From Macrostomum lignano (taxonomy: Eukaryota): 64,000 nt of DNA. Positions 1 to 64,000 of the stretch are shown piece after piece. A program made the translations under genes and the position numbers. Every line of letters starts with the position of its first letter. Position 1 is the first letter of the stretch. Under the pieces are notes generated by a model. It worked only from the letters and a program-made list of their open reading frames with translations, was not told where the DNA came from and made no database searches. The stretch lies in the NCBI GenBank assembly GCA_002269645.1, contig NIVC01000146.1, positions 62,001 through 126,000 of the forward strand, read 5' to 3'.

Positions 1-2098
1 ACATTCTAGACAGTGCCATATTCCTGTACATTCTAGACAGTGCCATATTCTTGTACATTCTAGACAGTGCCATATTCTTGTACACTCTAGACAGTGCCAT
101 ATTCTTGTACATTCTAGACAGTGCCATATTCTTGTACATTCTAGACAGTGCCATATTCTTGTACATTCTAGACAGTGCCATATTCTTGTACATTCTAGAC
201 AGTGCCATATTCTTGTACATTCTAGACAGTGCCATATTCTTGTACATTCTAGACAGTGCCATATTCTTGTACACTCTAGACAGTGCCATATTCTTGTACA
301 CTCTAGACAGTGCCATATTCTTGTACACTCTAGACAGTGCCATATTCTTGTACATTCTAGACAGTGCCATATTCTTGTACATTCTGGACAGTGCCATATT
401 CTTGTACACTCTAGACAGTGCCATATTCTTGTACACTCTAGACAGTGCCATATTCTTGTACACTCTAGACAGTGCCATATTCTTGTACATTCTAGACAGT
501 GCCATATTCCTGTACATTCTGGACAGTGCCATATTCTTGTACATTCTAGACAGTGCCATATTCTTGTAGATTCTGGACAGTGCCATATTCTTGTACATTC
601 TAGACAGTGCCATATTCTTGTACACTCTAGACAGTGCCATATTCTTGTACATTCTAGACAGTGCCATATTCTTGTACATTCTAGACAGTGCCATATTCTT
701 GTACATTCTGGACAGTGCCATATTCTTCTACATTCTAGACAGTGCCATATTCTTGTACATTCTAGACAGTGCCATATTCTTGTACATTCTAGACAGTGCA
801 ATATTCTTGTACATTCTAGACAGTGCCATATTCTTGTACATTCTAGACAGTGCCATATTCTTGTACACTCTAGACAGTGCCATATTCTTGTACACTCTAG
901 ACAGTGCCATATTCTTGTACATTCTAGACAGTGCCATATTCTTGTACATTCTGGACAGTGCCATATTCTTGTACACTCTAGACAGTGTCATATTCTTGTA
1001 CACTCTAGACAGTGCCATATTCTTGTACACTCTAGACAGTGCCATATTCTTGTACATTCTAGACAGTGCCATATTCCTGTACATTCTAGACAGTGCCATA
1101 TTCTTGTACATTCTAGACAGTGCCATATTCTTGTAGATTCTGGACAGTGCCATATTCTTGTACATTCTAGACAGTGCCATATTCTTGTACACTCTAGACA
1201 GTGCCATATTCTTGTACATTCTAGACAGTGCCATATTCTTGTACATTCTAGACAGTGCCATATTCTTGTAGATTCTGGACAGTGCCATATTCTTCTACAT
1301 TCTAGACAGTGCCATATTCTTGTACATTCTAGACAGTGCCATATTCTTGTACATTCTAGACAGTGCCATATTCTTGTATATTCTAGACAGCGCCATATTC
1401 TTGTACATTCTGGACAGTGCCATATTCTTGTACATTCTAGACAGTGCCATATTCTTGTACATTCTAGACAGTGCCATATTCTTGTACATTCTAGACAGTG
1501 CCATATTCTTGTACATTCTAGACAGTGCCATATCCTTGTACATTCTAGACAGTGCCATATTCTTGTACACTCTAGACAGTGCCATATTCTTGTACATTCT
1601 AGACAGTGCCATATTCTTGTACATTCTAGACAGTGCCATATTCTTGTACATTCTAGACAGTGCCATATTCTTGTACATTCTAGACAGTGCCATATTCTTG
1701 TACATTCTAGACAGTGCAATATTCTTGTACACTCTAGACAGTGCCATATTCTTGTACACTCTAGACAGTGCCATATTCTTGTACACTCTAGACAGTGCCA
1801 TATTCTTGTACACTCTAGACAGTGCCATATTCTTGTACATTCTAGACAGTGCCATATTCTTGTACATTCTAGACAGTGCCATATTCTTGTACATTCTAGA
1901 CAGTGCCATATTCTTGTACATTCTAGACAGTGCCATATTCTTGTACATTCTAGACAGTGCGATATTCTTGTACATTCTAGACAGTGCCATATTCTTGTAC
2001 ATTCTAGACAGTGCCATATTCTTGTACATTCTAGACAGTGCCATATTCTTGTACATTCTAGACAGTGCCATATTCTTGTACATTCTAGACAGTGCCAT
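1..2098. repeat. 27-bp minisatellite (ACATTCTAGACAGTGCCATATTCTTGT)n, about 77 copies, continues off the window edge
   Basis: Unit is directly visible. The ORFs YILDSAIFL, MALSRMYKN and WHCLECTRI are its translations. Confidence 0.98.
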
Positions 2099-2429
2099 TT
2101 TGGGCAGGCACTACCTAAGCAGAAACTGAGCTCATGCTCAACAAGAGCAGAGTTACACACTCGAGTGCCAACCAGAATTCAACAACCCGATTTTCGTTGG
2201 AAATCTGAGTCGAAGCTTTCAGTGCGTGAGACTTCGAGTCTAAAATCGAAGCCGCTCCGACGCTTTGTGTCCAAAATCCAGGTGGCTGGGGTTCTTTTTG
2301 AAAAGCAAACTGCATCCGAAATAAATGAGTGCAGGCAGCGTTTGGCAGTAGAAATTGGAACCGCGACCGAATAAGTTACACTATAGCCGTACCACTCATA
2401 CACTACCTCAATAGAATGACATGTCAACC

Positions 2430-3420
2430 CCATAGACACCCTACCCCACACTACCACACCATCGACTACCACATCATAAGCTAAGCTACCACACCATAGA
2501 CTACCGCATCATAAGCTGAGCTACCACACCATAGACTACCACATCATAAGCTAAGCTACCACACCATAGACTACCGCATCATAAGCTGAGCTACCACACC
2601 ATAGACTACCACATCATAAGCTGAGCTACCACACCATAGACTACCACATCATAAGCTAAGCTACCACACCATAGACTAGCGGCGCATCATAAGCTGAAGC
2701 TACCTCACCATAGACTACCGCATAATGAACTGAAGCTACCTCACCATAGACTACCGCATAATGAACTGAAGCTACCACACCATAGACTACCGCATAATGG
2801 ACTGAAGCTACCACACCATAGACTACCGCATAATGGACTGAAGCTACCACACCATAGACTACCGCATAATGAACTGAAGCTACCACACCATAGACTACCG
2901 CATAATGGACTGAAGCTACCACACCATAGACTACCGCATAATGGACTGAAGCTACCACACCATAGACTACCGCATAATGGACTGAAGCTACCACACCATA
3001 GACTACCGCATAATGGACTGAAGCTACCACACCATAGACTACCGCATAATGGACTGAAGCTACCACACCATAGACTACCGCATAATGAACTGAAGCTACC
3101 TCACCATAGACTACCGCATAATGAACTGAAGCTACCACACCATAGACTACCGCATAATGGACTGAAGCTACCACACCATAGACTACCGCATAATGGACTG
3201 AAGCTACCACACCATAGACTACCGCATAATGAACTGAAGCTACCACACCATAGACTACCGCATAATGGACTGAAGCTACCACACCATAGACTACCGCATA
3301 ATGGACTGAAGCTACCACACCATAGACTACCGCATAATGGACTGAAGCTACCACACCATAGACTACCGCATAATGGACTGAAGCTACCACACCATAGACT
3401 ACTGCATCATAATCTGAGCT
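2430..3420. repeat. 35/36-bp minisatellite (GCTACCACACCATAGACTACC...), two unit variants
   Basis: 35-bp units ending CATCATAAGCTAA/GA are followed by 36-bp units ending GCATAATGGACTGAA. Confidence 0.95.
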
Positions 3421-4049
3421 ATAACTCTCATATACTAAATAGACTACTAATCTGTACACTACATCAGACTACCACACTGCAGACAGCCAACGGCGAGTTC
3501 AATTCTTAACACGCCGACTCTCAGCAACTAATCTACAGGGAAAAAGGATAACAGACTCTGATACAGAAAAAGCCATCAACAAAATCAGCCTGATCGATAA
3601 TCAGATCACGAATCGGGCCAGTACCCCCCCCCTAGCAACGGAGGATCGGGAAGCCACAGCCAGCCGCATCAGATTCTCTCCCGGTCTCCCACCCCCGCAC
3701 CCAAAGCGTGGGAGAAATCTCCCATCAGTAGGTACCGGGAAGAAACTGTGGGCCCAGCTACAGCTAGAGGCGGAGGGATTAAGCCTTGGCGGCCTGGTCA
3801 GTGTTTATCCGGGGCGTCGGCCCTGCCAGCGCCATCGCAGCGCATCGCAAATCCGCATTTTTAGGAACGATGGGAAAACCCTGTTTGAGGTGTGATTAAT
3901 TTTGACAAGCCAGTTGCTAAGCGAGGGTGCCAGCATAAGGTTGAGAGGAAAAGTTTCAGTCTAGACTTGAGACTTGGTTTATTGCTTACGATTGCTTGGT
4001 TTATGCAGAAGTCCTTTTGAAGAGAAATCTGCTTAAAGTGTTGGCAGTA

Positions 4050-4306
4050 GGCATTGGCAGTAGGAAGTAGGAATTGGAACCGCGACCGAATAAGTTACAC
4101 TATAGCCGTACCACTCATACACTACCTCAATAGAATGACGCGTCTTAACCCCATAGACACCCCACCCCACACTACCACACCATAGACTACCGCATCATAA
4201 GCTGAGCTACCACACCATAGACTACCACATCATAAGCTAAGCTACCACACCATACACTACCACATCATAAGCTAAGCTACCACACCATAGACTACCACAT
4301 CATAAG
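4050..4306 (+). repeat. Second copy of the 2337-2660 segment (dispersed direct repeat with a short 35-bp array)
   Basis: AATTGGAACCGCGACCGAATAAGTTACACTATAGCCGTACCACTCATACACTACCTCAATAGAATGAC occurs at 2353-2419 and at about 4072-4139. Each copy is followed by the same 35-bp units. Confidence 0.9.
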
Positions 4307-4407
4307 TTGTTTAGAAGTTGTTTAGAAGTTGTTTAGATTCTAGTGTTTAGAAGTTATTATAATTATAAAATTGGGATTTGGTATTCGAAATTCGGGTTTT
4401 GGGGAAG

Positions 4408-5260
4408 GTCTTGCCAAGGGGTCGCCATCATAAGCTCGAAAAATCACATCGTCGAAAACAAGGCTCCATCACAAGCTGGAAAAGTCACAAGCTCGAAAAA
4501 TCACATCGTCGAAAACTGATTTAGCAGCCACCATTACAAGCTCGAAAAGTCATAAGCTCGAAAAATCATAACGTCGAAAAGTTTAGCAACCACCATCACA
4601 AGCTCGAAAAGTCATAAGCTCGAAAAATCACATCGTCGAAAACTGATTTAGCAACCACCATCACAAGCTCGAAAAGTCATAAGCTCGAAAAATCACATCG
4701 TCGAAAACTGATTTAGCAGCCACCATCACAAGCTCGAAAAGTCATAAGCTCGAAAAATCACATCGTCGAAAAGTTTAGCAACCATCATCACAAGCTCGAA
4801 AAGGCACAAGCTCTAACCCTAACCCCAAGGCACTAACCCTAAGGCACCAGTACCCTAGCCTAACCCTGAACCATAACCCTAACCCCAACCCTAACCTAAC
4901 CCTAACCTTAAGGCACAAGTTCTAACCCCAACCCTATTCAAGCTTGTGATGGTGGTTGCTAACCTTTTCGACAACGTGACTTTTCGAGCTTGTGAATTTT
5001 TGAGCTTTTGATGGTGGTTGCTAAACTTTTCGACGATATGATTTTTCGAGCTTATGACTTTTCGAGCTTATGACTTTTCAAGCTTGTGATGGTGGTTGCT
5101 AAATCAGTTTTCGACGATGTGATTTTTCGAGCTTATGACTTTTCGAGCTTGTGATGGTGGTTGCTAAATTTTTAGACGATGTGATTTTTCGAGCTTGTGA
5201 TGGTGGATGCTTTTCGACGATGTGATTTTTCGAGCTTGTGATGGGCCCCCTTGCCAAGGA
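4408..5260. mobile_element. Foldback/MITE-like non-autonomous element: inverted arms built of sub-repeats around a telomere-like (TAACCC)n spacer
   Basis: The left arm (4415-4812, CATCACAAGCTCGAAAAATCACATCGTCGAAAA units) is the reverse complement of the right arm (about 4935-5253). Degenerate CCCTAA repeats lie at 4813-4935. The ends read CAAGGGG...CCCCTTG, and CTTGCCAAGG occurs at both 4410 and 5250. Confidence 0.75.
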
Positions 5261-6086
5261 CTACCAGAAGTACGGGACACTCTGTTTCTTGAAATTGGTC
5301 GAAGTATAAAAGCTCCAAAATGACACCCCTTGGTATTTTATTCCTTGAAAATTTCGAATAAAAACGCAACAATGATCCCCAAGAAGACTTCTGCAGAGAT
5401 CCGGGCCCCAGCTCACCGGACTCGGTGACCCGGCTGTCCTCGCACTCGGCCAGGCGGGGAAGTTCCTCCCGCCGCAGGCAGGACCAGCGCTTGTCATCGG
5501 TGATGTACCATTCGTCGAAGATGAAAAAGTCATCGTCAATGTAGGGCACGTCGTAATCGACCGACAGTCGGCCGTCGACTTTGCACGGGGTGACGGAGTC
5601 GGGGAACATGTGGTCGTCATTGACAACGCAGCAGGCGGCTGTCCGGGCCACCAGGCAGCGGATCTGCTCGTCCGTCTTGCTGGGCAGCTCGCTGACGTCG
5701 GCGTCAAAGGCTGGGGAGCGCTTCATCCCGCCGAGGCCGCCGCCCCCTCCTCCACCGAAAGTGGCCGATTCTTCGTCCGGCGGAGGCAGCAGCTTGTACA
5801 TGTAGGCCGCCGAGGTGGAGCCTTCATCTCTCCTGGACAGGCCCGGCTCGGCCACCTCGGCAGCGTCCGCATCCGCCTCGGCGTCCGGCTCCACCACAGC
5901 TGGCGGTGCAGGCGTTGAACCCGAGGGCTCAGCCGCGCCAGTCGCCGATATCGACGTCAAATGATTCGCCGAGTCGTCCGATTTTGCTTTGAATCGACGC
6001 TTCCGACGATGCTGCTGCTGCTGCTGCGATGGCGCTGGCAGCGGCTGCTGGCCCTGACGGTCGCTGTTCGCCTGCTGGTTGCCCAT
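5172..6086 (-). CDS. Hypothetical protein, possibly N-myristoylated (MGNQQANS...); 3' end uncertain
   Basis: GC-rich coding-like ORF from ATG 6086, with a CAG acceptor about 36 nt upstream. Low-complexity Q/G/A runs precede a non-repetitive core (CLVARTAACCVVNDDHMFPDSVTPCKVDGRLSVDYDVPYIDDDFFIFDEWY). GC drops after about 5390 and the ORF runs into the foldback element. No family recognised. Confidence 0.6.
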   Translation of the reverse strand: MGNQQANSDRQGQQPLPAPSQQQQQHRRKRRFKAKSDDSANHLTSISATGAAEPSGSTPAPPAVVEPDAEADADAAEVAEPGLSRRDEGSTSAAYMYKLLPPPDEESATFGGGGGGGLGGMKRSPAFDADVSELPSKTDEQIRCLVARTAACCVVNDDHMFPDSVTPCKVDGRLSVDYDVPYIDDDFFIFDEWYITDDKRWSCLRREELPRLAECEDSRVTESGELGPGSLQKSSWGSLLRFYSKFSRNKIPRGVILELLYFDQFQETECPVLLVVLGKGAHHKLEKSHRRKASTITSSKNHIV

Positions 6087-7129
6087 GCCGAACTGCGGCC
6101 GACGCCTTCGCCTCCAGGAAGCTGGCGATGTCGGGAGAAGGAGAGACAGCAAAGCTCAAGACGGCTCACTCAGAACTTTATAAAACTGCTTCCCCTGTGT
6201 TTCAATTGCAGAAGCAGCCCTTGCTTGGCCAGCTATGAGAATTCTGATCTTCACGGAATGCAGAATTCAGCGCTGTGACATGCCTGAACAACTGCGGTTT
6301 TTTATGTCCACCGGCTGAGCCTCTCTGGGCCTTGACTGTCGCCTTTACTTTTTCTTACTCTGCCTGGCTCTATTTCTGTCTCGCTGCAGGGTTCTGGCAG
6401 CTTGTCCCGCAGCGACAGCCCCACGCCGAGGCCCCCCTTAAGCTTGCACCGCTCCCTGCAGTGCGCGCACCCACGCCGCCCCTCCCCCTCCTCTCCGCAT
6501 TTCCTCCCTCTGCTCAGCTCCAACGTTCGGGGATTAGGCCGTTCGCGATCCCCAGGGCTGGTCAGAGCGCCGCGTTCTGCCGCGCGCGGTCCGACTCCCC
6601 CTCCGCTGGGAAGCCTCGCCCACTAATTCCCCTCTGATCGATGGGGAAGCCAGAGAAGAAGAGGGAGAGAGGAAGAGGAGGAGGGTGAGCCCCTATAATC
6701 CCATCTGCCTCTTCTCTCTTCCCCTTCCATTTCATCCCCTATTGCAGCGTTCGCGCCTGCCCCCCCTCACGGCTTCCTCCCGCAGCGGACCCGGGATTGC
6801 CGGAGCGTGAATTCCCCTGCCTTCGTAGATTCCCTGCTCTCTCCCGTGCCCCTCTCTCCGCTGCACAGTGCGCTGGGCTGGGGGGGTCTGGGTGAAGGTG
6901 AACACAGAGAGGACTGGAGGGAGAGGGGAACAGCGGAACAAGCCGCACCTGTGTCAGAATCCTAGTTGACATATTTAAAGAGTTTTTACAGACTACTGGG
7001 TAAGCAACCCATTGTGCGATTTAGAAAAAGCTCGTCTGTTTCTGGCTGAATGTACGAAGTTGTACACAGAGGCTCAACAAGTTTATACAGACAGTACACG
7101 TATGTGCTAGGAGTGGGATTTTGGAATTG

Positions 7130-7305
7130 AACTTCTCTGTACCCCAAAATTAGGTGTGGGATTTTGGATTGACCTTCCCTGTTCCCCAAAATTAGGTGTG
7201 GGAATTATTTGATTGACCTTCACTGTTTCCAAAATTAGGTATGGGATTTTGGGATTGACCTTCTCTGCTCCCCAAAGTTAGGGGTTGGATTTTGGAATCG
7301 ACCTG
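7130..7305. repeat. Degenerate ~50-bp tandem repeat (CCCAAAATTAGGTGTGGGATTTTGG...TTGACCTT), about 4 copies
   Basis: Recurring motif visible in sequence. Confidence 0.8.
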
Positions 7306-8014
7306 AATTTCATTTTTTATAATCGCTTTGATTTTTTTTATTAATACCCAAGCAGCGAATACCAATGAGATGATGGGCTTAAATAAACTGGGAGGCTGGA
7401 TGGATGAGCTTCATCCCCAAAATCGAGCCAGAGAACCTACCCTACCCTCCTCCCTGCCCCACGCACAAGCCTCCCCAGTGCAGGGGGGCGATCTGAGATT
7501 ACGTCATCGCAGCAGAGAAAGTCTCCCACACAGTGCACACTGGGCAGGGACATTCGACCACGTCAGAGTCTGAGGCGGCTACTCCAGATGGCGCTCGCCA
7601 AGAAGTCGTGTGAAAAGGTGAGACGCCTCGCCCTGCCCGGATGAAGAGTCTGCGGCAGCTGGACCGCAGTTGATGAGGAGCCGCAGCCGCCCCCCCCCAT
7701 TCCCAGATCTGGGATCCTGCGGAGCGAAGGAGGCGGTGACTAAGAACGCTGCTGTAGTGAGACAGCAAAGGGGCAGGCAGGCAAAGTGATGGAGGAAGCG
7801 GAAAACTCAATTACTCCCCTCTCTCCTCTTTGCCTCTACTCTGCTTTGGGATTTCCCTTCGGGCAAGGGGAAGAAGCAGGCCGACATTCCGAGACGGCTG
7901 GGTCCCAATCCCGATCTAATGCCGCTGGATAAGATGGATAAAAATATAAAATATATGGAATTAAAATCTTAAAAGCCAGTCTTTGAAAGATAATAACGCC
8001 AGTACCGAAATCTG

Positions 8015-8330
8015 GGGGCAGATGGGTGTTATGAGATGAGTGTCATATGGGGGCAGATGGGTGCTATGAGATGAGTGTCATATGGGGGCAGATGGGTGTT
8101 ATGAGATGAGTGTCATATGGGGGCAGATGGGTGTTATGAGATGAGTGTCATATGGGGGCAGATGGGTGTTATGAGATGAATGCCATATGGTGTCAGATGA
8201 GTGTCATAAGGTGTCATAAAGTGTCCTACAGTGTCAAATGAGTGTCATACAGTGTCAGATGGTGTCAGATGGTGTCATATGAGTGTCATGAGATGAGTTT
8301 CACATGCTATCAGATAAGTGTCAGACAGGG
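8015..8330. repeat. 35-bp minisatellite (GGGGGCAGATGGGTGTTATGAGATGAGTGTCATAT) decaying into TGTCAGAT repeats
   Basis: Directly visible. Confidence 0.9.
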
Positions 8331-9619
8331 TCAGACTTCTGCCGTGTGCGGTGTCACTCACAGCAATTACTCACATGGCGCTACTTGCATCAGTTCGCGG
8401 CCTCCCTGCAGTCCACCCAGATTAACTCCCGAAATTCTGAAGGCTCACCGCAGTCGGCAGCGCTCAGCATCAGCACGCAGCACACGATGCCGCGCCGCGA
8501 AGGCCCCAGAGCTGCAGCGGCTCCAGCCAACGCGGCAAAGTCCGGCTCACGGCGCCGGTGCCCAGCCCCCGGCAGCGCCAGCAGTCGGCGACGGCGCCAC
8601 TTCGCCACCAGGCCGGTGCGGCGCGACTGGCGCGACTTCGCCTAATGGGATTCGGGGGATTCAGAAATTATCCTGCGGAGCTTGGGATATTGCGATTATT
8701 AGAAAGTAGATGTCACGGAAGCTACTCAGCAGTAGCATACCAAGCAAATAATGCTCTAAACCTAAAGAAAATTACTAAAGGGAATTAGAAATCCAGGACC
8801 CAAACGAATCTGAGATGGTCTTTGCAAAGCTGCTCAAAGAAATCTGAATTGAAGCTCAGGGATTTACAAGTGTCAGATGAGGATCTAAGCTTTCAGAACA
8901 GTATTAAGCAATATTAAAGCGCTCACCAAAGCCAGGCTTCATTCGCGGACTGAATCGGGGCGTCAAAAATATGGAGAAAGGAGAGACCGAAGAAATGAAG
9001 TAGCGACTTCCGGACGGCTCACTTGTGCCATATATATATCTTATATGCAGCAGCCAGAGGCGCTCTGACAGAAGCCCCCAAGTCCCAGGGGAGGAGTTCT
9101 TCCTGCATTATTCCATTCCCAGGCCACCAAGGCCGGCGGGCAATTAAAAATCTGAGGAGCGACATCGATCGGCCATCAGCTGGCTGGGCCGCGTTAGCGA
9201 CTCAAAGCATTGCAGAGGATCAGCAAAGTCGGCGAGGAGAAGGAAAAATGCAGAACACAATTGATAAGGCGAATGGAGCTGCGCTGACTTGGGGCTCGAA
9301 TCCCGGTCGCGTTCCTCGCGGCGACACAAGGAAAATCGATTAGCGGACTCGAAGACTCCCCGTGCCTCGTCATAGGGGTCTCAAATCCCGCAATCTGCAT
9401 TTCCACACAGCCAGTCAGAGCGATTATTCGGGGAAAATAATTAAGGCGAATCAATAGGATCTTTTTATTTTCACCAGAGTTAATTGAAACTAATATTTAT
9501 AATACACAGCTTGTATATATTTACACTGCAATATTAATAAGATTTGAGTCGATTACGAGTATTTAAGACAAATGCTGGTGGGAATTCGCAATGATTACCA
9601 GTTGGAGAGCACAAGGAAT

Positions 9620-10228
9620 TAGAGTGACAGGCACACAGGGTAAGGAGTGACAGACACAGGGGTAAGGAGTGACAGGCACACAGGGGTAATAGTGACAGAC
9701 ACACAGGGGTAAGGAGTGACAGGCACACAGGGGTAAGGAGTGACAGGCACACAGGGGTAAGGAGTGACAGGCACACAGGGGTAAGGAGTGACAGACACAC
9801 AGGGGTAAGGAGTGACAGGCACACAGGGGTAAGGAGTGACAGGCACACAGGGGTAATAGTGACAGACACACAGGGGTAAGAAGTGACAGGCACACAGGGG
9901 TAAGGAGTGACAGACACACATGGGTAAGGAGTGACAGACACACAAGGGTAAGGAGTGACAGACACACAAGGGTAAGGAGTGACAGACACACAAGGGTAAG
10001 GAGTGACAGGCACACAGGGGTAATAGTGACAGACACACAGGGGTAAGGAGTGACAGGCACACAGGGGTAAGGAGTGACAGACACACATGGGTAAGGAGTG
10101 ACAGACACACAAGGGTAAGGAGTGACAGACACACAAGGGTAAGGAGTGACAGACACACAAGGGTAAGGAGTGACAGACACACATGGGTAAGGAGTGACAG
10201 ACACACAAGGGTAAGGAGTGACAGACAG
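9620..10228. repeat. 24-bp minisatellite (GGGTAAGGAGTGACAGRCACACAG)n, about 25 copies, just 3' of YEATS4
   Basis: Directly visible; source of the CVCHSLPL and TPYPCVSV ORFs. Confidence 0.97.
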
Positions 10229-10267
10229 AGGCAGGTTCAAGGCGAATCCCAGGCTCAAAGTCGGCTG

Positions 10268-10775
10268 TCAGTCAGCGCCGGCAGCGGCGGAAGCGGCGCC
10301 CTCCAGCCGGGCCACCATGGCCTTGAGCCGGTCAGCCGCATCCCGCCGCTTCCGAATGACATCCTTGAGCAGGTCCAGCTCGGCCTTGAGCTCCCGCCGG
10401 CCGGAGCGGACCATTTCAAGGTCGCGCAGCTTTTTAGCCGCGTAGTCAACACCGACGGCGCTGCCCCAGTGTCGGTCGGAGCGGCAGAGGCGCGCGCAGT
10501 CAGCAGGTCGTACGTGGCCTTGGTCGGCTCGTTGAACACCAGCTCATCGTAGAGCTCCACCTGGCGTGCGGGCGGGAGGCTTTCTGTACCTGTCTGTCTG
10601 TTTGTCTCGTGTTTGTGAGTCTGTCTGTCTGTCTGTCTGTCTCAGTTTGTCTGTCTCTCTGTCTGTCTGTCTGTATTAGTGTCTGTCAGCCTGTCTGTCT
10701 GTCTGTCTGTCTTTCTTAGTATCTATCTGCCTGTCTGTCTGTCTGTCTGTATGTCTTTCTTAGTATCTATCTGCC

Positions 10776-10832
<57 letters not shown>

Positions 10833-10860
10833 ATCTGTCTGTCTGTCTGTTGTGTCAGCC

Positions 10861-10897
<37 letters not shown>

Positions 10898-11299
10898 CTC
10901 TGCCTACCAACTCACTGTCAAGGCCGTCCTCCCAGTGGTGACATCCGGATTCCGTTGATCGAACAGTTTCAACAAGTGAAACAGGGTCACCGGTTTCTCG
11001 GCTGGGTCATGCCAGACCAGCCTGATTGACAGTTCGAATTCGCCCCAGCCGGTCTCGGTGAGTTCGTAGGGCGGCTCCGTCACGGTGCGCACGGGGTTGG
11101 CGTAGCTCTCGTGCAGCTTGAATTGTACGTGTCGCACGTAGGCGGACATGCAGTCGTTCACGGCTGGCCGGATGTACACCGTCCACTCGTGCGTGTGCCC
11201 GTCTTCGTCCCGTTTCCGGCCGAGAAAACGGGCGGAATTGCCATAGACTATGGGCTTCACCACGCTGGCGTTCTTGACGCGACCTGACACGACCTCGGC
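10268..11299 (-). CDS. YEATS4: YEATS domain-containing protein 4 (GAS41/Yaf9 orthologue); exons 11299-10916 and 10560-10268; one apparent 1-nt deletion in exon 2
   Basis: [41 protein letters not shown]...[10 protein letters not shown]...[14 protein letters not shown] matches the known GAS41 YEATS domain. Phase-0 intron ACA|GTGAGT...CCAG|GTG joins to [11 protein letters not shown]. The C-terminal coiled coil [35 protein letters not shown]...AD* lies in the -1 frame, with TGA at 10270-10268. Confidence 0.95.
10585..10900. repeat. (TGTC)n microsatellite filling the YEATS4 intron
   Basis: Directly visible. Confidence 0.97.
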
Positions 11300-11439
11300 C
11301 TGCGGGTGCGCGTTGGTTGCGGGGATAAGTTTGGGAACATTTGGCTGGCTTGCGACTTATTTACAGGTGACCAAGCACCTGATAATTGCTTCTGATTGAA
11401 AGGTATTGGGTAGCCTGCGATCCACTATATCAAAGATAA

Positions 11440-11960
11440 GTAGCTAATGACCAAATGTGACCAGTAGCTTATGACCAAATTTGATTAGTAGCTTATGACC
11501 AAATGTGACCAGTAGCTTATGACCAAATTTGATTAGTAGCTTATGACCAAATCTGACCAGTAGCTAATGACCGAATTCCACCAGTAGCTAATGACCGATT
11601 TCGACCAGCAGCTAATGACCGAATGCGACCAGTAGCTAATGACAAAATTTGACCAGTAGCTAATGACCAAATTCCACCAGCAGCTAATGACCAAATTCGA
11701 CCAGTAGCTAATGACCAAGTGTTACCGGTAGCTAATGACCGATTTTGATCAGTAGCTAATGACCAAGTGTTACCGGTAGCTAATGACCGATTTTGATCAG
11801 TAGCTAATGACCAAATGTTACCAGTAGCTAATGACCAAGTGTTACCGGTAGCTAATGATCGATTTTGATCAGTAGCTAATGACCAAATTCGACTAGTAGC
11901 TAATGACCAAATTCGACTAGTAGCTAATGACCAACTAAATGAGATGAGTAGCTTATAACT
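11440..11960. repeat. 24-bp minisatellite (CCAGTAGCTAATGACCAAATTCGA-like)
   Basis: The AGTAGCTAATGACC core recurs about every 24 bp. Confidence 0.95.
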
Positions 11961-12472
11961 AAATGAGATGAAATCTATGACAGAGCTGTGTAACTAATGC
12001 TAATAGCTTCATACCGAAATCAAAGAGAAAGAACTCAAAGAGCACTTCAATCCAAAAATCAGTAAAAAGCAGGCAGTCAGCTGACTTGCTATTATATTAG
12101 CTAGGTGCAACACCAGACCTTGCAAATGCTCAAAATAGATTAACCAGCTTTAACACAGGAAGTTGAGCATCAGATTAAGAATTAATACGCGCCTAAAAAT
12201 GCTATTGAACACAAAAAAAGTTTAAGAATTTCTTGTACTCGTATAAAAAGCAGATTTTGTGAGGAGTGCGTTAATAATCGGAAAAAAATAGAAATCAGAG
12301 AAAATCGAGAGAAAAATGTTTATTATTCTACTGATAGTAACTGAAAGATTTATCATTACTTTTTGTAAAAAAAACACTTAAAAAGCTATTATAAGGCCGT
12401 CTGACTGATATTAAAAATACTACTAGGGTTGAAGACATTGCGAGCGCTCATTTAGAATACAAGTGACTGATC

Positions 12473-13418
12473 TCAAACGTCCGTGTAGTCGCGAACCCAG
12501 GCTCGCTGCCGACGGACGCTAGTCGAGGAACGCCGACAAGGACGCGGTGGCAGCGGCGGCGGCAGCTGAGCCGGCAGCGGCGGGGGCGGCGGAGGCAGCG
12601 GCATCGCCCGTCGACTGCCGACCAGGGAGGGAGTCGGGACGCCGACAAGACGCCGCAGGTCGTCCGTGAGCTGCCGAAGCTCGTCAGCCAGGACGGCCCG
12701 GCTCGGATCGGCGGCTGTCGTCGTCGACCGGCCCGGCCGGCCGGCCCGCAGCTGCGCCGCCTCCGCCTCCAAATCCGCCGCTCGCGCCGACCAGCGAAGG
12801 CAGCAGCCGCAAACGCCAGCGCCGCCGCAGGCGCTGCCGCCACAGTCGCCGCCGCCGCCTCTGCCGCAACTCGAGCCCCTCTCGGCCATCAGCGAGTGAC
12901 AACGAGGCAAGCGTCCAAGCCGATCCTCAGCTCGGCCAGCTGAGCAGCCAGGCTGTCACCGCCGTCGCCGCTAAGGCAGGAGGTGTCGCTGAATGCGCTC
13001 AGTTCGTCCTCCCCGAATTCGTCATTGAAATCGTCCGGCAGCAGGCGGTCCAGACTCTCGCCGAAGTCGCCAAGGAGGCGGTCGGAGCCGCCGCTGCCGC
13101 AGCGCAGCATGGAGCGACGCAGCAGGTGCAGCAGCTCCCGCTTCAGGCAGGCGGCGGCACGAGTCCGGCGGCGGCTTTCTTGGCTGACGCGCCCGGCCCA
13201 AAGCCGCCGCGGCTGCGCAGCTGCTGGGAATTGTCGGCCAGCCGCTGCAGCCGGTCGGAGGCGGCAGAGAAAATCTCCTGAAGCCGGTCGAGCAACAGCT
13301 CGGCTGGACCGCCAACGCCGCTGCCGCCGCCGCAGGCGCAGAGGCACCTTCGGCAGGCGAAGAGAAGGCGAAGAGAGGTCAGAGTGGCGGCCACGGCGTC
13401 CGACTGAGACTGCTGCAT
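12473..13418 (-). CDS. Hypothetical coiled-coil/Pro-rich protein ending in a class I PDZ-binding-like motif (YTDV*); split over three frames by two apparent 1-nt deletions
   Basis: Three overlapping protein-like segments in successive -1 frames: MQQSQSD...ELLLDRLQEIFSAASDRLQRL; CLKRELLHLLRRSML...LAAQLAELRIGLDAC; LADELRQLTDDLRRLVG...WVRDYTDV*. Very GC-rich. AATAAA on the minus strand at 12324-12319. Confidence 0.6.
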
Positions 13419-13466
13419 CTCCTGCCGCCGGTCAGAGGAGGCTGGTCATTCTATCTTGGCAATGAG

Positions 13467-13562
13467 TCTGATAATCACTCACTATCAGGGATAGATAATC
13501 ACTCACTATCAGGGATAGATAATCACTCACTATCAGGGATGGATAATCACTCACTATCAGTG
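13467..13562. repeat. 24-bp repeat (GATAATCACTCACTATCAGGGATA), about 4 copies, running into the gap
   Basis: Directly visible. Confidence 0.9.
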
Positions 13563-13820
13563 ANNNNNNNNNNNNNNNNNNNNNNNNNNNNNNNNNNNNN
13601 NNNNNNNNNNNNNNNNNNNNNNNNNNNNNNNNNNNNNNNNNNNNNNNNNNNNNNNNNNNNNNNNNNNNNNNNNNNNNNNNNNNNNNNNNNNNNNNNNNNN
13701 NNNNNNNNNNNNNNNNNNNNNNNNNNNNNNNNNNNNNNNNNNNNNNNNNNNNNNNNNNNNNNNNNNNNNNNNNNNNNNNNNNNNNNNNNNNNNNNNNNNN
13801 NNNNNNNNNNNNNNNNNNNN
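13563..13820. other. Assembly gap (258 N)
   Basis: Run of n characters. Confidence 1.
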
Positions 13821-14329
13821 CGGAATTAGACGTGTTATTGCTGACTTTGTCCTTAATTAGAAGCTTGTCGCTGACTTACGGTATTTCAGGACTTTTTTTA
13901 ACGGACCGTACTTACCGCACTTTAGCGTGGCGCAGGGAGCAAGCATATACCTAATTATTGCTGAAATTCCAAGCATCAAGATGCCATGGCTCATGGGATG
14001 CCATGGCTCATGGGATGCCATGGCTCATGGGATGGTGCTGAGATTTTAATGGCTCAAAGAGAAATTCTTCTATACCAACACTCGAAGGGTGTGCTGATAT
14101 CCTAGGCTAGAAAACAACAACAACAACAAAAACAACAATTACAACATCAATAACAACAACAAGGTTCACATCGCACGACCACAAGTGGCCACAGAGGGGG
14201 TGTCAGAACGCACACCATTGGGCCGCACTCCTCAAACAGGAATATTATATTGATTGACTGAAGGCGTTCAGTGGCATGATATTGACAAGCGTTTTAAACA
14301 CTAACCCCAACGACCTTCCTGGCTTACAG

Positions 14330-17260
14330 GCTGCAGTCGGTGCACCCAGGAGCCGTGGCGCACATTGCTGAGTGCCCTGTGGACTCCAACAAACTTCTGA
14401 TTTATGGTTTCCGCAAGGGTCTCACGGTACTGTGGGATCTGCAGAAGCGAGAGGCTCTGCGCTTCAAGCACACCGAGGACCTGTGCTCCGTGTCCTGGCA
14501 CACGAGGGTCGCATGTTCATCAGCTCGCACATCGACGGCTCCCTGGTCAAGTGGTCGCTGAAGAATCCGCAGAAGCCGGAGGTCACCTTTCCGCACGTAG
14601 GCAACTCGATGTGGGACAATCCAACTACCCTGAAACTTGACATACTGGGGGACCAAATGTTTGGTTTAGAACTTAATGCAAAATATAACGTTAAAAATAT
14701 AACGCTCAAAAAACGTCTCAACAAATTTCATCGTCAGCTAATCTCATGGAGGCAGACGGAGGCTCGCCGACTTCATTCCGACCGATTCAGCGAGTATTCT
14801 GCTCAACCGGCGTCGGGAAAACGCCGACTTGTTTCTTATTTAGCGGCGGCTCGCCCCTGGAGCTCAGCCAGCCCTGCGTGAACATCCAGCTGAATAACCA
14901 TATCGATGTACTCCAGATGGAGCACGACATTGTGGACATTGTGCCCATGTGCGACACGCCGTTCAACAATGGTGAGGGGCCGAAGCATTTGTGTTTTATA
15001 ACTCTCTGAGTACCCACTGGCAAAAGTCTGTTAGCGTGGGTCGCAAAACTGCAGTTATTTACTGTAATTTAGCCGACAATAACTAAAGCAAGGACCACTA
15101 GAAGTTACTAGTCCAGTAAGTTCAGAAGTTACAGTCTGTCTCTGTCTGTCTGTCTCTGTCTGTCTGTCTAGAAGCGACGGTAACTTCTAGTGGTCCTTGA
15201 ACTAAAAGTCTCTCAGGTAAAGCCATATTCTGTGGGTGAAGCTGTTCGCTTTGATAGTAGGACGAATAGGAATGCAATGATCAACACGTGAGGAAAGCAT
15301 AATTTTTATGGTGCGGAGTAGCTATGGCAATGGTGTTGCTATTCTCAACACCGAAGACTACATTAACAAGCTACAAAAAACATTATTTAAGACAGGAACA
15401 GATTCCAATGTCTCGGAACTCATGGACAAGGTCACCATGTCTTCATGACCAATTCCGTCAAATACGAGCTTAGCTAAGTATCTTGATTCTCTATCAAGCC
15501 TTGTATCCCTCCAATTTCACTATGAAATCCAACAGAGATTTTCTCACAGATCTCAAGACTCTTGTTCTGATATTAAGAATTCGGGCATTCAATTTGCAGC
15601 TTCGACCTCGCCTCTCTTTCTACCAACATCCCCCTCAAACTTGCCATTGACTTAACCACTGATTTAGTGCACAAACAAAAACGCCCCAATCAAGTCCTTG
15701 TCCAAGGCCTCCTTAAAAAAACTCGTAGGATTTGCGACCTCAGGCATCTTCGTGTCCGATAATAACTACTACCAGAAAATCGAAGTCTGCGCCATGGGAA
15801 GTCCGCTAGCTCTCCTACTACTTTCGCTGACGTCTGCATGTCTCATTGGGAAACTAATAATTGGAGGCCCATCGACTGCTCCCCTAAATTTTATAGACGT
15901 CATGTCGATGACACTTTCGCCATCTTGGACGGCAAAAACAAGATTGATCGTTTTGTCGAGGCTCTTAATTCCACCCAGGACAACATCAAATTCGCTATTA
16001 AGAACGCTGCTGATCAAAAACTTCCATTTATCGACCTAAAAATCGACTTAAATAATGGAACCCTTCTAGCAAAGTTTTTTTACCAATCTGATTCTCAATT
16101 TCCATGCCCTGTACTCTAGACATCGGAAATCTGACATGACCAGATGCTTGCTCCACAGGGCCTTCACCGTCTGCAACTCCTGAATCAATTTTGACCAAGA
16201 GGTCAAAGCCTTAACCAAAATATTCCAACAGAATACTTAATTACCCTCTAGCCTTTTTCCACTACAAAATTTACAAATTTATTAGTGAAAAAGTGAACCC
16301 ACAACAAACTAACAAAGCTGATCGCATGGATCTCAGTCTCAGAATGTGATCTGGAAAACTAAATTCTGAGCATCGAAGCGGTAGCAGTAAGATTCTAGCT
16401 GCAATAGGCCTAGATGCTGTACAATGGTGAAGCCGGGGAGGCTGTAGCCTTTGCAGCGCATATTTGAAACAATTATAATTTTTCGCCTTCCATTCATGCA
16501 GACATTGCCGAACCGTACGCAGTGGCTGTTCTACAGAAGAACGACTTGGCAGTTATTGACCTGACGTCCGATGGGTAAGCATGGGTGTAGCTGCCTGGGA
16601 ATACCCCCCTGCCCTGCCACCAGGGCACGTGATTAACGTCATACGTGATGCAATTCATGCTTTTGAAAGACACTTTTTCAATGCATAAGCGAGTGAAAAA
16701 TGTCCTTCAAAAGCATAAAAGATTGGCTCACAAGTATTTTTGTGCGCAGTTGATTTTAGTGGTCTCGAGTGAATTCAACCAGCCGTTAGGCACATGCAAT
16801 GCAAAATGCTAATTTCTGGCCCTGTGAAGGCTTTGACGCGTGACTGAGAAATTATGAAAACCAGAAGAGGATGTCGATATTGACTATTGCCTTAGTCTGC
16901 ACCCTGTGTGTCCCAGCTTCCTCATTCTCCCTGAATGATTGATGAGGCTTGCTCAAGGAAAGAAAAGGAGAACAGAGAATGCTTGTTGGTCGACTTTTCG
17001 ATTTTCAGAAAGCTGTTCATTTTATCCTCTTCAGTTATCAGATGGGATAAAGCAGCTCCTCCTGACTGTTCTTGCCAGATGTCTGTCTGTCTGTCTGTCT
17101 GTCTGCCTGCCTGTCTGTCTGCCTGCCTGTCTGTCTGTCTGCCTGCCTGCCTGCCTGTCTGTCTGCCTGTCTGTCTGTCTGTCTGTCTGTCTGCCTGCCT
17201 GTCTGTCTGTCTGCCTGTCTGTCTGTCTGTCTGTCTGTTCTGTCTGTCTGCCTGCCTGCC

Positions 17261-17313
<53 letters not shown>

Positions 17314-17316
17314 GCC

Positions 17317-17355
<39 letters not shown>

Positions 17356-17374
17356 GCCTGCCTGTCTGTCTGCC

Positions 17375-17462
<88 letters not shown>

Positions 17463-20119
17463 TAGTGTCTGTTGTCTGTCTGAAACTGTTCATTTCTGAG
17501 TCCGAAACAGTAAAAGAAGCAGAATGGATTCAAGAATTTCATTTTTTCTCTTGCTTCATCTACCGTAAAGCGGTTAAAGAGACTGAGTGGAGAGGAGACG
17601 TGCCTGGGAAAAGTTTTTGGCAAAGAGAGATCCGCCGCTTTTGGGCAAACTGTTCATTCCTGCCTCTCTTATCGCTATGTTTCTTTTACTGTTTGCTCAG
17701 AGTCCACTTTCCCTGGCCCGCCTCCTCCATCCAGGCCTCTGTGCCGTTGATTTTTTCTCTGTAAATTTTGCTGCTGTAGAAGCAAATGAAAGGATGGAGT
17801 GTGAGCAGAAGCTGCAAAAGCTGAGCTCAGTTTAGTGAAACTCGTCCCCTCGGCTGAGTGCCCCCCCCCCCTCCGAGTGCGATTTGCTCCCTAATCCATC
17901 TCTTCTATTCTCTCAGCTTCCTCTACTTCATCAAGCTGTTCGTCTGTAAAATTGCTCAGGAAAAAGGTGTTTTTCGTCCCTTCCGTTGCTAACAGCAATC
18001 CTGAACCCTGTCGCGCAGTAGCTAGCCAGGAACTGAAAACACAGACAGCATAAATATGCAGCCGCTTTGGACACTTAGTTTCTCCTCCTTGCCCTGGCGA
18101 GTCTGGCTTCTGGGCTTCGCGGGCCAAAGTTATTTCCCATCCTGGCGGGCAGCTTGGGCCATTCAATATTCATGCGCGGAAGGCGACAGACGAGGCTCAT
18201 AAGGGAGCAGGAAAAATGGCCAGGCCAAGGCAAACGGGCAATTCAGAATTTGGCGGCCAGTTCGATCAAAGAAAGTTCGAGTATATTTGCTCTTCTTCCT
18301 ATTCTGAGCACTTTCTCTCTCCACTCTCTTGTACTTTCTGTATTTTTCTGCAGACTGTTCTGTTGCTTAATGCAAGAATGGAAATTAGACAAACATATTT
18401 GGAATGCACTTTGACAGTCTGATCGAAACATTTTAGCCATCCGTTGACGCCTTAGTTTTTTTGGTAATTTTAGTCACGAACTGGCCCCACCTCCGCGGCC
18501 CTAGTAAGGTTTCATCTGCTTTTTTCCCGCTGCTGCAGAAGGCAACACGAAGGTCTCAGTTCCAGGAATCATGATTTTCACTCAAGGCAAAGATTGCTCG
18601 GCCTGATGGTTGAGTTTTGGCAAGAATTCTTTGCAGGGCTCCTCTAAAGGGGGAAGATTTCTGGACAAGGAAATCGAAGAAGCGGATCTTGGAAGGATTT
18701 GAATTGAAGGATTTCTGCTCAGCCCTTGCTGAGACGCAATTGAAAGAGCTGCGGGAGAGAATCGGAGCATTTTCTGTGTCCTGGCCGTGATTATTTCCAT
18801 GCAGTTTAAGCTTTTATAGTTCAGCGCAAAGGTTGGCTTCTCCTACACTTTGTAAATAGGAATTTAGAATAGACAATATTTTTATTGCTTCTCCAATCGG
18901 TTTAGCTGACACTTCGGGTTGGCAACATAGAAAGAAAAAAATATTGAGTAAACTACATGTAGGTTTTGACCTTGTATTGTTAGTATCCTGAGAAAAGATG
19001 TTTAAAGCAAAACGCATATGCTGTCCAGCCTAAGACATCAGCACCCCTGTGAGCTGTGGCATCAAAGCCTCCCTTTAAGCCACAGCTTAACCCTGACTCT
19101 CCCTTTTGATCTGCCTTTGGCTTGGCCTACCAACAACTTACAATTGACCCTTGGCATCTAAGCAATCCCCCTCCTCTCCATCCCTCCATGTATAATCCAC
19201 CCGAGCCTTGACGTCTCAGAAGTCTTCGAACGAGCACTTCCTGAATCCAGTTGTTCTTTTTTAATTCAACCTGAATAACTTTACTAACAAGAGCCCGGTT
19301 TTCTAGTCTCTATTTTCTAACGATTTTCCTGAAGAGTTTGCCGAAATTTCGACAGACGATTTTCAGTCATGCAGTTTTCCCTCCTCGCAGGTACCCGAAC
19401 TTCGAGAACCCGTACCCCATGGACCTGCACGAGTCGCCCGTCACCGCCTGCCACTACGTGGCCGACTGCCCGCACAAGCTCATCGAATCCTTCTTCATGG
19501 TCGGCCGGTCGCAGAAGCACTCGGAGGGCTTCAGCACCAAGCAGTGGCCCGTCACCGGGGGCGAGTGGGGCGACTCCAAGACCAGCTACTCGGAAATCCT
19601 CGTCACTGGCCACGCCGACGGGTCGTTGAAGTTTTGGGACGCCTCGCTGCTGGAGCTGCAGGCGCTGTATCGCCTGCGCACCTCCAAGTACTTCGAGCCA
19701 GGGAGCGGCGGCAGCAAACCCACCTCCCGCCAGGTTTCCTCCGAGACGACGGCTGATCCGGCGGCACCGGCCTCGGGAGGAACTGAGGCCAGCGGCGGCG
19801 CCAACTGGCAGCTCGGCGACGAGGCGCTGGCGGTGCAGCTCATCTCCTTTGATGCCGACTTCCAGCGGCTGCTGGTTGCTGGCACGGCGCACGTCTGCCT
19901 GCTCAGCTTCAGTCGGAGAGAAGTCCGCTCCGAGATTATGGTGAGAGCGCGTCTTTTTGATTGATTACGTCACCTCTCCTCACCTTTGCCACCCACCTTC
20001 TCCGTCAACCACCCTCTTCACGCTCGTCCAAAACGCGCCCCCCCGCAGACGGTGGAGCTGTGCGTGGAGCAGTACGACGACTCGGATCTGCACGAGGATT
20101 TCAGCCGCATCTCCGGGTC

Positions 20120-20151
<32 letters not shown>

Positions 20152-23100
20152 TTGCCGCAGGCTCGCCAAAGCAGCCTCCGGACCGGGTGAGTCACCTGAA
20201 CCAACATGAGTCTCGATGCGAATGACGACCCACCCCAACCCTGTGTTTTCCTATCAGCTCCCTTTAGTTGCATTTCAGCCAGAGATTCAGGAAAGCTGAG
20301 ATTTTGTGAATTCGAAATGAAATGTTAAGGCGGCAATCCTTCGAACTGACACACGGAGAAAGACCAGGTGCTTTCTAGCATCAGGTGACATGCCAATCTC
20401 GCGCGCTCGCGCGCTGCGTCTGTATGCCAGCATCCGATGCTTCATCACACTCCCCCGTGACTGCACGCGCCTCCCTCCTCAAACCCTCCCTGCTTTTACC
20501 CAGCCTGTCAGCCATGCAGCGTCATCAGTGACTCAGCGAGCCCCACGTGTCCATCAATTAACTGGGTGCTTTTATTTGTCACTGGGTAGTTTCGGCAACT
20601 AAAATCGAGTTTAGAGGCTGGTGCAGAGTCGGGTGAGGCTTAATTACGAGGTAGCGGCCGAGTGTTCGTGTCAATTGTCGAACTGCTCAAGATTTTGTTT
20701 TGGCATATTCGTATCTAGCTCTGATTAGAAAAATAGACTTCCCTTTTAATCTGCCCTGTCCGCCAAATTCAGCAGCTTTTATACGGACTTTACTATCATT
20801 AGTAGGGTAGAACAAATCATTCAGTCGTAACTTTTGGGAGAATTTAAACCCCAGACCCTAATCAAGCAGGCAATAATGCCAAATATTCTCCTTCGCTATT
20901 TATCCTCAATTTCACCTCGCATAACTATTTGGTTGCATGAGCTGGATTTTTCAATGCACTTGGTATGTACTACTCACCAACAGTATCGGACCAGTAGCAT
21001 GCTAAGCACAGGAATTTTGCCCTCAACCACAATTGTCAAAACATGATTGCTTTGCGCTTGCATTAAAGGCAAATATAGTGGGTGTTGGCGCACTTGAAAC
21101 AATGCATTTTAATAAATTGGCATTCAACGTTTCATTGTTTTCAGTTTGCATGCAAACTATAATTAGCAGCAAGTCGACCTCTTTAAAAGTATGAGATCTT
21201 TATGGGGGTTCGAACTCAGGCGTTCTGTTGACAGCGTTTCGTTGCAGATATATTTTGCATACCTATACAGTTCAAGTTGATCCAAACTGAGATTCAATCT
21301 AGACGTACGAGCATCTGACTGATGATGTAAACTGATAATGTTTACTGATGATGTAAACTGATAATGTTTACTGATGATGTAAACTGATAATGTTTACTGA
21401 TGATGTAAACTGATAATGTTTACTGATGATGTAAACTGATAATGCTTACTGATTATGTAAACTGATAATGTTTACTGATGATGTAAACTGATAATGCTTA
21501 CTGATTATGTAAACTGATAATGTTTACTGATGATGTAAACTGATAATGCTTACTGATTATGTAAACTGATAATGTTTACTGATGATGTAAACTGATAATG
21601 TTTACTGATGATGTAAACTGATAATGTTTACTGGTGATGTAAACTGATAATGTTTGACAGTTTGTTGCTTGTCACAAGTACTAGTAAATTGAATTTTGTC
21701 TTGTCGAATATTGAAAGTAGAAACTGTGATGTCCTAAAATAAGCCGTTTTGTACTCAATTTTTGTAGCATTTGTAGACAAATTATAAATGACAAAGGGAC
21801 ATAACTTTGACAATTGTGACACGTTTCTTGAAACTTTAGTGACAAACAGATTCTCAGTGGGTTGGCCATATTCAACTTTCCATACACGAGAGCCCCCAAA
21901 CGGCTCAAACGGATGACGCAATATCATCTCTGTCACGTATTAAACAGAAATTTCTAAGGGAAACTAAACACCAATGTGTTTTAACTAGCCAGCATTGTGC
22001 GATTCGCGGATGTCTCATTAAAAATCGCTGCCCCTAACTTCACCCTGCCCACCCTGAAGCGGCCGCCGAGACCTCGGTTTGGCTCGTCGTCAAGTCGGTC
22101 ATCGAGTCCGTTCCACTCGGACGTGTTTCAAAATCACCACGCCAAGGTTAAGATCCCGGAGTTGGGAGGGAAATTTCTGTTTTGCTTTCAAGTGCTCTTC
22201 ACAGATACTAGAATAGCTACGAGCGTAGATGGACCACTCAGAACACTTGCGTACAAGCTACTTTCAGTTCAGTAGTAAGTTAAACTGAAGCATTTAAATG
22301 TTTTTTTATAAACAAAGCTTATTTATTGGCTCTTTCCCACCAAGCTTAAACCCCTCAAACTCCACACAGAACCTCAACCCCTGCCCCGCCACCCAATTTT
22401 TATTGCCTTCCTCGCTTGTTCCAGCCTAAATCTGCCATGTACATTTCAGTGGCTAATGTACATTATGGCTGAACCAATTAGCAAGCTGTTTAAGTCTGAA
22501 AGCTTCTAAATTTATCAGTCATCTCAGCTGCCTTTATTCTTATAAAATAGCTTATGTATTCTTCATTGCTACTGAACTGAAAGTAGAAAGCTGTTTTGCT
22601 AAGTATATATGCCTGAGTGGCCTATCTAGTTATTCTGGTATCTGCGGTGCTCTTTAGAGCTTCAATGTGAGAGCAAGGGAGCCAGTCAGTTCAATTCCTG
22701 CTGCAAGGCAAATCCCATGACTGGCTTACGCATTTAATCTGATTGTTTATTTATAAAACAGCTGCTAACTTTAATCGATTCGATGGATTCCTTCTTGCAT
22801 CTGTCATTGTCAGTGAATGTTCCTTGGTGAGCGAACTGCGCCCACTGTACATGCCATTAGCTATGTAATTTATGGCACGCTATGTATCTGTGTAAGGACA
22901 TGCACCCTGAACTGCGTGTTGGCATGGCATGTCTCTCCGATCGTACATATCTATTCTAATTTTTTACTAGCTAATTAAATCTGTTTCTCGAATATTTTAT
23001 CACTGCACTGCAACTGGCAATTTACATTTTGCAGTTCGAATCGGTTGATTTGATGCCAAATTAGTTTAACAAAAAATAGCATCATTATTACTCAAATGCT

Positions 23101-26100
23101 ATAAATTAACAAGATAATGCACTGTGGAAATAATCATAACTCGATTTTTTATTTCTCTTCTGTTTATGAAAACTGAATTGCATCAATTAGCCTTCTTTAA
23201 CATTATAAAAAAGTTATTAACTATAAAACATATTACTTATAAATAAAAATAACATAATGACCTTTATATAAGTTTATTTACCAGTAGATTTTGTTCTCTG
23301 CAGATCTTTCTGCTTTAATGAAGTTTGCTTATAATACAAAAAATATAATATCATTATAACAAATTCTGCCATTAAAGCTTCTGATATTAGAGCAAAACAG
23401 AGTTATATTATGCCTACTTCTCTCTATTCTTGATCTTGTATAGTTTGTAGATTAAATCATACTGAATTAGTATTAAAACAGACTTACCGCTTGAGCAAAT
23501 CTCCTCCTGTAGTTCTAAATGCAAAACCTGGCAAGGAAACCAATGCAGACCAGAGCTCACTCTCCCAAAAATTAAAATTTTGTTTGAAAAATGAATTTTA
23601 TAAAATTTGAAAATCAAACTACAGTCAGTCCTAACTATTAGATAAGTAGCTAGTGATGATTGGCTAGTAAGTTTCCACTCCAGATTCTGCATATAAAACT
23701 CCATGGTCTCCATTAATTTCATAATTATCGCTAACAGCTTTTGCGCCCATAAAATTGAATTGAATTAATTCATCCGATCATCATATTGTCTCGTGAAAGT
23801 CTCGTGATTTTCGCAAAATTACTTAATTCCCTCTCTTATATGTCTGTCTATTTGTTAGTGTATGTAAGAGCAAGCCAATAATCAATTTAAATATAGAAAT
23901 TCAAGAAAATCAATTCAAATCAAGAATTGTCAATAGCAGCGCTGACTGAAGCCCAAGTTACAAATGCTGTTTATAGTGCTGGTCACTGTGTATATTTGTG
24001 TGGAATTCTTAACACGGCGCTATATTCCTTGTAAGTGTTATTTATAACAAACTGTCTTCTAAACTGGTCAAGGCTTTCTGCGATACATATATATATATAA
24101 ATAACAAGTTTGGTGTTATAATATATATATATATATATTATACGTGATAGCGTTAAAGTGCAATTGCGAGATGAGTAGTGCTCACTTTTATAGCTTAAAA
24201 AAACTTAAAAGATGTAAAAGATGCTAATATTTAAATCTTGTTTCCTTAACTACTCCAAAGAATTTCAAGAAACTTTTCTTTGTTAAGATTACGATGAATT
24301 TTCTTACAAAACTGTCTCAGATTGCAATTTGTTATTCTCATGCCATCACCCCGCCGCAGGAGGTGCTTGTGGGCCTCAGCGTCCGGCGCGGCTGCCGCGG
24401 CTGGAGTCCGGGCTACCAGCCCGAGCTCGTCTGCCTGCTTGGCTCCACCAACCCGGATGCGCCTCCGCCTCCCGTCACTTGCGCCAGATTCTCGCCCGAC
24501 TATCAGATGTGAGTGAGAACTGCAATTTGGTGCAAACTGGGAGCATTCTGGGCTGAGCTTATATCAACACTAATGGATATCAACACACTGAAGTGTCAGC
24601 ACTAACGTTAATTAACACACTGAAGTGTCAGCACTAGCGTTAGTTAACACATTGAAGTGTCAGCACTAACGTTAGTTAACACACTAAAGTGTCAGCACTT
24701 CCGTTGGTTAAAACACTGAAGTGTCAGCACTAGCGTCAGTTCACACACTGACAGTGTCAGCACTAATTAAAGCATGTATAGTATTCCATAATCACTACAT
24801 CCCATTCTACTATTCCAGTCTAGCCATTGGAAACGAGAACGGAGTGGGTCTGGTAGACTTGGTCCAAGCCTGCGTCCTACTGACTCTATGCACCCCTGAC
24901 TTGTACGGTACGTGTGCCATTGCTTGCAAATCTTACGCGCACATGAATTCTGCGTCTCTTGAAAGTTTCACCAGCTCGGAATTGCATTTCGTTCAGGACC
25001 CTTGGGCTGGTTACTTTAATCCGAAGCCTCACAAAGAATGATTATGCAAATCAGAAGCCTCACAAAGATCGGCACAAAGATCGTCCGGGCTTGTGAAATT
25101 TCGATTCCCAAAGATGTCCTCAACGCATCTCCTCATGCTTGCAGGGTCCGTTGATCCGCATTCAAGGAATCCCCGTTCGCCGATGTCCCGCAAGGAAGAC
25201 CGGCAGCAGAGCACTGAGCAGGTGAGCAGCGCTGTCTAGGTCTGCTAAACACAAAAACTGCATAGAATTGTTAGCCTCGTGCTTTATCTCATTTTTAAAC
25301 TATTTTCCTTGAATTTTTAAGAGAATCCAGTGTAACTCCTCTATATTATAACTTCATATTTGCAGCAGAAAGAATTGCATGTCACCTACTTGCTCCTAAC
25401 TCAGTTTTGCATGCTAACTTTTAATACTTGCATTATGTATTAGGGAAGCAAGACAAAGTTATTCGGTAAGGCGCGAGTGCATGCCATTGTTGGTTTGGGT
25501 TCTCCTAAAAACAACATACGAAGTTATAGAATTCGCCCCACACAGCCTCCACTAGTGTGCGAATCCACATCCCCCAAGCTAACAGGTCTCATATTGATAC
25601 TTCAAGCTAAACTAGAAGCCAACCATTAACTTCACTGAATTCCTAGCTGTTTGGAGTTGCTTCTTTGCAAGCCCCTACAACCCCTACAACCCCCTACTAC
25701 CCCCAACCCAGTCCAACCGCCCGCACAACCCCCCTACAACCCCACCCCAGTCCAACCGGCCGCACACCCCTAAAACCCCCACCCCAGTCCTACCGCCCGC
25801 ACAACCCCCCTACAACCCCACCCCAGTCCAACCGCCCGCACAACCCCCCTACAACCCCCACCCCAGTCCAACCGCCCGCACAACCCCCCTACAACCCCCA
25901 CCCCAGTCCAACCGCCCGCACAACCCCCCTACAACCCCACCCCAGTCCAACCGCCCACACAACCCCCCTACAACCCCCACCCCAGTCCAACCGCCCGCAC
26001 AACCCCCCTACAACCCCACCCCAGTCCAACCGCCCGCACGACCCCCCTACAACTACAACCCCACAATCTCCACATTCCCGGATGAACTGGACCCCAGTTC

Positions 26101-29100
26101 ATCACTTGCACGAACCTCAAAAGTTGCTCTTATTTTAGAGCGATGCAATAAATGATCAGAATAAAGTTTTAGTTTAAGCTTGAACTTATCCATATTAGCT
26201 GTTTTAAGTTCAAATTAAAGCACAGGAAGAACTTTACTTTGGTCGCGCACACACCGCCAGTGCTTGCACCACTCGCTCTCCATCGGAGCCTGGGGGACGC
26301 CAACGATGAAGCGGCGTCCGCTGCGGAATCTGCGCTGCGATATGAAGGCAAAATCATGCCTGAACATCGACTTGAGACCGACTGAGGTACAGAGCGAAAT
26401 GGATCGAGAGAGCATTGGGCGCAGAAATAGAGATTTACCGTAACCCAGGATTGACAGAGCAGAGACAGGGATCGGTCAGCATTCCATCACTAAACTGACA
26501 AAATTGACAATTTCTCACCTTCTAGACTTTGACGATGCGAGTAAAGCTGGAAAAAATTATCAAAAAGTTTTATGAATGATTAAACACATAATATTAACAA
26601 AACTGACGAGCCAGCTTGGTGTGGCTTCATTTGCTATCCGGTAGTCTACAATGTGAGGAACTTGTCAATTTAAGGCCAGTTAATCTCTTTATGAGATCTA
26701 CTACTGAGTAAGTAGCAAATGAGAACATACAGCAGCTTTTAATCGCTGAATTTTATAAATATCCACTGGCACATCCGCCTCAAGCACTCTTCTTAGTTTA
26801 CTAATCCGGAACTAAACTCCATTTAAAAAAAGCTGATTAAAGACTTGCTTAGCTAGCCCTGTAAACCTGGGCACAGATGTCGGTCTTGTGAACCGATATT
26901 AACTCTCAGATTTTAATCTCTTTACGGAGCTGCTGATTCGCTTTGAAAACTTGAGAATGGAGATTTTGGAATCCTACATTACACACGCGTGCTTGATGAG
27001 ACACAGGAATCGAGTCAGTCCTACAGTCGGTCTAAATATTTACCCCGTTTCCAAAGGAAATCCCGTTGCCGAAGGAATCACGTTTCCAAGGGAAATCCAA
27101 TTTCCGAGGGAAATCCTGTTTCCAAGGGAAATCCCATTTCCAAGGGAAATCCCATTTCCAAGGGAAATCCCATTTCCAAGGGAAATCCCATTTCCAAGGG
27201 AAATCCCATTTCCAAGGGAAATCCCATTTCCAAGGGAAATCCCATTTCCAAGGGAAATCCCATTTCCAAGGGAAATCCCATTTCCAAGGGAAATCCCATT
27301 TCCAAGGGAAATCCTATGAAATCCAATTTGCAAGGCGAATCCCATTTACTAAGGAAATCCCGTTTCTAAAGGAAATCCCGATTTCAAGGGAAATCCCGTT
27401 TCCGAAGAAAATCCCGTTTCCAAGGGAAATCCCGTTTCTAGGGACTTAAAATTGTCAAAATTGTTTAGATAAATCGATTCTCTACAATTGAATTGTTTAC
27501 TGATTGCTATAAAGCTTTACTCAAAAACGCAGATGTCTTATCCAATAGCATCTTTTTTTCTTTCGACATCGAAGCTCACCATCGCTCTAACATCACCCGA
27601 GGCAGTACAGCCAAGCCGAATGCAATATTTCCTATCTTAATATTAATAGTGCTTCTCTCTGTACTCGCTACGGTTTTGTCGCATAATAATTTAATTACAA
27701 TGCGAGCTACAATCATTTTGTTAATTTTTTCAAATCAATTTAAATTACCAATACAGTTAACAATTTTCCTAACCGTAGATTGACGCCTCGAGCAATACTG
27801 TTTTATTAAACTTGTTTTGTTTTAATTGAAACTAAAACGAGTTTTGTGCGCACTGAATTTCTCCGGAAAAATAACGGCGCATTGTCCGCCTGCTCAAAAC
27901 CCTACATTTTCTCTCTTCTTCTTCTTTAACCAATAACCAACCATGGGAGCAGCACGAGGAGAGCGGCCGGGCGAAGTCCAGATGGCTGTCGCTCGTCACC
28001 AAGGCGTCCAAGGTCAGGCCCCATGCTGCATCGCTGCTTGGCTAAGAGAGCCTTCCTTATCCCCCCAGAAAATTGCCTTTTTTGTGCTTTGTTTGCTCCA
28101 TTGATTCGGTTCCCGCGTGTGAATAATGGGGGTTTCGGGTGCCAACTCTGATCGGATGCTGGCAGCTCCGTACTTTGCAAATTGAATTATGAGCAGTGTA
28201 TATTAAATAGTAATTGTCATTTCCTACCCATGTGACTTATGAGCACACTATCACTTTGAACTCGGATTTTTTAACTGCCAAGTTTTTTTAAAAATAATTG
28301 TTGAAACCCCGAACTGTCCTCTACCAGCTGTTCAGTGCATTGTGCAACTTGTCACTCATGCCGTGTGCGTCAATTTGAACCAAAGTCAAAATGTGTTAGA
28401 GACCTGCATGGCCAGGCAGTATCGTCAGTCCATTAAACATGCAAAACATTTTAATTTTTTTGCTTACCATTCGACACTCCAAAACCACAGAGCTCCAAAT
28501 TCATTCCGCTTCATATTGAAATCCCATTTTTCCCCAAGTCCCAAATCCAAGATTGTATAGCCAGGGAATCACCCCCTGTGTTCGGTCTTTGCTATTGGCA
28601 GCCAGCAAGTCCTGTTTTTTGGTCAATTCCCTGCCACTATGTTGTATTTTTCCGAACCCAAAAAAATTCCCGTAATCATTGGGATTCCCCCCTAGAGGGA
28701 TTCCCCGTAGCCATGGTGATTCTGTGCAGCAATAGGGAATCCCTCATTCTTGTAACCAAGGAGCTATCGGAATTCCCGAAACCATAGGGATTTTCCAGTA
28801 ACCATGGGATTCCCCGTAGCCATGGTGATTCTGCGCAACTCTGGGGAATCCCTCATTCTTGTAACCATGGAGCTATCGGAATTCCCGGAACCATAGGGAT
28901 TCCCCAGTAACCATGGGATTCCTCATAGCCATGGCGATTGTGTGCAGCAATAGGGAATCCCTCATTCTTGTAACCATGGAGCTATCGGAATTCCCGGAAC
29001 CATAGGGATTCCCCAGTAACCATGGGATTCCCCGTAGCCATGGTGATTCTGCGCAACCTGGGAAATCCCTCATTCTCGTAGCCATGGAGATTGCCGCCAT

Positions 29101-32100
29101 AGCTACGAGGATTCCCGTAAACATAGGGAATTCCCCGGTAACCATATGAATTCCCCAAGTAGCTCGTATCTATGAGGATTCCCCTATTTGGAAAACCCCT
29201 CGCTTGGTGCACAAGAATTCCCCAATCGCACAGCAATCAATCAACCGTCCTCCTCACCAGTGCCATCGCCTTCTACTCAAATTTGTTGCAGTCGAAGCAG
29301 ACGAAGAAGCAACGGACGCAGGCCAAATGGCACTGCATTGTCGACAAGGCAGCCCAGGTGGGCCGGCGCCTCTCACTCTCGCTCTCTCCTTTCTCTCTCT
29401 CTCTTTCCGTCTCAAATTCGCAGCTTTTCTCAAGTCTTTCCTATGATTTTCAAGATTTTTAAATTTTCTACATAAAGTCTGACGTAAACATCTCGCATAA
29501 ATGCGGGATGATATCGCATCGCGACCGAGTTTGTATCTTGAGTCTGACAGTCACCCCCCAATAGGATAACAAGCAGAGCTTTGAACACCAGCCAGAAATT
29601 TGCGTGCGTTTTCTTCCCCGTTTTGGCACCGCCATTGTCGCTCACCGCGTGACTCCCTCAGTCCTCGTAACTAATTTACTGCCTAATTAGCTAATTTCCA
29701 ACCATGCTGTATACACTCCAGATTAACATGAGTGCAGATTCGTAAGGTTGAAATTTACACAAGTTGTAGATTTACAAAGTTCTAGCTTAGGAAATAAATA
29801 GATCAACCAGGTTCTAGATAAACCAGGTTCTAGATTAACCAGGTTCTAGATCAATCAGGTTCTAGATAAACCAGGTTCTAGATTAGCCGGGTTCTAGATT
29901 AACCAGGTTCTAGATTAGCCGGGTTCTAGATTAACCAGGTTCCAGATCAACCAGGTTCTAGATTAACCAGGTTCTAGATCAAACAGGTTTTAGATTACAT
30001 AGGTTCTAGATCAACCGGGTTCTAGATTAATCTGGTTCTAGATTAACCAGGTTCTAGATCAACCAGGTTTTAGATCAACCGGGTTCTAGATCAAACAGGT
30101 TTTAGATCAACCGGGTTCTAGATTAATCTGGTTCTAGATTAACCAGGTTCTAGATCAACCAGGTTTTAGATCAACCGGGTTCTAGATTAGCCGGGTTCTA
30201 GATTAACCAGGTTCCATATCAACCAGGTTCTAGATCAACCAGGTTCTAGATTAATCAGGTTCTAGATCAAACAGGTTTTAGATCAACCGGGTTCTAGGTT
30301 AGCCAGGTTTCAAATTAACCAGGTTCTAGATCAACCTGGTTCTAGATTAACCAGGTTCTAGACTAATTAGGTTATATATTAACCAGGTTCTAGATTAACT
30401 AGATTATACTGACCAGATTATAAATTAACCAGATCCTATATTAGTAAATTCTACAAGTTATACTAGATTTACAACGACACTATAACTTTCGGTTGCACAT
30501 TGGATGCCGAATGCATCGGTAAAGTCTTATCTAGCTAAACTGTTGATATTCAACTCATGATCTCCGCTATGCGTTGTGCCAATTAAATCGCCCACTACCT
30601 TAGCCCAGGCTGCTAGGCTAATAAACTCTCTAACCCTCCGGTCAGAGCCCTGCTGTCTGACTCCCTAAGCCTCCGCAACAGTCCGCACGCTTTTTCTGCA
30701 GGGACTGTAGAGTGGCTTTTGCCATAGACAGCTGATCAGCCCCTCTATAATGACGAGCTTTTTGTGTTGTCTACTCCCTCCCCACTCAAAGCAATTGCAT
30801 TGCAATGGATCAGTCAGCATAAACACTGTGCATGACAATCTCTAGAGAATATCAAATGTTAGGGCTGCAATGTTCAAGTTGAAGAATCAGCAATGATTCA
30901 TTTTTGCTGTTCCAGTGCGTTTCACTTGATCATTAATCAGGGCTGTCAGTCGAACACAACAGTGAATTCTTAGAACTGCCGCTCTATACTTCAGTTCCCT
31001 AATCCAGCCCCATTTATCCCCTCCAGATGAACGGCATGTCAGCCGGCAGCGGCGGCGGCGGCGGCGGCGGCGGAGGCGGCCGGTTCACCCGGCGCACGGA
31101 CACCGTCAGCTCATCGTCGGCGTCTTCCTCCGCGGCGGCGGCAGCGGCGGCGGCAGCAGCGGCAGCGTCGTCCGGCCCGGCCGGCACCCGCAGCGCGGAC
31201 CTGATGCGGGCCCGCAGCCAAGGTCAGGCCGTTGGCAGGGCCGCTAGGGGGTCCTCGCAGCTGAGTCCCGGCGGCGGTGCTGGCGGCAGCTGCATCTCCA
31301 CCGCCCGTAGTTTAGAGGAGCCGCCCTCGTCGATGCAGGGCGGGCCGGCCGGCACCTCGAATTCCTTGGCCGCGCCGTCCCCCTTCGCCGGCAGGCTGAG
31401 CAGCCACGCCTCGCTAGGTTGTGAACGGACGACGGAGGCCCCGTCCCAGAATTCCTCATTTACTTCTGTGCCTCTCGTTTCCTTCAGCTTTCGCTTGTTT
31501 TCGCGCCGCGTTTGTCGTCACGTCCGGTCCGTCGGTCACCGTCCGTGTCAGCGTTCTGTCGTCACTTTTGGCGTTCCGCTCGTTTTGTCCGCCTCCGCGC
31601 ACGATCGCCTTCTGGCTCGGCCAACCCGCCCGCCGCGCCTTGTTTTTTTAGTTGGACCCCCGGGGTGGCTCCTGGGCTGTTTGCGCTTATTTTATTGCTT
31701 TCGTTTTCGTTTCTCGCTACTTATTTAGTAGACGGGCTATTTGCACTTGGGCTGAAAAATGAAATGTCTTGTGCTCAGCAGAGATAGGGTTGGGGATTAG
31801 GGGTAGGGTTGGGGATTAGGGAGCAGGTTGGGGATTAGGGGTAGGGTTGGGAATTAGGGGTAGGGTTGGGGATTAGGGATAGAGTTGGGGATTAGGGGTA
31901 GGGTTGGGAATTAGGGGTAGGGTTGGGGATTAGGGATAGAGTTGGGGATTAGGGGTAGGTTGGTGATTATGAATAGGATTGGGGTGGTTGGGGATTAGGG
32001 ATAGGATTGGGGATTAGGGATAGGGTTGGGGATTAGGAATAGGGTTGGGGATTGGGTTAGGGTTGGGGATTAGGGATATAGTTGGGGATTAGGGATAGGG

Positions 32101-35100
32101 TTGGGGATTAGGGATAGGGTTGGGGATTAGGGATAGGGTTGGGGATTGGGTTAGGGTTGGGGATTAGGGATATAGTTGGGGATTAGGGATAGGGTTGGGG
32201 ATTAGGGATAGGGTTGGGGATTAGGGATAGGGTTGGGGATTGAGTTAGGGTTGGGGATTAGGGATATAGTAGGGGATTAGGGATATAGTTGGGGATTAGG
32301 GATAGGGTTGGGGATTAGGGATAGGGTTGGGGATTAGGGATAGGGTTGGGGATTAGGGATAGGGTTGGGGATTGAGTTAGGGTTGGGGATTAGGGATATA
32401 GTTGGGGATTAGGGATAGGGTTGGGGATTAGGAATAGGGTTGGGGATTGGGTTAGGGTTGGGGATTAGGGATATAGTTGGGGATTAGGGATAGGGTTGGG
32501 GATTAGATATGGGGGATTTATCAGGATATATAAAATGCAGTGGATTTTTTCCAAAATCCTTTTTTAATGAAAAAAACGAAGTTTCAAATTTTAAGTTATG
32601 TAAAAGAAGAACCTCACGAATCTTGGTGCAATTATTCTCTTCGTCAGCCAGGGCAGTGAGGTTGAAATCAAATTGAGGACGAGTTCTCACCTAATTAAAT
32701 TCCATTTCTTGTTTCCGTATGTTACCCGAGCTTTTAAGTGTTGACTGGCTACTTTGCCCAAAGTAAATGTTGTGCGAAGCATTTCGCTATTATTTAGGAG
32801 ATTGAAGTTGCAACATTTGACAGAAATTCGAAGTACAAACCCAAGTTCAACTCAACTGGCCACTTTTTTACTGCAGAGAAGCCAGAGAACTTCTCAAGAT
32901 CCTGCAGCTCCAGCACCAGCAGCCTCGACCCCAGCAAGGAGTCCGTGCTGTTTTTGGCCTTTGCCGACACCTTCGCCAGGAAGTCAGGTGAGGGACTGGA
33001 GGGAGCGGCAGTTTAGGACTGGAGGGAGCGGCAGTTCAGGACTGGAGGGAGCGGCAGTTCAGGACTGGAGGGAGCGGCAGTTCAGGACTGGAGGGAGCGG
33101 CAGTTCAGGATCAGGACTGGAGGGAGCGGCAGTTCAGGATCAGGACTGGAGGGAGCGGCAGTTCAGGATCAGGACTGGAGGGAGCGGCAGTTCAGGACTG
33201 GAGGGAGCGGCAGTTCAGGACTGGAGGGAGCGGCAGTTCAGGACTGGAGGGAGCGGCAGTTCAGGACTGGAGGGAGCGGCAGTTCAGGACTGGAGGGAGC
33301 GGCAGTTCAGGACTGGAGGGAGCGGCAGTTCAGGACTGGAGGAGCGGCAGTTCAGGACTGGAGGGAGCGGCAGTTCAGGACTGGAGGGAGCGGCAGTTCA
33401 GGACTGGAGGGAGCGGCAGTTCAGGACTGGAGGGAGCGGCAGTTCAGGACTGGAGGGAGCGGCAGTTCAGGACTGGAGGGAGCGGCAGTTCAGGACTGGA
33501 GGGAGCGGCAGTTCAGGACTGGAGGGAGCGGCAGTTCAGGACTGGAGGGAGCGGCAGTTCAGGACTGGAGGGAGCGGCAGTTCAGGACATGCACTACAAC
33601 AAGAACCCTGCACATTGCAGACGCTCAGGCAACGCCCTGCCTGTGGGTCGGCACCTCCGTGGGCTCGGTGTTCATCCTGAACCTGCAGGTCCCGGAGGCC
33701 CGCACCACCCAGCCAGTGATCGTGTCTCCCAGCGGCACCGTGTTCCACCTGCTCGGCTCCGTGCAGGACGTCTCCTTCCTCAACTCCATCATCCCGCCAA
33801 CTCCTCCATCGTCGGCGGCTGGAGGCTCCGGCGGAGATGCGGCTGCCGCGGAAGCGGACGCGGACGCTCAGGGCTCCTGGGCCGCCGCCCGACAGCCGCT
33901 TCAGCAGCCACCGGCGGGTCGGCGAGCTGCCAATCTGGCCAGCCAGCAGCGCGGCAGCTCCGCCAGCTCCCTGACGCGGCAGTCGACAACCAGCAGCATC
34001 TCCGGCAGCGGCGGCGGTGGCGGCAGCGGTGGCGGTGGCGGCAGCGGCGGGGGCAGCGGTGAAGATCGTCAGTTGGTGTGCCTCTGCTCTGAGAAGCAGG
34101 TGAGCCATCATCGAGGACTCAGTTCTGCTTTGGTCTGCTTGGACAGCACCAGCTTCACCGCCATCACCTCAAAGCGTCGGACATCCGACACCTCCGACAC
34201 ATCCAACACCTCCGACATCTCCGACACATCCAACACTTCCGACACCTCCGACACATCCAACACCTCCGACACCTCCGACACATCTAACACTTCCGACACC
34301 TCCGACACCTCCGACCCCTCCGACACCTCCGACCCTCCGACACCTCCGACACATCGAACACCTCCGATCCGTCCGACACCTCCGACCCCTCCGACACCTC
34401 CGACACCTCCGACACATCCAACACCTCCGACACCTCCGACACATCCAACACCTCCGACACCTCCGACACCTCCGACACATCCAACACCTCCGACATCTCC
34501 GACCCCTCCGACACCTCCGACCCCTCCGACACCTCCGACATCTCCGACACCTCCGACACCTCCGACACATCCAACACTTCCGACACCTCCGACACATCCA
34601 ACATCTCCGACACCTCCGACACATCCAACACCTCCGACATCTCCGACACCTCCGACACCTCCGACACATTCAACACTTCCGACACCTCCGACACATCCAA
34701 CACTTCCGACTACTTCAACAACTAATACCAAACACTCCGACATGTGAAACATCTCCGCGACCCAAACGCCGCCAGGTTCGCGTGGTCGGCCTGCCATCGC
34801 AGACCTGCTACTCGGAGAAGAAGCTGACAGAGACGTCAAACGTCGTCCGCGCCAGCGTTCCGACAATCCTCGGCGCCCCGTGCCTCGTCTGCCTTCTTGG
34901 CAACGGCCACCTCATCGCCAACTCGCTGCCCAGCCTGCGGCCGCTGATGGACGTTGACTACATGCCGCTTGTGGACTTCAGGTGCCAACTGGTTTATGGT
35001 TTTGTCTGGCCAATTTTTCTATTTTGAATCAAAGCGTCATTACAAAATCAAAGAGTCATTTCCAAAGTTAAAGCGCCATTTTCCAAAATTAAAGCGCCAT

Positions 35101-38100
35101 TTTCCAAAATTAAAGCGCCATTTCCAAATCTAAGCGCTATTTCCAAACCTAAGCGCCATTTCCAAATCTAAGCGCTATTTTCAAAATTGAGGTGCCATTT
35201 CCAAAATCAAGGCGCTATTTCCAAACCTAAGCGCCATTTCCAAATCTAAGCGCCTTTTCCAAATCTAAGCGCCATTTTCAAAATCTAAGCGCCATTTTCG
35301 GAAATCAAGGTGCCATTTCCTAAATGGAAGCGCCATTTCAAAAACCTAAGCGCCATTTCCAAATCTAAGCGCCATTTCCAAAATCAAGGCGCCATTTTCA
35401 AAATCAACTTGCCATTTTCACAACAGAAGCGCCATTTCCAAAAGTAGAGCGCCATTTCCCAAATCTAAGCGCGATTTCCAAAATCAAGTTGCCATTTTCA
35501 AAATCAAGGCGCCATTTCTAAAATTAAAGCGCCATTTTAAAATCCAGGGGCCATTTTGAAAATCGAGGTGCCATTTTCAAAATCGAGGTGCCATTTTCAA
35601 AATCGCGGCGCCATTTTCAAATCCAAGCGCCATTTTTAAAATCAAGGCGCCATTTTCAAATCCAAGCGCCATTTTCAAAATCGAGGCGCCATTTCCAAAA
35701 TCAAGGTGTCATTTCCGAGATCAAGGTGCCATTTCAAAAATCAAGGTGTCATTTCCGAGATCAAGGTGCCATTTCCGAAATCAAGGCGCCATTTCCAAAA
35801 TCAAAGTGCCATTTTCAAAATGAAGACGCTCTCTTTTTCTTAAATTGATGTGTAATCTAGTTGACGGTATTTCTAATTGTTTTCAATAACTATTTTTATG
35901 CGATTATAAAATTAAGGGTGAGCCTTACTCGCATACTCCTATAATTTTAAACTTACGTTTGCATCCTTAGCCCAGCCATCTCACTGTCCCTCACTTTTAG
36001 CTCTTTCCTGGAAAGGGACTCCTACATGTGCAGGTAGCTGCTGGGTCGATATAACTAATATAGAAAGTTATCAGAATCGATTAAGCATGTATCATTGTGA
36101 ATATCATTTTTAGCAGTCAGTTTGCATGAGAACAAAGAGTTAATTATTGTTTCTTTGAATATTTGCTGAATGGCCAATTTTAAAGTTGAAAGTTTTTTGT
36201 TAATATTAGAAAATCCCATTTCTTAGAAAACGTGCTAGATTTTAAAAAATATTGTCGTATTTTCTTTGCTTGTTTTGTTACTTTTTTTTGCAAACCACTT
36301 GCCACTATATCTCAACATTATTTAGCCAATCAAAATTGCTTCTTCAGACAGATTCGAACCTTCCAGTGCAGCAATCACGGGCAAGCCGTGTACTTTTGCT
36401 CTCCGAGTGAACTGCAGAAAATCACTCTGTCCAGTGAGATGAGGTGAGGCACTGATTAAATGAATGTAATCATAGCATGTTATATTTATGCTATTTTTAC
36501 ATATATTACATTTATTAATAAATGAACTTATTTGGCAAGATACCAGTACATGTATTAAACAGCTAATCCACCCAACACGAAAAAAGGAATAGAATGGATT
36601 GCTGATCTAGCCAACACAGATGAAGGAATAGAATGGATTGCTAATCTAGCCAACACAGATGAAGGAATAGAATGGATTGCTAATCTATCCAACACAGATG
36701 AAGGAATAGAATGGATTGCTAATCTATCCAACACAGATGAAGGAATAGAATGGATTGCTAATCTATCCAACACAGATGAAGGAATAGAATGGATTGCTAA
36801 TGTAGCCAACACAGATGAAGGAATAGAATGGATTGCTAATCTATCCAACACAGATGAAGGAATAGAATGGATTGCTAATCTAGCCAAAAAGAATGAAGGA
36901 ATAACATGAATTGCTAATACATTTAACCCGCAGCAACGACCTGAACGACATGCTGGCGGATCTGTACATTCCCTGCGACTTGCCCGAGCCGCCAAAGAAG
37001 AACTTTCTAGAAAAATTCGGTCAGAATCTTTTCGGAAGCGGCGCGTCTTCAATCGACCGGGAGCAGCTCTGTGAGTTGCTTTGCATTACCTGCCGACTCT
37101 GCTTGTTAGTAGTATCAAGCGGATTTTCAGTGCTATTTCTACGATAAAAACTCGATTATGTTTTTATTATTTCAGTTGGCGAGGCCGCCGCGGGCAAGGC
37201 GTCCGCCGGCATCTGCAAGCTGACGCGCGGCCCCAACATGGAGGGCGTTCAGGCCAGGGCCGCCGGCGCCTCCTCCGAGATCGGGCTGGCCATGCAGGTG
37301 AGCCCTACACCTACCCTTCATCTCACCCTGGCTTCTGTCTCCTGAAATCTCTTGTTTTATTTAGTCTCCCTTCATCTCACCCTTCATTCAATCTCTTTTA
37401 ATCTCACCACTCTTCTCATCCTTCGTTTCACCCTACATTAAGTCTCTCTTCCTCTCACCCTTAATCTCACCCCTTATTTCCCATTCATCTCACTCTTCAT
37501 CTCATCCTTCGTCTCACCCTTAATCTCATCCTTCGTCTCACCCTTAATCTCATCCTTCGTCTCACCCTTAATCTAATCCTTCGTCTCACTCTTCATCTCA
37601 TCCTTCGTCTCACCCTTAATCTCATCCTTCGTCTCACCCTTAATCTCATCCTTCGTCTCACCCTTAATCTCATCCTTCGTCTCACTCTTCATCTCATCCT
37701 TCGTCTCACTCTTCATTTTGTCTACCGTATCCCACCCTTTTCAATCTCCATTCAATTCTCATTCTTTATAAGCTTCTTTTCTTCCTTTAATCTCATTTTT
37801 CATCATTAGTCTCCAGTCTCCCCGATTGAAGCCTGACTATCTGGTTTAGCTCACTAAATATTACACCCTCTACTGGTTGATCTTAAACAAAAAGCAACAA
37901 AATTACTTGCTAAGCATCAGACAGGGAGCCGTGCAGATGCAGTCAACTGATTCGTCTGCAAAGATAGATAAGTGCTACTTCATACCATAACATTTCGGCA
38001 ATAATCTCCTTTGGGACTCGACTAAGCTTTTCAATGATACAGTTTCACTAAGGATTTCTGTTTGATATTCAGCCGGCTCCATCATTAATTTATGCTGCTA

Positions 38101-39204
38101 TCCCTTGAATTTCGCTTTCAAAGCAGTTCTTGTTTGTTTGAGCTCTTATACTGCCATTCATTGAATTTCTGGCATCGCCTTCTCCCCTCCGCCTTCTCCC
38201 CTTCGCCTTCTCCCCTTCGCCTTCCCCCCTCCGCCTTCCTCCCTCCGACTTCTCCCCTCCGCCTTCCCCCCTCCGCCTTCCCCCCTCCGCCTTCCTCCCT
38301 CCGTCTTCCCCCCTCCGCCTTCCTCCCTCCGTCTTCTCCCCTTCGCCTTCCCCCCTCCGCCTTCCCCCCTTCGCCTTCTCCCCTCCGCCTTCTCCCCTTC
38401 GCCTTCCCCCCTCCGCCTCCCCCCCTCCGCCTTCCCCCCTCTGTCTTCTCCCCTTCGCCTTCTCCCCTCCGCCTTCTCCCCTCCGCCTTCTCCCCTTCGC
38501 CATCTCCCCTCCACCTTCTCCCCTCCGACTTCTCCCCTCCGCCTTCTCCCCTCCGACTTCTCCCCTCCGACTTCTCCCCTCCGACTTCTCTCCTCCGCCT
38601 TCTCCCCTTCGCCTTCTCCCCTCCGACTTCTCCCCCCTCCGACTTCTCCCCTCCGACTTCTCCCCTCCGACTTCTCACTCCGACTTCTCCCCTCCGCCTT
38701 CTCCCCTCCGACTTCTCCCCTCCGACTTCTCACTCCGACTTCTCCCCTCCGCCTTCTCCCCTCCGTCTTCCCCCTCCGCCTTCTCCACTCCTACTTCTCC
38801 ACCCTCCGACTTCTTACCTCCGACTTCTCCCCTCCGACTTCTCCCCTCCGACTTCTCCCCTCCTACTTCTTGCCTTCTTACAAGCCCTTTGAGTACAGAA
38901 GCTCCAAGCTTTTATTATACTAGAATACCCGATGAATATAAATTTCATTCCGATATTTTGCTGCACATTATATACCTTTAGCCTGTTTTCCCTTGCACAA
39001 ATTAATCATTTCGGCAGCCGTCTGAATCCCCTCCCTTATTTTCGCCCCGACAACCCGCAGAAAGCGATGGAGCGCGGCGAGAAGCTGAGCGAAGTGGACG
39101 AGCAGACCGAACGGATGAAGAACTCTGCCGAGCAGCACAGGAATGTTGCCGGCCAGCTGGCGCAAAAGTACAAAGATAAGGACAAGAAATGGTGGCCGTT
39201 TTGA
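14330..39204 (+). CDS. STXBP5: Tomosyn / syntaxin-binding protein 5 (Lgl-family WD40 protein with C-terminal R-SNARE); 5' exons absent
   Basis: GT-AG exons: 14330-14596, 14738-14971, 16502-16574, 19391-19940, 20049-20186, 24360-24508, 24819-24907, 25145-25221, 31027-31417 (or -31222), 32877-32987, 33621-34099, 34776-34981, 36348-36443, 36934-37070, 37176-37297, 39061-39204. Phases are compatible from 14738 onward; the first exon needs two 1-nt corrections. Recognised motifs: YPNFENPYPMDLHESPVT, ILVTGHADGSLKFWDAS, SPGYQPELV, PCLWVGT, QPVIVSPSG, LPSLRPLMDV, IDREQLFGE, and the terminal R-SNARE AMERGEKLSEVDEQTERMKNSAEQH...KYKDKDKKWWPF*. Confidence 0.95.
15089..15199. mobile_element. 111-bp MITE (hAT-like) with perfect 20-bp TIRs and an internal (GTCT)n
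   Basis: CAAGGACCACTAGAAGTTAC at 15089-15108 and its exact reverse complement at 15180-15199. Flanks AACTAAAG / AACTAAAA are an 8-bp TSD with one mismatch. Confidence 0.8.
15320..16240 (+). pseudogene. Degenerate reverse transcriptase of a Penelope-like element (PLE) in a tomosyn intron
   Basis: Broken frames carry GNGVAILNTEDYINKL, AMGSPLA, KFYRRHVDDTFAI (YVDD-type catalytic motif), NSTQDNIKF, LPFIDL and LLHRAFTVCN, in the order typical of PLE RTs. Several stops and frameshifts. Confidence 0.75.
17070..17482. repeat. (TGTC/TGCC)n microsatellite
   Basis: Directly visible. Confidence 0.97.
21318..21655. repeat. 26-bp minisatellite (ACTGATGATGTAAACTGATAATGTTT)n, about 13 copies
   Basis: Directly visible. 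Confidence 0.96.
24575..24765. repeat. ~32-bp minisatellite (ACTAACGTTAGTTAACACACTGAAGTGTCAGC), about 6 copies
   Basis: Directly visible. Confidence 0.9.
25668..26060. repeat. ~38-bp C-rich minisatellite (CCCCTACAACCCCACCCCAGTCCAACCGCCCGCACAA)
   Basis: Directly visible. Confidence 0.93.
27050..27440. repeat. 18-bp minisatellite (TTCCAAGGGAAATCCCAT)n
   Basis: Directly visible; source of the FPREIP ORFs. Confidence 0.97.
28660..29170. repeat. ~110-bp tandem repeat rich in GGGATTCCC/CCATGG palindromes, about 4 copies
   Basis: CTCATTCTTGTAACCATGGAGCTATCGGAATTCCC recurs at about 110-bp spacing. Confidence 0.88.
29805..30430. repeat. 16-bp minisatellite (AACCAGGTTCTAGATT)n
   Basis: Directly visible. 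Confidence 0.96.
31786..32510. repeat. 19-bp G-rich telomere-like minisatellite (GGGATAGGGTTGGGGATTA)n
   Basis: Directly visible; one TTAGGG and three G-runs per unit. Confidence 0.96.
32992..33587. repeat. 23-bp minisatellite (GGACTGGAGGGAGCGGCAGTTCA)n filling nearly a whole tomosyn intron
   Basis: Begins a few nt after the donor at 32988 and ends about 30 nt before the acceptor at 33620. Confidence 0.97.
34178..34742. repeat. 9-bp minisatellite (ACCTCCGAC)n in a tomosyn intron
   Basis: Directly visible. Confidence 0.96.
35030..35830. repeat. Degenerate ~20-bp minisatellite (GCGCCATTTCCAAAATCAAG-like)
   Basis: Directly visible. Confidence 0.93.
36570..36920. repeat. 39-bp minisatellite (GATGAAGGAATAGAATGGATTGCTAATCTATCCAACACA), about 9 copies
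   Basis: Directly visible. Confidence 0.96.
37305..37800. repeat. CT-rich 24-bp minisatellite (TCTCACCCTTAATCTCATCCTTCG) with degenerate flanks
   Basis: Directly visible. Confidence 0.9.
38172..38880. repeat. ~14-bp pyrimidine-rich minisatellite (CTCCGCCTTCTCCC / CTCCGACTTCTCCC)n
   Basis: Directly visible. Confidence 0.95.
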
Positions 39205-39319
39205 CAGGCGCCGATCCCTCTCTCTCTCTCTCCCTGCCTCTTTCCCTGTGACAGAATTGCGGCACAGTTTTGTGAATTAAATGTTGAGTTGACGTTTTTA
39301 GTCAGGAACACAGAGCGCT

Positions 39320-40022
39320 CTCAGACCTACCCAGAGATGTGCTAGATCTACTCAGAGAAGTGCTAGACTTACTCAGAGAAGTGCTAGATCTACTCAGAGA
39401 AGTGCTAGACCTTATACTCTTAACTGCAGGGCAGTCCGAAGACGCAGCGGGGAGGCGAGCGTCGCCCATTCCGTTGCTAGACCTACTAAGAGAAGTTTTA
39501 GACGTAATCAGAGATGTGCTAGACCTACTCAGAGAAGTGCTAGACCTACTCAGAGAAGTGCTAGACCTACTCAGAGAAGTGCTAGACCTACTCAGAGAAG
39601 TGCTAGACCTACTCAGAGAAGTGCTAGACCTACTCAGAGAAGTGCTAGACTTACTCAGAGAAGTGCTAGACCTACTCAGAGATGTGCTAGACCTACTCAG
39701 AGAATTGCTAGACCTCAAAGTGCTAGACCCCAGTGCTAGAGTGCTAGAGTGCCAGAGTGCTAGACCCCAGTGCTAGACACCAAAACTCAAAGAAGTGCTA
39801 GACTTACTCAGAGAAGTGCTAGACCTACTCAGAGATGTGCTAGACCTACTCAGAGAATTGCTAGACCTCAAAGTGCTAGACCCCAGTGCTAGAGTGCCAG
39901 AGTGCTAGACCCCAGTGCTAGAGTGCTAGAGTGCCAGAGTGCTAGACCCCAGTGCTAGACACCAAAACTCAAAGAAGTGCTAGACTTACTAAGAGAAGTG
40001 CTAGACCTACTCAGAGAACTAC
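39320..40022. repeat. 21-bp minisatellite (TGCTAGACCTACTCAGAGAAG)n with an internal unique insert and a higher-order duplicated block
   Basis: Directly visible; starts about 115 bp 3' of the tomosyn stop. Confidence 0.95.
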
Positions 40023-42124
40023 CCGGCCTTACAAATCTATCAAATATTATAAAAGGATGTCTCTTATATCCTTAGCAGAAATAATAGTGGAGCGCCATAC
40101 CTATGCTAAGACGTGCGTCAGAACTTATCTAAAGAATATGCCGCACTTTAAATACACACTCGGCAAAGGTAGATGTTTACAATTCCTGGAAACGCAATCC
40201 ATTCCGCCAATTTTAATTTTCTGCTCTGATGCAAACTAATTTGTGTATTTTACGACAAAAAACTTTCCACATATTGTTTAGCTTTTAGTTACTGAAATAG
40301 CCTAAGATACTTTATATGAATGCATATATTAAGTCTGCTTTTGTTTTCTATTCTCTTGCCCGATGTGTCTGTGGTGTGTTATTTTCATTTTTATTTTCGT
40401 GCTGTTGTCACATGTAATCATTGTTTATTGTTTACTTTTATATTTTGTTTTACCTCTAGTCGTGCACAGGTGGAACTGAATTATAATTTTTAGTTACTCA
40501 TGGTTTGCTGAAAAACACCTAAATATTGTTGTTGCTTCTGCTGTCTATTTTTTTCACTAGTTTCAGTTTTCTGTGAAAACGAATATGTTCGACTAATTTC
40601 GACTATTTTTTGGGCAAGTCACAATGGTTTGTGTCGCGACAGAGTTTCTGTGACGTAAATGAATAATAGATCGCTTTTATCTGACGTAATAGAATTTTCG
40701 TAGTTGCGCCATTATTTTTAATTTTTGTGTCAAAAGTTGTCATAAAGACTTGTTTTTAATGTATATTTTTTTCGTTCATTAAAACAACAAATATTATCAA
40801 CGGTATAGTATTACAACGAAATTAGACTATTTCGACACCATAAACCATCAAAAAAATGTTTTTAATAAAGTCAAGACTGACGTTTTATGCATAACGAATA
40901 ACTTTGCTTACCACAAGTAAATGTTATAACTGTCTGGGTAACAAATAGATTATGAATTAGGTTTAGTCTATTTTTCAATTTACACGTGTGAAGGTTAAAT
41001 CTAATTATTTTGTTAATATTTAGCGTTTTGTTTTCAATCGTTGTCTTTTTAATACATTAAGCTAGTCATTAGTAAGTTTAAAAATACAGCTAACAATAAA
41101 AATGCTGTATACTTGTTTTATTAATAAAATGGCATAATTAATTGTTCGCCGGCATAAACGTTCCTTTTATCTCCATATTGTTACACGTGATACTGCATTG
41201 CATAGTATTTATTATTTACTTTTAAAAGCGCTATTTAACATTCAGGACATTGTTATCTTTATTTTTCATTCCCATCATTGTCCAATTTTTTGGATCAGCA
41301 AAAAGTTTCGCTGTAGCAGAAAGTCGGCTTTTCTTCTGCCTGCTACGTACCTGAAGCATAATCTGAGGCAATTTTCGTCTTGCTTATTCGAAAAGCACTG
41401 TAGCCCCTTAGAATCCCTTGAGAATTCTTCGCGCAAAATGATTTTTCTGTGCAATCTTACATTAAAATTTAAGCGAATCAATCCAGTTAATGATATTGGG
41501 CAACCCATGGGTTGATTTTGTTTTTGTTAATCTGCGCTTTGGTTAACGCGCTTTATATTGTCGCATCTATATATGTTGGTTACAAAGAAATTATACAATT
41601 AATTATAGTAAATAAGAGAATGCATATTAAAAGTTGCTTTCCAGCAACACAGTGAGTACTCTGTGTTAAACTCTTACTGTTTTGCTTTTTGTATTTTATT
41701 TTAAGATCAAATGATGTAATGGTCGAACTTACTCTCGATTAATACATGTATTAATGCACAAAAATACTATTAAGGATCATAAAAAATTCCGGACTTCGAG
41801 CGTACTAAATGTGAAAGAGTTTCAATTCTTTTACTAACATCAGACTGTTTCATTAGTAAACCTAGTTATTACTTTGATTTTAATTGTTACAGAATTAATT
41901 TTACAATCATACAGCTCGTACGCGCCTTTTAGAATTGTAAAAGGTCACTCTTTTCAGTACAGCGTCGCCACCGGGGGGACTGCTGGGGGGGGGACATGTC
42001 TCCTGCAGTAAAAGCTATGGGGGACATGCCAATGCTTTGTCACCCCACCCCACCTTTTAGCCAGTTATGGAAATCAATAATTTTGTTTCAGGGCTCCAAA
42101 ATATATATAGCACCTGCGGCACCA

Positions 42125-42385
42125 AAATGATTGCATGCGGCGCTAAAATGATTGCCTATGGCGCTAAAATGATTGTCTGCGGCGCTAAAATGATTGCCTA
42201 CGGCGCTAAAATGATTGTCTGCTTCGCTAAAATGATTGCCTATGGCGCTAAAATGATTGTCTGCGGCGCTAAAATGATTGCCTATGGCGCTAAAATGATT
42301 GCCTATGGCGCTAAAATGATTGCCTATGGCGCTAAAATGATTGCCTATGGCGCTAAAATGATTGCCTATGGCGCTAAAATGAGCG
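42125..42385. repeat. 21-bp minisatellite (GGCGCTAAAATGATTGCCTAT)n, about 12 copies
   Basis: Directly visible. Confidence 0.96.
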
Positions 42386-43024
42386 CTGAAAACACCGATT
42401 CTCAAAATACGATCAGTAATGTACATGTAGGAATTTATGTACATGTACATGTAAAATTCTTGGCTTTGTCCCCCGGCCAAAAAATCCATGGCGATGCCGC
42501 TTGGGTATAATTTCTAAAAATATAAAAGATTCTATACCTCGGGTGGAACAACAGTCCTGTTGTCAGTGCCGCCAGTTGAAGAATTTGGTAAAATCTTAAA
42601 AAATATTTGATAACTGTAGCCAGTAGCATACATGTAATGTCCATTTGCTTCATGACACGCTGGCAGTGGTCCACCGGCAGGATGACCTGGTGCCTGAATC
42701 TCCGAGTTTCTGCATGACGAGTTGCTGCATAAAATTGAAAGTGCGTCTGGTCCGGATCCATTCTTCCAATTTCGCTTCCTCAGCTTTTTGCACGCACTAT
42801 GGACACGTCAAAGTTGATTTGCTTGATAATGCTTGATAAGCTTGATAAGCTATGGTAATGCTTCTTTGAGCATAAAATTTCATTGAAAAATATTTATTTT
42901 TAGATGACTTACGGCCTAAACAACATGACTTTTGTTCCACGCGATGTTAAAAAAGCAGAAAAACAGTTCAAATGTGGTGAAAAGAGATTCAGAGCGGATT
43001 AAAGGGCAGACTCATGCAGCCCCA

Positions 43025-43845
43025 GATGCAGACAAGGGACTGGGAGAGGTGGGTATGGATGCAGACAGGGACTGGGAGAGGTGGGTATGGATGCAGACAG
43101 GGACTGGGAGAGGTGGGTATGGATGCAGACAGGGACTGGGAGAGGTGGGTATGGATGCAGACAGGGACTGGGAGAGGTGGGTATGGATGCAGACAGGGAC
43201 TGGGAGAGGTGGGTATGGATGCAGACAGGGACTGGGAGAGGTGGATACGGATGCAGACAGGGACTGGGAGAGGTGGATACGGATGCAGACAGGGACTGGG
43301 AGAGGTGGGTATGGATGCAGACGGGGACTGGGAGAGGTGGGTATGGATGCAGACAGGGACTGGGAGAGGTGGATATGGATGCAGACAGGGACTGGGAGAG
43401 GTGGATACGGATGCAGACAGGGACTGGGAGAGGTGGATACGGATGCAGACAGGGACTGGGAGAGGTGGGTATGGATGCAGACAGGGACTGGGAGAGGTGG
43501 GTATGGATGCAGACAGGGACTGGGAGAGGTGGGTATGGATGCAGACAGGGACTGGGAGAGGTGGGTATGGATGCAGACAGGGACTGGGAGAGGTGGGTAT
43601 GGATGCAGACAGGGACTGGGAGAGGTGGATACGGATGCAGACAGGGACTGGGAGAGGTGGGTATGGATGCAGACAGGGACTGGGAGAGGTGGATATGGAT
43701 GCAGACAGGGACTGGGAGAGGTGGGTATGGATGCAGACAGGGACTGGGAGAGGTGGGTATGGATGCAGACAGGGACTGGGAGAGGTGGGTATGGATGCAG
43801 ACAGGGACTGGGAGAGGTGGGTATGGATGCAGACAGGGATTGGGA
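43025..43845. repeat. 32-bp minisatellite (GATGCAGACAGGGACTGGGAGAGGTGGGTATG)n, about 25 copies
   Basis: Directly visible. Confidence 0.97.
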
Positions 43846-43941
43846 GGCGTGAGTGCTCACAACTTATTGTGCAGCTGGCAAATCGAAGCAAAGCTACTCA
43901 GAGAACCTGCACAGCTCTGAGACTGCTCTGACGGTGACTCC

Positions 43942-44355
43942 CTAAAGTGTCGCAGCCGCAGTCGTCGCCGCTGCGCAACTGCTGGCGTTCCTGCCGGCAG
44001 AACAGGCAGCAGCCACCGCATTCCGCAGGGCCTCCCGCTCCTCTTCCTCATCGATGGCGGCCCGCATGATGAGGTACAGCAGCAGTCCGAGGGCGGATAG
44101 GATCGCGAGACTCGAGCACAGGACCTTGATCGCTGTCGGGCTGCACAGTCCGCCTTCGTGGCGATTGTCCTCGGCGGCTACGGGTCCGGCCTGACGCCTC
44201 CAGCTGCTGCGGTGCGCGGCTGCCCTCGGAGGCCCGCCCGCCTGGCCGCTGCTCTCCTCCGCTTCGTTGCTGCCAAGCCGCCGCTCCGTCCAGTGATCGA
44301 AGGGCTGCATCATCAGCGTCACCTCCTGCAGGGTCATGCCGTCCACGGCGCCCAT
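43942..44355 (-). CDS. Hypothetical 137-aa single-pass membrane protein
   Basis: GC-rich ATG-started ORF with a CTCAG acceptor about 60 nt upstream. One hydrophobic segment (VLCSSLAILSALGLLLYLIM) is followed by DEEEEREAL and an NAS sequon. No family recognised. Confidence 0.55.
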   Translation of the reverse strand: MGAVDGMTLQEVTLMMQPFDHWTERRLGSNEAEESSGQAGGPPRAAAHRSSWRRQAGPVAAEDNRHEGGLCSPTAIKVLCSSLAILSALGLLLYLIMRAAIDEEEEREALRNAVAAACSAGRNASSCAAATTAAATL

Positions 44356-44469
44356 GCTCGGCGCTGATGGGCGGGCGGTGGCGGCGGCGGGGTCGGTGCA
44401 AATATCGGGTCGTCTGAGTCAGTTATATGCGTTCATAGAGCCACGGAGACACAGGTCAAGGGTTTCAAA

Positions 44470-44965
44470 TTTTGCGAGTCATGTGTTTCAAGTTCAAAAT
44501 GTCTCAGAATCATGTGTCTCAAGCTTAAAGTGTCTTAGAGTCATGTGTCTCAAGCTTAAAGTGTCTTAGAGTCATGTGTCTCAAGCTTAAAGTGTCTTAG
44601 AGTCATGTGTCTCAAGCTCAAAGTGTCTTAGAGTCATGTGTCTCAAGTTCAAACTGTCTCAGAGTCATGTGTCTCAAGTTCAAACTGTCTTGGAGTCATG
44701 TGTTTCAAGCTCAAAGTGTCTTAGAGTCATGTGTCTCAATCCCAAAGTGTATCAGAGTCACGAGTCTCAATATCAAAGTGTATCAGAGTCACGAGTCTCA
44801 ATATCAAAGTGTATCAGAGTCACGAGTCCCAATATCAAAGTGTCACGAGTCTCAATATCAAAGTGTCTCAGAGTCACGAGTCTCAATATCAAAGTGTCAC
44901 GAGTCTCAATATCAAAGTGTCTCAGAGTCTTGTGTCTCAAACTCAAAGTGTCTTAGAGACATGTG
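44470..44965. repeat. 31-bp minisatellite (GTCTCAAGCTTAAAGTGTCTTAGAGTCATGT) with a second variant block
   Basis: Directly visible. Confidence 0.95.
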
Positions 44966-45724
44966 TCGCAAGCTGAAGATTCTATTTATTCTACGTCATA
45001 ATAATGTGAACGAGGTTATCTAGTTTTTGCCTTCGAAATGTTCGTAAGTTCGAATTGAGGATTAATGAGTTCGAATTGAGGATTAATGAGTTCAATGACT
45101 AGTCATTAGTACATGAGTGGACATTATTGATGATCTTATTGAAATGCTCTTTTTGGACTTCAGAACTGAATTTTACAACCCACTTACTGCGTCGCTAGAA
45201 AGTACGACTCGATGTAATTCTTCTTGTCGAGTTTTGTCTCTTCTAGGTCAACTGGGCAAACTCCTGATAGTAATTTTTCGCGGCTCTTCAGCTCTTCAGA
45301 CTGCATGTCTGCAGGCACTCTGAGCATGTTTTGTTCTCCCGGATCACGTGAGGCTCCCTTCCAGACGCCGCGAGCTGCCAATCACCCCTGGCCCTGCGTC
45401 TGTTGTGAGCATGAGCACCAACCTCAGCCAATCAATCCGCACTGATTGAGCAGCTGCTCAGCGCTGACTTGTTGGCAAAAAATATACCAAAGCTTCGTTT
45501 GGTCCGGCCCTGCCGGCCAAGGCGACCATGGTAATCAAAATTCACCTCTTACCCCCAGTTTGAACTGGAGCCTCATATCAGCCGACAAGTAGATTGGGTC
45601 TGGCTGGGTCCCGGCAGCGGCTGGTGAGCCTCAGCCTCTTTTTTATAAACTAAAAAGCGATCAAATTAACTATGCATCGATTTTATATCCTAAAACTTGT
45701 ATTCCATTGGCGAATGTCCTACCG

Positions 45725-46145
45725 AATTCGGAATCCCACATTTGGAATACAACACTCGGAATCCCACATTCTCAATGCCGCATTGGGAATCCCACATTCG
45801 GAATCCCGCATTCAGAATCCCACACTCGGAATCCCGCATTCAGAATCCCACACTCGGAATCCCGCATTCGGAATGCCGCATTGGGAATCCCACACTCGGA
45901 ATCCCGCATTCGGAATGCCGCATTGGGAATCCCACATTCGGAATGCCGCATTCGGAATGCCGCATTGGGAATCCCACACTCGGAATCCCACATTCGGAAT
46001 CCAACACTCGGAATCCCACATTCGGAATGCCGCATTGGGAATCCCACATTCGGAATCCCACATTCGGAATCCCACACTCGGAATCTCGCATTCGGAATCC
46101 TGCATTTGGAATCCCACACTCGGAAATTCCTACACACTTGGAATC
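45725..46145. repeat. 14-bp minisatellite (CATTCGGAATCCCA-like)n
   Basis: Directly visible. Confidence 0.95.
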
Positions 46146-48202
46146 TGCATCAGCATTTAAGCACCACACATTCTTAAACCCGAATCTGGTGGATTCAGAG
46201 CCTCCGAGGATGAGGATGAGCTAAGAAATGAACTTCAACTATACATTTATAAAATGATCGAATTGTAGCAATTATTCTCCTTTACTCCCGACTTACAGCT
46301 CCCATTTCTCCAGTATTAAAGAGATTTGCACGCTCATCATTGCATGTATATACTGAAGTCTAGTTTAATCAATTTTTACACTAAGAACTGTAAGTCGGTC
46401 AGGTAAAATACTAGGCCAGGTCCCGCTTTCGCCACTGCATGGCAGCTAGGCCATTCCGGACTTTTTAATCCTGCACTTTTTACATTTACCTCGGCTTATC
46501 GTCTTATCTCATCAGCATGTCCCATTTTTTGACGTGAAATCGAGCGCATTATGTATTAATGCGTCTGCCAGAGTCTGGGGAACGGCCAGACTTCTCTACA
46601 ATCAACTAATGCAGCTGGGATGAGCACTCGACTGCCGGTGGATTCTTGGGAATGGAATGGAGACGACTGGCCGGGCGTCAGACGGGGAGTGCTGTAGGCA
46701 GTTTAACTCGGGGCGGTGAGACCATGTGACCCACCTGCAGCTACAGATTGGCCAAACATGGTGTATTCTAACTGTAAAATTGTTTGTTCAGGGATTGCCG
46801 GCTCATCTACAAGCTTTTTAAGCAGCTGAACAAAATCTGGATTATTTTTTTCTTTGCTTTGGCGCCGACATTTTTTCTAATCTTGGCGAATCCTTATTTC
46901 AAGGCCAGCGGGCGTGTACAGGCACCCTTTGTGCGGCCATCAAACCACACAGGGTGTCAGATTTCTGCTCGGTCAATCGGGTTTCTTCTTAATGCGGCGC
47001 GCATATTGCAAGTGCCGGCCTGGCCAGACAAAAAGCGGCTCATACTCATGTAATTATGCGCGCCTCTCTCCGCCGGTGTTCTCAAATATCGCACGTCGAG
47101 GAGACTCTCGTCGTGGGATAATTATGGCAACGATTCCAAGATGTGACGTTTTTCCAGTTGTGTATATCAATCCAGTATGGATTGAGTCGAAATTTTACTG
47201 TGATTATTCTCGCGTTTCACGAAATGGCGGATTTCATTCACGGAAAAGTAAAGCTGCGTGGGCCGTCGCATGGTGTCTAGAGGGGTCGTCAAAGCACTGT
47301 AATACGAGTATATCCAATTCATCGTGTAGAAGAATAAAGTACACGTAAACACGTGTGTAAAGTACGTATAAAAGTAAAGCAAAGATGACCAAGATTGTAT
47401 CGGTCACCTAGCTATCTTAAACAGTGACAATTCTGTGACAAACCTGATCGATCTTGTCTGGCGTGCCGACCGATTAATAATTCACTTCAAAATCCTTTTC
47501 CAACTACAATAATGCTTTAAATTATAATAATTGTCGTAGATATATGGGATTACTGATTATAAAAAGTCACCATAAAATTTGTGGCAGACTACATATATGT
47601 AAATGGACAAGTAAATGTAATACACATATAAGTCGCCTTAAGCACATATCTACATGTAAGTTAGCCTGTGAAAATGCCTAAAGTGCAGATTGACTGATTT
47701 TACAGAAAGTTTTAATTATAAACTCAGAATCCGTCAGATACAAAAGCCATAATACATAATATACGAATTCATAACAATACTGCATGTACATGAAGTTTTA
47801 CATTCTTCATAGTTTCAAAAAGCTATCTAAAATCGTCCTTGACTGAAGTTCAATAAATTGTAATGAGTTGCTACAAACAACCAAAAATGAAGGCTCTTTA
47901 TACTTATTTAACTGAATAAAAACTATTAATGACTACTGAAGTGTCGAGCTTGCTTCAGAATCACAATGCAAGGAGAGTGGAAGTCGAATCAGCGATAATT
48001 GAAACGATGTGTGCGTCAGAAACGAATCATAAAAAATTTGAAAATTTCTCGCTTCCTTTGATTCTCCGAATTTTCCTTTTTAAGCATCGCATGCAGTAAC
48101 ATAAATAACAAACCTTGGTCGCTAGAGAATTGCTAAATAAACCTAAGTGCCTGAATTTCGCAAGTTCCAGACATTAAAAGCTGTGCTTTTACGCGTTTTC
48201 AA

Positions 48203-51200
48203 ATGCACTTATTACTCGTAACTTCTGACTTGTGTTCATTTCGTTCCAATGGCAAAACCACTCCGAGTCCTAGGGTCATTTGGGATACTACTTTAAGTTT
48301 TGTGTTTGCCATTATGTTAGGAATTAATCTTTTCATATTGCCAACACAGTGTAGTTCAGATTTTAGTAATGCCAATGATGAGCTGCAAGACATTTCAAAT
48401 GGCATGTCTCCATCATTTTTCCTAAGGAAAGAATATTCCTTGATGAAGCCATACCAAGGTAAGATTGTCTTTATAAAAGCACCCTCATATTTACTTCATT
48501 TAAACTTGCTAACATTTTCTTTTTGAGCCTCTATATATTGTTTATTTTTTAAGCTTTCACTTTTGTCTAATATATATTGATAAAAATAGAAACAAAAAAT
48601 ACCTATATAATAAATAGGATTGGTCACACTTAATTGATTGCTCATAGCAATAGTTCTATATAACTATTTTTAAGTCAAATTTTTCTATCAAATATAGTTT
48701 CTTGACAGGAATTTTCATTTTAAGAAAGAATTTTTGAATTATATATATTGTAAGCATTGTAAGTATTATGATATTATATTATTGTTTATATAAATATTTT
48801 TATAATAGAATAGTCACTAAATCTATTATTTTTGGTTTTATTTTACAATTATCTATGACTATATGATCTATGCTTAGTAAACTGTTTTGTAGTGTTAAAA
48901 GGAAATAATTTATCATATAAAGTTTTCTTTTTGAACATTAGAATGATAATATTAATAATAATATCAAAATTTACTAGCACTTTGATATATCGAGCCTTAT
49001 AAGTGCTTAAACTATGATTTTGACTTTCAATTACTAATTGATTTAATTAAAATATAACTTTATTTTTCATTGATAAGTTTTTAAAAAAACTTGCTTTGGA
49101 TTTTAAGTATCCTATTGACTCCACTTATTGTTATTTGCATTTGTTTGATGCCCTATATATTTATGACATACTAGAATTGCCTGCAGAAGAATTGTTTGCC
49201 AAGATTTTCCCATAAAGCTTTTCTTACCAAGATTTGCCTACAGTGTATTTTGCCTATGAGCAAATTGCCTATTAAGATTTACCCTACCAAGAATTGCTTG
49301 CAGTGTAATTTGCTCACAAATGAATTGCCCTACCTACAAGCAAATTATCTGCTAGATTTTTTCCTGTCAAGGTTTGCCCACAATGCTTTTTTACTGCAAT
49401 GCATTTAGCCATATAGAAGCTAAGATTCTGTCTGAATTGCCTCCCCTAATGCTTAGTACTATATAAGTTTTAATAAAGAGATTTGGAGACAAAGCAATGC
49501 AACATATGCATAAATTAATACCTCACCAATGTACCTTTGCATGTACCCCTGAATACCCACAGGAAAAATATGAATTTGATTTGCAGTTACTATCAAAATG
49601 TTTTGATTGGGTAAATCTCTTTATTAAGACTTACTAAGCATTGGGAAGGCAAGGCAGACAAAATCTGCTGTGTGGCTATATGGTGCTGCAGGAAAAAGAA
49701 TTGCAGGCAAACCTTAGCAGGAAAAACTCAGTGGGCAATTCACTCACAGGCAAATTGCACTGCAGGTAAATCTTGGCGGGTAATTCTTATGGACCCCACT
49801 GTGACTTGTGTCAGTCCTAACTGTGATATAAATCGCTAGACTTTTCTTTCCATATTTCCTATATTTCCCATATCCTCAAAAGGTTCATGGAGTCTCTCTG
49901 GCAGTGCTGCGATCTCTGGCGACGACTTTGTCCAGCTGACAGCCGACAGGCAGTCACAGCGGGGTGCCATTGTCAGCCGTCTGCCCGTCCACATCCGACA
50001 CTGGGAGGTGCGTGTCCACTTCCGAGTCCACGGCCCTGCTGATGGTCACTGCGGCGACGGCTTTGCCTTCTGGTATGCAGATGCCAAGGGAATCCCAGGT
50101 GCGGGATTCCCCCGGGGATTCCCCGGGCCGCTGTTCGGTGGCCCCAACCGATTTCGCGGCCTGGCTGTTCTGCTTGACACCTACAGCAATGCGCACGGCC
50201 CTGAGCAAAGCCGTTTTCACCCCTACATATCGGCCATCGTCAACAACGGCAGTTTGGAATTTTCGCACGATGACGACGGCGAACAGAAGGAACCGGCCGG
50301 CTGCACAGTGAAGTAATGCTTCACTCTATTTTTTCTGTTTTTTACAAACTTCTCGCGCATGCGCTAGTAGCACTACTTATATGGCTTATATCAGTAGAGT
50401 CATTGGAATATTCAACAACCGATATCGACAAGTTTATTATGAATTTCTTATTGCAGTTTCCGAAATCGCCAGGGCGAGACGCACCTCGCCGTTCGCTACG
50501 TCGACGACGTTTTGACCGTCTACACTAAAGTTACCGACGATGAAGGCGACGGCTGGGGCGGCACCTCCGAGCCGGGCATCTGGCGGATTTGCTTTCGCGT
50601 CCGAGGCGTCCGCCTGCCAACTCACCTGATGTTCGGGCTGAGCGCTATGACGGGCGAACTGGTTGACAATCATGAAATTCTGGCGGCTAAGGTCTACGAA
50701 GTTGAGTCGGTGCGTTTAGTTGGTGACTCTGCTGGCTTGGAGGGAGCGGCGCCCTACTGAGGAGGGAGGCTCCCACTGTTGAGAAGGCGCCCCACTCTGA
50801 GGAGGCGCCCATTCTGATGAAGCGTCTTTCTCTGATGAGGCGCCCTTATCTGAGGAGTTGCCCTTATCTGAGGAGGCGCCCTTATCTGAGGAAGCGCCGT
50901 TATCTAATGAGGCACCCTTATTCGAAGAGGCACCCCACTCTGATGAGGCACCCTTATTCGAAGAGGCACCCCACTCTGATGAGGCGCCCTTAAGTGAGGA
51001 GGCGCTCTTGTCTGAGGAGGCGCCCCACTCTGAGAAGGCATCCAAACCCAGGTCACAGCCAATAATCAGGTGAATAATTTCTTTCCCACATCGCCAGACG
51101 CTGAATCCAGACGACTACAGCGGCACTCGCAGACAGATTGTGCCGGAAATCGACCCTCTCGCTAAGGAGAAAGGCGGTGAGTGTTCATCTGTGCATTCGC

Positions 51201-51578
51201 GCTACTTGCAGTAGCTTAGATGCCTCTAATTTTAGTTAATTAGATAGAAGTTAATCAATTCATGTCTTCACAGCATTGGTTAAAATAATTGTTTAGTCTA
51301 ATCTCTCTCTCTCTCTTCACCCTTCACTCAATTCTTTCTAGCTCACTTACAACACTCCCTCACCCTCCCTCACCCTCCCACTCTCTTCAGAACTCGGCGA
51401 CCCTCTGCACTCGGCGCGTCCCGGCTCACTCACCGATGCCCACTTAGCAGCCAGCGGCGGAGACAGCGGTGGCGTCCTCTCTGCCTTCTGGCTGGCCCTG
51501 CTAGCGGCTGCTGCCTGCGTGACTGGCCTGGCCTGGGCTCGATACCGAATTCTGAGGCAGCGGAGCCGCTTCTACTGA
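48203..51578 (+). CDS. LMAN2: VIP36/LMAN2-like L-type lectin cargo receptor; exons 48203 (or ATG 48314)-48458, 49883-50312, 50457-50709, 51098-51176, 51391-51578
   Basis: LRKEYSLMKPYQG|SWSLSG...VQLTADRQSQRG...WEVRVHFRVHG...GDGFAFWY...LDTYSN...HPYISAIVNNGSLEFSHDDDG...AGCTVNFRN...GVRLP...FGLSAMTGELVDNHEI, then a TM helix and the cytosolic tail RQRSRFY* (cf. KRFY of VIP36/VIPL). All four introns are GT-AG and phase-compatible. LMAN2 versus LMAN2L cannot be resolved. Confidence 0.92.
50750..51040. repeat. 18-bp minisatellite (TCTGAGGAGGCGCCC...) in LMAN2 intron 3
   Basis: Directly visible. Confidence 0.92.
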
Positions 51579-51896
51579 AGCCCCCTGAACCGCCAGTATC
51601 CGCCCCCTGAACCGCCAGTATCCGCCCCCTGAACCGCCAGTATCCGCCCCCTGAACCGCCAGCATCCGCCCCCTGAACCGCCAGTATCCGCCCCTGAACT
51701 GCTAGTATCCGCTCCCCTGATCTGCCAGTATCCGCCCCCCAATCCGCCAGTATCAGCCCCCCCCGATCCGCCAGTATCCGCCCCCGATCCGCCAGTATCC
51801 GCCCCTGATCCGCCAGTATCCGCCCCCATCCGCCAGTATCCGCCCCTGATCCGCCAGTATCCGCCCCCTGATCCGCCAGTATCCACCCCCTGATCC
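51579..51896. repeat. ~22-bp minisatellite (CCCCCTGAACCGCCAGTATCCG)n starting right after the LMAN2 stop
   Basis: Directly visible. Confidence 0.95.
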
Positions 51897-52461
51897 TATA
51901 GTATTGGCCACTACGAGTATTACCCCCTTTCGGATCTGCTTTTAGCCGCCCCTTGTAATTAACACTGACGGACTTTTTACTCTACAAAAAATCCTTTGTG
52001 TGCTACTGCCAGTAGTTGATGCATTTGCGAAACACTGCTTCTAATTACGATGAAAAAGCTAAACAACCGCTTTTCTGACTCTTCACGTATCTGTACGTGT
52101 TTTTACTGTCAAGCCTAATAAAGTAGGTACTGCGTGCATGTGAATGGTTGGCCGTAACTGTTGACTCAAATACGAGTATATTTTTTTGCATTTTTGTATT
52201 TCATTTCTTCCCTTCTGACTCGCTCTTACCACACAGAGTCTGGTGGTGCCGCTTTTTTATCACTGGTTTTGTATTCACGTCTGTGAATATCGGTGATGCG
52301 TGAAGGTGAAATAAAAGTTAAATAAATTTTACATTCAGCGCGAATCGACTGCCTCTTTTCTTTTGTCAACACCGTAAATTACTTATCTGGTACTTTTTAT
52401 TTAACTATTATGCTTTGTTAATCTGAGTTATAATATTTGCATCCTTTTTAATTGTTAGTTT

Positions 52462-52495
52462 CTATGTCTGTCTGCCTGTCTGCCAGCCTGTCTTA

Positions 52496-52569
<74 letters not shown>

Positions 52570-52577
52570 TAGTGTCC

Positions 52578-52645
<68 letters not shown>

Positions 52646-52692
52646 TAGTGTCCGTCTGTCTGTCTGTCTGTCTGTCTGTCTGTGTCTGTGGC
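52462..52692. repeat. (TGTC)n microsatellite
   Basis: Directly visible. Confidence 0.97.
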
Positions 52693-53382
52693 TGTGATCA
52701 CTCCTTATCTTGCCGATCTGTGGTTCCCTCGCTGCCTCACTTTTACCATTTGGCTTGCATTACAACGAGCGTATATAAAATCTACGGTTTCAAACGATGG
52801 ATATAAATTTGAAATCAGGTCTCAAATTTATCTCTGTTGTGCCGCTGTTCTTGAGTAATCTACTAATGTTGTTAAAAAACTCAAACGAATTCCGATCTGA
52901 CGACATCCTTAGTGTCTGGTCGCCCCTCCAGTTTGGATACAGTGGATTGAGCTGTTTAAGTGGCGCAGCTCTATTGTGTTATGTTTATAGAATAACAGGC
53001 ACAACAATTTGAGTAGAGGTTGGTTATTAGAGCAATAAATCACCTGCCTGACAAGCTCATCGCATTTCCCACGCTGGCCCGCAGCCTTCAGTCGGTTGCT
53101 ACTATAGTAATAAATAGATGCTTTTTCCCCAACGACAGATGGTAGTCAAGATCGAGGAAATTCCCGTGTCCCGAATCTGGGACTGCCGGACAGGGAGCTC
53201 GCATAGAGGGCACCTGGATTGGGAGCGGAAGACTAACTCGCAGTTCCAATTTCGCCATTTCACCATACTTCAGCGCACAGTCTGAATATGAGGAATGACA
53301 TAAATAGGTGATTCAAACCGCAGGTGATTCCAAAAACCTCTCGTCATCTGCAGCTGCAGCTCGTCAGATTGGAGGCGTTTTA

Positions 53383-53685
53383 TAAGCTCGAAACTTCACA
53401 AGCTCAAAACTTCACAAGCTCGAAACTTCACAAGCTCAAAACTTCACAAGCTCGAAAATTCACCAGCTCGAAAATTCACAAGTCCGAAACTTCACCAGCT
53501 CGAAAATTCACAAGCTCGAAACTTCACAAACTCAAAACTTCACAAGCTCAAAACTTCACAAGCTCGAAAATTCACCAGCTCGAAAATTCACAAGTCCGAA
53601 ACTTCACCAGCTCGAAAATTCACAAGCTCGAAACTTCTCAAGCTCGAAACTTCATAACATAACCTCGAAACTTCACAAGCTCGAT
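53383..53685. repeat. 16/17-bp minisatellite (AAGCTCGAAACTTCAC / AAGCTCGAAAATTCAC)n
   Basis: Directly visible; shares the ACAAGCTCGAAA core with the foldback arms at 4415-5253. Confidence 0.95.
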
Positions 53686-54129
53686 GGTGCGAAATTATGA
53701 AGTTATGAAGTAAAAAAGATGAAGCCCGGCCTTACATTTATCTGAGAATTGGGGGGGGGGGTAAGGGAAGAGTACTACTCCAGGTCCTAGTTCTGGGCCT
53801 CCTTGACTTCCCGCATCAAATTTCGGGAATCGTCCCGCGCCCCCAGTCCGATTCACTTATGGATTTGAGCTGGATGGTTCGAAATCTGTATTTCTTTGAC
53901 TACCAAGGTGCCCACTGCCTACCAATGCATTTTTATTGCTGTGGGGCGCGCCATGTCGGCTGGGGGCTCCACTTTTATTCAGAGGGCCTCATTTAGTTTT
54001 ATTTGTTGAGTCGGCGTCAGCCGTCAGGGTCAGGGACGCCAAAGCAATACTGCAAAAGGGCTCCGTGTACTCCTAGTACAGTACAGCACAGAGTACAGTA
54101 CAGTGTACTCCTAGAACAGAGTACTCTTA

Positions 54130-54500
54130 TACAAAATCGCCTATACCAGACAATCTCCCATAAAAAATCGCCCCTAGCAGAGAATCTCCCATAAAAATCG
54201 CCCTTGGCAGGAAATCTCCCATAAAAAATCGCCCTTGGCAGGAAATCTCCCATTAAAAATCGCCCTTAGCGGAGAATATCCTACGCATAATCGCCCTAGC
54301 AGAGAATCTCCCACAAAATCGCCTGAGAATCTCCTTAAAAATCGTCCCTGGCAGGGAATATCCCATTAAAAATCGCCCCTAGCAGAGAATCTCCCATTAA
54401 AAATCGGCCCTAGCAGAGAATCTCACATTAAAAATCGCCCCTAGCAGGGACTCTACTATAAAAAATCGCCCCTAGCACAGAATCTCCCCGCAAAGTCGCC
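54130..54500. repeat. ~31-bp minisatellite (CCCATAAAAAATCGCCCCTAGCAGAGAATCT)
   Basis: Directly visible. Confidence 0.93.
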
Positions 54501-55242
54501 CCGAGCCTCAACTATCGGAACATACATTTGTGTTTGTCTCTAGTTGTTGCTACTGTTAAAATTCAAAAGATAGAAGCTCTCAAACCTACTATTTGCTGTA
54601 AAAATCTTATCTAAACACGGGCACCGGGAATCTCCGTTCTACTCAACAAGTTCAATGCTTTGCCAGGACCCGAAAGACTCCAACCTGCATATCAGAGCAG
54701 CAGGGCGGCCCCGATAGCAGCTACTATATTCTATAATATGGGGGTCGGGGGTGAGAGCCCGCTTTGCTAATCAAGGTAGTCGATTGTTTGACCAGAGAGA
54801 TCGTAATAAAATTTACACTGGAATTATTCAGCTTATGAAAAAACTCAATATGAGTGTTTTTAGTTGCCATGCGCCGAACAGAGAGAGCTGAGTCAGCGCT
54901 CGGTGTGGGCACAGTGGGCCTGCGGGGCTTGTTATTGCGGCAAATTGGCATGCAACTCCTTGCCGTGGCCTGTCGCTGCTCTGTCTGGCAGCAGCCGTTT
55001 CTCTCCTTGGTTCGTCCTGAAGCAGAATGGCCTGCGTGGCTTATCTTAACGACTGCATCTGTTTGAGCAGTCTGCGGCTGTCTGCCTGGTCTTATCTGTG
55101 CACGATTGAATCCAGTTGTCACTTGTGTCTGCATTGATAGTAGTAGACTCATTTTATCCTGTTTCATTCTCAGCGTGTGAATTGGTTTTCGAGCACACGT
55201 ATAGCAAATCCTGACTTAATTAAAAGTTTCGGGTAGGCGCAT

Positions 55243-55832
55243 GTTCTAATGAAGGACTGGTGGATGAGTGGGGGTGGTGGCGCCTTATCTAATGAAGGAC
55301 TGGTGGGTGAGTGGGGGTGGTGGCGCCTTATCTAATGAAGGACTGGTGGGTGAGTGGGGGTGGTGGCGCCTTATCTAATGAAGGACTGGTGGGTGAGTGG
55401 GGGTGGTGGCGCCTTATCTAATGAAGTACTGATGGGTGAGTGGGGGCGCCTTATCTAATGAAGGACTGGTGGGTGAGTGGGGGCACCTTATCTAATGAAG
55501 GACTGATGGGTGAGTGGGGGGCGCCTTATCTAATGAAGGATTGGTGGGTGAGTGGGGGTGGTGGCGCCTTATCTAATGAAGGACTGGTGGGTGAGTGGGG
55601 GCACCTTATCTAATGAAGGACTGATGGGTGAGTGGGGGGTATCTAATGAAGGACTGGTGGGTGAGTGGGGGCGCCTTATCTAATGAAGGACTGATGGGTG
55701 AGTGGGGGCGCCTTATCTAATGAAGGACTGATGGGTGAGTGGGGGCGCCTTATCTAATGAAGGACTGATGGGTGAGTGGGGGCGCCTTATCTAATGAAGT
55801 ACTGGTGGGTGAGTGGGGGGGGGGTGGCGCCT
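55243..55832. repeat. 38/43-bp G-rich minisatellite (GGGTGAGTGGGGG[TGGTG]GCGCCTTATCTAATGAAGGACTGGT)
   Basis: Directly visible. Confidence 0.95.
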
Positions 55833-56861
55833 AATCTGGCTCGTAATGAACTTTAACCTAGTTTAAATCCAAGGCAGCGCACAACAGAAGGACAATAGTA
55901 AGAATAACGGGTATAATTCAAGTTTGTCGATTGTTGAAAATAGTTTTGATTTTAATAATCATCGACATAATTAATAATTTTTTCATCGTTTTATTGCATA
56001 GCCCCAGCCTCCAATAGTTTCTATGCTCTTTTAGAAAAATAATTTTCGGTCTTGTGAAGGCAGGTGTCTTTGGGCATTGTGAAATTTCGGTATTAAGAAA
56101 GCGATACCTCAACACATCGTACTCGTACAGCATTCAAGAACGCAGCACCCGGATGTGTGTTGGAAGCACACACACACACACGGACAGGCACACACACAGA
56201 ACTCTTTTTTCTTTTCGTCCTCGCTTAGACAAACTGATACGAATGGGTTGATAGCGGGTCGAGACAAGAATTTGACTATATTGATGCTCGGCCCCTCTCC
56301 CTACCCCCCCCCCCACAAGTCCGTATTAAACTCCGTCGTGGGAGCCGTCCAACCCACCCGGCCTCCTTTAAAAAACTTACGTAGCAGTCATAGTAGTAGC
56401 AGTAAGTATGGCTAAGTTGGCGGCTCCCACAACCGATGGAGGGGGGGGGGGTGGGTGGGGCCCAGCCGGAACAAAGACCCACTTTAAAAAGGTCTGAATG
56501 CGCTGGGGGTTCGCTTCAGGAACCGGATTGGTCGGCGGTGGGCCGGCAGGGCAACACACAGCGGGAGAGAGAATCCTGAAGCGAAGCAAAGCAGTTTTTT
56601 TCGCCAGAGGCCCCAACCTCCTCCCGCCAGAGCCTCAGCCGCTTTTGACAGGCTCTGTTGGAGAGAGAGAGAGAGATATAGTCTGGGAGCCAAGTTCATA
56701 TCACAGCGGTGTATTCGGAGGACAAACCCTCCCTCCAAAGCCCTAAGGCAGCCAACCTTGCACGCCATTGCGGCCATTGCAAATTCGTTGACAATTTTCC
56801 CCAGAAAACCGGGAGAAGAACGTCGGCGAATCCGACCGAATCGACGCAGGTTCCAGCAGCG

Positions 56862-58103
56862 ATGAAGCAGCCGCAGCATCAGGTGGGCGAAGACCCGATG
56901 CTGTCAGACGCGCTGGATCTGACGGTTCAGCAGCAGAACCGACCGCACTCCCAGCCTGTTCGACACACCGATCATCGGCCCGAACGCGCCGCCAGCGATC
57001 GTCCAGACGTTGTCGAGCGTCGATGTGCCGAGGCCCGCGGCATAGTCAGCGTCAAGTGGGACGTGACCCGCAAGAACAAGGAAAGCATCGTGATCGACGG
57101 CTACAAGATGACGGAGAGCCGATCAGGCAAGGACGGCCGGGTGTTCTGGCGCTGCAGCAAGCGGTTCTGTCCGGCCACGGCCATCAGCATCGGCAGGCGG
57201 CTGCTCTCCGTGCGCCGCGTCACGGCCTGCCGGTTCCACAGCCACCCGCCTGCCGGGCAGGACGAGTATTTCTCAGCTGACTACCAGGCGTCGGGGACCC
57301 CGACCGAAGTCGCAGTCAAATGGCCGCTGACGCCTCGGCAACTGGACGATGGCGGCGGCGGCGGCGACTCCCCGCTGAAGCGACCGCGGCATTCCAGCGT
57401 TGCAGACGAAGCCGAAGATGAGGAGCTGCAGCAGCAGACGGACGAGGCGGCGGACGAGGACGTTATCGTTGACAGCGACGGCGATGACGAGGAGGCCGCC
57501 CCGACATCCGGCAGCCTGTTGAATGTGGCCTCGGTCGACCCGCTGGACTCCCCGACTGCCGCCTTTCCGATACCGATGCCGCCGCCGCCACCGAGGCTGC
57601 CGCAGCAGCATCAGCCGTGCCATCCGAGTGTTCAGCAGCTCGCAGGCTTGAACATGTCTTCCGGCGGCGGCAGCGTGGCCGCGTTGAACAGCCCGGAGTT
57701 TCTCGCCATGCTGAGCGCCGCCATCGCCTCGGGGGTGGCCCCGCCGCACCAGCTGCAGCAGCAGCCGCCGCCATTGCGCGCTTACGCCGCCGACTTATCC
57801 GCCATGCCGCCGCCGCCGCCCCCTCCGCCGCTGCCGCAGCAGCCGCAGAATTTGATGACAAACCGCCTGGCCGCCTCCTGTCCGGCCGGCGTGGACAACG
57901 CGCAGCTGCTGCGCCACTTGCGCCGTCTGGAGGCGTACTTCCGGGCCGGCATCAACGGCATCAGCAATCTGATCGTGTGCAGCGGCGGCGGCGGCGGCAG
58001 CGGAGTCGAAGGCGCCGTCAACGACGAGGAGTTCTTGAAGCAGTTGTTCAACTACATGGACGGCCTGAGCCGGGTTCAGCGTCTGGCGGCGCAGCTCACG
58101 TGA
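56862..58103 (+). CDS. FLYWCH-type zinc-finger protein (single coding exon, about 413 aa)
   Basis: Uninterrupted GC-rich ORF. KESIVIDGYKMTESRSGKDGRVFWRCSKRFCPA...FHSHPP gives W-R-C-x4-C-x22-H-x-H, the FLYWCH/WRKY-GCM1-fold pattern. ATG 56862 follows a CGCAG acceptor. The upstream TTG/GTG extension in the ORF track is unsupported. Confidence 0.85.
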   Translation: MKQPQHQVGEDPMLSDALDLTVQQQNRPHSQPVRHTDHRPERAASDRPDVVERRCAEARGIVSVKWDVTRKNKESIVIDGYKMTESRSGKDGRVFWRCSKRFCPATAISIGRRLLSVRRVTACRFHSHPPAGQDEYFSADYQASGTPTEVAVKWPLTPRQLDDGGGGGDSPLKRPRHSSVADEAEDEELQQQTDEAADEDVIVDSDGDDEEAAPTSGSLLNVASVDPLDSPTAAFPIPMPPPPPRLPQQHQPCHPSVQQLAGLNMSSGGGSVAALNSPEFLAMLSAAIASGVAPPHQLQQQPPPLRAYAADLSAMPPPPPPPPLPQQPQNLMTNRLAASCPAGVDNAQLLRHLRRLEAYFRAGINGISNLIVCSGGGGGSGVEGAVNDEEFLKQLFNYMDGLSRVQRLAAQLT

Positions 58104-58667
58104 GGCGCACGCACAGATCCGGAACTACTGAATAAAACTAAAAGCAGCTAAGATTTCTTTTCTTCTCGAGCAGCTTGGCTTTTTCTATTTTTGGCAATAT
58201 TATTTTATTTTTTGTTCCGAACTTGCCCGGTACTCGAAATCTTCTTTTTTCATCCAGACAGCGCGCCAGTCAAGAGTGAAACCCCGTTGAGCTCAGCGTG
58301 GGAGATCTGTCCCCGCAGCTGCTTTTGTTGCAATTTAGCATCTATCTTCCTCATCACTAGGCACATTTGTTCCCTTCATTTCATTGTTAACAGCCTTCAA
58401 TTTCCGTGTTCGGTGCACCCGCGCTTCAATTCAATTTTTATGCACCAATGTTTTTGCGCCCCCCGAAAGACTTCCTCATTGTTGTGAAAAATATTTAGAC
58501 CATTGTTTGTTCAGTTATAGTCTAAATGGATTATAGCAGCTTCTCCAGTCTGCTTCAAATTGCCTGCACTTTTCTAGCCTCTGCCTTCCATCCCGAGCCC
58601 CTTCTGTAGGCTAGAATCCGCTGCAGTGTACTATTTGAAACAACTGAATCTTGGACACATTTCCTGT

Positions 58668-59105
58668 CTGAAGCACCTCACTCCCTTCCGCTAGAAACAC
58701 CTCACCCACTCCTGCCCCTCACCCTCTCCCGCCTGGAGCACCTCACCTTCTCCCGCCTGGAGCACCTCACCCTCTCCCGCCTGAAGCACCTCACCCTCTC
58801 CCGCCTGGAGCACCTCACCCTCTCCCGCCTGAAGCGCCTCACCCCTCTCCCGCCTGGAGCACTTCACCCTCTCCCGCCTGGAGCACCTCACCCTCTCCCG
58901 CCCGAAGCACCTCACCCTCTCCCGCCCGAAGCACCTCACCCTCTCCCGCCTGAAGTACCTCACCATCTCCCGCCTGAAGCACCTCACCCTCTCCCGCCCG
59001 AAGCACCTCACCCTCTCCCGCCTGAAGCACCTCACCCTCTCCCGCCTGAAGCACCTCACCCTCTCGCTAGAAAAACCTCACCCTCTCCTTCCTGAAGCAC
59101 CTCAT
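58668..59105. repeat. 24-bp minisatellite (CACCTCACCCTCTCCCGCCTGAAG)n
   Basis: Directly visible. Confidence 0.95.
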
Positions 59106-59754
59106 CCCCAATACCAATTTAGCAAAGCATTACTAATATTGATTTACAGGAGTATCGATCAGGCCGCAGCTGCCGAGTGGTTTGTACACACGCTTCTTTT
59201 ATAGAAACCCATTGCATGCTTTTAATGGCGCACCTTGATTTACTACTGCTAATGAGCAATATAATATATTCTGTACTGACTAAAATCAATGCTAGCACTT
59301 GCTTATCATCGTCTGTAGAATGTGCGTTTTTTATTCCACATTGCAACCGAGCTGACAAGATTTCCATCATTTTGGTGCTCTAAACAAATTCCCATGAACA
59401 ATTTGATTTTATATCATAGTTGGTGCTCTCCTATTTTGCTTGCCAAAAAAACTGACTGTTATTCAAGTAGCCTGTATGTTCAATAAATGATTGTGTACTA
59501 TTTTCATAATTGTTGACTATTCTGTTCCGGGAAATAATACAATGAATGAACATAATGTTGTGTTATTTTTATATGAAGTCTTTGCCACGACCTTAATTAG
59601 AGCATGGAGGTTTATCTCTGATTTTCTTTAGTTCACAGCCAGATTTATTTAGAATCTACTAACAGTAGGATGAGTAGGATCTGCAGTTTAGAATTGAGCT
59701 ACATATAGATAAGTTTTACACACATTCAAGGCAACAGCATCAGCAGACGGAATA

Positions 59755-60178
59755 GGGAGAAGGGAGGGGAGAGGAGCGAGGGAGAGGGGGAAAGGGAGAG
59801 AGGGGAAAGGGAGAGAGGAAAAGGGGGAAAGAGGGGAGGAGGGAGAGGGAAAAGGCAGAGAGGAAGATAGGAGAGAGGGGAAGGGAGAGGGAGAAGAGAG
59901 AAAGAGGGGAGGAGGGAGAGGGGAAAGGGAGAGAGGAAGATAGGAGAGAGGGGAAAAGGAGAGGGGAGAAGAGAGAAAGAGGGGAGGAGGGAGAGGGGAA
60001 AGGGAGAGAGGAAGATATGAGAGAGGGGAAGGGAGAGGGGAGAAGAGAGAAAGAGGGGAGGAGGGAGAGGGGAAAGGGAGAGAGGAAGATAGGAGAGAGG
60101 GGAAAGGGAGAGAGGAAGATAGGAGAGAGGGGAAAGGGAGAGAGGAAGATAGGAGAGAGGGGAGAAGAGAGAAAGGAG
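59755..60178. repeat. GA-rich low-complexity tract, related to the MOCS2B intron tract at 60955-61315
   Basis: Directly visible. Confidence 0.9.
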
Positions 60179-60499
60179 CCCAAGAGGGTAGCTCGGAATG
60201 CGGAGACATGAAGCCCAACTCAACCCAGTCCGATGAAAGATAGTCAAATGCCACAGGCATCTACATATATATACGAGCATATTTACGCGTTATAAAACGA
60301 GTTTTGCACGTATTCAAGGCAACAGGATGAGCACCATGGAATTGCTAGAAAACAGAACTGAAAAAATACACCAACCAGTCATTTAACTTGCTCATTTCTT
60401 ACATAATTTATACGTGAGCATTCAGCAATTCAATCCTCGCTAATTGAAGCCTAGAGTCCCAAGAAGTTAGAAATAATTTCGATACATATCGGTAGACAA

Positions 60500-61728
60500 T
60501 CAAGCGTGTCCGTTAGCCGGCCTGGCGCCGCCTGCAGAGGAGGCGGCCTCTCCGGGAGACGCCGGCTTGTCCGCGCCGGCGGAAGCGGCGGCAGTGCCGG
60601 CCCACTGGCACTCTGCGTTGACCTTCCACTGAGGCGGCTGGTCGCCCGCGTAAATCTCCTTTTTCCAGACCGGCACCGTGGCTTTGGCGGCGTTGATCGC
60701 GAACTCAACGGCTTTGATGGCCTCCGAGCGGTGCGGAGACGACACGGCTATGATGATGCTGGCCTCGCCAACGGGCACCAGGCTGCGGGATGGGAGCGCA
60801 TCCGATTTGCTAATTGCAAAGTATCTTGATTGGGTAAACAGAAAAGAGGAGAGTGAGCGTGAGTGAGCGAAGGCAGAAGGAGAGAAGGAGACACTGGATG
60901 GCCAAAAAATATTGAGAAACAATAAAATAAAATAAAAATGGAAACAGACAACGGGGCAAGAGAGGGGTAGGGAGAGAGGAGAGGTGGAGAAGGAAGAGGA
61001 GAGGAGGGTAGAGTGAGAATGGAGAAGGTTGGGGAAAGAAGGGAGGGGGAGAAGGGAAAGGAGAGAAGGGAGAGGGGGAAAGGAGAGGGGAGAAGGGAGG
61101 AAGAGGGCAGAAGAAAGAGGGGAGAAGGAAGGGGGAAAGGGAGAGGGGAGAAGGGAGGGGAGCTAGGGAGAAGGGAGGGGAGCTAGGGAGAAGGGAGAGG
61201 GTGAAAGGAGAGGGGAAAAGGGAGGGGAGAGGGAGAAGGGAGAGGGTGAAAGGAGGGGAGAGAAAGGAGGGGAGAGGGAGAAGGGAGAGGGGAGAAGGGA
61301 GGGGGGAGAAAGGAGCCGAAGTGTAGCTCTGAATACAGAACACCAAGCCCAGCTCACCCAGTCCGATGATAGATAGCCAAATGCCGCAGGCAGCTCCACC
61401 GCTGCCTGGCCTGCAGGCAGATGGCCAGCATCTCTTTACGCGCCATCTCCTCGTAGGCTTCGTATTCCAGTCGCACCACCTCCCGGCCTTCGAACGAGTC
61501 GCGAGTAGTGCCTGGTTTTTTTGTAAAAAATTGCACCCAATAAAGATTGACAAAACTCGTTTGCACTACTATTCAGCTGGATTGTGAGTAGGATAGTTGC
61601 AATATTTAGTAGCATTCATTTATCTACTCACCAACAAAGTGGCACACTGCGCCGCAGGTTGGGTCCACAACCAGCTGGTGAATTCGGTCCAGGCTTAGCG
61701 GCTCGGGCGTCACCTCGACAAAGTTCAT
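60500..61728 (-). CDS. MOCS2: Molybdopterin synthase catalytic (large) subunit, MoaE/MOCS2B; exons 61728-61632, 61511-61358, 60782-60500
   Basis: [33 protein letters not shown]|[23 protein letters not shown]...HLAIYHRTG|[44 protein letters not shown]...WKVNAEC matches MOCS2B motifs. GT-AG introns are phase 1 and phase 2. Confidence 0.95.
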
Positions 61729-61859
61729 TTTTATAAGTTGGTCTCTGGGTGGCTGCCAAGGCTGGAAAGTGACAGTTGGTATTCGAAATATAACCAGAAT
61801 ACTTGGTTTATATAAGCTGTAGGCATTTGCATGTAGCAGGCTGAGGTTTCGACCACATA

Positions 61860-62150
61860 TATAGAGAGGAGCAGATAGGTGGACTGGGGATTCGACCTTA
61901 GACAGCAGATAGACAGGCTGACTGGAGGTTGGGCCATAGACAGTGGTTAGATAGGCTGACTGGGGTTTCAGCCATAGACAGCAGATAGATAGGCTGACTG
62001 GAGGTTGGGCCATAGACAGAGGTTAGATAGGCTGACTGGAGTTTCAGCCATAGACAGCAGATAGATATATAGAACAAAGGTTTGGCCATAGACAGTGGTT
62101 AGATAGGCAGACTGGAGGTTCGGCCATAGACAGTGGATAGATAGACTGGG
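61860..62150. repeat. ~35-bp alternating minisatellite (GCCATAGACAG...TAGATAGGCTGACTGG)
   Basis: Directly visible. Confidence 0.9.
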
Positions 62151-62929
62151 GCTTTGGCTAAAAAAATGGATTTTTTGAATTCTATACTGAATGCCCATCA
62201 ATACAAACTTTGATTCGTGCTCATAGCTCTGGCAACCAGATAAATTAATTATCAAGCCTATCAAGATAAGAGAGCGAAAAAATAGCGGAGAATCTCTTGC
62301 TAGCACGGTTGGATATAATATACCTGTATATAAATGCTAACTACAAATACAATGAAGTTAACAGGCCATTGTAGCACAGGTCATAGAGATAAGGCCTCGG
62401 GTTAGGAATGGCTATGAAGGTTGCAGATCGATAAAATACCAAAAAACAACGGGTTAGCGCATCCATATATCGGAGAAGAGAAGTACGCATGTAATGGCTA
62501 ATAGTTGCCAGTAACCATTCCACCAACTGAGCTTAGAGACTGAGAAGATTAGACGAGCGGGCGGGGCTGCTTCGCTTGAGGAAGAAAGCTTTCTCTCTTA
62601 ATCTGCCGCCTTGGGAGCCACAGGGCGAGATTGGAGGTTGTGGGGGGGGGGAGCGAGCGAGGGGAAAGCAGGGAGGTGTCTTGGAGCACTTTCCCTATTC
62701 CAGGGACTGAAGGCCGGGACTGCACATGCATTGCTATCAAATATTTCTTCAGCCAGCATGCCCTATGCGGCTGCGCTTGCCTGTTTAGCCGGAGCAATTG
62801 GGATAGGGAAAATGTTTGCCGACAAATGCCCAAAGGTGGAAATCTCAGGTCTCATTCTATGAGACCCTTACATAATAGAATTCTGACCTTTATGCCAATT
62901 GTTCCTACGGTAAACTTAACCTTGAAAAT

Positions 62930-63140
62930 CTCTTTCTAGGAATATCTCTCCTCACGAGATCTCACGCTAAGAAAATCTCTCCTCACGAGATCTCACCCTA
63001 AGAATGTCTCCTGACGAGATCTCACCCTAAGAATATCTCTCCCCACTAGATTTTACCCTAACAATATCTCCCAACACGAGATCTCACTCTAAGAATATCT
63101 CTCCCCACGACATCTCAACCTAAGCATATCTCCCCCGAGA
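62930..63140. repeat. ~31-bp minisatellite (CTAAGAATATCTCTCCTCACGAGATCTCACC), about 6 copies
   Basis: Directly visible. Confidence 0.9.
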
Positions 63141-63395
63141 TAGGCTTTCGAGATGAAAACCTAAAGGATGCTGGGCATTTCCTGGAAAACAACGATTGGA
63201 TTAAAAAAGAAGCGACAAGAATCCGCGGAAATGATTTGGAAGGGTTTGCGGATCTGATCAAAAGACGGAGGTGTTGGAAAGTCGCTGTCGAGAAATGGGT
63301 GCACCAACTGTTATACTGGCTACGGACGTGATGATGATGATGATGATGATGATAATGATAATGTTGATGATGCTAATAATGATGATGATGATAAT
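63140..63395 (+). mobile_element. Possible 3' remnant of an RTE-type LINE ending in a (TGA/GAT)n tail
   Basis: Frame ...DWIKKEA...DLIKRRRCWKVAV...LRT* runs directly into (GAT)n. This resembles the W-x-x-x-V C-terminus plus short-repeat tail of RTE LINEs, but no RT core is present. Confidence 0.4.
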
Positions 63396-64000
63396 CTCAC
63401 CCGATAGACAATCTCACATTAATCTAACCTGATCTTGCCCATAAAATAAACAAGTATCGTCTGATACAAGGAGATGAGTCATACAGAATGAGTCATACAG
63501 ACAGTCATACTGTCTATGGCTCATCTCCTAGTATCAGGCGATTCTTTGTATGTAATCCACGGCATGTGCGACCTACCTAAATATAACGCCTTATCTCCGC
63601 TATCCATGTCTATCCATCTCGTTGGTTTGTCTATGGTAGCAGAGTTACGCTACTGATTATCACCGCTCATTTAACACTGGGGGAATAGACTAGGCGCACA
63701 GGCAAAGTGTATTACATGATAGAAATTCAGCGCAATAGAGAGCATAGCAGTGTTAATAAAAACAATAATACAAGCCGGCGGTAAAAATTTACTACTCGTA
63801 TATTTGATCGCATGAATAACGAATGCAAAGTGATTGCGAGTCAATTACCGCAACACGATGTGGAATACGCGCATAGCAACACCACACACACAATGAGAAG
63901 TGCATTTTCTGTGGTGCAAATATGCCCCAAAAATTGAATTAAAGACGCGCGCAACAAAACAGAGCGGATGTTGAATTATAATAATCACGAATACAATATT

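What the first reader, a model, noticed from the sequence alone, without database searches (positions are those of the whole stretch)
11290..11345. YEATS4 has a splice acceptor where its start codon should be: candidate spliced-leader AUG initiation
Seen: the minus strand reads CCCGCAG|GCC GAG GTC GTG TCA GGT CGC GTC AAG (AEVVSGRVK), aligning with human ...M-A-E...SGGRVK. There is no in-frame ATG back to an in-frame TAA, and I found no ATG|GT micro-exon between here and the upstream gene. Established: flatworm spliced leaders end in AUG, and that AUG can serve as the initiator Met. Inference: trans-splicing at 11299 would create ATG-GCC-GAG in frame. Caveat: an ATG at 11340 is 41 nt upstream and would be in frame if one more base were missing here.
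Basis: partly seen in the sequence, partly recalled or inferred. Interest (0 to 1): 0.7.

Follow-up and report, generated by a model that had tools for sequence, protein, structure and literature searches.

The report
Flatworm YEATS4 start codon from spliced leader
In the flatworm Macrostomum lignano the YEATS4 gene has no start codon of its own and most likely takes it from the AUG that ends the trans-spliced leader, a mechanism already known in flatworms, so this is a clean new example and not a new kind of thing.

Summary
On the minus strand the YEATS4 reading frame opens directly after an acceptor, CCCGCAG|GCC at 11300/11299. An in-frame TAA lies at 11359-11357 with no in-frame ATG after it. 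The ATG at 11340 is out of frame.

The window is Macrostomum lignano assembly Mlig_3_7. GenBank annotates this gene and two paralogous copies as 5'-partial CDSs that begin at exactly this base. That annotation came from a pipeline that cuts transcripts at peaks of reads containing the spliced leader (SL).

The published 35-nt SL ends in ATG. Joining it at 11299 makes that ATG the first AUG and gives [10 protein letters not shown], which matches the MAE/MAD N-termini of orthologues.

The two paralogues match the window between ATG 11340 and the acceptor except for a 3-nt TGT indel, which preserves the frame. The 1.17-kb intergenic region holds six ATGs, none followed by GT, and no consensus donor. 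The next in-frame Met, residue 51, lies inside the YEATS domain.

I saw no SL-containing reads, and translation from the SL AUG is inferred. SL-AUG initiation has been established in flatworms since 2006, so this is a new member of a known kind and of low interest. The window copy also carries single-base deletions that break exon 2.

The parts
11300..11306 (-). Trans-splice acceptor CCCGCAG, with AG at 11301-11300. The two paralogous copies read CCCTGTGCAG here.
   Evidence: It matches 5 of 6 positions of the published trans-splice acceptor motif [T/C]TNCAG (PMC8629364).
10916..11299 (-). YEATS4 coding exon 1, 384 nt and 128 codons, starting AEVVSGRVK with no ATG. It is followed by the donor GTGAG at 10915.
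   Evidence: The annotated CDS start is L003:10001, which equals window 11299.
10561..10915 (-). Cis intron 1 (GTGAGT...GCCAG), mostly a CTGT/GACA microsatellite.
10255..10560 (-). YEATS4 exon 2. The window copy lacks one C at about 10494/10495, which shifts the frame and loses the C-terminal coiled coil. The stop in the intact frame would be at 10270-10268; the annotated shifted stop is at 10257-10255.
11357..11359 (-). In-frame TAA that closes the frame upstream of the acceptor.
11257..11340 (-). Out-of-frame ATG (11340) with a 27-codon ORF. It lies in the outron and would be removed by trans-splicing.
   Evidence: It is out of frame in all three copies.
11439..11934 (.). 24-bp satellite (20.7 copies) that fills about 40% of the intergenic/outron region.
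12473..13421 (-). Upstream gene on the same strand (316 aa in the paralogues, no Pfam match). Its exon starts right after an acceptor, ggcggcag|GAG ATG. In the window copy it is broken by two 1-nt deletions.

Best explanation
YEATS4 of Macrostomum lignano is an SL trans-spliced gene, probably the downstream member of an operon-like transcription unit. The 35-nt spliced leader (...TTGCATG) is joined to the acceptor at 11300|11299. The leader's terminal AUG then becomes the first AUG of the mRNA, 32 nt from the cap and in frame with GCC GAG. The protein therefore starts [10 protein letters not shown]. The genomic gene has no start codon of its own, so making the full protein depends on trans-splicing. 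Shown here: the acceptor, the closed frame upstream, the lack of any alternative start, the identity of the organism, and the annotated transcript/CDS boundary in three copies. Taken from the literature: the SL sequence, the use of SL reads to set annotation boundaries, and the ability of a flatworm SL AUG to initiate translation. Inferred: that SL reads exist at this particular site, and that ribosomes start at the SL AUG in this species.
For: (1) The organism is M. lignano. The query is 100% identical to GenBank proteins BOX15_Mlig022474g1 and BOX15_Mlig025434g3, both labelled 'partial', and the window lies in NIVC01000146.1.
(2) All three genomic copies have the CDS starting at the first base after CAG. 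An older, independent model, UniProt A0A1I8GM24, starts QAEVV and also has no Met.
(3) The GenBank annotation derives from TBONE, which cuts transcripts at peaks of SL-containing reads, followed by TransDecoder (PMC5730564). If the transcript ran further upstream, the 5'-partial ORF would extend to the TAA at 11359. It does not.
(4) The SL is CGGTCTCTTACTGCGAAGACTCAATTTATTGCATG (PMC8629364). SL plus exon gives a single ATG, which is the first in the mRNA, and the product [11 protein letters not shown].
(5) Orthologues begin MAEF, MADF, MAEY or MSEF a few residues before GGRVKG. The human structured domain starts at the residue that aligns with query residue 5.
(6) The next in-frame Met is residue 51, inside the Pfam YEATS domain (residues 34-113) and downstream of about 20 invariant residues.
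(7) The upstream same-strand gene also starts at an acceptor, cag|GAG ATG. The locus tag suffix g3 matches the position of YEATS4 as the third of three same-strand genes in the paralogue loci. The intergenic distance is 1173 nt, or about 677 nt without the satellite, which is under the 1-kb repeat-adjusted operon criterion of PMC8629364.
(8) The mechanism is established in other flatworms: Cheng et al. 2006 as cited in PMC9851317, PMC12582326 and PMC3510090.
Against: I did not see any SL-containing read or cDNA across the junction. The protein collection holds no transcript-derived M. lignano YEATS4, and a metagenome scan found nothing. Not every 5'-partial CDS in this annotation starts at an acceptor: the plus-strand gene that starts at window 14833 does not, and the window copy of the upstream gene starts 5 nt after its acceptor. 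So a boundary at AG is strong evidence but not proof. The acceptor is mediocre, with 55% pyrimidines in the 20 nt before the AG and 5 of 6 motif positions matched. Initiation at an SL AUG has not been demonstrated in Macrostomum. The window copy itself carries a frameshift in exon 2, so this copy may be mis-assembled or non-functional.
Confidence: 0.8

Rival explanations
1. Assembly error. A base is missing between 11340 and 11299, so the genomic ATG at 11340 is really in frame and gives a conventional start with an N-terminal extension of about 14 residues.
For: The window copy does contain single-base deletions relative to its paralogues: four in about 3 kb, with no substitutions at all, at about 13431, 13150, 12896 and 10495. 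An indel error is therefore plausible in principle.
Against: The two other assembled copies (L001, L002) have intact reading frames for both genes. They match the window across this stretch except for a 3-nt TGT indel, which leaves the ATG out of frame at 44 nt instead of 41 nt. The independent older model also has no Met. The extension would resemble no orthologue N-terminus. The annotated transcript starts downstream of this ATG.
Confidence: 0.03
2. A cis-spliced upstream exon that was not annotated supplies the ATG, and the acceptor at 11300 is an ordinary intron acceptor.
For: Flatworm acceptors are often shared between cis- and trans-splicing (PMC12582326). The satellite-rich intergenic region could have hampered transcript assembly. 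There are a few phase-0 GT sites after ATGs at 12451, 12438, 12356 and 12012.
Against: None of the six ATGs is followed by GT. The 1173-nt region has no GT[AG]AG consensus donor on this strand. Three copies and two independent annotations all lack such an exon. Orthologues start MAE/MAD, so no extra exon is needed.
Confidence: 0.07
3. The mRNA is trans-spliced at 11299 but the SL AUG is not the start that is used. Translation would begin at a near-cognate codon or at Met51. Alternatively, the window copy is a non-functional duplicate.
For: SL-AUG initiation has not been shown in Macrostomum. The -3 position of the SL AUG is a U. The window copy has a frameshift in exon 2 that removes the coiled coil.
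Against: The SL AUG is the first AUG, has a 32-nt leader and G at +4, and is in frame. Starting at Met51 would delete the first strands of the YEATS fold and about 20 invariant residues. Two paralogues with the same 5' architecture have intact ORFs. The frameshifts in the window copy look like consensus deletion errors, because they are indels only, with no substitutions.
Confidence: 0.07

Closest known systems
[quoted passage not shown]
   Same: The SL ends in AUG. The acceptor sits directly before the first sense codon. The SL AUG is in frame. The N-terminus matches conserved orthologues only if the SL AUG is used. This is the same argument made for more than 40 Schistosoma cDNAs and for Echinococcus.
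   Different: The species is a free-living, early-branching rhabditophoran (Macrostomorpha), where I found no systematic study of SL-AUG use. I found only a figure-legend remark that the ATG is a start codon (PMC10468722). Translation was not tested here.
SL trans-splicing that resolves operon-like transcription units in M. lignano (Wudarski et al. 2017, PMC5730564; Ustyantsev & Berezikov 2021, PMC8629364)
   Same: There is a same-strand upstream gene. The repeat-adjusted spacing is under 1 kb. The gene is conserved with human, and such genes are enriched among trans-spliced genes. The locus tag suffix is g3, and the gene is the third of three same-strand genes in the paralogue loci.
   Different: I did not see a polycistronic precursor. 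In the window copy a 257-nt scaffold gap (13564-13820) interrupts the unit, and the gene is tagged g1.
YEATS4/GAS41 (the acyl-lysine reader subunit of human TIP60/SRCAP complexes, from my own knowledge)
   Same: It has a YEATS domain (PF03366, 102 bits), matches human YEATS4 structures at E=6e-62, and the paralogue copies have a C-terminal coiled coil.
   Different: The N-terminus is 8 residues shorter than in human. The genomic copy has no start codon. The window copy has a frameshifted C-terminus.

Membership tests
SL-AUG-initiated trans-spliced flatworm mRNA | The organism has an SL RNA whose leader ends in AUG. | tested here: met
   The organism was identified as M. lignano by 100% matches to GenBank proteins and contig NIVC01000146.1. 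The SL sequence ending in ATG comes from PMC8629364. The window itself holds no SL RNA gene.
SL-AUG-initiated trans-spliced flatworm mRNA | A 3' splice acceptor lies immediately before the first sense codon, and the mature 5' end maps there. | tested here: met
   CAG|GCC at 11300/11299. The annotated CDS starts at exactly that base in three copies, and the annotation pipeline sets 5' ends from SL-read peaks.
SL-AUG-initiated trans-spliced flatworm mRNA | Reads or cDNAs carry the SL joined at this site. | not testable with these tools
   No M. lignano transcript data could be reached. The cluster look-up holds only genome-derived models, the metagenome scan was empty, and supplement searches were empty.
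SL-AUG-initiated trans-spliced flatworm mRNA | The SL AUG is in frame with the conserved ORF and is the first AUG. | tested here: met
   SL plus exon gives [11 protein letters not shown], and the SL has only one ATG.
SL-AUG-initiated trans-spliced flatworm mRNA | No genomic alternative start exists that preserves the conserved N-terminus. | tested here: met
   In-frame TAA at 11359 with no ATG after it. The first in-frame Met is residue 51, inside the YEATS domain. There is no ATG|GT and no consensus donor upstream. The indel alternative is excluded by the paralogues.
SL-AUG-initiated trans-spliced flatworm mRNA | Translation actually initiates at the SL AUG. | not testable with these tools
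   This needs Ribo-seq, N-terminal proteomics or a reporter.
YEATS4/GAS41 | YEATS domain above the Pfam threshold and best similarity to YEATS4. | tested here: met
   PF03366 at 102 bits against a cut-off of 22. Human YEATS4 chains are the best PDB hits at E=6e-62.
YEATS4/GAS41 | C-terminal coiled coil. | tested here: inconclusive
   It is present in the paralogue product P0002 and aligns with orthologues. The window copy loses it through a 1-nt deletion at about 10494/10495, which is probably an assembly error.
Downstream gene of an M. lignano operon | A same-strand upstream gene lies within 1 kb, repeat-adjusted, and the downstream gene is trans-spliced. | tested here: inconclusive
   The spacing is 1173 nt minus the 496-nt satellite, about 677 nt, which meets the criterion from PMC8629364. 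I did not see a polycistronic precursor or SL reads.

The most novel reading that the evidence does not exclude
YEATS4, a conserved chromatin reader, depends strictly on the spliced-leader AUG in Macrostomum, an early-branching free-living flatworm. The acceptor AG sits exactly where orthologues have their start codon (ATG|GCx has become CAG|GCC). That would mean obligate SL-AUG initiation predates the parasitic Neodermata, where it was described, and that production of this protein requires trans-splicing.
Probability: 0.7. Interest if true: 0.3.

Novelty: new member of a known kind. Interest (0 to 1): 0.25.

Why it matters
The main value is practical. The GenBank and UniProt models of this gene are labelled partial or start with a spurious Q. 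The complete protein is obtained simply by adding the Met encoded by the SL. The same is likely true of many 5'-partial M. lignano models that begin at an acceptor, and the gene next door is a second case where the SL AUG is in frame. Biologically, this is one clear example that SL-AUG initiation also operates in Macrostomorpha, outside the parasitic flatworms where it was documented. It does not change what is known about the mechanism.

Tried and rejected
- An Rfam scan of the whole window at gathering thresholds gave no hits, so there is no SL RNA gene or other known RNA here.
- A search for the 3' half of the SL in the window, allowing up to 3 mismatches, found none.
- A metagenome scan for the first 27 nt of the exon, meant to catch any cDNA-like contig, gave 0 hits.
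- The protein cluster look-up held only genome-derived models and no transcript-derived MAEVV... sequence.
- Supplement and full-text searches for the locus tags found nothing.
- The Wasik et al. 2015 PNAS paper is not held in the library.
- I tried to get gene calls for the rest of the window from two ATG-started ORFs, 38092-38892 and 31027-31728. Neither is on record, so I could not survey how many other genes in the window start at acceptors.
- I rejected initiation at Met51 because it truncates the domain, and the ATG at 11340 because it is out of frame in all three copies.
- An in-frame alternative acceptor, CAG|CCA at 11345/11344, exists. No annotation supports it.

Full report
**Observation**

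Reading the minus strand confirms the sequence ...cgcgcacccgcag|GCC GAG GTC GTG TCA GGT CGC GTC AAG. The AG is at 11301-11300 and the first exon base is at 11299. Translating upstream in the same frame gives 19 sense codons and then TAA at 11359-11357, and none of those codons is ATG. The ATG at 11340 is 41 nt upstream, which is frame +2. It opens a 27-codon ORF that runs out of frame into the exon.

The gene model is exon 1 (11299..10916), a GTGAG...CAG intron filled with a CTGT microsatellite, and exon 2 (10560..10255). It translates exactly to a GenBank protein. That protein carries a YEATS domain (PF03366, 102 bits). Its best solved-structure relatives are human YEATS4 chains (E=6e-62).

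**What and where**

The protein search returned two 100%-identical Macrostomum lignano entries, BOX15_Mlig022474g1 and BOX15_Mlig025434g3. Both are labelled 'partial' and both start AEVVSGRVK. The window lies in NIVC01000146.1 of assembly GCA_002269645.1 (Mlig_3_7). Two further genomic copies exist, L001 and L002.

In all three copies the annotated CDS begins at the first base after CAG. A separate UniProt model, A0A1I8GM24, begins QAEVV. The extra Q is the CAG of the acceptor read as a codon, and this model also has no Met.

**Why the annotated boundary matters**

According to Wudarski et al. 2017 (PMC5730564), the GenBank annotation was produced in three steps. Transcriptional units were assembled, they were cut by the TBONE pipeline at peaks of trimmed SL-containing reads, and ORFs were then called with TransDecoder.

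A 5'-partial ORF is extended to the 5' end of its transcript. If the transcript ran upstream of 11299, the ORF would have continued to the TAA at 11359, adding [19 protein letters not shown]. It does not, so the mature 5' end is at the acceptor.

The upstream same-strand gene in the paralogue loci behaves the same way. Its CDS starts at ggcggcag|GAG ATG CAG. This is indirect evidence. I did not see reads, and not all 5'-partial CDSs in this annotation begin at an acceptor. The plus-strand gene that starts at 14833 does not.

**Mechanism**

The M. lignano SL is CGGTCTCTTACTGCGAAGACTCAATTTATTGCATG (PMC8629364). Joined to 11299, its only ATG is the first AUG of the mRNA, 32 nt from the 5' end. 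It is followed by G at +4 and is in frame, giving [11 protein letters not shown].

Orthologues commonly begin MAEF, MADF, MAEY or MSEF a few residues before the conserved GGRVKG. The structured part of human YEATS4 starts at the residue aligned with residue 5 of the flatworm exon. The SL Met therefore recreates the usual N-terminus of the family.

The next in-frame Met is residue 51. It lies inside the Pfam domain (residues 34-113) and follows about 20 invariant residues. A downstream start would therefore destroy the fold.

**Rivals**

*Missing base.* This was a fair worry. Compared with copy L001, the window copy shows no substitutions in the roughly 2.1 kb compared base by base. It differs by four 1-nt deletions, at about 13431, 13150, 12896 and 10495, plus a few longer indels. 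That pattern is typical of long-read consensus errors. Two of the deletions break the upstream gene (175 aa against 316 aa) and one breaks the YEATS4 C-terminal coiled coil.

Between 11340 and 11299, however, the two other copies match the window except for a 3-nt TGT indel right at the acceptor (CACCCTGTGCAG against CACCCGCAG). Both of those copies have intact ORFs. The ATG is out of frame in all three copies.

*Upstream cis exon.* The 1173-nt intergenic region has six ATGs on this strand. None is followed by GT, and only weak non-consensus GT sites lie in phase 0 after four of them. There is no GT[AG]AG, the species' donor consensus, anywhere in the region. About 40% of the region is a 24-bp satellite.

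*No SL-AUG usage.* This cannot be excluded without translation data. The SL AUG is nevertheless the first AUG, and the only one that gives a complete domain.

**Context**

YEATS4 is the third of three same-strand genes in the paralogue loci: a zinc-finger gene, then a 316-aa gene with no Pfam match, then YEATS4. This fits the g3 suffix of its locus tag. The spacing to the upstream gene is about 677 nt once the satellite is removed. That is within the repeat-adjusted 1-kb operon criterion of Ustyantsev and Berezikov. In the window copy, a 257-nt run of N (13564-13820) interrupts the unit 140 nt upstream of the neighbour's acceptor, and similarity to the paralogue loci ends there.

**Comparison with what is known**

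All reported flatworm SLs end in AUG (PMC12582326). This AUG has been shown to act as an initiator Met: Cheng et al. 2006 is cited in PMC9851317 for 28% of trans-spliced Schistosoma transcripts being in frame and for more than 40 cDNAs that require it. The usage is conserved among Neodermata (PMC3510090).

For Macrostomum, I found only a figure-legend note that the terminal ATG is a translation start codon (PMC10468722), and no gene-level analysis. The present case is therefore a new, well-supported member of a known kind in a less-studied lineage.

**Verdict**

Novelty is low. The remaining gap is direct RNA and translation evidence, which a simple search of public reads would largely close.

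Noticed in passing
window 13421 (minus strand); L001:7864, L002:8176: The upstream same-strand gene (316 aa, no Pfam match) also has its annotated 5'-partial CDS starting right after an acceptor, ggcggcag|GAG ATG CAG. The SL AUG would be in frame there too (M-E-M-Q-Q), one codon ahead of a genomic ATG. In the window copy the annotated CDS instead starts 5 nt after the acceptor, in another frame.
   Followed up: partly
window ~13431, ~13150, ~12896, ~10494/10495: Compared with paralogue L001, the window copy shows four single-base deletions and no substitutions over the roughly 2.1 kb compared base by base. They truncate the upstream gene (175 aa against 316 aa) and frameshift YEATS4 exon 2, losing the coiled coil. 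This looks like long-read consensus error and not divergence.
   Followed up: partly
window 11303 (between CACCC and GCAG): There is a 3-nt TGT indel exactly at the polypyrimidine/acceptor region. The window reads CACCCGCAG and both paralogues read CACCCTGTGCAG. It preserves the frame. Its effect on acceptor strength is unknown.
   Followed up: no
window 13564-13820: A 257-nt run of N (a scaffold gap) lies 140 nt upstream of the neighbour gene's acceptor. Similarity to the paralogue loci stops here. The zinc-finger gene that heads the unit in L001 and L002 is absent from the window copy. A plus-strand gene with a 5'-partial CDS that is not at an acceptor starts at 14833.
   Followed up: partly
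window 11439-11934; 10590-10902; 9622-10227: Three tandem arrays surround the gene. One is a 24-bp satellite (20.7 copies) in the outron/intergenic region. One is a CTGT microsatellite (78 copies) that fills the intron. One is a 24-bp array (25.5 copies, with a 167-bp higher-order period) starting about 30 nt after the annotated stop.
   Followed up: no
window 11345/11344 (minus strand): A second in-frame acceptor-like site, AGCCAG|CCA, lies 45 nt upstream of the annotated one. SL joining there would give [20 protein letters not shown]. No annotation supports it.
   Followed up: no
UniProt A0A1I8GM24 (P0121): The older M. lignano model of this gene starts with Q, which is the CAG of the acceptor translated as a codon. 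The model boundary ran 3 nt into the acceptor.
   Followed up: yes
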